From assembly GCA_963753325.1 (NCBI GenBank), contig CAVWBS010000003.1, positions 1,128,220 to 1,192,219 of the forward strand: a stretch of DNA of 64,000 bases. Direction: 5' to 3'. The DNA comes from an uncultured delta proteobacterium. GTDB lineage: Bacteria > Desulfobacterota > Binatia > UTPRO1. Shown piece after piece: positions 1-64,000 of this stretch. Under the pieces are notes generated by a model. The model searched no databases. It worked only from the letters and a program-made list of their open reading frames with translations, and was not told the origin of the DNA. Made by a program: the position numbers and the translations under genes. Position 1 is the stretch's first letter; the number at the start of each line of letters is the position of its first letter.

Positions 1-880
1 GGCGACTGGCAGGTCAAGAACCCGCGACCTCGAGCCCGGCGGCTGGGCGTTCGAGTTCGCCAACGACTGGTATCCCGACACCGACGACACCGCGGTCATC
101 CTGATGGTGCTGCGCCGCATCGCACGTCGACCGACGAGCGCGCCAAGGCGCGCGCGATCCAGCGCGGCCTCAACTGGACGCTCGGCATGCAGAGCCGCAA
201 CGGCGGCTGGGGCGCCTTCGACACCGACAACCTGCGCGAGCTCTTCAACAAGATCCCCTTCGCCGACATGGAGGCGATGATCGACCCGCCGACGGCGGAC
301 CTCACCGGCCGCCTCCTCGAGCTGATGGGCGACGTTCGGCTACGACCTCGAGATGCGTCGCGCGCAAGCGCGCGCTCGCGCTTCGTCCAGCGGACGCAGG
401 AGCCGAACGGCTCGTGGTGGGGGCGCTGGGGCGTCAACTACATCTACGGCACGTGGTCGGTGCTGAGCGGGCTGCGCGCCATCGGCGAGGACCTGCGCCA
501 GCCCTACGTGCGCCGTGCCGTCGCGTGGCTGAAGAGCGACCAGAACGACGACGGCGGCTGGGGCGAGACGCTGCGACAGCTACGACGACCCGTCGCTCGC
601 CGGGCGCGGGCCGAGCACGCCGTCGCAGACCGCGTGGGCGCTGCTCGGGCTGCTTGCCGGCGAGGACGAGCTCAGTCCGGAGGTCGTGCGCGGCATCGAC
701 CACCTGACCCGCACGCAGCAGGCGGACGGCACGCTGGGACGAGACGCAGTTCACCGGCACCGGGTTCCCGCGGCACTTCTACCTGCGCTACTACATGTAC
801 CGGAACTACTTCCCGCTGATGGCGCTCGGATCGTTCCGCGACGCGCGCCGAGGCGGCGACGTCGGTCGAGCCGAGCGCCG
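1..880 (+). pseudogene. shc: Squalene-hopene cyclase, C-terminal part. The 5' end lies outside the window, the frame is broken near 571 and 738, and the 3' boundary with dxr is unresolved.
   Basis: Frame 1 reads QSRNGGWGAFDTDN, GSWWGRWGVNYIYGTWSVL and DDGGWGE (QW repeats). The sequence continues in frame 2 as CDSYDDPSLAGRGPSTPSQTAWALLGL...GIDHLTRTQQADGT, and in frame 0 as FTGTGFPRHFYLRYYMYRNYFPLMALG. Confidence 0.85.
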
Positions 881-888
881 AGGCCGCC

Positions 889-2142
889 GTGACGCGCGTG
901 ACGCGCCGCAGGCGCGCCGCCGCTCGATCGCCCTTCTCGGGTCGACCGGATCGGTCGGCGTGTCGACGCTGGCGCTCGTCGAGCGCTTTCCGGAGCGCTT
1001 CCGCGCCGTCGCGCTCGCCGCGGGTCGCAACATCGAGCTGCTCGCCGAGCAGGTGCGCCGTCACGACCCCGAGCTCGTCTCCGTCGCCGACGAGGCCTGC
1101 ATCGCCGAGCTGCGGGCGCGCGTGCCGGGCTATCGCGGGATCGATCGTCACCGGCGCGGCCGGGCCGCTCGCGGTCGCGACGCAGCCGGCTGCCGACATC
1201 GTCGCTGTCCGCGCTCGTCGGCGCGCTCGGGCTCGGTGCCGACGCTGGCCGCGATCGAGGCCGGCAAGGACGTCGCGCTCGCCAACAAGGAGGTGCTGGT
1301 CGTCGCCGGGCGCGCTCGTGACGCGCGCGGCGCGCGAGCGCGGCGTCGCGTCTGCTGCCCGTCGACAGCGAGCACAACGCGATCTTCCAGGCGCTTCACG
1401 GTCACGACCGCGCCGAGGTGCGCCGCATCATCCTGACCGCGTCGGGTGGCCCGTTCCTGCGGCACACGCGGCGCCGAGCTCGACCACGTGACGCGCGCCG
1501 ACGCCCTCAAGCATCCGACATGGAAGATGGGGCCGAAGATCACCATCGACTCCGCGACGCTGATGAACAAGGGGCTCGAGGTCATCGAGGCGCACTGGCT
1601 CTTCGACGTCGACGCCGAGCGGATCGACGTCGTCATCCATCCGCAGAGCATCATCCATTCGATGGTCGAGTACATCGACGGCTCGGTGCTGTCGCAGATG
1701 GCCGTGCCCGACATGACGATCCCGATCGCCTATGCGCTCGCGTATCCGGAGCGTCTGCCGCTCGACGCATCTCCGCCGGCTCGATCTGCCGACGGCGGGC
1801 GACGCTCACGTTCGTCGCACCCGATCTCGGGCAGTTCCCCTGTCTCGGCGCTCGCGTATCGCGCGCTCCGCGCCGGCGGCACCATGCCGGCGGTCCTGAA
1901 CGCCGCGAACGAGGTCGCCGTCGAGCGCTTCCTCGCCGAGGATCTCGGCTACCGCGACATCCCGGCGCTGGTGGAGGCGGTCATGGACGCGCACGCGCCG
2001 GCGGCGGCCGCCGATCTCGACGACCTTGCTCGCGGCCGACCGCTGGGCGCGCGAGCGCGCGCGAGGCCTGCGCCGCGGAGCCGACGGCGGATCCGCGTCG
2101 TGCCGCTCGCCTCCCCCGAAGAAAGCGGCGGTGGCGCCCTGA
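889..2142 (+). pseudogene. dxr: 1-deoxy-D-xylulose 5-phosphate reductoisomerase. The frame is broken at least 8 times and the start codon is uncertain.
   Basis: Dxr blocks are spread over three frames: [134 protein letters not shown]. The stop is TGA at 2140-2142. Confidence 0.85.
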
Positions 2143-2173
2143 GCGCGCACGCGCACGGAGCTCGCCGGTGCCG

Positions 2174-3085
2174 ATGAGCGCCCTCACGACGGCGGCGCCC
2201 GCGGTGGCGGCGACGACACCCGCTCCCGAGCCGCGCTCGCTCGACGACGCGTTTCGCGAGTGCGAGCGCATCGCCCGCGCGCACTACGAGAACTTCACGC
2301 TCGGCTCGCGCTTGTTGCCGCGACCGCTGCGACGACACATCGCCGCCATCTACGCGTTCGCCCGCACCGCCGACGATCTCGCCGACGAGGAGCCGGATCC
2401 GGCCGCGCGCTCGCCGCGCTCGACGCCTGGGAGCGGGAGCTCGACGCCTGCTACGCCGGGCAGCCGCGCGCACCCGATCTTCGTCGCGCTCGCGGAGACG
2501 GTGCGCGACGTTCGGCATCCCGGTCGAGCCCTTCCGCGACCTGCTGGCCGCGTTCCGCGATGGACGTGCGGTTCGCCGGCTTCGCGACGTTCGACGATCT
2601 CACGTTCTACTGCGCACCACTCCGCCAACCCCGTCGGGCACCTGGTGCTGCATCTCTTCGGGCACGGCGACGCGGAGCGGCAGGCGCGCGCCGACGACAT
2701 CTGCACGGCGCTCCAGCTGACCAACTTCTGGCAGGATCTCGCCGTCGATCTCGGCAAAGGGCGCGTCTACCTGCCGCGTGAGGACATGGCGCGCTTCGGA
2801 TACGGCGCGGACGACCTCGCCCGGCGCGCGATCACTCCCGCGTTCCGTGCGCTGATGGAGTTCCAGTGCGCGCGCACGCGCGGGCTGTTCGAACGCGGGC
2901 TCGCGCTGGCGGACATGCTCGCGGGCCGCGAGGGGCGTGAGGTGCGGCTCTTCGCCGGTGGGGGACTCGCGATCCTCGAGCGCCTCGCCGCGGTCGGATA
3001 CGACGTGTTCACCGCGCGCCCGACGTTGTCGCGCTGGGCGAAGATCGCGCTGGTGGCGCGGACGCTCGTCGGAGTCGATCGGTGA
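2174..3085 (+). pseudogene. hpnC: Squalene synthase-like HpnC (hydroxysqualene synthase). The frame is broken about 5 times between 2400 and 2620.
   Basis: Starts at ATG 2174. Motifs are [31 protein letters not shown], then alternate-frame pieces [41 protein letters not shown], then [12 protein letters not shown] and [27 protein letters not shown]. It is first in the hpnC-D-E gene order. Confidence 0.75.
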
Positions 3086-4041
3086 CGGGCACCGCGAGCC
3101 TGCTGTCGAGCGCGGCGAACCGTCACGCGCCCGTCCTGCGGGCGGGGCCGCACCACGCATCGCCCCCGGGCGAGCCTGGCGGAACCGCCGCGGGCGGTCC
3201 GCTCGCCGCCGCGTACGCCGAGTGCGAGCGCATCGCGCGCGCCAGCTCGAGCAGCTTCACGGTCGCGTTCCGGCTCCTGCCGGCGGAGCGGCGCGGCGCG
3301 CTCGCGGCCCTGTACGCCTATTGCCGCATGGTCGACGACGCGGCGGACGAGAGCGCCGATCCGGCGGCGGCGCTCGCCGACTGGCGGGCGGAGCTGGGGC
3401 GCTTGCGCGACGGCGTGCCGATCCATCCCGTCGCCGTCGCGCTCGCGGACGCCGTGCGGCGGTTCGCGATTCCGACCGAGCATCTCGCCGAGATCCTCAC
3501 CGGCGTGGAGATGGACCTCGCGCCGTGCGCCTACGAGACCTTCGACGAGCTGCGCGGCTATTGCTACCACGTGGCGGCCGCGGTCGGCCTCGCGGCGCTG
3601 CCGATCTTCGGATGCCGCGACCTGCGCAGCCGGGTGTACGCGCAGGCGCTCGGCATCGCGCTCCAGCTCACCAACATCCTGCGCGACCTGGCCGAGGACG
3701 CCGAGCGCGGCCGCATCTATCTGCCGCGCGAGGACCTGCGACGGTTCGGCTATGGCGAGCGCGAGCTGTACACGCATGCGCGCAACGACGCGCTGCGCGC
3801 GCTGATCGCCTTCGAGGTCGAACGGGCGCGCGACTACTACCGGACGGCGCGTGCCAGCATCGCGGCGCGCGACCGACGTGCGCTCGTCGCCGCGGAAGGC
3901 ATGCGGCTGGTCTACCAGCGAGTGCTGGCGCGCATCGCCGCCGATCCCGACGCGGTGTTCGGACCGCGCATCGGCGTACCGGTGCACGAGAAGGCATTGT
4001 GCGTGCTGGCGGCCTGGCTGCGCAGCCGGAGCGTCCGTTGA
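3082..4041 (+). CDS. hpnD: Presqualene diphosphate synthase HpnD (squalene/phytoene synthase family).
   Basis: Intact 319-aa ORF with [35 protein letters not shown] and [25 protein letters not shown]. The GTG start overlaps the hpnC stop. Confidence 0.8.
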
Positions 4042-5419
4042 GCGACGCGATCGTGATCGGGGGCGGCTTCGCCGGTCTCGCGGCCGGCGTCGCGCTCGCC
4101 AACGACGGCGTGAGCGTCACCATCCTCGAGCGCCGGCCGGTGCTCGGCGGGCGCGCCTACTCCTACACCGACGCGACCACCGGCGAGGTCATCGACAACG
4201 GCCAACACGCGATGCTGGGCTGCTACCATCACCTCTTCCGCTTCCTCGATCGCATCGGTGCGACCGAGAAGCTCGCGATCCAGCCGGGTCTGCGCGTGGC
4301 CATGCTCGATCCGGAACGCGGCCGCGGCGTGATCGCGTGCCCGCGGCTGCCGAGTCCGCTGCACATGGCGGCGGGCGTCCTCGGCTACCGGCTGCTCGGT
4401 CTCGCCGACCGGGTCCGCGTCCTGATCGGCGGGTTGCGCCTGCTGGCCATGAAGCGGCGGCACGATCCGCGGCTCGCGCGCCTCACCGTCGACGACGCGC
4501 TCGATCTGCTCGGACAGCCCGAGACCACCCGACGCGCCTTCTGGCATCCGGTGGCGATCGCGACGCTCAACGAGACGCCGGCCCTCGCCTCCGCCGACCT
4601 CCTGGCCGAGGTCATGGTCCGGGCGTTTTTTTCCACCAGGGACGATGCCCGTTTCGTGCTCTCGCGGGTCGGGCTCTCGGAGCTCTACACCGACGACGCG
4701 CGGCGCTTCATCGAGGCGCGGGGCGGACGCGTCGAGACCAAGGCGCAGGTGGTCGGCATCGGCGTGCGCGGCGACGAGGTGTCGCACCTCGAGCTGCGTG
4801 ACGGTCGGCGGCTGACGGCGCTGGCCTACGTCAGCGCGGTGCCGCCGCAGGCGCTCTTTCCGCTGTTGCCGCTCGCCGTGCGGCGCGACGTTCCGGCCCT
4901 CGGCGCGATCGAGCGTCTCGCCAGCTCGCCGATCGTCTCGGTCCACGTGTGGTTCGATCGGCCGCTCCTCGACGACGACTTCGTCGGGTTCGTCGGCACG
5001 CGGACGCACTGGTGCTTCAATCGTGACAGGATCAGCGGGCGCGACCCGCGCGGAGGCAGCTATCTCACGTTCGTGATCTCGGGAGCGCGGGAGATGGTCG
5101 ACCTCGACGCCGATCGGATCGTCGCGGAGACGCTCGCGGACGCGCGCCGCCTCATCCGGGAGCGGCCGCGGCCACGGTGCGGCACACGCAGGTGGTCAAG
5201 GAGAAATTCGCGACGATGTCGCCGACGCTCGAGGCGGAGCAGCTCCGCCCCGCGGCCACGACACCGTTCCGCAATTTCCTTCTGGCGGGCGACTGGACCG
5301 CAACGGGTCTACCCGCCACGATCGAAAGCGCCGTCGCGAGCGGGCATCTCGCGGCGGAGCTCGCAGTTCGCATCGCGTCGCCATCGGAGCGGCGTGAGGA
5401 GGCACGGGCGGCAAGTTGA
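4038..5419 (+). pseudogene. hpnE: Hydroxysqualene dehydroxylase HpnE (FAD-dependent amine-oxidase fold). One frameshift near 5155.
   Basis: The TTG start overlaps the hpnD stop (TTGA). It has the dinucleotide-binding motif IVIGGGFAGLAAGVALA...ILERRPVLGGRA. The C-terminus, [11 protein letters not shown]...[24 protein letters not shown], is in a different frame ending at 5419. Confidence 0.8.
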
Positions 5420-5460
5420 GGGGACCACTCCGGTGGCAACGAACTTCTGAAGGGGGGCAC

Positions 5461-5967
5461 ATGAGCACAGAGACGCAAGAGACGGCGGTACGGTGGCACG
5501 GCAACGGGAAGACGAACGGCGCGCGGGGAGAGCGCTCCGGCGTCCTCGTTCACCGCATGGACATCGAGACGACGAAGCGGGTCGAGATCCGCGACCTCAC
5601 GGCGTTGGTGCAGGATGTGGTGCGCGGCGCCGGCGTCGATGCGGGGCTCGTCACGTTGAGCTCGATGCACACGACGACCGCCATCTTCGTGAACGAGCCG
5701 CAGACGGCGCTGCTCGACGACATCGAGCAGCTCCTCGAGCGGCTCGCGCCGCGCGGCGAGGAATGGAAGCACAACGATCCCCGCTACTCGGATTGCGACC
5801 GGCAGAACGCCGACGCGCACCTGCGTGCCATCGTGCTCGGCAGCAGCGCCACCCTGCAGGTCGCCGACGGCGATCTCGTCATGGGGCAGTGGCAGCGCAT
5901 CCTCATGGCCGAGCTGGACGGTCCGCGCACGCGTCAGCTCGTCCTGCAGATTCTCGCGGCTCGCTGA
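5461..5967 (+). CDS. YjbQ/UPF0047 family protein (secondary thiamine-phosphate synthase family).
   Basis: The ORF carries [13 protein letters not shown]...[26 protein letters not shown]...ELDGPR, which is typical of UPF0047. ATG at 5461 chosen as the start. Confidence 0.7.
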
Positions 5968-5974
5968 CCAATCG

Positions 5975-6008
5975 ACGGTCCGGCGCGCCCTCCATCGCGC
6001 CGGACCGT
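5975..6008. terminator. 13-bp GC-rich hairpin between the convergent yjbQ and asnS genes (possible bidirectional terminator).
   Basis: ACGGTCCGGCGCG, an 8-nt loop, then CGCGCCGGACCGT. There is no clear U-tract on either strand. Confidence 0.45.
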
Positions 6009-6023
6009 TGCCTCGCGCCGAGC

Positions 6024-7314
6024 CTACGGCGTCAGGCGCTCGAGCATGCGCGGGAACGGGATCGTCTCGCGTACGTGGTGCAGCCCGCAGAGCCACGCGA
6101 CCATGCGCTCGATGCCCATGCCGAACCCGGCGTGCGGGACGCCGCCGTAGCGCCGGAGATCCAGGTACCAGGCGAACGCCTCGCGCGGGAGATCGATGCG
6201 CGTCGATGCGCGCCTCGAGCGCGGCGAGATCGTCCTCGCGCTGACCGCCGCCGATGATCTCGCCGTAGCCCTCCGGCGCGAGGACGTCGACGCAGAGCGC
6301 GAGCCGGGGATCGGTGGGGTCGGGCTTCATGTAGAAGGCCTTGCTCGCGGCCGGGTAGCGGTGGACCATCACGGGACGATCGAAGCGTTGCGAGAGCACG
6401 GTCTCCTCGTCGCCGCCGAAGTCGTCGCCGAAGGTCATCGGCTTGCCTTCGCCCGTGAGGATCGCGAGGGCCTCCTCGTAGCGCAGGCGTGGAAACGGCT
6501 TCTGGACGCGCTCGAGCGGGACGAGGTCGCGCTCGAGCGCCACGAGCTCGCTCTTCCGCTCCTCGACGACCCGGCCCACGACCTCGACCAGAAAGTCCTC
6601 GGCGAGCGCCATGTCGTCGTCGAGGTCGGCGAAGGCAACCTCGGGCTCGATCATCCAGAACTCGGTCAGGTGGCGCCGCGTCTTCGACTTCTCGGCGCGG
6701 AACGTCGGGCCGAAGCAGTAGACCTTGCCGAACGCCATCGCGCCGGCCTCCATGTAGAGCTGGCCGCTCTGCGTCAGGTAGGCCGGCGCGCCGAAGTAGT
6801 CGACCGCGAAGAGCGTGGTGGTTCCCTCGCAGGCGGCGGGGGTGAAGATCGGCGCGTCGAGGAGCGTGAAGCCGCGGCGGTCGAAGTATTCGCGGCAGGC
6901 GCGCACGACGCCGGCGCGCACCCGCATGATGGCGTGCTGGCGCGCCGAGCGCAGCCAGAGATGGCGGTGGTCGAGGAGGAACGCGGGTCCGTGCTCCTTC
7001 GGCGTGATCGGATAGTCGACGGCCTCGGCGAGCAGCGTCAGGTCACGCACCGCGAGCTCATAGCCGAGCGGCGAGCGGGCGTCGGCGCGCACGGTGCCGG
7101 TCACCTCGACGGCCGACTCCTGTGTGAGCCGACCGGCGCGCTCGAACAGCTCCGCGGCGACGTCCTTCACGAACACGACGCACTGGATCGTCCCCGTGCC
7201 GTCGCGCAGGAGCAGGAAGTGGAGCTTGCCGCTCGAGCGTCGGTTGTACAGCCAGCCCCGCAACGTCACGTCGCTGCCCGCGTGGCTCGCGACGTCCTCG
7301 ACGTAGACGTGCAT
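6024..7314 (-). pseudogene. asnS: Asparagine--tRNA ligase. One frameshift near 6195-6200.
   Basis: Motifs [41 protein letters not shown] and [10 protein letters not shown]. The tail [36 protein letters not shown]...RLTP is in another frame and stops at TAG 6024-6026. Confidence 0.85.
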
Positions 7315-7375
7315 GCGTCCTCCAGGAAGCGCACGGATTGTGCGCACGGAAGGATCGGACTATAGCTGCGGGCGG

Positions 7376-7890
7376 GTGAGGAAACCACATCGCGGCGCGA
7401 GCGCGATCGGGGTCGTGCTCGCGGCCATCGTCATCGCCGGTGTGATCGGCGGGTGCGGCGCGCCAACGCGCAAGCCGCATCAGGATCGCTTTCTTCGACG
7501 AGGATGACCCGACGACGCTGGTCTCCGGCGACATGGACCAGGACGAGGCCGCGTGGCGGAAGGAGCTGGCGCACCAGCGCGCGGCAGCCCGACAAGCCCG
7601 ACGCCCTCCTCAAGGACGATCCACCGACCGGACCCGCGCAGGACGGGAACCGCGCCCGCCACGACGCGCCCCCGAAAGACGAGGGGGTGTCCCAGAAGGA
7701 CGACGCGCGCGATCCCTACGCCCGCATCGACGACGATTTCGACGCCAACGGGGACGTCGAGAAGCCGCCGCCGACCACGTTCTGGGGCAAGGTACAGGCC
7801 GCCGCGGAGAGCGTCGGGCGCGCCAGTTTCGCCGCGATGACCGTCGTCGTGACCCTCGGGATGATGGTCGCGCCCTATCTCCTGCTCTGA
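7376..7890 (+). pseudogene. Hypothetical lipoprotein-like protein with a disordered middle and a C-terminal hydrophobic helix. The frame is broken about twice.
   Basis: GTG at 7376, then a signal/lipobox-like AIGVVLAAIVIAGVIGGCG. The acidic, Pro-rich sequence continues across two other frames and ends in FAAMTVVVTLGMMVAPYLLL. Confidence 0.3.
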
Positions 7891-8750
7891 CGCAGGCGTC
7901 GCACGCACGCAGCCGCGTGTAGGCGCGTTGCAAGCGCCGCGTCGTCGGGCCCGGCGCGCCGTTGCCGATGCGGCGTCGCGCGACGCGCACGACCGGCAGG
8001 ACCTCGATCGTCGACGCGGTGAGGAAGACCTCGTCGGCGGCGAGCGACTCGTCGCGCGTGATCGCCGCCTCGCGAGCGGCATGCGCGCCGCGCCGCGCGA
8101 TCGTCGCGAGCACGTCGCCGCGTGACGCCGGGGAGGATGCCGTGCAGCGGCGGCGTCACGAGCGCGCCGCGCGCGGACGATGAAGACGTTGCTGGTCGTG
8201 CCCTCGAGCACGGTGTCGTCGGCGCCGAGATAGATCGCTTCCCAGGCGCCGCGCCGCGCGCGCGATCATCTTGCCGAGCACCGCGGGAAGGTAGTGCAGG
8301 GTCTTGTGGCTCGGCAGCGTCGCCGTGACCAGCCGGAACGGGAAGAAGCAGATCGCGACGCCGCGTTCCCGCTGCGCCGCGCGAGCGCGCGCGTCGAGCG
8401 GCGTCGCGATCAGCAACGTCGTCGGCCGCAGCCCGCGCGCGGGCACGATGCCGAGCGGCGCCCGCGCCGCGCGAGACCGTCAGGCGAACGGCCGCGTCGG
8501 TCGTCGAGCAGGCCGTTGGCGCGCAGCAGCCGCCGCGATGCGCGGCCGCCAGTACGCGGCGTCGCGCCTCGAACGGAATGCGAAGACGCGCGGCCGAGCG
8601 GCGAGACGCGCCAGATGCTGCGCCAGAGCCGAACGGCCGGCCGCGATAGGTGCGGACCGTCTCGAAGAGGCCGTCGCCGTAGAGAAAGCCGCGATCGAGC
8701 GCGGAGATCCGCGCCGTCGGCGCGCGGACGAGCCGGTCGTTCAGGAGCAC
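7875..8750 (-). pseudogene. pabC: Class IV aminotransferase / aminodeoxychorismate lyase-like. Multiple frameshifts.
   Basis: [33 protein letters not shown] and DEVFLTASTIEVLPVVRV lie in three different minus-strand frames. The gene sits directly downstream of pabB. Confidence 0.65.
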
Positions 8751-8786
8751 GACGCTGCGACCGCGGGCGATCGCGGCCGCGCCGGC

Positions 8787-10139
<1,353 letters not shown>

Positions 10140-10314
10140 CCATTCGTCGCCCCACGGACGCCCGGCGTCGATGAAGAACGGCCGCTCCTTCCGCGCGAGG
10201 ACGCGAAAGAGCGCCCACGGCGCGAGGTGAGAGTGGCAGCTCGCGGGTCTGCATGGGAGTGTTCCTCATAGAGAGCGTGCCGTACCTTCGCAAGCGCGCC
10301 TCTGCCTGGTCGTC

Positions 10315-11228
10315 ATGAACGCCTCGGTCCGGCTTCTCGAGGAGACGCTGCCCGCGACGGTCCATCTCCGCGTCGAGGTTCCCGATACCCACCCGTCGGC
10401 CGCCGTGCTCGGCACCGAGCGCGCCGGGACCGGCAGCCTCGTCGACCCGAGTGGCGTGATCGTCACCGTGAACTACATCGTGCTCGGCGCGCCGACGGCG
10501 CGGCGTCACGCTGGTCGACGGCCGTGAGCTGGTCGGCGAGGTGATCGCGCAGGACTTCGCGTCCGGCATCGCGCTCGTGCAAGGATCGCCGCCGACGGCC
10601 TGCCGGCGATGCCGGTGCGGAGCGAGCCGGAGGTCGCCGTCGGTGACGAGGTGTTCATCCTGGCGAGCGTCGGCGACGCCGGTCGACGCGCCGAGCTCCG
10701 GCGCCGTCACCGCGCTCGACGCCGTTCGATGCCAACTGGGAGTACACGCTCGACCGCGCGCATCTACACGACGGCGATGAATCCCGGACTCGGCGGCGGG
10801 CCGCTGCTCGACACCGCCGGGCGGCTCGTCGGGATCGTCTCGCTCAATCTGAACGAGATCGGCCGCTTCTCGCTCGCGATCCCGATCGAGCACTATCGCG
10901 ACCATCGCGACGAGCTGCTGCGGTTCGGCCGGCGGCCGAGCCGGCCGTCACGCGCGTGGCTCGGGCTCTACTGCTACACGCTGCGGAGCCACGTCGTCAT
11001 CGCCGGATTGCTGCCGGGCGGCGCCGGCGGAGCAGGCGGGCCTCACGCAGGGGGACGTGATCCTCGCGATCGACGACGTCGAGGTATCGAGCACGGCGCG
11101 AGATCTACGAGCGGCTGTGGAGCGCATCGTCGCCGGGGAGCGGGTCGCGCATTGCAGCGTCTACCGCAACAGCGAGGTCGTCGCCGTCGAGGTGACCTCG
11201 GGTGAACGTCGAGGAGTTCTTCGCGTGA
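10315..11228 (+). pseudogene. Trypsin-like (S1C/HtrA-type) protease with a C-terminal PDZ-like region. Multiple frameshifts.
   Basis: GTGSLVDPSGVIVTVNYIV, FASGIALVQ, VFILASVG, NPGLGGGPLLDTAGRLVGIVS, then WLGLYCY...VVIAGLLPGG and GDVILAIDDVEV, across several frames. Confidence 0.55.
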
Positions 11229-12903
11229 TGCGGGCGCGCATGCGCCTCGGCGATTTCCTCGTCGCCTACCTGCAGAAGATCGGCGTCACCCATCTCTTCG
11301 GCATCCCCGGCGATCTCGTTCTCAACCTGTTCTTCAAGTTCGGCCGGCCGCGCGGCCTGCGAGATCGTGACGCTGTCGCACGAGCCCGGCGTCGGCTTCG
11401 CCGCCGACGGCTACGCGCGCGCGACGGGACGGATCGGCGTCGTCTGCGTCACCTACGGCGCCGGCGGGCACAACATGGTGAATCCCGTCGCCGGATCGTT
11501 CTCCGAGCGCGTGCCGATCCTGGTGGTGAGCGGCGGCCCGGGCGAGGAGGAGCGCAAGCTCGGGCAGCTGATCCACCATCAGGCGAAGGAGATCGAGTCG
11601 CAGTTCCGCATCTACGACGAGCTCACCTGCGCCGCCCGCGTTCTCGACGATCCGCGAACGGCCGCCGAGAGCGTCGATCACGGTGCGTGCGCGCGATCTG
11701 GCGCGAGCAGCGCCCCGGCTACCTCGAGATCCATCGCGACATGGTCGAGCGCGACGATCGAGGTGCCGGAGTCGATCCGCGCCTGGGACGGCACGCTCGA
11801 GTTCGCCCGTTCCGACGAGCGCAAGACGGCCGAGGCCGCGCGCGAGACCGCGACCCGTTTCAACGCCGCGCGCAAGCCCGCGGTGATCGTCGGCATCGAG
11901 ACCTTCCGCTACAAGCTCAGCCGCGACGTCGTGACAGCTGGTGGAGCAGATGGGCGCGCCCTGCATGACGACCGTGCTCGGCAAGGGCGCGTTCCCGATG
12001 GACCACCCGCAGTACATGGGCGTCCACATCGGCCCGATCAGCCCGCCGCCGATCCGCAAGCGCATCGACGCCGCCGATCTGGTCGTCAATCTCGGCACCC
12101 TGCTGACCGACATGAACCTCGGCAGCCGGCCGCCGCAGATCATGCGCGAGCGCTCGATCTGGGCGGTCGGCAACCGCGTCAACGCGAGCTTCCACACCTA
12201 TACCGACGTCGGCATCCGCGATTTCGTGCGTGCGCTGCGGCGGGAGCGCCTGCGCCGCCACCACGAGCGGATCGTCTACGCCGACAATCTCCGCGGCGCC
12301 ACGAGCTCGTCGCGTCGCTCGGTGACGGTCGCCGACATGCTGCGCGAGCTGAACCGCTTCCTCGCCGGCAAACGCGGGTTCTCCGTGATCGCGGAGTCGG
12401 GCGACATGCTCTTCGCCGGACTGGACGTACGGGTCGGGCGCGGCGGCGGCTATCTCGCGCAGGGCTACTACGCCTCGATGGGCTTCGGCGTTCCCGGGGC
12501 GCTCGGCGCCGAGATCGGCACCGGGCAGCGGCCGATCGTCCTCTGCGGCGACGGCGCGTTCCAGATGACGGGACCCGAGCTGGCGCAGGCGCCGCGCTAT
12601 GGTCTGCGCCCGATCGTCATCCTCATGAACAACGGCGGCTGGGGGATCTTCCGCCCGATCGCGGAGCGCGAGGATCTGCTCGCCATCCCCAACTGGCCGT
12701 ACGCGGACCTGGCGCGGGCGTGGGGCGGTGCCGGGTACGTCGCCGAGACCGTCGGGGAGTTCCGCGACGCGCTCGCCGACGCGGAGCGCGGGAAGACGTT
12801 CGCGCTGATCGAGACGCGGGTCGGCTCGCGTGATCTGTCGCCGGTCAGCCGCAAGTACATCGAGGCCTCGGCCCGCAAGGGACGCGCCGCGGTCGCGCCA
12901 TAG
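11228..12903 (+). pseudogene. Thiamine-diphosphate-dependent alpha-keto acid decarboxylase (indolepyruvate/phenylpyruvate decarboxylase family). At least 3 frameshifts before about 11940.
   Basis: LGDFLVAYLQKIGVTHLFGIPGD, HEPGVGFAADGYARATGRIGVVCVTYGAGGHNMVNPVAGSF, then an intact C-terminal half with the TPP-binding motif LCGDGAFQMTGPEL...ILMNNGGWG. Confidence 0.7.
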
Positions 12904-12978
12904 CTCGCACGGACCGCCTCCCCGGCGGCCGCGATTCGCCCTCGGCGGGCGCGGATGATAGACGGATCACGAGCCTGC

Positions 12979-13326
12979 ATGCCCACGATCCGCATCGTCC
13001 ACGAGTCCGGCGAGCATCCCGATCAGACCATCGAGTTCTCCGAGTCCGACGCACCGTTCAGCCACGACGGCGAGCCGGGGTCGGTCCTCGACGTGCTGCT
13101 CGGCCACAAGGTCCACCTCGAGCACGCCTGCGGCGGCAAGTGCGCCTGCACGACCTGTCACGTCATCGTGAAGGAGGGCGAGGAGAACCTTTCCGAGATG
13201 CGCGACAACGAGATGGACAAGCTCGATACCGCCCCCGGTCTCACGATGCACTCCAGGCTCGGCTGCCAGGCGGTGGTGAAAGGGGACGTCACGATCGTGA
13301 TCCCCAGGTTCAACATCAACAGCTGA
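12979..13326 (+). CDS. fdx: 2Fe-2S ferredoxin (adrenodoxin/putidaredoxin type).
   Basis: CGGKCACTTCHV...LGCQ cysteine pattern, about 115 aa. Confidence 0.8.
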   Translation: MPTIRIVHESGEHPDQTIEFSESDAPFSHDGEPGSVLDVLLGHKVHLEHACGGKCACTTCHVIVKEGEENLSEMRDNEMDKLDTAPGLTMHSRLGCQAVVKGDVTIVIPRFNINS

Positions 13327-13333
13327 GGCGGCC

Positions 13334-14047
13334 ATGCCGGCGGAGCGATACGACGCCGCGCTCGAGCGGATCCAGGAGTGGACCCCGTCGACGCGCTCGC
13401 TTTTTCTCCGTATCGCCGCGGGGCGCCGCATGCCGTTCCACGCCGGGCAATTCATCTCGCTCGCCCTGCCGGTCGGGGACGACCCGCCGCTCGTGCGGCC
13501 CTATTCCCTCGCCTCCGATCCCGAGGCCGATCTGCTCGAGATCTGTGTCGATCACGTGCCGGAGGGGGTCGGCTCGACATATCTCTTCGGACTCGCCCCG
13601 GGCGCGGCGGTGGGCTTCAAGGGGCCGTTCGGGACGTTCATGGTCGACGCGCCGCCCGCGGCTCAGAGCGTGCTCGTCGCGGACGGAACCGCGATCGCCC
13701 CGATCCGCGCGATCGTGCGGCGGATGGCCTCGCGAGTCGGCGACCATCCGATCCAGGTGCTGCAGGGCGCGCCGACCGAGTCGGCGCTCCTCTTCCGTCG
13801 CGAGCTCGCCGAGCTGACGAGGACGCATCCTCGCGTATCGTGGGAGCCCGTCCTTGCCGGTGCGGACGCGCGGGCAGGCGAGAACCCGAAGCTCGAGCAG
13901 GTGGTCCTCGATCGCTACGTCCGCGCCGATGACGATCGCACGCGACACTTCTGGATCTGCGCCGTCGGCGACCTCGTGCGACGCCTTCGCGAGGCGCTAC
14001 GCGCGGCCGGCTATGAGCGGCGCTCGATCCGCTACGAACAGTGGTGA
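13334..14047 (+). CDS. Ferredoxin-NAD(P) reductase family oxidoreductase (FAD/NAD-binding).
   Basis: Intact 237-aa ORF with the FAD motif RPYSLAS and an NAD-binding-like VLVADGTAIAPIRAIV. It lies 8 nt downstream of fdx. Confidence 0.7.
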   Translation: MPAERYDAALERIQEWTPSTRSLFLRIAAGRRMPFHAGQFISLALPVGDDPPLVRPYSLASDPEADLLEICVDHVPEGVGSTYLFGLAPGAAVGFKGPFGTFMVDAPPAAQSVLVADGTAIAPIRAIVRRMASRVGDHPIQVLQGAPTESALLFRRELAELTRTHPRVSWEPVLAGADARAGENPKLEQVVLDRYVRADDDRTRHFWICAVGDLVRRLREALRAAGYERRSIRYEQW

Positions 14048-14085
14048 CGCGGAGGGACGAGGCCGCCACGAAGGCGCGTCGCGCC

Positions 14086-14796
14086 CTACCGGGCGTCGTG
14101 GAAGATGATCCCGAGCGTCAGGCGCTCGCCGCGTGTCAGCACACTCACCCCGTGGCGCATCGCGACTCGATAGTCGCCGCGAGTTCCCCGGACCGGGCGC
14201 TCGCGATTGGTGAATATCAAGCCCTCGCCGCGCGCCAGGCTGAACGCCGTGGCCCGCGACTGCGCGCGCGGCCGCTGCTCGACCAGCAGGACCTCGCCCC
14301 CCTCGTAGTCGACGTCGCGCGCGGAGAGGACGATCAACACCTGCAGCGGGAAGGCCACGGCGCCGTAGAGGTCCTGATGCAGCGCGTTCCAGTCTCCCGC
14401 GCCGTAGCGCAGGAGCAGCGGCGTCGGGCGACGCTGCCCGGCCGCGTGGCACCGCCGGAGGAACCCGGCGAGGCCGCGCGGAAACGCCGCGGGATCGCGC
14501 CGTAGGCGCGACGCCCATTCGCGCGCCGTCACCGCGAGCGGCTCGTACAGCGCCGCACGCAGCCGCCCGATGAGCGGCGGGAGCGGCGCGGCGAAGTAGC
14601 GATATTCCCCGCGGCCGAAGTCGTGCCGGGCCATGTCGACGGTCGACCGGAACAGCTCCGCTCGGAGGTACAGGGCGCGCAGCGCGGCGCAGTCGCTCGT
14701 CGTCAGCAGCGCGGGGAGGCGGGCCCACCCGACGACGTCCAGCGACTGGCGTAGCCGGGCCCAGTCGTAGCGCCGTACGCGCGCGGCCGGGTCCAT
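14086..14796 (-). CDS. 2OG-Fe(II) oxygenase family protein.
   Basis: Intact 236-aa ORF. The motifs LLLRYGAGDWNALHQD...GGEVLLVEQ...RHGVS fit the HxD...H jelly-roll family found next to DNA-repair genes. Confidence 0.6.
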   Translation of the reverse strand: MDPAARVRRYDWARLRQSLDVVGWARLPALLTTSDCAALRALYLRAELFRSTVDMARHDFGRGEYRYFAAPLPPLIGRLRAALYEPLAVTAREWASRLRRDPAAFPRGLAGFLRRCHAAGQRRPTPLLLRYGAGDWNALHQDLYGAVAFPLQVLIVLSARDVDYEGGEVLLVEQRPRAQSRATAFSLARGEGLIFTNRERPVRGTRGDYRVAMRHGVSVLTRGERLTLGIIFHDAR

Positions 14797-14835
14797 CGCG
14801 CGGACTGTAGCCGGCGTCCCGCGTATTGACGAGCG

Positions 14836-15909
14836 TCAGCCGAGGAGCGGGAGCTGATCGCCCGCGGCGGGCGGACGGCGGAACGCGGCCGCGCTGAGGG
14901 CCGGCACGGGCCGATCGATCCCGTACTTCCTGGCGGCGGCGTGGAACAGGGCCGCGATCTGTCGCGCGTACTCGCCTTCGCCGCGACCGCGGTGACCGAA
15001 GCGCGAGTCGCTGATGCGGCCGGAGCGGGTCTCCCGGATGCGATGCAGCACGCGCTCGCGCCGCTCGGGAACGTGCTCGGCGAGCCAGCGCTCGAACAGC
15101 ACGTCCAGAGGCTTCGGCAGGCGCAGGAGGACCCATGAGGCGCAGTCGGCGCCCGCCGCGGCGGCGGCCGCGAGGATACGCGGGATCTCCGTGTCGTTCA
15201 GACCAGGAATCACCGGGCCGATCATCACGCCGACCGGAACGCCGGCCCGCGTGAGCGCGGCGATGGCCTCGAGACGCCGCTCCGGCTGCGCGGCACGCGG
15301 CTCCATGCGCCGTGCGAGGTCGGGATCGAGCGTCGTGACCGAGGCCATCACGCGCGCCGCGCCGTGACGCGCCAGCTCGCCGAGCACGTCGGCATCGCGT
15401 GCGACCAGCGCCGACTTCGTGATCACGCCGACCGGATTGCGGAATTCGGCGAACACCTCGAGACAGCGCCGGGTGAGCTTCAGGCGCCGCTCGACGGGCT
15501 GGTAGCAGTCGGTGTTGCCCGAGAGCGCGACCACCTGCGGCTGCCAGCGCGGCGCGCGTAGTGCTGCCCGCAGGAGCGTCGGCGCGGTCTCCTTCACCAT
15601 GATGCGACGCTCGAAATCCAGCCCGGCGCTGAAGCCGAGGTATTCGTGCGAGGGCCGCGCGTAGCAGTAGACGCATCCGTGCTCGCAGCCGCGATAGGGG
15701 TTGAGGCTGAATCGAAAGCCGATGTCGGGGCTGTCGTTCTCGGCCAGGACGCTGCGGCTGGTGTCGCGGTAGTAGAGCGTGCGCTCCGCGGGCGGACCTT
15801 CGTCCTGCGGGATTGAGACGTCTTCGGGATCGATCTCGACGTGCAACCGCTCGTAGCGGTTCGGCGGGTTGAGCTGGGTGCCGCGGCCGGGCCGAGCCTG
15901 GTCGTTCAC
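14836..15909 (-). CDS. Radical SAM protein, PA0069/SplB-like (DNA repair photolyase-like) family.
   Basis: Intact 357-aa ORF with NPYRGCEHGCVYCYAR (CxxxCxxC) and an N-terminal NPPNRYE motif. Confidence 0.8.
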   Translation of the reverse strand: MNDQARPGRGTQLNPPNRYERLHVEIDPEDVSIPQDEGPPAERTLYYRDTSRSVLAENDSPDIGFRFSLNPYRGCEHGCVYCYARPSHEYLGFSAGLDFERRIMVKETAPTLLRAALRAPRWQPQVVALSGNTDCYQPVERRLKLTRRCLEVFAEFRNPVGVITKSALVARDADVLGELARHGAARVMASVTTLDPDLARRMEPRAAQPERRLEAIAALTRAGVPVGVMIGPVIPGLNDTEIPRILAAAAAAGADCASWVLLRLPKPLDVLFERWLAEHVPERRERVLHRIRETRSGRISDSRFGHRGRGEGEYARQIAALFHAAARKYGIDRPVPALSAAAFRRPPAAGDQLPLLG

Positions 15910-15922
15910 CGAGCCATATTCG

Positions 15923-16684
15923 CTATTTCTTCGCCTCCAGGCAAGGGCCTGGTGTGGGAAGGGGTTCGTCGGATTCGAGGCCGAGGATGCGGATCGAGGT
16001 GCGGGTCCGATACCGGCGGTTCAGAGTCAGCTCGAGGGCGGTCAGGGACTCGAGGAAGGCGCTGCCGGCGAGTGGCCCGGCGTCGACGGCACGGAGTTTC
16101 GGAATGGCTCGCACCAGCGACTGGACGGCGGCGCTCGCCTCGGCATCGTCGCTCGCGACGAGGATGTCCCCGGCCGCCGGCCGGGCGAGGCGGAGCAGGT
16201 GGGCGGCCGCCGCGTTCTTGAAGGCCGACACGACGCGCGCCTCGGGTGCCAGCCGCTGCACCCACGGACCGACGGCGCCATCCAGAACGCGCGCGAGCGT
16301 GAACCGGCCGTCCGCGAAGAGGAGCGGGTTCACCACGTCGACCACGACCTTGCCGGCGAGGGACGACTCCCGACCGACGAGGAACGACTCGAGCGTGTCG
16401 AAGGGCAGCGTGAGGAACACCATGTCCGCCTGCCTGACAGCGGTGGCGTTGTCGCAGCCCTCGACGTCCACGCGGCCGTCGTGGCCCGCCGCCGTCAGCC
16501 GTTGGCGCACGTTCGCCGCCGCCTCCATCGCCCGCTCCGGCGTCCGCGAGCCCACGACGACCCGATGCCCGGCGGCGGCGAGCCGCGACCCGAGGCCCCG
16601 ACCGAGCTTGCCGGTGCCGCCGACGAACGCCAGGGACGGGAGTGGGAGCACGGGGACCTCTGCCGCCACATTAGCGACCGGCAT
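15923..16684 (-). CDS. NADPH-dependent F420 reductase-like / pyrroline-5-carboxylate reductase-fold oxidoreductase.
   Basis: Rossmann motif FVGGTGKLGRGLGSRLAAAGHRVVVGSR, about 253 aa. It is the C-terminal part of the long ORF 15923-17161. Confidence 0.6.
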   Translation of the reverse strand: MPVANVAAEVPVLPLPSLAFVGGTGKLGRGLGSRLAAAGHRVVVGSRTPERAMEAAANVRQRLTAAGHDGRVDVEGCDNATAVRQADMVFLTLPFDTLESFLVGRESSLAGKVVVDVVNPLLFADGRFTLARVLDGAVGPWVQRLAPEARVVSAFKNAAAAHLLRLARPAAGDILVASDDAEASAAVQSLVRAIPKLRAVDAGPLAGSAFLESLTALELTLNRRYRTRTSIRILGLESDEPLPTPGPCLEAKK

Positions 16685-16720
16685 TTGCCGCTCAAGGCGT
16701 CGATCCCATATGTACGAGCG

Positions 16721-17407
16721 GTGACGCCCGTTTCCCGCTGTCGCCGCCTCTATCTGATCCGCCACGGCGAGACGCTCTACGGCGGGGAGCACCATCTGAC
16801 CGTGGAAGGCTTCCGCCAGATCGAGGCCCTGGGCGGCCTGCTCGCGGGGGTGCCGCTGGAGACCATCTACGCGAGTCCTCTCGGGCGGGCGCAGGCGACC
16901 GCGGAGACGATCGCTCGCCACGTGCAGGCGCCGATCGTCACGGTCGACGCCTTGCGTGAGATCGAGCCCGGCGCGATCGGCGGCGACGACTTCGACGCGA
17001 TCCTCGCCCGCATTCGCGGCTTCTTTGCCGGGCCCGAAACGACCTGGGATACGCCCTTCCTCGGGGGGGAAACGTACCGGCAGGTCCGCGAGCGGGTCTG
17101 GCCGCTCATCGAGGATCTCGGCCGCCGGGACGACTGGCGCCGCGTCGCCGTGGTCGCGCACGGCGGCGTGAACAATGCGGTGATCGGGCGGCTACTTGGA
17201 TCGCAGGGTCCGGGTCTCGCCAACGTCGATCAGGACTTCGGCTGCGTCAACATCATCGACTTCTTCGGCGGCCGCCCGGTCCTGCGGCTGCTGAACTTCA
17301 CCGTGTACGACGCGCTGAAGGTGGCGCTCGAGGCCCCGAGCATCGACGCCGTGGCCGATCTCCTCGGGTCGTCCATGGCGCCCGTCAGGGAGCGCTTGCG
17401 ATCATGA
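16721..17407 (+). CDS. Histidine phosphatase (phosphoglycerate mutase-like) family protein.
   Basis: LYLIRHGET catalytic motif and a later VAVVAHGGV. GTG start at 16721, in the frame of ORF 15869-17407. Confidence 0.75.
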   Translation: MTPVSRCRRLYLIRHGETLYGGEHHLTVEGFRQIEALGGLLAGVPLETIYASPLGRAQATAETIARHVQAPIVTVDALREIEPGAIGGDDFDAILARIRGFFAGPETTWDTPFLGGETYRQVRERVWPLIEDLGRRDDWRRVAVVAHGGVNNAVIGRLLGSQGPGLANVDQDFGCVNIIDFFGGRPVLRLLNFTVYDALKVALEAPSIDAVADLLGSSMAPVRERLRS

Positions 17408-17529
17408 ATCCCGGAAAAAGGTGCCAACCCGGGGTTGACGTCGGCTGTAGCGATGCGCACGTTCGACGGGCGCCCGGAGGCGGCACCGGCGCCCCGCCGC
17501 AAGACCATCGAAAATCTTCAATAGACTCA

Positions 17530-17558
17530 TTGACTTTCCCCTCTTTGGCCGCTACGCT
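17530..17558 (+). promoter_or_regulatory. Candidate sigma-70 promoter upstream of rpoD.
   Basis: TTGACT, a 17-nt spacer, then TACGCT, in an unusually AT-rich stretch about 130 nt upstream of the rpoD start. Confidence 0.35.
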
Positions 17559-17689
17559 ACGGTTTGAACCGTGTCTGCCGTCCTCGTTCAGTCGCCAGAT
17601 CGTCTCCCTCCACTGACGACGACGGGATGCGTCGGCAGACGCCCTCCAGCCGCGAGGCCCCCCTTGGGGATGATCGCGTCGATGATCGG

Positions 17690-19535
<1,846 letters not shown>

Positions 19536-19541
19536 CCGGCG

Positions 19542-20357
19542 GTGCCGGGCCCGCTGATCGACGTCGCCGAGCTGACGGACGGCATCCGCCGGCACGAAAC
19601 GCTGGTGATCGACGCGCGTCCGGCGTCGGCGTTCGCCGCGGGGCACCTTCCGGGCGCGGTGCACCTCGACGTGTTCGGGATGAGCCTGATCGACACGCGC
19701 CCGGCGCCGCTCGCGGCCTACGAGTGGATGGTGGCGCACCTCTTCGAGCTCCGCGGCGTCACGCGCGAGCGGCGCGGTCGTCGTCTACGAGGAGGACTCC
19801 GGCATGCGCGCGGCGCGCATCGTCTGGCTGCTCCAGCTCCTCGGCCATCCCGCCGCGGCCATGCTGGACGGCGGCGTCCGGCGCTGGCGCGCCGAGGCCG
19901 GATCGCTGATGCGCGAGGCCGAGGAGCCGCGGCCGGCGACGTTCGTGGTGGAGCGCCATCCCGAACGGCTCGCCACCGTCGACGACGTCCTCGCGGCGCT
20001 CGGCCGTGACGACGTCACGATCGTCGACACGCGTTCGCGGGCCGAGCACACGGGCGAGCTCGTACGCGCGGCGCGGGGCGGTGCCATTCCCGGGTCCGTG
20101 CATCTCGAGTGGACGCGGAATCTCGCCCCCGACGGGCGCTATCGTCCGGCCGGTGAGCTGCGCGCCATGTATGCCCAGGCGGGCGTCACTCCGGAGCGCG
20201 AGGTGATCACCTACTGCCAGGGCGGCTACCGGGCGGCGCAGAGCTACATCGCCCTCACGGTGGCCGGCTATCCGCGCGTGCGGAGCTATCTCGGCTCGTG
20301 GGGCGAGTGGGGCAGCCGCCCGGACCTGCCGATCGTCACGGCGTCTGCCGGATCGGC

Positions 20358-20361
<4 letters not shown>
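19542..20361 (+). pseudogene. Tandem-rhodanese thiosulfate/3-mercaptopyruvate sulfurtransferase. One frameshift near 19772.
   Basis: Domain 1 is [22 protein letters not shown]. After the shift the sequence reads [19 protein letters not shown]. Domain 2 has the active-site loop ITYCQGGYRAA. Confidence 0.75.
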
Positions 20362-24181
<3,820 letters not shown>

Positions 24182-24192
24182 GGCGACGGATC

Positions 24193-24985
24193 ATGCACTG
24201 GCGCTTCGGCGCGGGCCGCGCCGCGGAGGCGAAGCGACGCCTGATCTTCGCCCTCGACGTCGACTCGATGGGCGAGGCCAGCGCGTTGCTCGATGTCCTG
24301 TTGCCCGAGGTGGGGATGTTCAAGGTCGGGAAGCAGCTCTTTCTCCACGCCGGCCCGCCGATCGTGCGCCGGATCAAGGAGCGCGGCGGGGAGGTCTTCC
24401 TCGACCTCAAGTTCCACGACATCCCGCGCACCGTCGCGAAGGCGGGCGTGGAGGCGGCGCGGCTCGGCGTCAAGATGTTCGACCTCCACGCCTCCGGCAG
24501 CGGCGAGATGATGCGTACGACCGTCCGCGAGGTCGGTCGCGCGTGCCGCCGCGACGCGCTCCGGCGGCCGAAGATCCTCGCCGTGACGGTGCTGACGAGC
24601 CTGACGCGCGAGGATCTCGAAGCAGGTCGGCGTGATGGCCGGCGTGGAGAGTCAGGTGACACGGCTGGCGCGGCTGTCGAAGGAGAGCGGCATGGACGGC
24701 GTCGTCGCGTCGCCGCAGGAGATCGCCACGATCCGCAAGGCCTGCGGCCGCGCATTCACGATCGTCACTCCGGGCGTACGCCAGGCACGCGTCGGATGGG
24801 ACGATCAGAAGCGGGTCATGACGCCGGAGGCGGCGATTGCGGCGGGGGCCGACTACCTCGTGGTCGGCAAGCCCATCCGCGACGCGAAGAGCCCGGCCGA
24901 GGCCGCCCGCGCGATCGTCGCCGAGATGGAGCGCGGCTTCGCGAGCGCGACGCCGAGCGGCCGCGGGCGGTCGGGTGCCGCGTGA
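24193..24985 (+). pseudogene. pyrF: Orotidine 5'-phosphate decarboxylase. One frameshift near 24620.
   Basis: LIFALDV, FKVGKQLF and VFLDLKFHDIPRTV come first. After the shift the sequence reads DGVVASPQE..IVTPGVR and ADYLVVGKPI. Confidence 0.85.
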
Positions 24986-26537
24986 CGTCGAGCTGAGCGT
25001 CCGGCCCGACGTCGCGGCCGATCCGGAGGCGTTGCGCGCGGCGGCGGCGCGCGCGGCGTCCGTCTCCGTCGGCGACGTCGCCGAGCTGCGGCTGCGGCGG
25101 CGCGCCCTCGACGCGCGTCGCGGCGTGCGGCTGCGGCTCGCGTTTCGCCTCTACCTGCGCGACGAGGCCGTCCCGCCGGCGGAGCTGCCACGGCGGCCGC
25201 GCTTCCAGGCGGCGCGGGCGGGACGGCCGGTGGTCGTCGTCGGCGACGGTCCGGGGGGCATCTTCGCAGCGCTGCGTCTCGCCGAGCGCGGCGTTCCGGC
25301 GGTGATCCTGGAGCGGGGCAAGCCCGTCCAGGCGCGGCGGCGGGATCTCGCGGCGCTCACCAAGCGGGGCCTGGTGGATCCCGACTCGAACTACTGCTTC
25401 GGCGAGGGCGGCGCCGGGACCTACAGCGACGGCAAGCTCTACACCCGCACGCACAAACGCGGCCCCGTCGACTGGGTGCTGGAGCAGCTCGTGGCGCACG
25501 GCGCCCCGCCGGACGTGCTGATCGACGCGCGCCCGCACGTCGGCTCGAATCGCCTGCCGCGGGTGGTGACGGCACTGCGCGAGACGCTCGCCGGCGCGGG
25601 AGTCGAGACCCGCTTCGCCGCGCGGGTGACGGAGCTGCTGTGCGAGCCCGGTCGCCTCGCCGGCGTGCGGCTCGCCGGAGGCGAGACGATCGCCGCCGCG
25701 GCGGTCGTGCTCGCCACCGGCCACAGCGCGCGTGACGTCCAGGGGCTCGTGGCCGCGGCCGGAGCGCCGCTCGCCGCGAAGCCGTTCGCGGTCGGGGTCC
25801 GGGTCGAGCATCCTCAATCCCTGATCGACCGCGCGCAGTACGGTCGCGACGCCGAGCGCTTTCCGCTGCCCCCGGCCGCATACCGGCTGGCCGCCACCAT
25901 CGAGCAGCGCGGGGTCTTCTCGTTCTGCATGTGTCCCGGCGGCTGGATCGTGCCCGCCGCGACCGAGCCCGGGTCGATCGTGGTGAACGGCATGTCGCTC
26001 GCGCGCCGCGACTCGCCGTTCGCCAACAGCGGCATCGTCGTGGCGCTCGAGCCGGCCGACGTCGAGGCGCTCGGCTACCCGGGCGCGCGTGGCGGCCTCG
26101 CGCTGCAGGCCGCGCTCGAGCGGGACGCCGATCGCGCCGGCGGCGGTGGCCAGGTCGCGCCGGCGCAGCGGCTGGTCGATTTCGTCGCCGGACGCGGCAG
26201 CCGCGATCTGCCGCGCTGCTCGTATCGTCCGGGCGTGCGCGCGGCACGCCTCGACCTCGACTTGCCGCCGTTCGTGGCGACGCGTCTCCGCGACGCGCTG
26301 CGCCGGTTCGCACGCGTCATACGCGGCTACGACACCGGCGACGCGATCGTCGTCGGCGTCGAGACACGGTCCTCGAGTCCCGTGCGCATCCTCCGCGACC
26401 CGCGCACGCTGGCGAGCCCGTCGTTGCCCGGCCTCTACCCGTGCGGGGAGGGCGCCGGCTATGCCGGCGGCATCGTCAGCGCGGCGCTCGACGGTCTCGC
26501 CGTGGCGGAGGCGGTGGCCGCGGCGTACGAGGGTTGA
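24975..26537 (+). CDS. FAD-dependent oxidoreductase (COG2509-like, uncharacterised FAD-dependent dehydrogenase).
   Basis: VVVVGDGPGGIFAALRLAERG, NYCFGEGGAGTYSDGKL, FSFCMCPGG and YPCGEGAGYAGGIVSAALDG. The GTG start overlaps the pyrF end. Confidence 0.65.
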   Translation: MPRDVELSVRPDVAADPEALRAAAARAASVSVGDVAELRLRRRALDARRGVRLRLAFRLYLRDEAVPPAELPRRPRFQAARAGRPVVVVGDGPGGIFAALRLAERGVPAVILERGKPVQARRRDLAALTKRGLVDPDSNYCFGEGGAGTYSDGKLYTRTHKRGPVDWVLEQLVAHGAPPDVLIDARPHVGSNRLPRVVTALRETLAGAGVETRFAARVTELLCEPGRLAGVRLAGGETIAAAAVVLATGHSARDVQGLVAAAGAPLAAKPFAVGVRVEHPQSLIDRAQYGRDAERFPLPPAAYRLAATIEQRGVFSFCMCPGGWIVPAATEPGSIVVNGMSLARRDSPFANSGIVVALEPADVEALGYPGARGGLALQAALERDADRAGGGGQVAPAQRLVDFVAGRGSRDLPRCSYRPGVRAARLDLDLPPFVATRLRDALRRFARVIRGYDTGDAIVVGVETRSSSPVRILRDPRTLASPSLPGLYPCGEGAGYAGGIVSAALDGLAVAEAVAAAYEG

Positions 26538-26550
26538 TCGTCCGCCCGCG

Positions 26551-27105
26551 TCACGCCGCGACGCGACGCTCGGCGATCGCACAGAGACCGTCGGACTCGA
26601 TTCCGAGGGGCAGATTGATCAGGTTGTAGTAGTTCTCGAGCGCGTTCAGCCACGTGATCTCGACGATCTCGGTTTCGTTGAAGTGCCGCCGCAGCTCGGT
26701 GAACGTCTCGTCGCCGACCTGCTTGTGGCGCGTCGCCTCCTCGGCGTAGGCGAGCGCCGCACGCTCGCGCGCCGAGAAGAGGGGGCTCGTCCGGTACTGC
26801 GGCAGCGCGGTGAGCTTCTCCATGCCGAGGCGTCGCTGCACCGCGACCGCCTTGGCGATATCGACGCAGAAGGTGCAGTCGTTGATCATGGCCGCCCAGG
26901 TGCGCACCAGGATGCTGATGGTGGAATCGACGGTGAGCTTCTTCTCGACGATGTTCACCTCGGCATACGCCAGCCGGAAGAGCGCGGGGACCCGCGCATA
27001 CACGACCTTCATCGGGGTCATCACCTTGCCGAGACGGCGCTTCGTGATCCAGTAGGCGATCCGGGCGATCAGCTGTCGCGGACGTTCGATGGGCTCGATG
27101 CGCAT
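26551..27105 (-). CDS. Carboxymuconolactone decarboxylase (AhpD-like) family protein.
   Basis: Intact 184-aa ORF with the DCTFCVD (CxxC) motif typical of AhpD/CMD-fold proteins. Confidence 0.6.
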   Translation of the reverse strand: MRIEPIERPRQLIARIAYWITKRRLGKVMTPMKVVYARVPALFRLAYAEVNIVEKKLTVDSTISILVRTWAAMINDCTFCVDIAKAVAVQRRLGMEKLTALPQYRTSPLFSARERAALAYAEEATRHKQVGDETFTELRRHFNETEIVEITWLNALENYYNLINLPLGIESDGLCAIAERRVAA

Positions 27106-27123
27106 GGCTGCGTCTCCTTTCGG

Positions 27124-27597
27124 TTACGACGGTTGGCGGCGCTGCCGCGCGACGATCCACAGCAGCGCCGCCATCACCAGCGCCGGGAGGTACACCGCCG
27201 GCAGGTCGATCGCCCAGTGCTCGGAGCCGACGAGGCCCCGCGTCGTGTCGAAGACGTGGGCGAGCGCGTGCAGCCCGAAGAAGAGCGCCACCGGCGCCAG
27301 CAGCGGCACCCGCCAGCGCGGGACGAAGGCGGCCCACACCAGCGCCGCCCCCTGCGTGAGGAAGGCCGAGCCGATGTCGCGGACGAAGTGCTCGTTCAGG
27401 GGTCCGAAGTCGGGCACCGCGGCCGGCAGGCCGGCGAACCAGCCGCCCGGACTGGCAAGCATCCACAGGGCGTTGGCGAGGTTGCCGACGCCGAGCACGA
27501 CGAGCACCCAGCCGAGGGCGTCCAGGCGACTCGGGACGGTCTCCCTGCGCACGGGATCGGCGTGGCCACGCCGTTCCGCGTTCATCGACGTCGTCAT
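27124..27597 (-). CDS. Hypothetical integral membrane protein (about 4 TM).
   Basis: 157 aa with four hydrophobic segments. The start overlaps the MocR-type regulator stop (ATGA-type overlap at 27594-27597). Confidence 0.5.
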   Translation of the reverse strand: MTTSMNAERRGHADPVRRETVPSRLDALGWVLVVLGVGNLANALWMLASPGGWFAGLPAAVPDFGPLNEHFVRDIGSAFLTQGAALVWAAFVPRWRVPLLAPVALFFGLHALAHVFDTTRGLVGSEHWAIDLPAVYLPALVMAALLWIVARQRRQPS

Positions 27598-29096
27598 CGT
27601 GCCGACCTCCTTCGGCGCGCAGTGTGCGCGCGGACGAGCTGCGCGAGCAGCGCGATGCCCTCGCGGATCGTTGCGGGCGTGAGCGGTGCAAAGGACAGGT
27701 GCAGGCAGTCGCCGCCGCGCCCGTCGACGTAGAAGGCGTCGCCGCGCACGATCGCCATCGACGCCTCCACGGCGGCGAGCGCGAGCGCGTCCGCGTCGAC
27801 CTCCGGCGGCAGCGTGATCCAGATCCCGTGCCCGCCGCGCGGGCGCGTCCACGCGACGCCCTCCGGCATGTGCTCCTCGAGCGCGGCGAGCATGGCGGCG
27901 AGGCGCGCCGCGTATACCTTGCGCACCCCTCGCAGGTGACGCTCCAGGCCGCCGTGCTCGAGGAGCGTCGCGAGCGCCGCCTGCACGATGGCATTGGTCC
28001 CGACGTCGCCGTTCCAGCGCGCCAGCACCATCTTCTCGAGGAGCGGCGCCGCCGCGACCACGTAGCCCACCCGCAGTGAGGGGAAGAGCACCTTCGAGAA
28101 GGTGCCCGCGTAGATCACCTGTCCGGCGCGGTCGAGCGTCTTCAGCGCGGCGATCGGCACGCCCTCGTAGCGCAGCTCGCTGTCGTAGTCGTCCTCGAAG
28201 ATCGGCACCTGGACCTCGTCGGCGAGCGCGAGGAGCGCGCGCCGGCGCTCGTCGCTCAGGACGGCGCCGGTGGGGCTCTGCGCCGCGGGGGTCGTGTAGA
28301 CGAGCTTGGCGCGCCGCGCACGCAGGATGCGGGCGAGGTCGTCGACGCGCAACCCCTCGCGGTCGACGCGCACGCCGATGAGATGGGCCTGCGCCGCGGC
28401 GAAGGCCATGGCGGCGCCGAAGTATCCGGGCTGCTCCATCACGACCGTGTCGCCGGGGTCGAGGAGGACGCGCGCCACGAGATCGATCGCGTGCTGTCCG
28501 CCGTTCACGATCAGGACCTCGCGCGGCTCGCAGGCGATGCCGCGCGCGACGAGGTAGCGCGCGACCGCATGGCGGAGCGACGGCAGGCCGCGCGGATCCC
28601 GTTCGGCCGCGAGCGCGGGCAGGCGCGACCCGATGGCGTCGGCGAACGCCCGTTTGAGGTCGTTCGTCGGCAGGCTCTCGACATCCACCTGCCCACCGCG
28701 GAAATCGAAGCGCGGCGGCTTCGGGGCCGGGGATCGGAGGCCCGACGGCACGCCGAGCGCGCGGGCACGGGCCGCGAGCAGCCCCGACCAGACGAAGCCG
28801 CGGCTCTCGTCGGCCGCGAGCGGTGCCCGGCTGCTCGTCGAGCGGGGCGGGCGTGCGGCCACGAACGTGCCCTGGCCGACGTGCGCGACCAGGAGGCCCG
28901 CCGCGACGAGGTCGTCGTAGGCGAGGCTGACGGTCGTCCGGCTGAGACGGAGCGCGGCGGCCAGCTCGCGCGTCGCCGGCAGCTTGCCGCCGGCGGGAAG
29001 CCGATCGGCGTCGATCAGGTCGCGCAGATACGCGCCGAGCTGCCGGTACAATGGCCGTCCCTCGCGGCGGTCCGGGGTGAACGCGAGCTCGAGCAC
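27594..29096 (-). CDS. GntR/MocR-family transcriptional regulator with a PLP-dependent aminotransferase-like domain.
   Basis: Intact 500-aa ORF. It has an N-terminal wHTH (LPATRELAAALRLSRTTVSLAYDDLVAAGLL) and a fold-type I aminotransferase domain (FSKVLFPSLRVGYV). Confidence 0.85.
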   Translation of the reverse strand: MLELAFTPDRREGRPLYRQLGAYLRDLIDADRLPAGGKLPATRELAAALRLSRTTVSLAYDDLVAAGLLVAHVGQGTFVAARPPRSTSSRAPLAADESRGFVWSGLLAARARALGVPSGLRSPAPKPPRFDFRGGQVDVESLPTNDLKRAFADAIGSRLPALAAERDPRGLPSLRHAVARYLVARGIACEPREVLIVNGGQHAIDLVARVLLDPGDTVVMEQPGYFGAAMAFAAAQAHLIGVRVDREGLRVDDLARILRARRAKLVYTTPAAQSPTGAVLSDERRRALLALADEVQVPIFEDDYDSELRYEGVPIAALKTLDRAGQVIYAGTFSKVLFPSLRVGYVVAAAPLLEKMVLARWNGDVGTNAIVQAALATLLEHGGLERHLRGVRKVYAARLAAMLAALEEHMPEGVAWTRPRGGHGIWITLPPEVDADALALAAVEASMAIVRGDAFYVDGRGGDCLHLSFAPLTPATIREGIALLAQLVRAHTARRRRSAR

Positions 29097-29106
29097 GGCG
29101 CGAGCC

Positions 29107-29164
29107 TAGGACCTGACCAATCGGTATGCAACGAGCCAATTGGTCCTAACCGGACGGTGCCAAT
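29107..29164. promoter_or_regulatory. Candidate MocR operator: three CCAAT repeats plus the inverted repeat TAGGACC/GGTCCTA.
   Basis: gaCCAATcgg (29117), agCCAATtgg (29136) and tgCCAATccg (29160), within 70 nt upstream of the regulator's GTG start. Confidence 0.3.
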
Positions 29165-29362
29165 CCGTCGAAGCGTGCGACCGTGCTCGACGGCGGGTCG
29201 GGGATGGTGCCGGCGAGTGCGTGCAAGGTTTTCACGCGTCGGGCACGCCGTTCCGGACGACGGCGCCCTGCGTCGTGCGGTGGAGACTCGGTCGGCGCGG
29301 GGAAAATGCGCGCGCCACCGGCGGCATGTCGCTTGCTCCGCTCCTCGGCAGGAGGGCAGCGC

Positions 29363-29437
29363 ATGTATTACGGATACGGAGTCGGCGGCATCCTCGTACT
29401 GATCCTGTTGATCCTCTTGCTGACGGGGCGCATCTGA
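29363..29437 (+). CDS. Small hydrophobic peptide (24 aa, DUF3309-like).
   Basis: MYYGYGVGGILVLILLILLLTGRI, preceded by GGAGGG 6 nt upstream of the ATG. Confidence 0.3.
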   Translation: MYYGYGVGGILVLILLILLLTGRI

Positions 29438-29459
29438 CCAACGGTCGCGCGGCGCGCGC

Positions 29460-30788
29460 TCAGAGAAAGCGCTGCACGATCACGGGCGAGCCGGCCGGGA
29501 GCGAGACGGTCGCCGCGTCGACGCGTACCATCCCGTCGGCATGCACGAGGCTCGTGATCTCGGCCGAGCCGCCCGACGCGGGGTACGCGCTCCAGACGCC
29601 ATCCTCGAGCACGAGACGCACGCGCACGAAATCGTCGCGGCCGGCAATCGACGTGACGCCGGTCGCGAGCCGCGCCGGCAGCCGTACGCGCGCAGTGAAG
29701 GCGGCCGCCAGCGGCTCGCCCCCGAGACGGCGAAGCAGCGGCGCGCCGAAGATCTCGAAGACGACGAGCGCCGATACCGGGTGCCCCGGCAGGCCGAGCA
29801 CGGGCGTCGTGCCGACGCGCGCGATCACCGTCGGCTTCCCCGGCTTGATGCGGACGCCGTGGACGAGGAGGTGTGCGCCCGGCGCGCTGATGATGACCGC
29901 GGGCGTGAGGTCCTTGGTGCCGACGGAGCTGCCGCCGGAGAAGAGCACGAGATCGGCCCGGCGCAGCGCCGTCCGGAAGACCCGCGCGATGGTCGCCTGC
30001 CGGTCGGGGATGACGCCGCAGTCGATCGCCTCGCCGCCCTCGGCGGCGATCATGGCGCGCAGCGAGTACTGGTTGATGCTCCGCACCTGTCCCGGCCCGG
30101 GGGTCACGTCGGGCGGGACGATCTCGCTGCCGGTCGCGATGACGGCCACCCGCGGCCGGCGATGGACGAGCGCCCGGCTCACGCCGATGCCGGTGAGCGC
30201 CCCGACGTCGTGGGCGCGACAGCGGTGGCCGGCCGGGAAGAGCACGGCGCCGCGGCGCATGTCCTCGCCGCGCCGCATGACGTGCTGACCGGGCGCCGCG
30301 GCGCGCGTGATGTGGACGGTGCCGCCGGCCTCGCTCGTGTGCTCGACCATCACGACCGCGTCGGCGCCCGCAGGGATCATGCCGCCCGTCGGGATGCGCA
30401 TGGCCTGGCCGCGCCGCAGCGGGCCCGGGGCGGGCGCGCCCATCTCGATCGCCCCCGCGACGCGCAGCGCGGCGGGCGCGGAGTCGCTCGCGCCCGCCGT
30501 GTCGGCGGACCGGACCGCATATCCATCCATGTAGGCACGGGCGAAATGGGGAACGTCGAGCGCGGCGCGAGCCGCGCGTGCCAGGACGCGTCCGGCGAGA
30601 TCCTCGACGGGGACGAGCTCCGTGGCGACCGGACGGAAGCGGCGCAAGGTCGCGAGCGCCTCGTCGCAGCTCACGAGCGGGAAGCGGCTCGCCGTTCCCG
30701 TGTGCGGATCCGGCAGCGCGGTGACGCCGGGCGCCGCCCTGCGCGGCCCGCTCGATCGGGCGGCGGGCCGATGGCCGCGACCGCTCAT
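29460..30788 (-). CDS. moeA: Molybdopterin molybdenumtransferase MoeA.
   Basis: YMDGYAV, RIPTGGMIPAGADAVVMVE, SINQYSL, LVLFSGGSSVGTKD, VRIKPGKP and LPGHPVSALV. The ATG at 30788 overlaps the stop of the upstream gene. Confidence 0.85.
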   Translation of the reverse strand: MSGRGHRPAARSSGPRRAAPGVTALPDPHTGTASRFPLVSCDEALATLRRFRPVATELVPVEDLAGRVLARAARAALDVPHFARAYMDGYAVRSADTAGASDSAPAALRVAGAIEMGAPAPGPLRRGQAMRIPTGGMIPAGADAVVMVEHTSEAGGTVHITRAAAPGQHVMRRGEDMRRGAVLFPAGHRCRAHDVGALTGIGVSRALVHRRPRVAVIATGSEIVPPDVTPGPGQVRSINQYSLRAMIAAEGGEAIDCGVIPDRQATIARVFRTALRRADLVLFSGGSSVGTKDLTPAVIISAPGAHLLVHGVRIKPGKPTVIARVGTTPVLGLPGHPVSALVVFEIFGAPLLRRLGGEPLAAAFTARVRLPARLATGVTSIAGRDDFVRVRLVLEDGVWSAYPASGGSAEITSLVHADGMVRVDAATVSLPAGSPVIVQRFL

Positions 30789-31597
30789 CGGGCGAGCGTC
30801 GCGTGCAGCTGGCACGGCATCTCGCGCCGGACGCGGGCGACGCGCTCGGGGTCGAGCTCGGCGACGATGACCTGCTCACCGTCCCCCGCGCGCGCGACGA
30901 TGACGCCCCAGGGATCGACGATCATCGAGTTGCCGTAGTCCGGGAAGCCGTACGGGCTCTTCCCCGCCTGGTTCGGTGCGATCACATAGGCCTGATTTTC
31001 GATGGCGCGCGCGCGCAGCAGCGGCTCCCAGTGCGCCGCGCCGGTGTAGAAGGTGAACGCCGAGGGCACCGTCAGGATGGACGCGCCCGCCGCCGTCAGC
31101 CGCCGGTACAGCTCGGGGAAGCGCAGATCATAGCAGATGCTGAGGCCGATCTGGCCGAGCGGTGTCGCCGCCGTCACGACCTCGTGTCCGTGCGCCCGGG
31201 TGTCCGACTCGCGCACGCTCACCTCGCCCGGCAGATCGACGTCGAAGAGATGGATCTTGCGGTAGCGGGCCGCGATCGACCCGTCGGGCAGGATCAGCAA
31301 CGAGGTGTTGTAGCTCTTCGCCGCGTCCGCGGCCTGCTCGAGAAACGAGCCCGCGACGAGGACGATCTTCAGCTCGGCGGCGAGGGCGCAGAGGAGATCG
31401 CTCACCGGCCCCGGGATGGGTGTGACCGAGGCCGTCTCGTCGGCGCGCAGGCCGCGCCACGCGAACACCTCGGGGAGGACGACCAGGGCGGCGCCCCGCC
31501 GTGCCGCCTCGGTCGTGAGGGTGCGCGCGCGGGCGAGATTCGCGGCGACGTCCGGGCCCGTGCGCATCTGCACGGCCGCCACGAGCTGTTTCATCAT
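30785..31597 (-). CDS. Carbon-nitrogen hydrolase (nitrilase superfamily, Nit/omega-amidase-like).
   Basis: Intact 270-aa ORF with the catalytic E-K-C context: VVLPEVF, YRKIHLF and GLSICYDLRFPE. Confidence 0.8.
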   Translation of the reverse strand: MMKQLVAAVQMRTGPDVAANLARARTLTTEAARRGAALVVLPEVFAWRGLRADETASVTPIPGPVSDLLCALAAELKIVLVAGSFLEQAADAAKSYNTSLLILPDGSIAARYRKIHLFDVDLPGEVSVRESDTRAHGHEVVTAATPLGQIGLSICYDLRFPELYRRLTAAGASILTVPSAFTFYTGAAHWEPLLRARAIENQAYVIAPNQAGKSPYGFPDYGNSMIVDPWGVIVARAGDGEQVIVAELDPERVARVRREMPCQLHATLAR

Positions 31598-31756
31598 GGT
31601 GCAGGTAGTCTAGCAGAGGCCCTCCGGGCCACAATCGGCTCCGCGGCCTTCCGCCACCCGAGATTCTTTTGCGCGACGGCCATTTAGCCGGATTTCGGAG
31701 GGCCGATCGTCGCTTGATCACGCGGTGCGCCGTGTGGTACGCGAGCGGTCGGACGT

Positions 31757-32152
31757 GTGCACACCCTCAAGCTCGAAACCGGGTCGCAGATGGAGATGAT
31801 CGATGTCACCGCAGGGGTTCGTCGCATGGTGAAGGAGACGGGCGTCAGCCGCGGTATCTGCCATCTCTACGTGCCGCACACGACCGCCGCGATCACGATC
31901 AACGAGAACACCGATCCGAACGTCCGCAAGGACATGCTGAACGAGCTGCTGAAGACCGTCCCGCTCCATGACGAATACCTCCATGCCGAAGGCAATGCCG
32001 CCGCTCACATCCTCTCCTCGCTGCTCGGCCCGTCGGAGAGTGTCTTCGTCGAGAACGGCAAGCTCGTGCTGGGGACGTGGCAGGCGATCTACTTCTGTGA
32101 ATTCGATGGCCCGCGATCGCGGACGGTTCTCCTCCGCGTCTCGGCCGATTGA
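31757..32152 (+). CDS. YjbQ/UPF0047 family protein (second copy in the window).
   Basis: 131 aa with YVPHTTAAITINEN, AHILSSLLGPS, LGTWQAIYFCEFDGPR. Confidence 0.75.
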   Translation: MHTLKLETGSQMEMIDVTAGVRRMVKETGVSRGICHLYVPHTTAAITINENTDPNVRKDMLNELLKTVPLHDEYLHAEGNAAAHILSSLLGPSESVFVENGKLVLGTWQAIYFCEFDGPRSRTVLLRVSAD

Positions 32153-32164
32153 GGAGGCCCGACC

Positions 32165-32800
32165 GTGAGCCAGCCTAACGCCGTTCGTCTGATCAAGCGC
32201 TACGGGAACCGCAAGCTCTACGACACGCTCGAGAGCCGGTACATCACGCTCGAGGAGATCGCGCGCTTGGTCCGGGGCGGCAGCGACGTCAAGGTGATCG
32301 ACAACGAGAGCGGCGACGACCTCACCGCGATCACCTTCGCGCAGATCATCCTCGAGGAGGAGAAGCGCCACGCGAGCCTGCTGTCGCTCGGCCTCCTGCG
32401 CGACCTCATCAAGGGCGGCGAGGAGACCCTGGCGCAGGTGCGGTCGCGCGTCGACAAGGGCATCGAGGCGATCGGCTCGATGGGCGAGGCGGCGCAGCGT
32501 CGGATGCAGGAGCTGGTGGGCGGCCGGGCGCCGGCGGAGCACGCCAACAGCGGCGAGCACGTGGCGCACGCCGTCAACTCCGTCGAGCCCGCCGGCAAGG
32601 GCTTCTTCGACGATCTGCTGACGGCGCCGCAGCGGCGCCTCGAGTCGCTGACCCGCAGCATCGAATCCTCCGTCGGCCGCATCACCGGTCATCCGGCGTT
32701 CCAGAACGAGGTGCGCCGGATCGAGCGCTCGATCAAGAAGCTCGAGGAGCGGCTCGCCCGCCTGCGGCGCCAGGAGATCGGCTCGGGGCCGACTGCCTAG
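32165..32800 (+). CDS. phaR: Polyhydroxyalkanoate synthesis repressor PhaR.
   Basis: The N-terminal IKRYGNRKLYDT..SRYITLEEIA....G.DVKVID..SG.DLT is the PhaR DNA-binding domain signature. Confidence 0.8.
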   Translation: MSQPNAVRLIKRYGNRKLYDTLESRYITLEEIARLVRGGSDVKVIDNESGDDLTAITFAQIILEEEKRHASLLSLGLLRDLIKGGEETLAQVRSRVDKGIEAIGSMGEAAQRRMQELVGGRAPAEHANSGEHVAHAVNSVEPAGKGFFDDLLTAPQRRLESLTRSIESSVGRITGHPAFQNEVRRIERSIKKLEERLARLRRQEIGSGPTA

Positions 32801-33640
32801 CGGCAGAGGAAGAGCGGGGAGGGGGAGTTCCGCAGCACGTACTCGGTGGTGCTGCCGAGCACCATCTCGATGATGCGGCTGTGCCCATAGGCGCCGATGA
32901 AGAGCAGGTCGAACGCCTGCTCGCCCATCACGTCGAGGATCGTCTCGTTGGCGTAGCCGCTGCGCACGAGGAACTCGCAGGCGATGGAGTACGCGCCGAG
33001 ATAGCGTCGCGCCTCTTCCAGCACCTTCTGGGCAGCGCCGTCGTCCTTGCCGACGTGCAGCACGCCGAGCGGCAACGCGAGTGCCACGGCGAGCTCGGCG
33101 GCCTCGCGCATCGCCGCCGCCGCACGCTGGCTGCCATCGTACGCCAGCAAGGGGCGCGTGATCGGCCGGAACTGCACCGGGCAGACGAGGACCGGCTTCG
33201 GGCACTTGCGGGCCACGCTCTCCGTGGTGCCGCCGAGCAGCCCGGTCGAGAAGCGCTCGTTCAGTCCGCGATGCCCGACGATGACGATGTCGGCCATCCG
33301 CGCCTGCTCGCAGAATCTCGTTGGCGACGATGCCGGTGAGGAGCTGCGAATCTCCGCGCAGCCCGCGCGCCTGACATTCCTCGAGGAAGCCGTCGAGCAG
33401 CGTGCGGCCGCGTTCGTGCAGCGCCTCGCGCATCTTCGAGGAGAAATCGAGGTAGGGCTCGAAGCCCATCGAGCCGGAGATGTCGTGCAGGAACGAGCCC
33501 GATCCCTCGATCGACACCACGTCGATGACGTGCAGGCCCGTGACCGTGGCCTGCAGCCGCTCGGCCAGCCACAGCGCGTACTGCGACGCCGTGTGCGAGT
33601 GCTCCGAGCCGTCGAGGGCGACGAGGATGCTCTTGATCAT
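32797..33640 (-). pseudogene. Tandem-domain universal stress protein (UspA family). One frameshift near 33300.
   Basis: The N-terminal domain MIKSILVALDGSEHS... is in one frame. ADIVIVGHRG...GSTTESVARKCPKPVLV and the second domain ending GSTTEYVLRNSPSPLFL are in another. Confidence 0.75.
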
Positions 33641-33692
33641 GGCCGCTCCGGCTGATTTATCATTGTAATTCCAGGCAGTCCACGCGAAGCCA

Positions 33693-34007
33693 ATGAAGCA
33701 GACCAAGCTGAATGCCGCCCTCGAGGCGACCCTACAGGAGCTGAAGAGCGTGGCACAGGCGCTCGGCTTCGAGGTGCGAGAGGAGGAGTTGCTGCGCGAG
33801 GTCGGATACCGGCCGCGCAGCGGCGTCTGCCGGGTCGGCAGCACGCGCGTCATCCTCCTCGATCGCCGCGCCAGTGGGGAGGAGCGGATCGACGCGCTCT
33901 GCGCCGTGCTCGCGACGCAGGATCTCGAACGGGTGTTCCTCTCGCCGGCGTTGCGGATGCGTCTCGCTCCCCGCTCGGCGGCGGGCGCCGAGTCCCGCCC
34001 GGGATGA
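33693..34007 (+). CDS. Hypothetical protein (104 aa), translationally coupled to fur.
   Basis: Intact ORF with an ATG start. Its stop overlaps the fur ATG (ATGA at 34004-34007). I recognise no family. Confidence 0.45.
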   Translation: MKQTKLNAALEATLQELKSVAQALGFEVREEELLREVGYRPRSGVCRVGSTRVILLDRRASGEERIDALCAVLATQDLERVFLSPALRMRLAPRSAAGAESRPG

Positions 34008-34504
34008 CCGTCAGCCACCGCGTCCAGGGTGATCGGTTCGCGGCGTTCAAGAACGCCCTCAAGGAGCGCAACCTCAAGTCCACCTCGCAGCGTGACGACA
34101 TCGCGCGCGTCTTCTTCGCGAGCAATCGTCACATCAGCGTCGAGGAGCTGTACCGCGACGTCCGCAAGGTCAATCCGCGGGTCGGCTACGCCACCGTCTA
34201 TCGCACCGTCCGGCTCCTGCGGGAGTGCAATCTCGCGGCGGAACGCCATTTCCACGACGGCGAGGCCCGGTTCGAGAACGTCGCCGAGGAGCAGCACCAC
34301 GATCATCTGATTTGCGAGCGGTGCGGGCGCATCGTCGAGTTCTCGAACGCCGAGATCGAGGAGCTGCAGGAACGGGTGGCACGGACGCTCGATTTCGTGA
34401 TCAGCGGCCACAAGATGGAGCTGTACGGCATCTGCGGTGACTGCCGCCTCGGGCGCCGGTCACGACGGCCGCCGCGCGGCGAGCCGCACGTGTTCCGCAG
34501 CTAG
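34004..34504 (+). CDS. fur: Fur-family metal-responsive transcriptional regulator.
   Basis: LKSTSQRDDIARVF....HISVEELY, GYATVYRTVRLL, HHDHLICERCG and YGICGDC (metal-site His and Cys pairs). Confidence 0.85.
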   Translation: MTVSHRVQGDRFAAFKNALKERNLKSTSQRDDIARVFFASNRHISVEELYRDVRKVNPRVGYATVYRTVRLLRECNLAAERHFHDGEARFENVAEEQHHDHLICERCGRIVEFSNAEIEELQERVARTLDFVISGHKMELYGICGDCRLGRRSRRPPRGEPHVFRS

Positions 34505-34520
34505 GAGACGCTCGCCGGCG

Positions 34521-35390
34521 TCAGCGGGTGTGCTGGATCAGCAGGGTCGGCAGGCGGTCCGGCCACTTCACGGTCGCGACCCGCGTCGCCGGAGCGAGCC
34601 CGGGACGCGGATCGCTCGCCGGGAGACCTCCGGCCCTGACGCGCGCCACCGCGGCGTCGCAGTCGCCGACCGTATAGGCGATTCCCCACGGCCGCTCGCC
34701 GCGCTCGCCGGCGCCGCCGGCGAGCGGTGCCACCAGCTCCAGCGTGACGCCGCCGAGACGAAGGCCGACGTTGACGGTGCCGCGCTCGGGGAACTCGCGT
34801 CGCCAGCGTTCGGGAAGCGCGAACGCGTCGCGCCAGAGGCGGAGCGCGGCGACGAGATCGTCGCTGAACAGCACGAGGTGATCCACGGCGGCGACCGCGG
34901 CCGCCGGATCGCCGCGCCAGGGCGCCGGAGGGATGGTCCCGTCTTCGTGATGGACCGCAAAGACGTTCACCCCGCGCGTGTGCTCGCGCGCGATGGGTAG
35001 GAGGCGGGCGGTGCGTGCGCCGCCGTCGGGCGCCGTCGTGGTGACCCGGGTGGGCTCCCCGACCGGCAGCGCGGCGGCGCGCAGGGCGCGTGCCGTCTCC
35101 CCGAGATCGTCGCTGCCGAGCGCCAGCGCGAGCAGCCCCTCGGGCCTGCGCTCCAGGAACGCCGTCAGGGCGGCCGCCGGCGGAGACTCCGGCGGCGTGC
35201 CGTCGAGCGCGAGGAGCTCGAGGTAGCAGTTGGCGAGCGCGAAGACGACGTTGCGCGTGCCGAGCGTCGCGTGCGCGCCGCGCGTCGAGGGATCGCGGCC
35301 GAGGAGGACGCGGTAGTCGCGCTCCGCGGCCGCCAGATCGCGCACGGCGATGACCAGGTGGTCGACGCGCGCGAACGGGGGAGCGGGCAT
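34521..35390 (-). CDS. Two-domain VOC (glyoxalase/bleomycin resistance/dioxygenase) family protein.
   Basis: Intact 289-aa ORF with the repeats VDHLVIAVRDL and VDHLVLFSDDL. Confidence 0.6.
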   Translation of the reverse strand: MPAPPFARVDHLVIAVRDLAAAERDYRVLLGRDPSTRGAHATLGTRNVVFALANCYLELLALDGTPPESPPAAALTAFLERRPEGLLALALGSDDLGETARALRAAALPVGEPTRVTTTAPDGGARTARLLPIAREHTRGVNVFAVHHEDGTIPPAPWRGDPAAAVAAVDHLVLFSDDLVAALRLWRDAFALPERWRREFPERGTVNVGLRLGGVTLELVAPLAGGAGERGERPWGIAYTVGDCDAAVARVRAGGLPASDPRPGLAPATRVATVKWPDRLPTLLIQHTR

Positions 35391-35439
35391 GCGGCGGCTA
35401 TCCCAGAGGGCGGGGGGCGAGTCAACGCGGCGTCGGCGC

Positions 35440-35496
35440 TTGACAGCCCGCGCGGCGGTCCACTAGAAGTCTCCAACGAAAATGAAAATCATTCTC
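35440..35496 (+). promoter_or_regulatory. Candidate sigma-70 promoter (TTGACA-18 nt-TAGAAG) followed by a Fur box that overlaps the apbE ATG.
   Basis: TTGACA at 35440-35445 and TAGAAG at 35464-35469. GAAAATGAAAATCATTCTC at 35478-35496 matches 16 of 19 positions of the Fur consensus GATAATGATAATCATTATC. The stretch is AT-rich in a roughly 70% GC context. Confidence 0.6.
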
Positions 35497-36597
35497 AATT
35501 GGTTCGCGCGGTGGGCGCCCGTGCGCTTGCGTCGCGCCGCAGCGATCACGGCCTGGGCGGCGGTTGCGCTCGGCGCGGCGCGAGCGGGCGGTGCGGCCGG
35601 GCCTCCGCCGGGCGCGTCCGAGCCGCCGACGATCGAGCGCGCCGAGCTGGTCATGGGCACGGTGGCCCGCGTCGCCCTGCCGCCGCGGCTCGCGACTGCT
35701 CGCACGTTCGAGGCCGCGTTTGCCGCTCTGCGCGAGGTCGACGCGACCATGAGCCTCTATCGCGAGGACAGCGAGCTGGTGCGGGTGAACGCCCGCGCCG
35801 CGGACCACCCCGAGCCCGTCGACGCGCCGCTCTTCGCGCTGCTCGTGCGCGCCCGGGAGCTCGGCATCGAGAGCGACGGCGCCTTCGACGTCACCGTGCT
35901 GCCGCTGCTCCGGCTGTGGGGCGCGTATCCCGAGCTGGGGTATCTCGGCGCGGGCAGCCGCACCGCCGTCGGCATCGAGGGGCTCCGTCTCGACGCGGCC
36001 GCACGCACCGTCGGCTTCGCGCGGCCCGGCATGGGCCTCGATCTCGGCGGCATCGCCAAGGGATGCGCGCTCGACCGCGCCCGCGCGGCGCTGGCGACCC
36101 GCGGCGTCGATCGGGCGCGGCTCGATCTCGGTGGAGATCTCGCATTCGTCGGCGCCGGGCCGCAGGGCGTCTGGCGCGCGGCCGTTCGCGATCCCGACGC
36201 TCCCGACCGGCCGCTCGGCGTGCTCGTGGTGGGGGCGGATGCGAGCCTCTCGACGTCCGGCAACTACGAACGCGATTTCGCGCGCGAGGGGTGGCGCGCG
36301 CGGAGCCACCTGTACGACCCACGCACCGGACGACCGGTCACGCGCGACGTCGCGGTCACCGTATGGTCACCCGACGCGACCGCCGCGGATGCGCTGTCGA
36401 CGGCGCTGGTCGTCCTGGGCCGCGAGCACGGCGCCGCGTTGCTGGCGCGCGAGCGCGGCGCGGGCGCGCTCTTCGCGGAGCGCCGTCCGGGTGAGACCGC
36501 CCGACGCATCAGCTTCGCGGGACGTCCGCCGCTCGGCTGGATGCCGAGCGGCGGCGCCGCGCCGACATCCGCCACGGATGAAGGAGACGCTCGATGA
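35482..36597 (+). CDS. apbE: FAD:protein FMN transferase (ApbE family), exported.
   Basis: Intact 371-aa ORF with an N-terminal signal-like RLRRAAAITAWAAVALGAARA, plus MGT..RV, GAFDVTV, LDLGGIAKG and STSGNYER motifs. Confidence 0.85.
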   Translation: MKIILNWFARWAPVRLRRAAAITAWAAVALGAARAGGAAGPPPGASEPPTIERAELVMGTVARVALPPRLATARTFEAAFAALREVDATMSLYREDSELVRVNARAADHPEPVDAPLFALLVRARELGIESDGAFDVTVLPLLRLWGAYPELGYLGAGSRTAVGIEGLRLDAAARTVGFARPGMGLDLGGIAKGCALDRARAALATRGVDRARLDLGGDLAFVGAGPQGVWRAAVRDPDAPDRPLGVLVVGADASLSTSGNYERDFAREGWRARSHLYDPRTGRPVTRDVAVTVWSPDATAADALSTALVVLGREHGAALLARERGAGALFAERRPGETARRISFAGRPPLGWMPSGGAAPTSATDEGDAR

Positions 36598-38057
36598 CCG
36601 GCCTGCCGCGCCTACCCCTCCTGCTGCTCGCCGCCGCGCTGCTCACGCCCGCAGGGCCCGTGCCGGCGCACGCCGAGGCCGATCCACGCATCCGCGCGTA
36701 CGAGCGGCAACTCGAGCAGATGCAGCAGCAGATGGACCAGTTGCGCGCCGAGCTCCGTGCGCTGGAGAAGGAGCGCGGCACCACGCCCAAGGCCGGGCCG
36801 TCGACGGCCACGAAGGAGGCGGCGCCGCCGGCCGCGGCGACTGCGGCCCCGGCGGCGGCCGCCGCCGAGCAGGACCGCAAGATCGATGTGCTCGCGCACG
36901 AGGTCGAAGGCCTGAAGAGCAAGATCGTGCTGCCCGAGGGCAAGGCGCTGAAGAGCGCCTACGGCTTCGGACCGGCGGCCTCGAAGATCTACCAGGCCGA
37001 GCGCGGTCTCTCGATCGGCGGCTACGGCGAGTTCACCTACGAGAACCTGGTGAACGATCAGCATGGCGCGAAGGACCGCTTCGACCTCGAGCGCTTCGTG
37101 CTCTACACCGGCTACAAGTTCACCGACCGCATCCTGCTCAACTCGGAGATCGAGTTCGAGCACGCGACGACCGAGGACACGCCGAGCTCCGATGACGGCT
37201 CGGTGTCGGTCGAATTCGCCAATCTCGACTTCTTCCTGTGGAAGCCCCTGAACGTCCGCGTGGGCCTGTTGCTCGTGCCGATGGGCTTCCTCAACGAGAT
37301 GCACGAGCCGCCTTTCTACTACGGGGTCTTCCGGCCCGAGGTGGAGCGCGAGAAGATCATTCCCAGCACCTGGGCGGAGGGCGGCTTCGGCTTCTTCGGG
37401 ACGCTCGCGCCCGGGCTCGACTATCGCGCGTACCTGCTGACGTCGCTGAATGCCAAGGGCTTCGCCCCGGACGGGCTCGGTGAGGCGCGGCAGAAGGGGA
37501 AGAACGCGTTCGCCGACGATTTCTCGGGCACCGTGCGCCTCGACTACGCGCCGTTCCCGGGCGCCGTGATCGGGGCGTCCTTCTGGGCCGGCGACTCGGG
37601 TCAGAACCAGACGTTCGACGGCGAGAAACCCGACGTGTTCACGCTCATCTGGGAGGCGCACGCCCAGTTGAACTACCGCGGCGTCCACTTCCGTACCCTC
37701 GGCGCGTTCGACAACGTCAGCGACGCCGCCACCGTGAGCCGCGATCTGGGCGAGACGATCGCCGAGCACTCGTTCGGCTACTACGCCGAAGTCGCGTACA
37801 ACGTCCTGCCATGGATCTTCCCCGACAGCGATCAGTCGTTCGAGCCGTTCTTCCGCTACGAGATCTACGACACGCAGGACGGCATCCCGAAGGGCTTCGC
37901 CCGCGTCCCCGGTCAGAACGTCCAGCTCTACAGTTTCGGCGCGTCGTACAAGCCGCATCCCCAGGTCGTCTTGAAGATGGAGTACCGCGACTTCGACGCG
38001 GGCTCGAAGGCGCCGATTCCGGACGAGTTCGACCTCGGAGCCGGCTTCATCTTCTGA
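36594..38057 (+). CDS. Putative outer-membrane beta-barrel (porin-like) protein with an N-terminal coiled coil.
   Basis: Signal peptide ending AHA-EA, a coiled coil (RAYERQLEQMQQQMDQLRAELRALEKE), an Ala/Pro linker, then alternating amphipathic strands. The C-terminus is ...DLGAGFIF, with a terminal Phe. The ATGA overlaps apbE. Confidence 0.6.
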   Translation: MTGLPRLPLLLLAAALLTPAGPVPAHAEADPRIRAYERQLEQMQQQMDQLRAELRALEKERGTTPKAGPSTATKEAAPPAAATAAPAAAAAEQDRKIDVLAHEVEGLKSKIVLPEGKALKSAYGFGPAASKIYQAERGLSIGGYGEFTYENLVNDQHGAKDRFDLERFVLYTGYKFTDRILLNSEIEFEHATTEDTPSSDDGSVSVEFANLDFFLWKPLNVRVGLLLVPMGFLNEMHEPPFYYGVFRPEVEREKIIPSTWAEGGFGFFGTLAPGLDYRAYLLTSLNAKGFAPDGLGEARQKGKNAFADDFSGTVRLDYAPFPGAVIGASFWAGDSGQNQTFDGEKPDVFTLIWEAHAQLNYRGVHFRTLGAFDNVSDAATVSRDLGETIAEHSFGYYAEVAYNVLPWIFPDSDQSFEPFFRYEIYDTQDGIPKGFARVPGQNVQLYSFGASYKPHPQVVLKMEYRDFDAGSKAPIPDEFDLGAGFIF

Positions 38058-38632
38058 TGCTCCGCTGGCTGTGTTTCATCGCGCTCGCGGTCCTGACGCC
38101 GGCGCCCGCGCCCGCCGTCGTCTTCCATGCCAAGGACGAGGCGCTGGCGCTCGCGTTTCCCGGTGCCGATCGCGTGGACGACAAGGCCGTCATCCTCACC
38201 GACGCGCAGAAACAGGAGATCGAGAAGCGCGCGCACGCGCCGGTCGAGTCGTCCCTCTGGACCGTCTACACGGGCTGGCGCGGCACGGAGCTGCTCGGCT
38301 ACGCGGTGATCGACACCCACGACGTCCGCACGCTTCCCGAGGCGGTGATGGTCGTGCTCTCTCCGGCGGGCGAGGTGCGGCGCGCCGAAGTCCTGGCGTT
38401 CTACGAGCCGCCCGAGTACGCGCCGACCGAGCGCTGGGCGAAGCAGTTCGAGGGCCGCAGGCTGGACGACGACCTGAAGCTCGGCGCAGGCATCCAGGGC
38501 ATCACGGGGGCCACGTTGACCGCGACCGCGATGACCGCCGGCGTCCGCCGGGCGCTCGCCCTCTACGGCGTGCTGCGCGACGCAGGGGTGCTGGCGAAAC
38601 CGTGCACGGAGGCCGCATGCGGTTCACGGTGA
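38057..38632 (+). CDS. Exported FMN-binding-domain protein (NqrC/RnfG-like FMN_bind) with an ApbE flavinylation motif.
   Basis: Signal peptide MLRWLCFIALAVLTPAPAPA. Acceptor motif GIQGITGATLTA is encoded at 38498-38521. The start overlaps the upstream stop (TGATG). Confidence 0.75.
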   Translation: MLRWLCFIALAVLTPAPAPAVVFHAKDEALALAFPGADRVDDKAVILTDAQKQEIEKRAHAPVESSLWTVYTGWRGTELLGYAVIDTHDVRTLPEAVMVVLSPAGEVRRAEVLAFYEPPEYAPTERWAKQFEGRRLDDDLKLGAGIQGITGATLTATAMTAGVRRALALYGVLRDAGVLAKPCTEAACGSR

Positions 38633-39144
38633 CGCCGGATTGGCGTGACAATCGCCTGCTGAAGCTCGTCCTCGCGTGGTTCCTCATCTACGTCGCGCTC
38701 TTCTGGACGACGAACGGGTTGCTCTACTTCGCGAAGATGGGTCTCACCCCGCAGTCGGTGGTGGCGTATTACCGCGGCGACGAGGAGCGATTCCTCCAAC
38801 CGCGCAGCTATCAAGGCATGCTCGAGATCGCGCACTTCCACCTCTTCGCGATGGGCATCCTGGTGCTCACGATGACGCATCTGCTGCTGTTCGTGCCCAT
38901 CACCACACGGACGAAGGCGTGGATCGTCTGCCTGTCGTTCGCGAGCGCCGTGGGCGACGAGGCCGCCGGATGGCTCGTCCGCTTCGTCGCGCCGGCGTTT
39001 GCCTATCTCAAGATCGCGTCCTTCCTCACCTTGCAGGCGACGTTGGCGTTCATGGTGATCGCGGTCACGTGGGCGCTCGCGACGGCGCAGCGGAACGCAT
39101 ACCGCGATGGCGGCGACGATCCCGAGGACGACGAGGACGCGTGA
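38617..39144 (+). CDS. 4-TM membrane protein with conserved-looking His residues in TM2 and an acidic C-terminal tail.
   Basis: 175 aa with four hydrophobic helices. TM2 reads EIAHFHLFAMGILVLTMTH, with two His residues 13 apart. The ORF overlaps the FMN_bind gene by 16 nt. Confidence 0.55.
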   Translation: MRFTVTPDWRDNRLLKLVLAWFLIYVALFWTTNGLLYFAKMGLTPQSVVAYYRGDEERFLQPRSYQGMLEIAHFHLFAMGILVLTMTHLLLFVPITTRTKAWIVCLSFASAVGDEAAGWLVRFVAPAFAYLKIASFLTLQATLAFMVIAVTWALATAQRNAYRDGGDDPEDDEDA

Positions 39145-39198
39145 ACGTGCCCGCGCGAACGTTGAAGGCGGCCTCCCCCGCGGTGTAAGTGCGGGCGA

Positions 39199-40290
39199 GT
39201 GACCGCACCGGCCGCGCGGCGTCTGCCCCGCCAGCTCGACGTCCTGCAAGTCTATCGCGGCATCGCTGCGCTGCTCGTCGTCCTCTACCACCTGACGTGG
39301 TGGGGTGGCGGACGCGCCTATCTGCAATTGCCGGACTGGACGCCGGGACTTCCCCCGGGCACGCCGGCAGGGCTCTTCCGCTTCGGCCACAGCGGCGTCG
39401 ACTTCTTCTTCACCTTGAGCGGGTTCGTCATGGTGTGGGGGTATGGCGCGTACGCCGGCGACATCCGGCGGCTCGGCCGGTTCTTCTGGTCGCGCTTCAC
39501 GCGCATCTATCCCACCTACTGGGCGATCCTCGCCCTCACCATGGCGTATCTCCTCACCCACCACGGGGTGAACGACGGGGCGCTCGGCCACGACGCCGTC
39601 GTGCGCGGAATCCTGCTGGTCGGCAATGGCCCGTGGCAGATCCCGCCGTCGGGAACGCTGCCCTTCGAGCTGGCGCTCTACGTGTTCTTCGGCCTGCTCT
39701 TCGTCGTCGGCTGGATCCCGTTCGTCCTGGCGGCGCTCGCCTGGTGCGGGATGATCGTCGCGCAGTGGTACGGCTGGACGCACATGGCGAGCTACCCGAC
39801 GTGGCTCTCGACGTCGATGCTCGAGTTCTTCCTCGGCAGCGCCGGTGCGCTGTTCATCCGCCGCGTGCAGCCGCGGGTGTCGGGCTGGTGGCTCGCCGCG
39901 GCGGCGGTGCTGTGCATGGCGGTCGGCGTCTTCGACTCGGTGCAGTCGGCGCTCGACCAGCACCACAACATCCGGAACTTCGCCGTGCCCTACCTCCTGC
40001 TGATCGTCGTGGGCGCGGCCTACGACCTCGGCGGCCCGCGCCGCTATCCGCGTCCGCTGATGCTGATCGGCGACGCGTCCTATTCCATCTACCTCAGTCA
40101 TTTCTACCTGATCTGGGAGATCAACGGCTGGGCATACCGGCGTGACCTCGCCGGCCGGATCGGCCTCGACGGACAGAAGACGGTCGTCCTGGTCGCGGTC
40201 GTCGCGGTCGGTGTCGGGTGCTGGGCCTTGATCGAGCGGCCGCTGCTGCGCTGGTCCGGGCGCCGGGGGTCCCGGGTGACGGGCTCGTGA
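39199..40290 (+). CDS. Acyltransferase family 3 (OafA-like) membrane protein.
   Basis: LQVYRGIAALLVVLYH, GHSGVDFFFTLSGFVM and RIYPTYW, with multiple TM segments. 363 aa, GTG start. Confidence 0.75.
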   Translation: MTAPAARRLPRQLDVLQVYRGIAALLVVLYHLTWWGGGRAYLQLPDWTPGLPPGTPAGLFRFGHSGVDFFFTLSGFVMVWGYGAYAGDIRRLGRFFWSRFTRIYPTYWAILALTMAYLLTHHGVNDGALGHDAVVRGILLVGNGPWQIPPSGTLPFELALYVFFGLLFVVGWIPFVLAALAWCGMIVAQWYGWTHMASYPTWLSTSMLEFFLGSAGALFIRRVQPRVSGWWLAAAAVLCMAVGVFDSVQSALDQHHNIRNFAVPYLLLIVVGAAYDLGGPRRYPRPLMLIGDASYSIYLSHFYLIWEINGWAYRRDLAGRIGLDGQKTVVLVAVVAVGVGCWALIERPLLRWSGRRGSRVTGS

Positions 40291-40339
40291 CGCAATCGGG
40301 CTTCCGGACGCGAGGTCAGCCCGGCTTGGAAGTCGTCCC

Positions 40340-40393
40340 CTACGTGAGCACGTAGCGGACGGCGCCGCACAGACAGCTTCCCGTCACATGCAT
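40340..40393 (-). pseudogene. 17-codon remnant of a GFA (glutathione-dependent formaldehyde-activating/CENP-V) family gene.
   Basis: MHVTGSCLCGAVRYVLT followed by a stop. GSCLCGAVR is the conserved N-terminus of GFA-domain proteins. No continuation is seen in any frame. Confidence 0.35.
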
Positions 40394-40446
40394 GCCTCGC
40401 CTCGTCATGCGGTGAACTGCCGAATATTCGCTCGACCCCGGCCCCG

Positions 40447-41169
40447 CTATCGAGGCAGCCGCTCGACGTTCCGTGCGAGCGCTTCCCTGGCGCCGCCGAG
40501 CTTCGGCGTGCCGTGGGCGGAGATCAGGTTGTCGAAGTCGAGCGCGAGGATGCGCTCGAAATCGGGACGCACGCTGCCGCCCGGCGGCGTGACCGCCTTC
40601 AGCCAGATCGGCCCGATCACGCACGGCGTGAAGAACCCCATCGGGTACATGACGAGCTTCCCGAGCAGCGAGAGCAGCGGATCGCGGTCGTAGTGCTGCA
40701 CGCTGTCGCAGGTCACCAGCAAGCGGTGCTGCGGCAGATGGACGGCGCACTCGGCTTGCGTTGCGTTCTTGAAGATCACGACGCGAGCACCGGGGATCGG
40801 GAAGGGGCCGTCCTCGCTGACGCTCCGGCTGAATCGCGGCTCGGGGTACGTCTGCCCGCCGGGCACGCCCCAGAACTCGACGCCGAACTTGTCGACGTAG
40901 TAGCCGTCGTCGCGGCCGTGGTACGTGCCGAGCCGCACGGCATGCTTGAACGGCGCCTTCGCCAGCAGCTCGGCCTCCGCCGCCTCGCTCAACCGTACGG
41001 GGTTCAGCAGGACCCAGCCGTCGGCGGCGCGCACCGCGACCATATTGCGACTGAACGTGATGCTCAGCCCCATCGGAATCGACATGGCGTTGGCGCTGGC
41101 CGCGAGCCACACGTCCGGAAGGCACTCGCGCAGCGGCAGATGGCGCGAGGCCGGCGGGTGCTGGCTCAT
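40447..41169 (-). CDS. Conserved hypothetical protein (about 240 aa).
   Basis: Intact ORF from ATG 41169 with no compositional oddities. I cannot place the family confidently. Confidence 0.45.
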   Translation of the reverse strand: MSQHPPASRHLPLRECLPDVWLAASANAMSIPMGLSITFSRNMVAVRAADGWVLLNPVRLSEAAEAELLAKAPFKHAVRLGTYHGRDDGYYVDKFGVEFWGVPGGQTYPEPRFSRSVSEDGPFPIPGARVVIFKNATQAECAVHLPQHRLLVTCDSVQHYDRDPLLSLLGKLVMYPMGFFTPCVIGPIWLKAVTPPGGSVRPDFERILALDFDNLISAHGTPKLGGAREALARNVERLPR

Positions 41170-41221
41170 GGCGCGCACCATAGGTCGCGCGCGGGGGTGA
41201 CGCAACGAAACGACCGGCCGG

Positions 41222-42067
41222 TCAGACGGCCGGAAGCCGGAACACGCGCGCGGCATTGGCGCTGGTGCGCGCCGCGATCTCGACGAGCGGCCGGCCGCAG
41301 GCGCGCGCGATCTCGTCGGCGACGTGACGGACGAGCGCCGGCTCGTTGCGCTTGCCGCGATGAGGGATCGGCGCGAGGAACGGGGCGTCGGTCTCGATCA
41401 GCAGGCGGTCGAGCGGCACGGTCCGCGCCACGGCGCGCAGGGCGCCGGCGGTCTTGAACGTGACGATGCCGGAGAACGAGAGCGTGAAGCCGAGGGCGAG
41501 GCACGCCTCCGCCTCCGCGGCCGTGCCGCTGAAGCAATGGATGACGCCGCCGACCGCGGCGGCATCCTCTTCGCGCAGGATGGTCAGCAGATCCGGATAG
41601 GCGTCGCGGCAGTGGATCACGAGCGGCAGGCCGGCGCGGCCCGCCTCGCGGACGAAGCGGCGGAGGTGCGTGCGCTGCGTCTCGGGCGTCGAATGCTCAT
41701 AGTAGTAGTCGAGCCCGGTCTCGCCGACCGCGACCACCTTCGGATGGCCCCACAGCTCGCGCAGCGTGACGTACGTGTCGTCGACGATCTCGCTGGCATC
41801 GTGGGGATGCACGGCGACGGCGGCGAAGATGTCGCGATCGGTCTCGGCGATCGCCACCGCGGCCCGATTGCTCGCCAGTGGCCCGCCGGCGCCGATCGTG
41901 ATCAGGCGCTGGACGCCGGCGGCGCGCGCGCGCGCGATCACGGCGTCCCGGTCGTCGTCGAACGCCGTCTGGTCGAGATGGCAGTGCGAGTCGATCAGCG
42001 GGACGATCGTGTCGGGCGGGCGCAGATCCGCGGGACGCGGCCGCGCCGCGACCGTGTCCTTGGCCAT
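41222..42067 (-). CDS. tatD: TatD-family metal-dependent hydrolase (DNase).
   Basis: LIDSHCHLD, AVGETGLDYYY, PLVIHCRDA, GVIHCFSG and LLIETDAPFLAP. Confidence 0.85.
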   Translation of the reverse strand: MAKDTVAARPRPADLRPPDTIVPLIDSHCHLDQTAFDDDRDAVIARARAAGVQRLITIGAGGPLASNRAAVAIAETDRDIFAAVAVHPHDASEIVDDTYVTLRELWGHPKVVAVGETGLDYYYEHSTPETQRTHLRRFVREAGRAGLPLVIHCRDAYPDLLTILREEDAAAVGGVIHCFSGTAAEAEACLALGFTLSFSGIVTFKTAGALRAVARTVPLDRLLIETDAPFLAPIPHRGKRNEPALVRHVADEIARACGRPLVEIAARTSANAARVFRLPAV

Positions 42068-43659
42068 CACGTGTCGGCGACGTCGATGCGCGGGAACAGC
42101 ACGACGGGCGGCTGCACCACGTGGCCGGGCGGGAACGCCGCGCCCCACGCGACGCCGGGCAGCGACAGCGCGTCGGCGGGCAAAGCGAGCAGGCCGCGCA
42201 TGCGCTCGGCGGTCTCCGGCAGGAAGGGGGCCGCGAGCTGCGCCGTGACGCGCAATGCCTCGAGCAGGTTGTGCAGGATCGTGCCGACGCGCGGGCGCTC
42301 TGCCGGGTCCTTCGCGAGCGTGAACGGCGCGGTCTCGACGATGTACTTGTTGGCGTGATCGGCGGCGCGCCAGATCGCCTCGAGCGCGCGCGCGAGCATG
42401 AGGTCGCCGACCTGCGCCTCGACCTCGACCGCCGCCGCCGCGAACGCCGCCCGGAGCCCCTCGTCCTCCGGCCGCGGCGCGCTGCGCGGCTGCACCACGC
42501 CCTGGAAGTAGCGCTGCTGCATCGACAGGGTGCGGCTCACCAGGTTGCCGAGGTTGTTCGCGAGGTCGGCGTTGATGCGGGTGACGAGCCCGTCCTCGCG
42601 GAAGTCGGCATCGAGGCCGAACACGCTCTCGCGCAGCAGCACGTAGCGGAACGCATCCATGCCGTAGCGCTCCTTCATCTCGAGCGGGCGGACGACGTTG
42701 CCGAGGCTCTTCGACATCTTGTCGCCGTCGACGGTCCAGTAGCCGTGGACGTTCAGGTGCTCGTACAACGGCAACCCCGCCGCCATCAGCATGGTGGGCC
42801 AGTAGACCGCGTGCGGCTTCAGGATGTCCTTGGCGATGAAGTGGTTGGCGACGGGCCAGAGCGCCTTGAAACGTTCGTCACCGAGCTCCCGCACCGCCGT
42901 CACGTAGTTGATGAGCGCGTCGAACCAGACATAGGTGACGAAGCGATCGTCGAACGGCAGCTCGATGCCCCATGTGAGGCGCGCCTTCGGGCGCGAGATG
43001 CAGAGGTCCTCGAGCGGCTCGCGCAGCATCGCCAGCACCTCGTTGCGATAGCGCTCCGGCCGCACCATTCCCGGCCGCTCGTGCAGCGCCGCGAGCAGAC
43101 GCTCCTGGTACTTCCCCATGCGGAAGAAGTAGTTCTCCTCCTCGATCCACTCCGGCGTCGTGCGGTGATCGGGGCAGCGCCCGTCGACCAGCTCCTTCTC
43201 CGTATAGAAGCGTTCGCAGCCGGTGCAGTACAGGCCGCCGTATTTGCTGAAATAGATGTCGCCGCTGTCGTACACCTGCTGCAGGATCCCGCGGACGGTG
43301 CGTACGTGGTCGGGGTCGGTCGTGCGGATGAAGCGATCGTAGGCGAGGCCGCACGCCTCCCACGTCCGCCGGAACGCGCCGCTGATGCGGTCGGCGTATG
43401 CCTTCGGCTCCTCGCCCGCGGCCTCCGCCGCCTGCGCGATCTTGTCGCCGTGCTCGTCGGTGCCGGTGAGGAAGTACGTCTCGACGCCGCGCTGGCGGTA
43501 GAAGCGCGCCATCGTGTCGCAGATGAGGATCGTGTAGGCGGAGCCGAGGTGCGGCTCGGCGTTCACGTAGTAGAGCGGCGTCGTGATGTACACGCGGCTG
43601 CGGGACGACGGCGCCGTGCCGTCGGGCCCCGGCGCGGAGGACGCGTCGCTACTCGGCAC
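42067..43659 (-). CDS. metG: Methionine--tRNA ligase (short form).
   Basis: ITTPLYYVNAEPHLGSAYT (HIGH region), the zinc knuckle CTGCERF...CPDH, and KMSKSLGN. The start is assigned to GTG 43659 and is approximate. Confidence 0.9.
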   Translation of the reverse strand: MPSSDASSAPGPDGTAPSSRSRVYITTPLYYVNAEPHLGSAYTILICDTMARFYRQRGVETYFLTGTDEHGDKIAQAAEAAGEEPKAYADRISGAFRRTWEACGLAYDRFIRTTDPDHVRTVRGILQQVYDSGDIYFSKYGGLYCTGCERFYTEKELVDGRCPDHRTTPEWIEEENYFFRMGKYQERLLAALHERPGMVRPERYRNEVLAMLREPLEDLCISRPKARLTWGIELPFDDRFVTYVWFDALINYVTAVRELGDERFKALWPVANHFIAKDILKPHAVYWPTMLMAAGLPLYEHLNVHGYWTVDGDKMSKSLGNVVRPLEMKERYGMDAFRYVLLRESVFGLDADFREDGLVTRINADLANNLGNLVSRTLSMQQRYFQGVVQPRSAPRPEDEGLRAAFAAAAVEVEAQVGDLMLARALEAIWRAADHANKYIVETAPFTLAKDPAERPRVGTILHNLLEALRVTAQLAAPFLPETAERMRGLLALPADALSLPGVAWGAAFPPGHVVQPPVVLFPRIDVADT

Positions 43660-44500
43660 GCTTCTCGACGAGGTCCTCGAGCGTGACCTCCACCTCGACG
43701 CCATCGTCGGCGCGTCGCACGACGGCCGTCTGGCGCAGGACGTTCTGTCGCACGACCTCGCCGTCGCCCTTCACGGAGGTGACGGCCGCGCCCACCCGGG
43801 GCAGGGCGCGGCGCAGCTCGAGATAGGTGTCGTACTCGTACCGCAGGCAGCACTTCAGCCGCCCGCACATGCCCGAGAGCTTCGAGGGATTGAGCGACAG
43901 CCCCTGCTCCTTCGCCATCTTGACGGACACCGCCTGGAACTCGCGCAGCCACGTGGAGCAGCAGAGCTCCCGCCCGCACGGGCCGATGCCGCCGACGAGC
44001 TTGGTCTCGTCGCGGGCGCCGATCTGCTTCATCTCGATGCGGGTGTGCAGCGCCTGCGCCAGGTCGCGGACCAGCTCGCGGAAATCCACACGCCCCTCGG
44101 CGGAGAAGTAGAAGATCGCCTTGCTGGCGTCGAACAGGTACTCGACCTGTACGAGCTTCATCGGGATCTGGCGCTCGCGGATGCGCACGAGGCACATGCG
44201 CCGGGCGTCCTGCTCGCGCTGCAGATTGACCTCGAGGCGGGCGAGATCGCGGGCGTCGGCCTTGCGCAGCACCTTCGGCGGCCGGCGGTCGCCGGGCGTA
44301 GCCGCGGACGGTTGCGGCGCACGCGCGACGGTGCCGAGCGCGGCCCCGCGCTCGTTCTCGACGACGACGAGATCTCCACGGGTGAGCAGCAGGCCGCCGG
44401 CATCGAACTCGAACGCCTTGCCGGCCGTCCGGAACGTGACGTCCACCATCGTCAGGGGAGGGGCGGTCGGCCCGGGAGTGCGTTCGCCGGTCGGTTCCAT
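43649..44500 (-). CDS. PSP1 domain protein (YaaT/RicT-like).
   Basis: IFYFSAEGRVDFRELVRDLA, GPCGRELCCSTWL and GMCGRLKCCLRYE. Shows the conserved tmk-holB-PSP1-metG synteny. Confidence 0.85.
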   Translation of the reverse strand: MEPTGERTPGPTAPPLTMVDVTFRTAGKAFEFDAGGLLLTRGDLVVVENERGAALGTVARAPQPSAATPGDRRPPKVLRKADARDLARLEVNLQREQDARRMCLVRIRERQIPMKLVQVEYLFDASKAIFYFSAEGRVDFRELVRDLAQALHTRIEMKQIGARDETKLVGGIGPCGRELCCSTWLREFQAVSVKMAKEQGLSLNPSKLSGMCGRLKCCLRYEYDTYLELRRALPRVGAAVTSVKGDGEVVRQNVLRQTAVVRRADDGVEVEVTLEDLVEKRAE

Positions 44501-44505
44501 CGTCT

Positions 44506-45555
44506 TCAGGCGGTGAGCTCGAGCAGCATACGGATCAGGGTCAGGTTGCGATTGGCGTTCTGACGCAACGCCGTCATCGTACCATACGTGATCTCGAGAT
44601 TGCGAAGCGTCGCCGCCGGCGCGAGCGCCGGCATCTGCGCCGCCAGATCGGCGTTGTGCAGCTCGGTGTCGCCGCCGAGCAGGCCGCGGCGCAGGACGTC
44701 GCGGTACCAGGACATGATGACGCTCAGCACCGGCGCCAGGTCCTTGTGCTCGCTCGCGAGATTCTGCGCCAGGTCCGCGATCGCCTTGAAGCCGCCGCGG
44801 CGGGCTGCCACCAGGCGCGCCAGGATCTCGGGGCGCCGCTCGGCGAAGAACTGCCGGTCGAGCGCCAGCGCCTGGCCGGCGCTGCCCTCGGCGAATGCCG
44901 CGAGTGCGAGGGCCTCCGCCGAGGCGTGGCCGTGGGCCTCGAGGATCGCGACGATGTCGCCCATGGGCAGGGGCGCGAAGGTGATCCGCTGGCAACGCGA
45001 GAGGATCGTCGGCGTGAGCGCCTCGGCGTTCACCGCGACCAGGATCAGGACGGTGTGGCCGCCCGGCTCCTCGAGGGTCTTCAGCAGCGCGTTCTGCGCC
45101 TGCAGGGTGAGACGCTCGGCATCGTTCACGATCCCGATCTTCGGATGCGTGCTCATCGAGCGGAAGCCGAGCTCGCGCTGCAGCTCGCGCACCTGGTCGA
45201 TCGAGATGTCGCGCCGCTCCTCGCTCGGTCCGAGAATGACGTGCACGTCGGGATGGGTGCCGGCGGCGATCGTGCGGCAGGCGTCGCACGCGCCGCACGC
45301 CTCGAACGGCTGGACCTCGCAGTGCAGCCCGAGCGCGAGGGCGCGGGCCGTCGCGAGCTTGCCGATGCCGGCGGGCCCGGCGAACAGCAGCGCGTGGGCC
45401 AATCGCCCGCTCTCCCATCCGCGACGGAGAAAGGAGATCGCCCGCGCCTGACCGCGGATCTCCGCGAGGCGGCGCACGCGTGCCGGCGCCGCGGGCGGCC
45501 GTCGCGGTCGGGGAGTCGCCTTGGGCCGCTCGGGGGGGGTCCGAGCGGCCGTCAT
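44506..45555 (-). CDS. holB: DNA polymerase III subunit delta'.
   Basis: GRLAHALLFAGPAGIGK, the zinc-module-like CGACDAC, LLKTLEEP and TILSRCQ. The ATG at 45555 overlaps the tmk stop. Confidence 0.85.
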   Translation of the reverse strand: MTAARTPPERPKATPRPRRPPAAPARVRRLAEIRGQARAISFLRRGWESGRLAHALLFAGPAGIGKLATARALALGLHCEVQPFEACGACDACRTIAAGTHPDVHVILGPSEERRDISIDQVRELQRELGFRSMSTHPKIGIVNDAERLTLQAQNALLKTLEEPGGHTVLILVAVNAEALTPTILSRCQRITFAPLPMGDIVAILEAHGHASAEALALAAFAEGSAGQALALDRQFFAERRPEILARLVAARRGGFKAIADLAQNLASEHKDLAPVLSVIMSWYRDVLRRGLLGGDTELHNADLAAQMPALAPAATLRNLEITYGTMTALRQNANRNLTLIRMLLELTA

Positions 45556-46193
45556 GCGCGTCGCTCGGTGAGCCAGGGGTCGACGATCGCGGCGATCTCG
45601 TCGCGCACGTGGGCGATGTCGGCGGTGGCGTCGATACGCCGCACGCGCTGCGGCTCGGCCTCCGCGAGCGCGAGGAACCCGGCGCGCACGCGCTCGTGGA
45701 ACGCGGCGTCGAGCGCGTGGTAGCGGTCGGCGGCGGCGTGCAGGCGTGCGCTCGCGACCACGATCGGACAGTCGAGGAGCAGGGTGAGATCGGCGGCAAG
45801 ACCGTCGCGACTCTCCGCATCCCAGCGGCGCACGCGCGCGACGTCGCCGTTGCGGCCGTATCCCTGGTACGCCACGGTCGAGTCCGAGAACCGGTCGCAG
45901 AGCACGATGGCGCCGCTCGCGAGCGCCGGCTGGATGACGCGCCGGACGTGCTCGACGCGATCGGCGAGGAAGAGCAGGAGCTCGGTCGACGGCTCGAGCA
46001 CCATGTCCGACTCGAGGAGCAGGCGGCGGATTTCGCGTCCGAGCGGCGTCGCGCCGGGCTCGCGCGTCGTGACGACCCCACGGCCGCGCGCGCGCAGGTG
46101 CCGGGCGAGCAGGCCGATCTGCGTGCTCTTGCCCGCGCCGTCGACACCCTCGACGGTGATGAACGTGCCGGTAGTCGTCGATGGATTCGCCAG
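45552..46193 (-). CDS. tmk: Thymidylate kinase. There is no ATG, GTG or TTG upstream of the P-loop; the apparent start is CTG.
   Basis: The frame is open from the TAG at 46221-46223 and reads FITVEGVDGAGKSTQ (P-loop), REPG, and DRF.DST.AYQG. CTG at 46191-46193 is preceded by GGAGG with a 7-nt spacing. Confidence 0.8.
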   Translation of the reverse strand: MANPSTTTGTFITVEGVDGAGKSTQIGLLARHLRARGRGVVTTREPGATPLGREIRRLLLESDMVLEPSTELLLFLADRVEHVRRVIQPALASGAIVLCDRFSDSTVAYQGYGRNGDVARVRRWDAESRDGLAADLTLLLDCPIVVASARLHAAADRYHALDAAFHERVRAGFLALAEAEPQRVRRIDATADIAHVRDEIAAIVDPWLTERRA

Positions 46194-46289
46194 GACGGAG
46201 CCTCCGCGAAAGCCGCGACTCTACCGGGCGATGGCGGAGCGGTCCAGGCGTCGTCGGCGTCTCCGGCTGCTCGAGCCGCGGAGGAGGGC

Positions 46290-46703
46290 TCAGCTGCGCG
46301 GTGGCTGCGAGCCCGCGTCCTGCGTCGAGGCGGGGCGCTCGCCGAGGACGAGACGGACGCCGTAGATCAGCTGCTGCGACGAGAACGGCTTGGTGATGTA
46401 GTAGTCGGCGCCTTCCTTGTAGCCGGTCAGCACGTCCGCGTCCCGGCTCTTGGCGGTGATGAGGATGACCGGGATGTCGGCCGTCGCGGCGCTGCCCTTC
46501 AACTGGTTCAGCACCTCGATGCCGCTCATCTCCGGCATCATGATGTCGAGGAGCACGCAATCCGGCGGTGCCGCCGCGATCAGCTCGAGCGCGCGGCGCC
46601 CGTCGTGCGCGGTCTCGACGATGTAACCCTTCGCCGTGAGAAAGCTCGCGGTGATCTGGGCGACGTCCTCGTTGTCGTCGACCACCAGAATGCGTTCGCT
46701 CAT
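46290..46703 (-). CDS. Single-domain response regulator (CheY-like receiver).
   Basis: ILVVDDNED, LLDIMMPEMSG, ILITAK and YITKPF. 137 aa with no output domain. Confidence 0.85.
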   Translation of the reverse strand: MSERILVVDDNEDVAQITASFLTAKGYIVETAHDGRRALELIAAAPPDCVLLDIMMPEMSGIEVLNQLKGSAATADIPVILITAKSRDADVLTGYKEGADYYITKPFSSQQLIYGVRLVLGERPASTQDAGSQPPRS

Positions 46704-46724
46704 CGGGACCTCCTCGTGTCTTGC

Positions 46725-47777
46725 CTAGAAGAGCTCGCGCACCGCGAGCACCCGGGCGCGCGCCGGAAGCGGCGCCACCCGCGCGGCCAAGGCGATCCCG
46801 TCGCCGCTGGCGTGGACGGCGCCGCTGCCGCGGACGTCGAGCGCCGGCTCACCGGCGGCCCAGAGCGCGCCGCAGACGCGCAGCTCACCACTCGCGGTGA
46901 CCTCGACCCCGCCGGCCGCGGCGACCACGCCGCTGAAATCGAGACGACCGGTGATCCGCAGATGGCCCGTGGCGAACAGGGCTCCGGCGCCGCTGCTGGC
47001 GCCGTCGACCTCGGCGTCGCCGTCGAGGATGGTGAGCTGCGGCGCGTCCGTGGTCCCGAGAACGGACGGGACCGGCGACGGCGGCACATGCACCGCCGAT
47101 GCGACGGTCCGGAGCGCGGTCAGATCCGGAGCGGCGCGCCGGACGATGCTCGGCGCTCCACCGGCACCGTCGATCTGTGCGGGATCGCCGAGCGCCGGCG
47201 GTGCCGCCGCCGGCGGCAGCGCGACGCCCGCGCGGGGGGAGAAGCGACCCACCATGGTACACGCAGTGTCCACCGACCCGTCGTGACCGTCTAGACGAAA
47301 ACCGCCTGTCAGATTGCTGACACCGCCGGCGAGGGTTGCGGCGCCGGGGAGGAACGGCACGGATTCGCGGCCGATGACGGCTTCGAGACGGCGGCGCACC
47401 GGCGGCGGACCGGCGGCGGTGACGTCGGCGATGATCGTCGCGTTCACGTCCACCGTGGGATCGTCGGGGTCATCGTCGGCGTCGTCGCGCAGCGCCGCTC
47501 GGTAGGTGCCGGGCGGCGGCGTGCCGGCGGACGCCGCGTGCGCGAGGGCGTCGCTGAAGCTCGTGCCGGGGGGCAGGGCGGCGACGGTGTCGGCGAGACC
47601 CGCCTCGGCGAGGAACCACGCACGCGCGCCGTCCCGGTCGACGCGCGCGCGGATCAACGCGGTGCGCCCGAGCTCCGCGAGCAGCGCCGCCACGGCGCCG
47701 GCGAGCGCCATGGCGAGGATCGCCGTGACGAGCGCGGCGCCCTGCACCCGCCGCGCGGCTGGTCGCCGGCACCTCAC
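46725..47777 (-). CDS. PilX/GspK-like minor pseudopilin (350 aa).
   Basis: N-terminal hydrophobic helix QGAALVTAILAMALAGAVAALLA without Glu5. It is the last gene of the H-I-J-K-type pseudopilin series and has a long Gly/Ala/Val-rich C-terminal half. Confidence 0.55.
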   Translation of the reverse strand: MRCRRPAARRVQGAALVTAILAMALAGAVAALLAELGRTALIRARVDRDGARAWFLAEAGLADTVAALPPGTSFSDALAHAASAGTPPPGTYRAALRDDADDDPDDPTVDVNATIIADVTAAGPPPVRRRLEAVIGRESVPFLPGAATLAGGVSNLTGGFRLDGHDGSVDTACTMVGRFSPRAGVALPPAAAPPALGDPAQIDGAGGAPSIVRRAAPDLTALRTVASAVHVPPSPVPSVLGTTDAPQLTILDGDAEVDGASSGAGALFATGHLRITGRLDFSGVVAAAGGVEVTASGELRVCGALWAAGEPALDVRGSGAVHASGDGIALAARVAPLPARARVLAVRELF

Positions 47778-47778
47778 G

Positions 47779-48345
47779 TCAGCGGTTCAACAGGCGCGCG
47801 CCGCCGCGCATGCGCACGGCCACGTGCAGCGGCGTCGCCCGGACGCTCAGATCGACCAGCACCGTGCGGATCGCCGGAAGCGCGCCCGGCGCCGCCGGGT
47901 CGACGGCGAGATCCTGCGCGTCACGGTACTGGAGCTGGAGCCCGCCCGGCGCGAGCTCGTCCAGCATCGGCAGCGTCTGCTGACCGACCGTGCGCTGCAG
48001 CGTGTCGCCGCTCACGCGATAGCCGATCTGCTCCTCGGAGGCGGTGTCGATCACCCCGTCGCCGTCGAGATCGGCGCAGAGCACCAGGCTGGTGGCGGTG
48101 GCGGTCGCGATGCCGCCGATGCCGCGTGCGCGTGGATCGTAGCCGGCGAGACGCACGTCGCGGACGACCTGATCGAGCGCCGCGGCGACCGATGCGACCG
48201 CCTCCGCGCCGTCGGCCGCCTGGTGGCGGGCGCCGCGCGTCGCGGCGAACACCGCGGCGAACCCGGCGGCGGCCAGCGCGGCGAGCGCCGTCGCGAGCAG
48301 CAGCTCGATCAGCGTGACGCCGCGCGCACGACCAGGACCGGTCAT
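47779..48345 (-). CDS. PilW/GspJ-like minor pilin.
   Basis: Prepilin-type N-terminal methylation motif RGVTLIELLLATALAALAA. 188 aa. Confidence 0.65.
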   Translation of the reverse strand: MTGPGRARGVTLIELLLATALAALAAAGFAAVFAATRGARHQAADGAEAVASVAAALDQVVRDVRLAGYDPRARGIGGIATATATSLVLCADLDGDGVIDTASEEQIGYRVSGDTLQRTVGQQTLPMLDELAPGGLQLQYRDAQDLAVDPAAPGALPAIRTVLVDLSVRATPLHVAVRMRGGARLLNR

Positions 48346-48740
48346 TCCGGCACGCACATCCGGGTGGCGAGCATGAACGGCGGCGAGCCGGGGACGACGA
48401 CCTGCGCCTCGAGGACGGCGATGCCGTCGCCGCGGGTGACCGCCATCCGATGCTCGACACCGGCGCCGAGCGTGGGATCGGCGCCGACCACGTCCTCGAG
48501 GCCGGGGAGCGCGCCGCGTGCCTGCGCGCGCGCGAGATCCGCGGCGGCGGCCGCCGTGAGCGCCTCGAGCACGGCGGCGCCGCGCGCGGCGCGCAGGCCG
48601 GCCTGCGCCGCGGCAGCGACGGTGGCGGCGGCGAACGCCACCAGGACGAGGGCGACGAGCGCCTCGACGAGCGTCGACCCGCGCGAAGCGGTGGCCATCG
48701 CCCGCGGGCATGGCGCAATGCGTGCCGGGCGCGCCGTCAT
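48342..48740 (-). CDS. PilV/GspI-like minor pilin.
   Basis: Prepilin-type motif RGSTLVEALVALVLVAFAA. An alternative start is at 48698 (MATASRG). Confidence 0.6.
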   Translation of the reverse strand: MTARPARIAPCPRAMATASRGSTLVEALVALVLVAFAAATVAAAAQAGLRAARGAAVLEALTAAAAADLARAQARGALPGLEDVVGADPTLGAGVEHRMAVTRGDGIAVLEAQVVVPGSPPFMLATRMCVPE

Positions 48741-49213
48741 GAGCCCTCGGACAGGATGGTGATGCGACCACGCTGGTTCAGGCGCAGCGCGCGGTGCACG
48801 CCGCGGTGATCCCCGAGCACCACGGTGCCGTTCTCGCCTTGGCCGCGCGCGCTGAAGACGAGATCGCCGCCCGAGTTCGCGTCGACGATCTGGATGCCCT
48901 GCGGCAGGCGGCGGCTCTGATCGAGGCGGTACGTGCCGCCGTCGTCCATCCGCTCGCGGCGATAGGTGTCGCCGCCGACGGGAAACACGATGCGCACCCG
49001 CGCCGCCGACGCGATCGCGAGCGTCTGCGCCGCATGGAGATCGGCGGCGATTTGATGTAGCCCGGCATCGAGCTGGAGGGCAGCATCGACGCGCGGCCAG
49101 ATCAGGGCTGCGGCCGCGAGTACGACGGAGGTGAGGGTGAGGGTGACGAGGAGCTCGAGCAGCGAGAACGCCGCTCGTCCACGCGGCAGGCCTCGGACGG
49201 CGCGGGTGCCCAT
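48737..49213 (-). CDS. FimT/FimU/GspH-like minor pilin.
   Basis: Prepilin-type motif AAFSLLELLVTLTLTSVV and a GspH-like body (LHQIAADLHAAQTLAI). 158 aa. Confidence 0.65.
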   Translation of the reverse strand: MGTRAVRGLPRGRAAFSLLELLVTLTLTSVVLAAAALIWPRVDAALQLDAGLHQIAADLHAAQTLAIASAARVRIVFPVGGDTYRRERMDDGGTYRLDQSRRLPQGIQIVDANSGGDLVFSARGQGENGTVVLGDHRGVHRALRLNQRGRITILSEGS

Positions 49214-49260
49214 CGCGCATCCGGATAGCGCGCCGGCGGACGCCGCGCAGCGCTACTCGT

Positions 49261-51290
49261 ATGCGTAGCGTCTTCGACCGGCTCGTACTCGCTGCGGTCG
49301 TCCTGTGGGCGGTGGCCTCGGTGTTGCCCCTCGGCGCCTGGACCGGCGTTGCGCCGCTCGCGTCCTACCGCGCGCCGCTCGCCCTCTGGTGGTGGACGCT
49401 CGTCATCGCGCTGCTCGCCTCGGCGCTGCTTTTGCTGCTGTCCGGTGGCGCAGCGGCGGCGGCGTCGCGGGCGCTCCTCGGTCGCGCGTCGGCCGGCTCG
49501 CCACGCCGCTTCCTCCTCGTCGTGGGGATGATGGCCGCGGCCGAGGCGGCGGCGGCGTCGTGGCTGCTCTTCGATCGCACGCCGCCGCTCATCGACGCCT
49601 GGGTGCAGGCCTTCCAGGCGCGCGTCTTCCTGGCGGGCCGCGTCGTCGCGCCCGCGCCGCGCTCGGCGGCGCACTTTGCGACGCTCTTCACCCCGATCGG
49701 CGAGCGCGGGTGGTTCTCGCAGTATCCACCGGTGCACTCGCTCCTGTTGGCGCTCGGCCTCGCGGCCCACGCCATGTGGCTCGTGACCCCGCTGCTCGCG
49801 GCGGCGTTGCCCGCCGCGCTCTACGTGCTCGCGCGGCCGACGGGCGACGAGCGCGTGGCGCGGCTGGCGGCGTTCTTGCCGCTTCTCTCGCCCTTCGTGG
49901 TCGCGATGGACGGCAGCGCCATGAATCACCTGCCGGCGGCGCTCTGCGTCGCGTTCGGGCTGTGGGCGGCGGCGGAGGCGACCCTCTCGCCGCTCGCCGC
50001 CGGCGCGATCGCCGGCGGCGCGACGGGTCTGGCGTTCGGCCTACGCCCGCTCGACGCGCTGGTGCTGGCGGGGGTCGTCGGCGCGGGCTTGCTGGTCCGC
50101 ATCGGCGCCATGGGCCGCGGCCGCGGCGCGGCCGCGGCGCGCGTGGCGCTCGGCGCGGCGGTCGCGGGCACGATCACCCTCCTGCCGACGCTCGTCTACA
50201 ACGCCGTCACGACCGGCCACGCGCTGCGCTTCACCTATACCGCCGTCTGGGGGAGCCTGATCGGCTTCGACCGTACGCCGTGGGGCGAGCGGCTGACCGT
50301 GATCCGCGCGATCGGCAACACGGCCGTCGACGCGTTCCAGCTGAACGTCCATCTGCTCGATTGGCCGCTGCCGGTGACGGGCCTGATCGCCGCGGGCCTG
50401 TGGATGCGCCGTCGCCTCGACCCGTCGCTGCGCGTGACGGCGGCGTATCTGCTCGGTGTCGTGACCTCGCTCTTCTTCTACTTCCATCGCGACGTCCTGT
50501 TCGGGCCGCGCCTCCTCTTCTCCGCCGTCCCGGCGGTGCTCGTCCTTCTCGCGGCGGCCCTCGTGCGCCTCGCCGACGTCCGCCGCCCGCTCGGCTGGCG
50601 CGGCCTCGCCGTCGGCGACCTGATCCTGGTGGTGCTGGCGACGACCGCCCTGCTCGCCGCCGTGACGCTGGCGCCGCGACGGCTGGCGTCGTTCCGCACT
50701 GCCGGGGGCGCAACCGCGTTGCATCCGGACGACGACGCGCGCCGCGCGGATGTGCACCACGCCGTCGTGCTCGTCCCCGACGGCTTCGGGACGCGCCTCA
50801 TCGTGCGCCTCTGGGCGGCGGGGATCCCGATGCGCGACTCGACCCGCTACTACGACGCGTTCGACGCCTGCGCGCTCGACGCGCTGCTGCGCGCCGCCGA
50901 GACGTCCGGCGCGAGCCCGGACGCGCTACGCGCCCGCCTCGACGCCGCGCTCGCGACCGCGGACCCCGGGCGGACGGTCCCCGGCATCACCGCCGATCCG
51001 ATGCTGCGCCTGCCGAGCGACGGCCGGCTCGACGGCGCCTGCGCCGACGAGATCCGCCGCGACCGGGAAGGCACGGTTCCCTTCGCCCCGTACGTGTACC
51101 TCGACGCGCCGACGCTCGACGGCGACGTCGTGTGGGCGCGCGAGCTCGGTGCCGCGGATGCGGCGCTGGCCCGCGCCTACCCCGATCGGCCCGTCTATCG
51201 CTACCTCGGGCGGACCGCCAACGGCGGCGCCGCGTTCACGCGCGTCATGCTCGACCTCGGATTCCGACGCGACGCCGCGTCAGGCGCCGA
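49261..51290 (+). CDS. Large polytopic membrane protein with a C-terminal soluble domain (GT-C/ArnT-like glycosyltransferase fold suspected). The 3' end is uncertain.
   Basis: At least 10 hydrophobic segments over the first 480 aa or so, then a soluble domain. The ORF formally runs to 51630, but the last 350 nt or so are antisense to pilD and are Glu/Arg/Asp-rich low complexity. Confidence 0.4.
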
Positions 51291-52044
51291 AGTAGAACGC
51301 GAGGATGCGGTCGCCGAAGAAGAGCGACACGAGGGCGCCGCCGGCGAGGAACGGGCCGAACGGGATCGCGAGCTTCGTGTCGGCGCGCTGATAGACCATG
51401 ATGCCGACCCCGATCAGCGAGCCGATGAGCGAGGCGACCATCAGCGTGACGAGCACGCTCCGCCAGCCGAGGAACGCGCCGATCATCGCCAGGAGCTTGA
51501 TGTCGCCGCCGCCCATGCCCTCCTGGCCGCGAATCGCCTGATAGCCGAAGGCGACTGCCAGCAGGATACCGCCGCCCGCGAGCGCGCCGAGCACGGCGTC
51601 GAGGGGCGTCACGAGCGGCGAGACCAGTGACACCAGCAGCCCGACGGCGATGCCGGGCAGGCTGATGACGTCGGGGATGATGCGGTGGTCGAGATCGATG
51701 AAGGTGATCGTCACCAGCGCGGCGGCGAACGCGAAGTACCCGGCGAAGGCGAGCGTCGGACCGAGACGCATCCAGAGCGCGACCGCGAGCCCGCCGGTGA
51801 CGAGCTCGACGACCGGATAGACCGGGGAGATGCGGGTCCCGCAGTTGCGGCAACGACCGCGCAGCAGGACGTAGCTCAGCACCGGAACGTTGTCGTACCA
51901 GGCGATGTCACGGCGGCAGCCGGGACAGTGCGACGGCGGGCGGACGATCGACCGCTCCTCGGGCAGGCGTACGATGCAGACGTTCAGGAAGCTGCCGACG
52001 ATCGCGCCGAACGCGAACACCGCGGCGATCACGAGTCCGTCCAT
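51280..52044 (-). CDS. pilD: Prepilin peptidase / N-methyltransferase (A24 family).
   Basis: The zinc-like CPGCRRDIAWYDNVPVLSYVLLRGRCRNCG, and the catalytic Asp contexts FIDLDH and GGGDIKLLAMIGAFLG. Confidence 0.9.
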   Translation of the reverse strand: MDGLVIAAVFAFGAIVGSFLNVCIVRLPEERSIVRPPSHCPGCRRDIAWYDNVPVLSYVLLRGRCRNCGTRISPVYPVVELVTGGLAVALWMRLGPTLAFAGYFAFAAALVTITFIDLDHRIIPDVISLPGIAVGLLVSLVSPLVTPLDAVLGALAGGGILLAVAFGYQAIRGQEGMGGGDIKLLAMIGAFLGWRSVLVTLMVASLIGSLIGVGIMVYQRADTKLAIPFGPFLAGGALVSLFFGDRILAFYFGA

Positions 52045-53609
52045 GCGCTCGACACTGTAGCAGAAGAGGCGCGGGCGTGCGGTAGGTGGGGATCGGCGCT
52101 GCGCGTGAGCGCCGGGAAGTCGCGGGCGAGCGGCGATTGATCGACGTGCATGTCGCCGGCGCGCAGGCGCTCCAGCGTCGCCGCCGCCGCGGAGCCGCGG
52201 CGCACGAACACCACCGCGACCGGATCGGAGTAGACGTACTCCCAGTCGTCGTTCCGCAGCAGCAGCCACGACGGCGGCTGCTGGCGCGCGCTCACGACGA
52301 CGTCCGTCGGATGGTGGGTCAGGAGATCGTCCCAGCGCGGGCCCCCCTCCATGAAGCGCCACGCCTCCTCGAGGACCTCCTGCGGATAGGCGGTCGTGAA
52401 CCGCCCGTCGATCGCAACCGTGCTACCGGTGGGCAACGACCAGAGCCCGACCTCGCCCCAGTCGAAGGGCAGGGCGACGCGGCCGCCGAGGTGGTTCTGC
52501 GCGAGGAAGCGCAACGCCTGCACGGGATAGCGGGCTGGATCGACGTCGATGCGCGCGCCGCTCAGCAGCACGCTCGTCGAGGCGAGCGCCACCTGCACGA
52601 CCGCCACGGCCGCGAGCCCGACGGCCGCCAGCCGTCGGACGCGCCGCAGGTCGCCGCGGCCGCGGAGACGGCGTGCCATGTCCGCCAGCATCGTCGCCAC
52701 GAGCGGCGCGGCCGCGATCGCGAAGAGCGGAATGTGCCGTTGATGGAGCAGGGCGACGGCCGCCGTCGCCAGCACGACCAGCGTCTCCGGCAGGCGCGTC
52801 CGCCGTGTCCAGAGGAGCCACGGCACGAGCGTCACGAGCTCGAGCTTGAACAGCGGGAACGACCAGTCGCCGAGCGGCACGCGCGCCCATTCCGTGATCG
52901 GGACGCGCGGGGTCACCTCCGTCGTGAGGAAGAGGGGCAAGCGCGACCCGTACGGATTCACGAGCATCGCCGCCCCGAGGAGCGCCACGAGCAGGACGGT
53001 GCGCAGGGCGAGCGGCGCCCGCGGAGCGCGTCGCGAGGCGACGACGCCGGCGGTGAGCCCGATCGTCGCGAGGCCGGCGCCGGCGAGGACGCCACCGTGG
53101 ACGTTGATCCAGAGCACGTTCACCACCGGCAGGAGCCACGCGGCGCCGGCGGCGCGATAGCGCGCACGCGCCAGGAGATGGAGCGACAGCGCGAGCAGCA
53201 GCATGGTGAAGAGCTGCGGCCGGATCATGAGGCCGTTCAGCATCGTCACCGCGGCGAGCGCCGTCGCGACCGCGGCCGCCCATCCGACGCGGCTCCGCCG
53301 CGCCGCGGTACGATGCACGATGGCGATCGTCGCGAGGCCGAGCCCGGCCTTCAGCGCGATCAGCCCGAGGCTCCCGCCGGCGCGATAGACGAGCGCCATC
53401 GTGATCTCGGCGAGCAGCTCGTGATTGACCCAGGGGTGGGCGCCGGCGGTGTAGCTGAACGCGTTCGTCGCGGGCAGGACGCCGCCGAGGAGGACGTTGC
53501 CGAAGACGAGGTGACCCCAGAGGTCGGGATCGGCCGTCGAGGGAGCGAGGACACGCACCGCCGTCGCGATCCAGAGCAGATGGAGCAGCGATCGTTGCGC
53601 CGGCCGCAC
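52029..53609 (-). CDS. Polytopic membrane protein with a C-terminal periplasmic domain, immediately downstream of pilA (putative GT-C-type glycosyltransferase).
   Basis: Intact 526-aa ORF with about 11 hydrophobic segments. The first loop contains ADPDLWGH (DxD-like). The position matches tfpO/tfpW-type pilin-modification genes. Confidence 0.4.
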   Translation of the reverse strand: MRPAQRSLLHLLWIATAVRVLAPSTADPDLWGHLVFGNVLLGGVLPATNAFSYTAGAHPWVNHELLAEITMALVYRAGGSLGLIALKAGLGLATIAIVHRTAARRSRVGWAAAVATALAAVTMLNGLMIRPQLFTMLLLALSLHLLARARYRAAGAAWLLPVVNVLWINVHGGVLAGAGLATIGLTAGVVASRRAPRAPLALRTVLLVALLGAAMLVNPYGSRLPLFLTTEVTPRVPITEWARVPLGDWSFPLFKLELVTLVPWLLWTRRTRLPETLVVLATAAVALLHQRHIPLFAIAAAPLVATMLADMARRLRGRGDLRRVRRLAAVGLAAVAVVQVALASTSVLLSGARIDVDPARYPVQALRFLAQNHLGGRVALPFDWGEVGLWSLPTGSTVAIDGRFTTAYPQEVLEEAWRFMEGGPRWDDLLTHHPTDVVVSARQQPPSWLLLRNDDWEYVYSDPVAVVFVRRGSAAAATLERLRAGDMHVDQSPLARDFPALTRSADPHLPHARASSATVSSAWTDS

Positions 53610-53632
53610 GTCTGCCTCCTACGAGGGCGGGA

Positions 53633-54071
53633 AAATGCGACGCGGGCGGAGGCCGGAAGCCTCCGCCCGCGTGCGCATGCGAGGTGCGGTGAGGCTTATC
53701 CGCAGACCATGTTGGGCTGGCCGGCGCCGGGGGCGCTGGACCACTGGCACTGGTAGCCCGCGGTGCCCTTGGTGCTGCTGCAGGTGACGGTGAACGAGGC
53801 CGGCGGACCGGCGGCCGCCGCCAGGGTGACCGAGACGTCGGCGGACTGCACGAAGCCGTTCACGCCCGTGAGGTCGCTGGTGTTGGAGCTGTAGGCGGCG
53901 TTGCCGACGAAGTACGCCTCTTCGGCGGTCGCGGCGTTGCGGCAGTCGCTGGCCGAGCGCGCATCGAAGCCCTTCGCGCGGTAGGCCGCGAACTGCGGGA
54001 TGGCGATCGCGGCCAGGATGCCGATGATCGCGACGACGACCAGAAGTTCGATCAGGGTGAAGCCGGACTGC
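53633..54071. repeat. Direct repeat copy 1: pilA body from codon 7 or so, plus the 3' UTR and terminator.
   Basis: Identical by eye to 54484-54921, except for one extra base in the terminator loop. Confidence 0.9.
53642..53670 (-). terminator. Rho-independent terminator downstream of pilA copy 1.
   Basis: On the minus strand: GCGGGCGGAGGC, loop TTCCG, GCCTCCGCCCGC, then GTCGCATTTTCC. Confidence 0.75.
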
Positions 54072-54088
54072 CTGCTGCTGCCTCTCAT
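53696..54088 (-). CDS. pilA: Type IVa major pilin, copy 1.
   Basis: MRGSSRQSG/FTLIELLVVVAIIGILAAIAIPQF is the class III signal plus the conserved N-terminal helix. There are 4 Cys in the C-terminal half. AGGAGG lies 6 nt upstream of the ATG. Confidence 0.9.
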   Translation of the reverse strand: MRGSSRQSGFTLIELLVVVAIIGILAAIAIPQFAAYRAKGFDARSASDCRNAATAEEAYFVGNAAYSSNTSDLTGVNGFVQSADVSVTLAAAAGPPASFTVTCSSTKGTAGYQCQWSSAPGAGQPNMVCG

Positions 54089-54156
54089 GGGACGCCTCCT
54101 GTGATCTCGGGCGCCGAGAGCGGCGTCGCGAGTCGAAGTGTTTGAGCACCTGGAGC

Positions 54157-54172
54157 AGCAAGGGCGGTGCCA
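54157..54172 (-). promoter_or_regulatory. Sigma-54 (-24/-12) promoter of pilA copy 1.
   Basis: The minus strand reads TGGCACCGCCCTTGCT, which fits the TGGCAC-N5-TTGCW spacing exactly, about 70 nt upstream of the ATG. Confidence 0.7.
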
Positions 54173-54483
54173 CGGCCCGCACGGGCATCGTCGGAAGAGG
54201 CCGCCAGCGGGGCAGCAGCAGCTTCCCCAAGGGTTTTCGGCGGTGGCCTCGTCGGGGGGCGGGGAGGAACTCTTCGCGTGGGAGGGGAGGTCGCATGCAA
54301 TGTCGCAGCAGGCGCCAGGATCGCTGCCCACGGAGCATCGCCGCCATGACGGGAAGTGACATTTTCTGCCCGTCACAATCGCGTCGGAGTTCCGCGTCGT
54401 GACCGTCCGGTCCGGCGGGTGCGCCGGGGATTCGCAAGGCGCCTGGCGCCGCGTCGCGTGCGCGGTGAGGCGCGAGGCGTACC

Positions 54484-54921
54484 AAATGCGACGCGGGCGG
54501 AGGCCGAAGCCTCCGCCCGCGTGCGCATGCGAGGTGCGGTGAGGCTTATCCGCAGACCATGTTGGGCTGGCCGGCGCCGGGGGCGCTGGACCACTGGCAC
54601 TGGTAGCCCGCGGTGCCCTTGGTGCTGCTGCAGGTGACGGTGAACGAGGCCGGCGGACCGGCGGCCGCCGCCAGGGTGACCGAGACGTCGGCGGACTGCA
54701 CGAAGCCGTTCACGCCCGTGAGGTCGCTGGTGTTGGAGCTGTAGGCGGCGTTGCCGACGAAGTACGCCTCTTCGGCGGTCGCGGCGTTGCGGCAGTCGCT
54801 GGCCGAGCGCGCATCGAAGCCCTTCGCGCGGTAGGCCGCGAACTGCGGGATGGCGATCGCGGCCAGGATGCCGATGATCGCGACGACGACCAGAAGTTCG
54901 ATCAGGGTGAAGCCGGACTGC
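54484..54921. repeat. Direct repeat copy 2: pilA body plus the 3' UTR and terminator.
   Basis: See copy 1. The offset is 850-851 nt. Confidence 0.9.
54493..54520 (-). terminator. Rho-independent terminator downstream of pilA copy 2.
   Basis: Same 12-bp stem as copy 1 with a 4-nt loop, followed by GTCGCATTTGG on the minus strand. Confidence 0.7.
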
Positions 54922-54938
54922 TTGGTGGAGCCTGTCAT
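54546..54938 (-). CDS. pilA: Type IVa major pilin, copy 2.
   Basis: MTGSTKQSG/FTLIELLVVVAIIGILAAIAIPQF. The mature sequence is identical to copy 1; only 4 leader-peptide residues differ. Confidence 0.9.
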   Translation of the reverse strand: MTGSTKQSGFTLIELLVVVAIIGILAAIAIPQFAAYRAKGFDARSASDCRNAATAEEAYFVGNAAYSSNTSDLTGVNGFVQSADVSVTLAAAAGPPASFTVTCSSTKGTAGYQCQWSSAPGAGQPNMVCG

Positions 54939-54998
54939 GACTGTCTCCTCTCGGGATGGGGTCGCGGCTGACGTCCGCGAATGTTGGAGGAGCGAGGG

Positions 54999-55014
54999 AG
55001 CAAGGGGGGTGCCA
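54999..55014 (-). promoter_or_regulatory. Sigma-54 (-24/-12) promoter of pilA copy 2.
   Basis: The minus strand reads TGGCACCCCCCTTGCT, about 60 nt upstream of the ATG. Confidence 0.7.
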
Positions 55015-55204
55015 CGATGGCTCGACGAATCGCGACGTTGCGGTCCCTGACGGCTTTCGTCAAGCTTTTCGCGCGCGCGTCGTGACCGGGGGAGCGCCCG
55101 ATGAGCGGGGCACGGCGTGATCTCGCATGTCCCTGGTCATCGCGCGCGCGCTACGGACGGACGGGCGAGCGTCGCAGTGACAAATTCCGCGCGCTACAAA
55201 TGCG

Positions 55205-57208
<2,004 letters not shown>

Positions 57209-57210
57209 GG

Positions 57211-58431
57211 CTAGCCGAGGACCGAGCCGAGCTTGAAGATCGGCAGGTACATGGAGACCACGAGGCCGCCGATCACGCCGCCGAGGAAGAGGATGACCAT
57301 CGGCTCCATCAGCGAGGTCAGGTTTGCGACCGCGTTGTCGACCTCGTCCTCGTAGAAGTCCGCGATCTTCTGCAGCATGGCGTCGAGCGAGCCGGTCGTC
57401 TCACCGACCGCGATCATCTGGCACACCATCGGCGGGAAGGCCTTGCTCGCGATCAGCGGCTCGGCGATCGTCTTGCCCTCGCTGATGCTGGAGCGCGTCG
57501 CGAAGATCGCCTCCTCGATGATCTTGTTGCCGGCCGTACGGCCCGTGATCGTGAGCGCGTCGAGGATCGGGACGCCCGAGGAGACGAGGGTGCCGAGCGT
57601 ACGCGTGAAGCGCGCGATCGCCGTCTTGCGGATGATGTCGCCGAATACCGGGAGGCGCAGCATGAGCTTGTCGATGAGGTAGTGGCCGCGCTCGGTGCGA
57701 TACGTGACGACGACGCTCCCGGCCGCGCCGATGACCAGCACGATGATGAACCAGAAGTAGTGGATCGTGACGTTCGAGAGGTTGATCACGAACTGCGTCG
57801 GCGCCGGCAGCGCCTGCCCGAAGCTGTGGAAGAGCTCCGCGAAGACCGGGATGACATAGACGAGCAGGATGCCGGTCACGAGCACGGCGGCGCCGATGAT
57901 GCACGCCGGGTAGATCATCGCGCCCTTGATCTTGCTCTTCAGCTTGACGATCTTCTCCATGTACGAGGCGAGGCGGGTGAGGATCGTGTCGAGGATGCCG
58001 CCGACCTCGCCGGCCGCGACCATGTTGCAGTAGAGGTCGGAGAAGATCTTCGGATGGCGCTTCAGCGAGGCCGCGAACGTCGCGCCGGCCTCGACCTGCT
58101 CCTTGACGTCGCGGATCGCCTTCGCGAACGTCTTGTTGTCGCTCTGCGCGGAGAGGATCTCGAGGCATTGCACCAGCGGGAGGCCGGCGTCGATCATGGT
58201 CGCGAACTGCCGGGTGAAGATGACGATGTCGCGCTGATTGACCGGGCTGCCGAACGACGGCAGCTTGATCTCCAGGTTGAGGCCGCGGCCCTTCTCGCGA
58301 ATCTTCTCGGGGACGGGTTGAATCCGCTGCGCGCGCAAGCGGGTGATCACCGCCTGCCGCGTCGAGGCCTCCATCTCGCCACGCATGGTCTCGCCGCGCG
58401 GCGAGACTCCAACCCACTGGTAGACCGACAT
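57211..58431 (-). CDS. pilC: Type IV pilus platform protein PilC (GspF family).
   Basis: Intact 406-aa ORF with two GspF repeats (FTRQFATMIDAGLPLVQCLEIL and FTRTLGTLVSSGVPILDAL) and 3 TM segments. Confidence 0.9.
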   Translation of the reverse strand: MSVYQWVGVSPRGETMRGEMEASTRQAVITRLRAQRIQPVPEKIREKGRGLNLEIKLPSFGSPVNQRDIVIFTRQFATMIDAGLPLVQCLEILSAQSDNKTFAKAIRDVKEQVEAGATFAASLKRHPKIFSDLYCNMVAAGEVGGILDTILTRLASYMEKIVKLKSKIKGAMIYPACIIGAAVLVTGILLVYVIPVFAELFHSFGQALPAPTQFVINLSNVTIHYFWFIIVLVIGAAGSVVVTYRTERGHYLIDKLMLRLPVFGDIIRKTAIARFTRTLGTLVSSGVPILDALTITGRTAGNKIIEEAIFATRSSISEGKTIAEPLIASKAFPPMVCQMIAVGETTGSLDAMLQKIADFYEDEVDNAVANLTSLMEPMVILFLGGVIGGLVVSMYLPIFKLGSVLG

Positions 58432-58450
58432 ACCTTGCTCCTCCGTCGCG

Positions 58451-59557
58451 CTAGCGGTGGGCGGCCGCGCGCGCCGTCGTCAACGACGTCTGCGCCTGCC
58501 CGAGCATGATCTTCAGCTCCTCCGGCTCGGTGGCGTGCCCGAGCGCTTCGTCGGAGGTGACCAAGCGTCGCTGGAACAGATCGAGCAGCGACTGGCTCAT
58601 CGTCTGCATGCCCCACTTCTGCTGCCCGACCTGCATCTGCGAGTAGAGCTGGTGCACCTTCGCCTCGCGGATCAGGTTCCGGATGGCGGCGTTCGGGATC
58701 ATGATCTCGGCGGCGAGACAGCGGCCGCGGCCGTCGGCACGCGGCAGGAGCTGCTGCGAGATCACGCCCTGCAGCACCAGCGAGAGCTGTGCGCGCACCT
58801 GCTCCTGCTGGTGCGGCGGAAACACGTCGATGACGCGGTTGATGGTCTGTACCGCGGAGTTGGTGTGCAGGGTGGAGAACACGAGGTGGCCGGTCTCGGC
58901 GACCACCAGGGCCGCCTCGATGGTCTCGAGGTCGCGCATTTCGCCGACGAGGCAGATGTCGGGGTCCTGGCGAAGTATGTGCTTCAACGCCGGTGCGAAG
59001 CCGTGCGTGTCCGCGTACACCTCGCGCTGATTGACGAGCGCACGCTTGTGGGAATGCACGAACTCGATCGGGTCCTCGATGGTGATGATGTGCTCGGGGC
59101 GCCGCTCGTTGATGCGGTTGATGATCGCGGCGAGGGTGGTCGACTTGCCGCTACCCGTCGGGCCCGTGACGAGCACGAGGCCGCGTGGCAGCTGCGCGAT
59201 GTCCATCACGACGGCCGGAAGGCCGAGCTTCTCGAGCGCCGGGATCTCGAACGGAATGGCGCGGAACGCGCCGCCGACCGCGCCTTTCTGCAGGAACAAG
59301 TTGCCGCGGAAGCGGGACACGCCCTTGGCGGCGAACGAGAAGTCGAGCTCGCTCTCCTCCTCGAACTTCTTCTTCTGCGCCTCGGTGAGGAGGCTGTAGC
59401 AGAGCGTCCGCGTGTCGTTTGCCGTGAGCGGCGGATAGGAGAGCGGTTTCAGCTCGCCGTGGACGCGGATGAGCGGCGGACTCTCCTGCGTGATGTGCAG
59501 GTCGGAGGCGCCGCCCTCCAGCATGAGTTGCAAGAAATCTTGTATGTTAGCTAGCAC
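58451..59557 (-). CDS. pilT: Type IV pilus retraction ATPase PilT.
   Basis: GASDLHI, Walker A GPTGSGKSTTLAA, ITIEDPIEF, ILRQDPDICLVGEMRD, GHLVFSTLHTN and the AIRNLIRE motif. Confidence 0.9.
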   Translation of the reverse strand: MLANIQDFLQLMLEGGASDLHITQESPPLIRVHGELKPLSYPPLTANDTRTLCYSLLTEAQKKKFEEESELDFSFAAKGVSRFRGNLFLQKGAVGGAFRAIPFEIPALEKLGLPAVVMDIAQLPRGLVLVTGPTGSGKSTTLAAIINRINERRPEHIITIEDPIEFVHSHKRALVNQREVYADTHGFAPALKHILRQDPDICLVGEMRDLETIEAALVVAETGHLVFSTLHTNSAVQTINRVIDVFPPHQQEQVRAQLSLVLQGVISQQLLPRADGRGRCLAAEIMIPNAAIRNLIREAKVHQLYSQMQVGQQKWGMQTMSQSLLDLFQRRLVTSDEALGHATEPEELKIMLGQAQTSLTTARAAAHR

Positions 59558-59684
59558 GTGTCCCTCCGAGCGCCCTCACCGGCAGAGAGCAAGCCACATG
59601 CCACGGCGGGCCGCGCGTGGGAGCGGGCCGATCGCGGAGCCGGCCGTCAATCGCCCGCGCGCCGTCACGGATTTGCCGCTGCCG

Positions 59685-61376
<1,692 letters not shown>

Positions 61377-61619
61377 GGCGCTCTCTCAGACCTGTCCGCC
61401 ACCGCGGTCGCGGCCGCTTGCCCCGTCAGCGACGCCGGACACGGCAGGATCCCCTGCACGTCATCGTACGGAGGTTCTAAGTCACTGCCTACGCGTAAAA
61501 ATATCGACGCAGCGGCACGAAGCCGTCGCCCGGTGCCGCGGTGTCGCCCGCGGGCTATCGGCCGTTTCGCCGCGTTTCGTGAGCCGGTGGGGGAAAGGCG
61601 GGCCCGGAACGGTGCGCGC

Positions 61620-62489
61620 TCAGGCGCGCGACAGCGCGCGGCGCATGGCGGCGAGCGGCGCCCGCCGGCCCGTCCAGATGGTGAACGCCAGGGCACCCTG
61701 GTGCAGAAGCATCGGCAGCCCGTCCATGGTCGGGCGCCGCGCTCGCGCGGCGCGACGCAGGAACCCCGAGGGCTTGCCGTACATCAGGTCGCAGCAGAGA
61801 GCGTCGGCCCTGGTCGCGGCGAACGGCAGGGACGGGAGGGCCGCGGCGCCGAGCGTCGCGGCGGTGGCGTTCACGATGATCCCGAACCGTCGCAGCTCGG
61901 CGCGCGACGTGAGCACGTCGAGGCCGGCCGGCGCGACGCGCCGGTCGTCGAGCGCGGCGGCGAGCGCGGCGGCGCGCGCCGCCGTGCGGTTGGCGACGAC
62001 GAGGCGACGACAGCCGCTCGAGAGGAGCGCGTGCGCGATGCCCCGCGCCGATCCGCCGGCGCCGATCAGCAGCACCTCTGCGCGCGGCGACCGTCCGGCC
62101 TCGCGCAGCGCCGCGACGAAGCCGGCACCGTCGGTGTTGTCGCCGGCGAGGCCGCGCGCCGTCCGCACCACGGTGTTGACCGCGCCGCTCGCTCGCGCCC
62201 GCGGGCGCAGCTCGTCGACGAGCGCCGCCATCGCCTCCTTGTGCGGCACCGTGACGTTCCAGCCGGCGAGGCCGAAGGCGCGGAATCCTTCGACGGCGGC
62301 GGCGAGGGCGTCGGCCCGCACGTGCAGCGGCACGTAGACCGCGTCGATGCCGCACGCCGCGAACGCGGCGTTCTGCATCGACGGCGACAGGCTGTGCGCC
62401 ACCGGGTCGCCGATGATCGCATAGATCTTGCTCGCGCCGCCGATGGGCGGCCGGTGCACGGCGAGCGGACGGCGGTGCGACCCGCGCAC
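61620..62489 (-). CDS. aroE: Shikimate dehydrogenase.
   Basis: YAIIGDPVAHSLSPSMQNAAF, NVTVPHK, NTVV, GDNTDGAGF and LLIGAGGSARG. The start is uncertain: GTG 62489 or GTG 62459. Confidence 0.8.
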   Translation of the reverse strand: MRGSHRRPLAVHRPPIGGASKIYAIIGDPVAHSLSPSMQNAAFAACGIDAVYVPLHVRADALAAAVEGFRAFGLAGWNVTVPHKEAMAALVDELRPRARASGAVNTVVRTARGLAGDNTDGAGFVAALREAGRSPRAEVLLIGAGGSARGIAHALLSSGCRRLVVANRTAARAAALAAALDDRRVAPAGLDVLTSRAELRRFGIIVNATAATLGAAALPSLPFAATRADALCCDLMYGKPSGFLRRAARARRPTMDGLPMLLHQGALAFTIWTGRRAPLAAMRRALSRA

Positions 62490-62500
62490 GGCCGGCGCGG

Positions 62501-64000
62501 CTAGCGGGCGAGCGCCGCCCGCGCGGCGGCCAGACGGGCGATCGGGACGCGATAGGGCGAGCACGACACGTAGTCGAGGCCGACCTGGTGGCAGAACGCG
62601 ACCGAGTCCGGATCGCCGCCGTGCTCGCCGCAGATGCCGATCTTCAGACCGGGGCGGGCGCGCCGCCCCTTCTGCACGGCGATGCGGATGAGCTCACCGA
62701 TCCCGCTCCGGTCCAGCGTCGCGAACGGATCGGCGGGAAAGATCCCCCGATCGACGTACTGCGGCAGGAACATCGCCGCGTCGTCGCGCGACAGTCCCAT
62801 GCCCATCTGGGTGAGGTCGTTGGTGCCGAAGGAGAAGAAGTCGGCGAAGCCGGCGATCTCGTCGGCCGTGAGCGCCGCCCGCGGCACCTCGATCATGGTG
62901 CCGATCGTGTAGGGGACCTTCACGCCCGCGTGCGCGAGGATCTCGCGACAGAGCTCGTCGGCCTGCGCCCGTAGGATCTCGAGCTCGCGCACGTGGGCGA
63001 CGAGCGGGATCATGATCTCCGGGATCACCTTGACGCGCTCGCGTACGACCTCGCACGCGGCCTCCATGATGGCGCGCACCTGCATCAGGTAGATCTCGGG
63101 GTAGACGATGCCGAGGCGGCAGCCGCGCATGCCGAGCATGGGGTTGATCTCGTGCAGCGCGTCGCGGCGCGCGGCAAGCTCGGCGGGCGCGACGCCGATC
63201 GTCGCCGCCAGCTCGGCGATCTCTTCGTCGCCGTGCGGCAGGAACTCGTGCAGCGGCGGATCGAGCAGACGGATGTTCACCGGCAGACCGTCCATGGCGC
63301 GGAAGATGCCGAGGAAGTCGCCGCGCTGCATCGGCAGGATCTTCGCCAGGGCGCGCTCGCGTCCGGCCGTGTCGCGGGCGAGGATCATCTCGCGGACGGC
63401 GCCGATGCGCTCGGGGTCGAAGAACATGTGCTCGGTGCGGCAGAGACCGATGCCCTCGGCGCCGAAGCCGCGCGCCACCTCGGCGTCGTGCGGGGTGTCG
63501 GCATTGCAGCGGACCTTGAGGCGGCGGGCCCGGTCGGCCCAGCCCATGAGGGTGCGGAACTCGTTGCTCTGCCCGCGCGAGGCGACCATGGGTACGCGCC
63601 CGAGGAACACCTCGCCGGTCGAGCCGTCGAGCGTGATCCAGTCGCCGCGCTTTACCGTGTGCCCCCCGGCGGTGAACCGGCCGGCGTCGTAGCGGATGTC
63701 GATCTCGCTCGCGCCCGCGATGCAGCACTTGCCCATGCCGCGCGCGACGACCGCCGCGTGCGATGCCTGGCCGCCGCGGGCGGTGAGGATGCCCTCGGCG
63801 ACCTGCATGCCGTGGATGTCCTCCGGCGACGTCTCGACGCGGACCAGGATCACGGTGCGACCGGCCGCGGCCGCCTCGGCCGCCTCGTCGGCGCTGAACA
63901 CCGCCTCGCCGGCGGCGGCGCCGGGCGAGGCCGGCACGCCGCGGGCGATGCGCTCCTTCGGCGCGTCCGGATCGAGACCGGGATGGAGCAGCTGCTCGAC
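62501..64000 (-). CDS. ppdK: Pyruvate, phosphate dikinase, C-terminal part. The 5' end lies beyond the window.
   Basis: Phospho-His domain GGQASHAAVVARGMGKCCIAG, and the PEP-utilizer TIM barrel GLCRTEHMF, NPMLGMRGCR, FFSFGTNDLTQM, CGEHGGDP. Confidence 0.9.
   Translation of the reverse strand, partial: VEQLLHPGLDPDAPKERIARGVPASPGAAAGEAVFSADEAAEAAAAGRTVILVRVETSPEDIHGMQVAEGILTARGGQASHAAVVARGMGKCCIAGASEIDIRYDAGRFTAGGHTVKRGDWITLDGSTGEVFLGRVPMVASRGQSNEFRTLMGWADRARRLKVRCNADTPHDAEVARGFGAEGIGLCRTEHMFFDPERIGAVREMILARDTAGRERALAKILPMQRGDFLGIFRAMDGLPVNIRLLDPPLHEFLPHGDEEIAELAATIGVAPAELAARRDALHEINPMLGMRGCRLGIVYPEIYLMQVRAIMEAACEVVRERVKVIPEIMIPLVAHVRELEILRAQADELCREILAHAGVKVPYTIGTMIEVPRAALTADEIAGFADFFSFGTNDLTQMGMGLSRDDAAMFLPQYVDRGIFPADPFATLDRSGIGELIRIAVQKGRRARPGLKIGICGEHGGDPDSVAFCHQVGLDYVSCSPYRVPIARLAAARAALAR

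Follow-up and report, generated by a model that had tools for sequence, protein, structure and literature searches.

A conserved operon of ApbE, a porin-like barrel, an FMN_bind protein and a four-helix membrane protein behind a Fur box: a candidate flavin-based iron-acquisition module

ApbE/FMN_bind modules have been tied to assimilatory iron reduction (PMC8238504). A four-gene operon of an uncultured delta proteobacterium (Binatia; UTPRO1; contig CAVWBS010000003.1) encodes, in this order, an ApbE protein, a porin-like barrel, a secreted FMN_bind protein and a protein with four transmembrane helices (4-TM), raising the question of whether this combination serves iron acquisition and, if so, how. 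We examined the operon within the 64-kb stretch of DNA that was analysed (the window) and across a comparison set of 80 related loci from Binatia, Entotheonella, Myxococcota, Methylococcales and others.

Four overlapping plus-strand ORFs had been listed in a preliminary description of this DNA, and an ORF check reproduced their coordinates (Table 1) together with all three junctions: ATGA at 36594-36597, TGATG at 38055-38059 and a 16-nt overlap at 38617-38632. A scan found no intrinsic terminator 3′ of the 4-TM gene. The regulator gene noted 1 kb upstream indeed belongs to the fur family, its best NCBIfam matches being Fur rather than PerR or Zur.

Table 1 Features of the operon and its upstream region (positions within the window)
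Feature	Position	Strand	Details
fur-family regulator	34004-34504	+	166 aa; HHDHLIC and two CxxC motifs; PF01475, E=4e-35
-35 hexamer TTGACA	35440-35445	+	read off the sequence
Fur box GAAAATGAAAATCATTCTC	35478-35496	+	16/19 to consensus; downstream of TTGACA
ApbE-family FAD:protein FMN transferase	35482-36597	+	N-terminal signal peptide; PF02424, E=7e-64
Outer-membrane porin-like protein	36594-38057	+	487 aa; signal peptide (..PAHA/EAD); C-terminal Phe
Periplasmic coiled coil of the porin	36684-36923
16-strand barrel of the porin	37008-38051
Secreted FMN_bind protein	38057-38632	+	PF04205, E=2e-6, score above gathering threshold
Flavinylation motif GITGATLT	38498-38521	+	aa 148-155
Predicted acceptor Thr153	38513-38515	+
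4-TM inner-membrane protein	38617-39144	+	175 aa; family Aq_1264_TM (PF27139)

Both the TTGACA element and the Fur-box match lie directly in front of the operon, as had been claimed. No consensus -10 hexamer was called by a scan of the promoter region; the region shows only a conserved, -10-like TAnAA. The heptamer cTTGACA stands at a constant distance from the Fur box in ten Binatia-type loci, which have kept the box as well, and the box itself covers positions ~+1 to +20 of the predicted transcript. It is the sole match with three or fewer mismatches in the window, and 100 shuffles returned none. Phylogenetic footprinting backs the earlier proposal of Fur control: of 72 testable loci, 45 have a match of at least 14/19 5′ of the cassette (about 1.7 expected), and 22 of the 80 related loci carry a fur homologue no more than 7 kb from the cassette. 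Across phyla, the box is the best-scoring site of its locus and sits immediately 5′ of the cassette, and the distant locus L086 has a box too; in about a third of loci, this simple scan found no strong box. The operon is predicted to be induced when iron is scarce.

The Fur box also bears on the first gene. That it encodes an exported ApbE stood up, given the family match and signal peptide, whereas the start codon assumed for it is doubtful. The ATG at 35482 falls inside the Fur box; relatives keep this ATG within the box, and an in-frame stop comes after it in locus L011. Translation may thus really begin at the GTG at 35521, a start that would leave a normal signal peptide.

For the third gene, the domain match and the motif agree with the exported FMN_bind protein described previously. 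The core G-[AS]-T-L-[ST] is a conserved feature, and 78 of 79 FMN_bind homologues retain the acceptor Thr. NqrC and RnfG share the FMN_bind fold and the Thr that serves, here by prediction, as the site of flavinylation by ApbE, and the protein has weak NCBIfam similarity to RnfG, with scores far under the cut-offs. Other Nqr or Rnf subunits were found in none of the loci, in keeping with the absence of such partners asserted earlier.

With respect to the second gene, the proposed outer-membrane barrel is borne out by the signal peptide, the coiled coil, the C-terminal Phe and the predicted structure. The AlphaFold2 model (pLDDT 80 overall, >85 in the barrel) comprises helices 31-62 and 88-110 plus 16 β-strands, and Foldseek matched it to the 16-stranded general porins OmpU, OmpF and OmpC (E ~1e-12, target TM-score ~0.7). 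A Pfam scan returned no family above cut-off, leaving PF07396 unmatched. The protein has a conserved YGxGPAASK linker, and its invariant residues are Glu/His-rich (N183, E185, E187, E189, H190, H237, E238). Its predicted 16-strand barrel is common to the general porins and to OprO/OprP, the family to which NCBI assigns a Ralstonia homologue. It differs from these in its long N-terminal coiled coil, in having the Glu/His-rich set in place of an Arg ladder and in its lack of a match to PF07396. Another counterpart is 'psp', a Fur-regulated porin predicted in Geobacter metallireducens and Desulfuromonas, described as a hypothetical porin with Fur boxes in front, weak similarity to phosphate-selective porins and a homologue in Aquifex aeolicus, and for which ferrous-iron import was speculated (Rodionov 2004, PMC545781). 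It probably represents the same family as the porin studied here; the Pfam family of the 4-TM protein is, for its part, named for Aquifex aq_1264. Partners of the FMN_bind, 4-TM or ApbE kind are not described in that paper.

The last gene encodes the 4-TM protein. Its AlphaFold2 model is a confident four-helix membrane protein (pLDDT 92), as anticipated for the 175-aa 4-TM protein, and its family was assigned through homologues at 91% identity. The model has no fold match in the PDB, known cytochromes and transporters included; Pfam searches matched it to no known module (neither PF03929 nor PF16357), and the literature searched mentions neither aq_1264 nor PF27139 and yielded nothing on the function of Aq_1264_TM. 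The protein has a periplasmic YYxGxE loop and, on TM2, four near-invariant residues: E70 (nt 38824), H73 (38833), H75 (38839) and H88 (38878). Conserved His residues are confined to this one helix, the others having few conserved polar residues. Seventeen tandem proteins divide these residues, the N-terminal half alone having E70 and H73, the C-terminal half alone H75 and H88; from this division we infer a dimer with an inter-subunit site. Gene fusions add context: the 4-TM domain is joined four times to ApbE (P0245, P0246, P0248, P0286), each time with an additional TM helix that puts ApbE in the periplasm, while C-terminal fusions attach it to a DtxR-C plus FeoA module—with fur next—or to PilZ. 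NAD-binding domain fusions were absent among the hits examined.

Do the four genes belong together beyond this genome? The FMN_bind gene lies immediately 5′ of the 4-TM gene in 79 of the 80 loci; 71 contain the porin and 49 contain ApbE. The porin is thus not obligatory, the loci lacking it being few. Gene order is unchanged at ~30% identity (L086, L088, L090, L091). This co-occurrence supports the view that the four genes form one conserved functional unit. A Bradyrhizobium plasmid cassette has, in the 4-TM position, a 139-aa protein with two helices bearing two His each, which shares a YYxGxEE motif with the 4-TM protein. Downstream of the cassette, several Binatia and Entotheonella relatives carry imelysin-DHOR-imelysin genes, and in Prevotella the same porin family adjoins imelysin-DHOR; operons of the imelysin-DHOR kind are under Fur control and have been implicated in iron uptake (PMC3143127). 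Together with the DtxR-C/FeoA fusion next to fur, these neighbourhoods reinforce the link to iron.

Comparison with known systems upholds the earlier statement that the combination of ApbE, porin, FMN_bind and 4-TM protein is undescribed: the five transmembrane classes of Meheust 2021 (PMC8238504) do not include the 4-TM family, which also lies outside the DUF4405 family of Huang 2024 (PMC11334425). The PepSY-like (FoxB/VciB-type)/DUF2271/ApbE clusters (PMC8238504) are likewise Gram-negative and Fur-repressed and pair an ApbE-matured periplasmic flavoprotein with a small membrane protein; the process in which they are implicated is assimilatory iron reduction, and some have a link to an outer-membrane transporter. 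There, however, the substrate domain is DUF2271 and the outer-membrane protein a TonB-dependent receptor, whereas here we find FMN_bind, a diffusion-type 16-strand porin and, as membrane partner, Aq_1264_TM with four TM helices and single-helix His, lacking PF03929 and PF16357. The P19/FTR1 clusters (Meheust 2021), in common with this cassette, combine FMN_bind with an iron-acquisition membrane component and have no obvious electron input, but they are mainly Gram-positive and without a porin, and P19 (PF10634) and FTR1 (PF03239) are absent here. Neither a recognisable Fe2+ permease (FeoB, FTR1 or VIT1) nor a cytosolic NAD(P)H-binding module is encoded in the cassette. DUF4405 and FezC proteins, membrane cytochromes associated with flavinylation or ferrosomes, are also small, His-bearing membrane proteins found through apbE co-localisation; FezC is modelled as a homodimer, and the group is proposed to act in electron transfer to flavinylated proteins and in iron redox cycling (PMC11334425). 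They have no sequence relationship to the 4-TM protein, and a single DUF4405 chain has six TM helices and four central His; they have been shown to bind haem, as the 4-TM protein may do.

On balance, we lean towards reading the operon as a Fur-repressed extracytosolic flavin redox module for iron acquisition. Judging from the conserved operator, Fur would sit on the box just 3′ of the promoter and stop transcription when iron is sufficient; on derepression, periplasmic ApbE would, by family and motif, attach FMN covalently to Thr153. The FMN_bind protein is expected to be a stoichiometric partner of the 4-TM protein, because their genes are adjacent and, here, overlap by 16 nt. At the periplasmic end of TM2, the 4-TM dimer would combine Glu70 and His73 of one subunit with His75 of the other, His88 lying deeper in the membrane on the His75 subunit; most likely, it would feed electrons to the flavin, as a new b-haem or quinol-linked membrane module. 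The flavoprotein, as a putative ferric reductase, would reduce Fe(III) species entering through the dedicated and presumably selective 16-stranded porin, whose periplasmic coiled coil may keep the module beneath the outer membrane. Uptake of Fe(II) would fall to a transporter encoded elsewhere or to the 4-TM dimer itself.

This last option leads to a possible, more tentatively held variant of the same iron-uptake system, in which the 4-TM dimer is an Fe2+ permease and the flavin is re-reduced by a component encoded elsewhere. Following the logic of FMN_bind with P19/FTR1, E70/H73/H75 at the periplasmic mouth would capture the Fe2+ that the flavoprotein produces, to be relayed inward by H88, which sits deeper on TM2. 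The conserved His lie on one helix and H88 has no partner in the tandem forms, making a poor fit to a classical two-haem stack, and the E70/H73/H75 trio, of which one half supplies E70 and H73 and the other H75, resembles a 2-His-1-carboxylate metal site no less than a set of haem ligands. DtxR-C/FeoA, which is metal-sensing, and PilZ are typical transporter regulators, NAD-binding fusions are lacking among the hits, and P19/FTR1-FMN_bind clusters likewise do without a dedicated electron-input module (PMC8238504). Permeation is less easily squared with the few conserved polar residues on the remaining helices, the lack of similarity to any known transporter, the di-haem-like four-His pattern of the Bradyrhizobium substitute, and the strict 1:1 adjacency with FMN_bind, which resembles an NqrC/RnfG-type redox partnership. 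For the 4-TM protein taken by itself, the data fit electron entry and Fe2+ permeation about equally.

The usual electron donors of di-haem peroxidases of the CCP/MauG or DHOR kind are cytochrome c or cupredoxin, which speaks against a further, rather improbable reading: that the flavoprotein and the 4-TM protein pass electrons to such periplasmic enzymes in an oxidative, EfeUOB-like pathway of iron or peroxide handling, with no ferric reductase. A CCP_MauG gene does lie between porin and FMN_bind, or just downstream, in nine Methylococcales loci, and Ralstonia has the order CCP-porin-FMN_bind without a 4-TM protein; on this evidence, a peroxidase could be the partner of the flavoprotein, whose chemistry would then be peroxidase-linked. 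The downstream DHOR and imelysins of Binatia point the same way, imelysins being almost always linked to EfeB-like peroxidases (PMC3143127). Most loci, this window included, nevertheless have no peroxidase gene inside or beside the cassette, and regulator and operator are of the Fur type, not PerR or OxyR. A dissimilatory conduit to external acceptors is very improbable: in Listeria and other bacteria, extracellular electron transfer runs through flavinylated FMN_bind proteins (PMC8238504), and the cassette has an outer-membrane component, but control is by Fur rather than a respiratory regulator, carriers are largely aerobes (methanotrophs and Binatia among them), a redox protein cannot fit inside a 16-strand porin, and multihaem cytochromes and multi-flavinylated proteins are absent.

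The four-gene operon is thus confirmed as real, widely conserved and without prior characterisation. For the bacteria that carry it, the cassette most likely represents a new route of iron reduction and acquisition.

The four ORFs of the cassette lie where the preliminary description had placed them and overlap at their junctions in the manner it had claimed (see the table). Pfam searches bore out the accompanying family assignments, returning ApbE (PF02424; E = 7e-64, 216 bits where the cut-off is 25.6), FMN_bind (PF04205; E = 2e-6, 28.6 bits where the cut-off is 22) and, for the gene 1 kb upstream of the cassette, Fur (PF01475; E = 4e-35). On balance, we favor a reading in which this is a Fur-repressed operon whose ApbE-matured periplasmic flavoprotein, dimeric inner-membrane partner and dedicated porin would together reduce and acquire iron.

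Features of the cassette, its flanks and related loci (coordinates refer to the window or to the named locus).
Sequence	Feature	Position	Strand	Detail
Window	Small ORF	33693-34007	+	104 aa; ATGA overlap with fur start codon
Window	Glyoxalase/VOC gene	34521-35390	-	Two-domain; between fur and cassette
Window	-35 element	35440-35445		TTGACA
Window	Fur-box match	35478-35496		16/19
Window	ApbE gene	35482-36597	+	ATG 35482; alternative in-frame GTG 35521
Window	ApbE/porin junction	36594-36597		ATGA
Window	Porin gene	36594-38057	+	487 aa
Window	Porin/FMN_bind junction	38055-38059		TGATG
Window	FMN_bind gene	38057-38632	+
Window	FMN_bind/4-TM junction	38617-38632		16-nt overlap
Window	4-TM gene	38617-39144	+	175 aa
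Window	Acyl_transf_3 membrane acyltransferase gene	39199-40290	+
L014	Genes directly downstream of cassette	3042-8537		Imelysin, di-haem oxidoreductase (PF06537), imelysin, HTTM
L039	CCP/MauG gene	4425-5750
L064	CCP/MauG gene	5126-6328
L046, L049, L055, L060, L069, L073, L080	CCP/MauG gene
L086	8-TM tandem form fused to ApbE
L088	Porin, FMN_bind, 4-TM order
L088	Palindrome upstream of porin gene	about 4040-4075
L090	4-TM fused to ApbE
L091	4-TM fused to DtxR-C and FeoA, then fur
L092, Ralstonia solanacearum megaplasmid CP084739.1	CCP, porin, FMN_bind	4527-7885		Porin 30% identity
L094, Prevotella nigrescens plasmid record NZ_CP082843.1	Porin directly upstream of imelysin, di-haem oxidoreductase	3923-8491		No FMN_bind
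L095, Bradyrhizobium sp. ISRA436 plasmid	Porin, FMN_bind, ApbE, 139-aa membrane protein	3548-7009

A scan of one genome per species, with a narrow alignment as query, returned 579 relatives of the 4-TM protein, the best 80 of which were kept. Their loci span Candidatus Binatia (the cassette's own lineage, at up to 91% identity), Entotheonella, Myxococcota, Methylococcales (Methylobacter, Methylovulum, Methylomicrobium and Methyloglobulus), Nitrococcus, Methyloversatilis and others. An FMN_bind homologue lies directly upstream of the 4-TM gene in 79 of the 80 loci, a porin is present in 71 and ApbE in 49 (33 downstream, 14 upstream, 2 on the opposite strand), so that the co-occurrence on which the original proposal depended does extend across genomes. 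A fur homologue within 7 kb was found in 22 loci, and clustering of all ORFs in the 80 loci revealed no other widely common neighbor. This conserved synteny excludes chance adjacency of the cassette genes. Four much more distant loci (L086, L088, L090 and L091) have the same order, porin followed by FMN_bind and 4-TM. In this genome, the acyltransferase gene starts 55 nt past the 4-TM stop codon with no terminator between, and a scan found no intrinsic terminator 3′ of the 4-TM gene; the acyltransferase may be co-transcribed with the cassette here, and was rejected as a member because it is not conserved beside the cassette in relatives.

The Fur-box match (GAAAATGAAAATCATTCTC) and the TTGACA hexamer, the latter read from the sequence, are both present as first reported. 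The box is the sole match with three or fewer mismatches in the 64-kb window (71% G+C), and 100 shuffles yielded none. No canonical -10 hexamer emerged from a consensus scan; in ten close relatives, cTTGACA, the Fur box and an element resembling a -10 hexamer stay in register amid drifting sequence. Over the whole set of loci, the operator co-occurs with the cassette: among the 72 loci with enough upstream sequence to be testable, 45 carry a match of at least 14/19 in the roughly 480 nt that precede the first cassette gene, as opposed to 1.7 expected from how often such matches occur in the rest of these loci. Several further loci show 13/19 palindromes at the same place. In many loci, no other site in about 14 kb scores as well as the one upstream of the cassette. 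L086, a distant locus of low G+C, presents TTGACA-N17-TATTTT and then immediately GAAAATGAAAATTATTTTC. The promoter-region operator that marks a member of the Fur regulon is thus present as a predicted Fur box, conserved across relatives and phyla, of the same type as the delta-proteobacterial box upstream of feoAB (Rodionov et al. 2004; PMC545781). A PerR operator was rejected because Fur is the best-scoring identity for the regulator and the box is the one known from feoAB. In L088, a marine Thermodesulfobacteriota-type locus of 29% G+C, the expected Fur-box place is taken by a long perfect palindrome (ATGATATTATGGATATT/AAATATCCATAATATC), and the acceptor motif of the FMN_bind homologue is degenerate (SNST); a different regulator may operate in this locus.

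The ATG taken as the ApbE start sits inside the Fur box. Since relatives keep this ATG as part of the operator, and since in the Binatia locus L011 it runs to an in-frame stop, the downstream GTG, which is preceded by GGTGGG, is a plausible true start; it would leave a standard signal peptide on ApbE (..RLRRAAAITAWAAVALGAARA/GG, as read from the sequence). Initiation at the ATG would give a nearly leaderless mRNA. The glyoxalase/VOC arrangement is kept in the closest Binatia loci (L006, L007, L009-L012 and L015) and not farther out. The fur gene itself overlaps the 104-aa ORF, which has no Pfam match and has homologues at the same position in 10 related loci; this suggests co-transcription of fur with the gene for a small conserved protein.

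As had been noted, the FMN_bind protein carries an acceptor motif, TGAT inside GITGATLT, that fits [S/T]GA[S/T]. It is secreted, with the signal peptide MLRWLCFIALAVLTPAPAPA/VV (..APAPA/VV) read from the sequence. Among 79 FMN_bind homologues the G-[AS]-T-L-[ST] core is conserved, with the acceptor Thr (T153 in the window protein) in 78. The operational definition of an ApbE-dependent extracytosolic flavinylation system (Meheust 2021) calls for an ApbE gene, an FMN_bind substrate with the motif, and a signal peptide or lipidation site on either of the two proteins; the cassette has all of these, with signal peptides on both, and ApbE would be expected to flavinylate T153. Other Nqr/Rnf subunits (NqrB/RnfD, NqrD/E etc.) are absent from the window and the related loci, for which reason an Nqr/Rnf fragment was rejected. 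No Pfam match in the cassette is to an FTR1/EfeU permease or to its P19 or EfeO partner, which together with the locus survey agrees with the initial statement that no FTR1/P19, PepSY or Nqr/Rnf partner is present there.

The barrel protein, too, answers to its first description, with a cleavable signal peptide, a C-terminal Phe and an outer-membrane-barrel fold in the model. This AlphaFold2 model, made from 34 homologues (pLDDT 80 overall, mostly >85 in the barrel), comprises periplasmic helices at 31-62 and 88-110 plus 16 beta-strands. Foldseek matched it to the 16-stranded general porins OmpU, OmpF, OmpC and OmpK36 and to the stalked porin OmpM1 (E about 1e-12; TM-score on target about 0.7). 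No Pfam or NCBIfam model scored above threshold, and a sequence-profile search against the PDB returned no solved relative, only coiled-coil noise. The model has the 16-strand fold of OprO/OprP porins; PF07396 (OprO/OprP) was absent from the Pfam matches of the porin at E ≤ 0.01, and one homologue, P0191, carries a precomputed PF07396 annotation. DUF3570 was rejected as the barrel's identity, there being no Pfam match and no [S/T]GA[S/T] motif in the protein. Conservation extends to a YGxGPAASKxY segment between coiled coil and barrel, and the invariant residues include an N183-E185-E187-E189-H190 run on one strand and an H237-E238 pair in the long loop following strand 5, which may hint at cation or metal selectivity. 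A predicted Fur-controlled porin, psp, with an Aquifex homologue and weak similarity to phosphate porins was reported by Rodionov et al. 2004 (PMC545781); it probably belongs to the same family as the porin of the cassette.

For the 175-aa protein, the four transmembrane segments initially proposed reappear in a four-helix model (pLDDT 92). Foldseek against the PDB gave nothing below E = 0.7 and hence no structural neighbor; MAPEG-like matches were dismissed as generic four-helix bundles, and a weak NCBIfam match to cytochrome b561 (E = 0.013) drew no support from the fold search. The window protein matched no Pfam family at E ≤ 0.01. Its membership in Aq_1264_TM (PF27139) comes via the precomputed annotation of all 120 homologues listed (62-91% identity), and the literature searched does not mention aq_1264 or PF27139. 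Relatives number 545 at E ≤ 0.001 among 50%-identity representatives and 3,114 at E ≤ 1e-5 in a 90%-identity collection. When 37 diverse members were compared with published flavinylation-associated transmembrane modules (NapH-like PF12801, MsrQ-like PF01794, PepSY-like PF03929/PF16357, DsbD PF02683, NqrB/RnfD-like and DUF4405), none matched at E ≤ 1.

Near-invariant in the 4-TM protein are Y52, G54, E70, H73, H75 and H88. Two kinds of fusion establish an N-in, C-in topology, those with DtxR-C/FeoA or PilZ at a cytoplasmic C-terminus and those with ApbE, in which an additional TM helix comes first. The end of TM2 that bears E70/H73/H75 is accordingly periplasmic, as is the YYxGxE loop, and H88 is cytoplasm-ward. 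The branch with a C-terminal PilZ domain (P0259 / P0394, 269 aa) suggests c-di-GMP control in some lineages. In 17 tandem (8-TM) members, the halves were separated and then aligned: the N-terminal halves keep H73 in 17/17 and E70 in 15/17 and have lost H75 and H88 in all, and the C-terminal halves keep H75 and H88 in 17/17 and have lost H73 in 14/17 and E70 in about half. This complementary loss implies that the 4-TM protein would be a homodimer with a predicted inter-subunit site, to which one subunit contributes E70/H73 and its partner H75, with H88 lying deeper. The DtxR dimerisation-domain fusion agrees with a dimer.

Two chemistries fit such a site, namely a bis-His b-haem near the periplasmic face and a 2-His-1-carboxylate Fe2+ site. 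The latter bears on an alternative in which the 4-TM protein is an Fe2+ permease: the iron site would sit at the mouth of the permeation path, as the Glu supports, and the transporter-like regulatory fusions of the family are in line with it. This alternative departs from our favored reading only in the role of the 4-TM protein and is partly compatible with it; we consider it rather unlikely. With a b-haem, electrons would enter to the flavin near the periplasmic face. Supporting this version, the 139-aa protein of Bradyrhizobium, a four-His substitute, has two helices with two His each and, like the 4-TM family, a YYxGxEE motif; this protein is perhaps a permuted or remote relative with all four haem-type ligands in one chain. 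Support also comes from a general requirement, as to our knowledge every FMN_bind system needs an electron-input module.

Imelysin (PF09375) genes lie 3′ of the cassette in Binatia and Entotheonella loci. The set seen in full downstream in L014 is also assigned to L011, L013, L015, L019, L020, L033 and L044, the last with four separate Fur-box clusters in 14 kb. Operons that pair imelysin with a peroxidase are under Fur control and have been linked to iron uptake (PMC3143127). Nine Methylococcales loci have a di-haem CCP/MauG gene, either between porin and FMN_bind or just downstream, and the one in L039 precedes a gene for a PEP-CTERM-like protein. The cassette could accordingly be imagined to supply electrons to di-haem peroxidases in an oxidative, EfeUOB-like pathway. 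The imelysin (EfeO-type M75 domain) and di-haem oxidoreductase genes occur downstream only and in some relatives only, and we judge such a pathway improbable. A role in dissimilatory electron transfer rather than iron acquisition strikes us as very improbable indeed.

A tblastn search of plasmid records added three more arrangements of the porin family, all from cultured bacteria. The 13.3-kb Ralstonia locus contains no Aq_1264_TM gene and no strong Fur box; the match to its porin recurs in 131 Ralstonia plasmid records, and the literature searched yielded nothing on a Ralstonia cytochrome c peroxidase with an FMN-binding protein. As the Prevotella arrangement makes plain, the porin accompanies different periplasmic iron-redox modules, and given the differing arrangements in all three genera it looks like a general companion of these.

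ApbE/FMN_bind extracytosolic electron-transfer modules linked to iron assimilation are a known kind of system (PMC8238504, PMC11334425). The cassette differs from published flavinylation modules in that its membrane partner comes from an uncharacterised family that is related to theirs in neither sequence nor fold, and in that it carries a dedicated outer-membrane porin. We know of no published flavinylation system with such a porin, and no account of the cassette was found in the literature on FMN-binding, Fur, porin and ApbE, in keeping with the earlier impression of an undescribed combination. We tentatively propose that Aq_1264_TM is a new class of dimeric inner-membrane redox/metal-handling protein with an inter-subunit haem or 2-His-1-carboxylate iron site, which, together with a periplasmic partner bearing covalent flavin and a cation-selective porin tethered by its coiled coil, would constitute a TonB-independent trans-envelope reductive iron-uptake machine of Binatia, Myxococcota, methanotrophs, Entotheonella and many uncultured lineages.

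Extracytosolic flavinylation is common, and thousands of genomes have ApbE/FMN_bind genes that lack an assigned membrane partner or function. The cassette would add one more class of flavinylation system, with a large 4-TM family (at least 3,100 clusters at 90% identity) in several phyla and an unusually clear Fur regulatory signal. It connects the psp porin with the imelysin/di-haem peroxidase operons and with FMN_bind proteins, three iron-regulated modules that are all poorly understood. It is also a concrete candidate for a reductive route of iron acquisition that does without TonB, in environmental aerobes such as methanotrophs. Because cultured Methylococcales carry it and related variants exist in Ralstonia and Bradyrhizobium, these ideas are directly testable. 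Without being paradigm-breaking, the cassette is a large, cleanly delimited and experimentally tractable unknown of bacterial iron biology.
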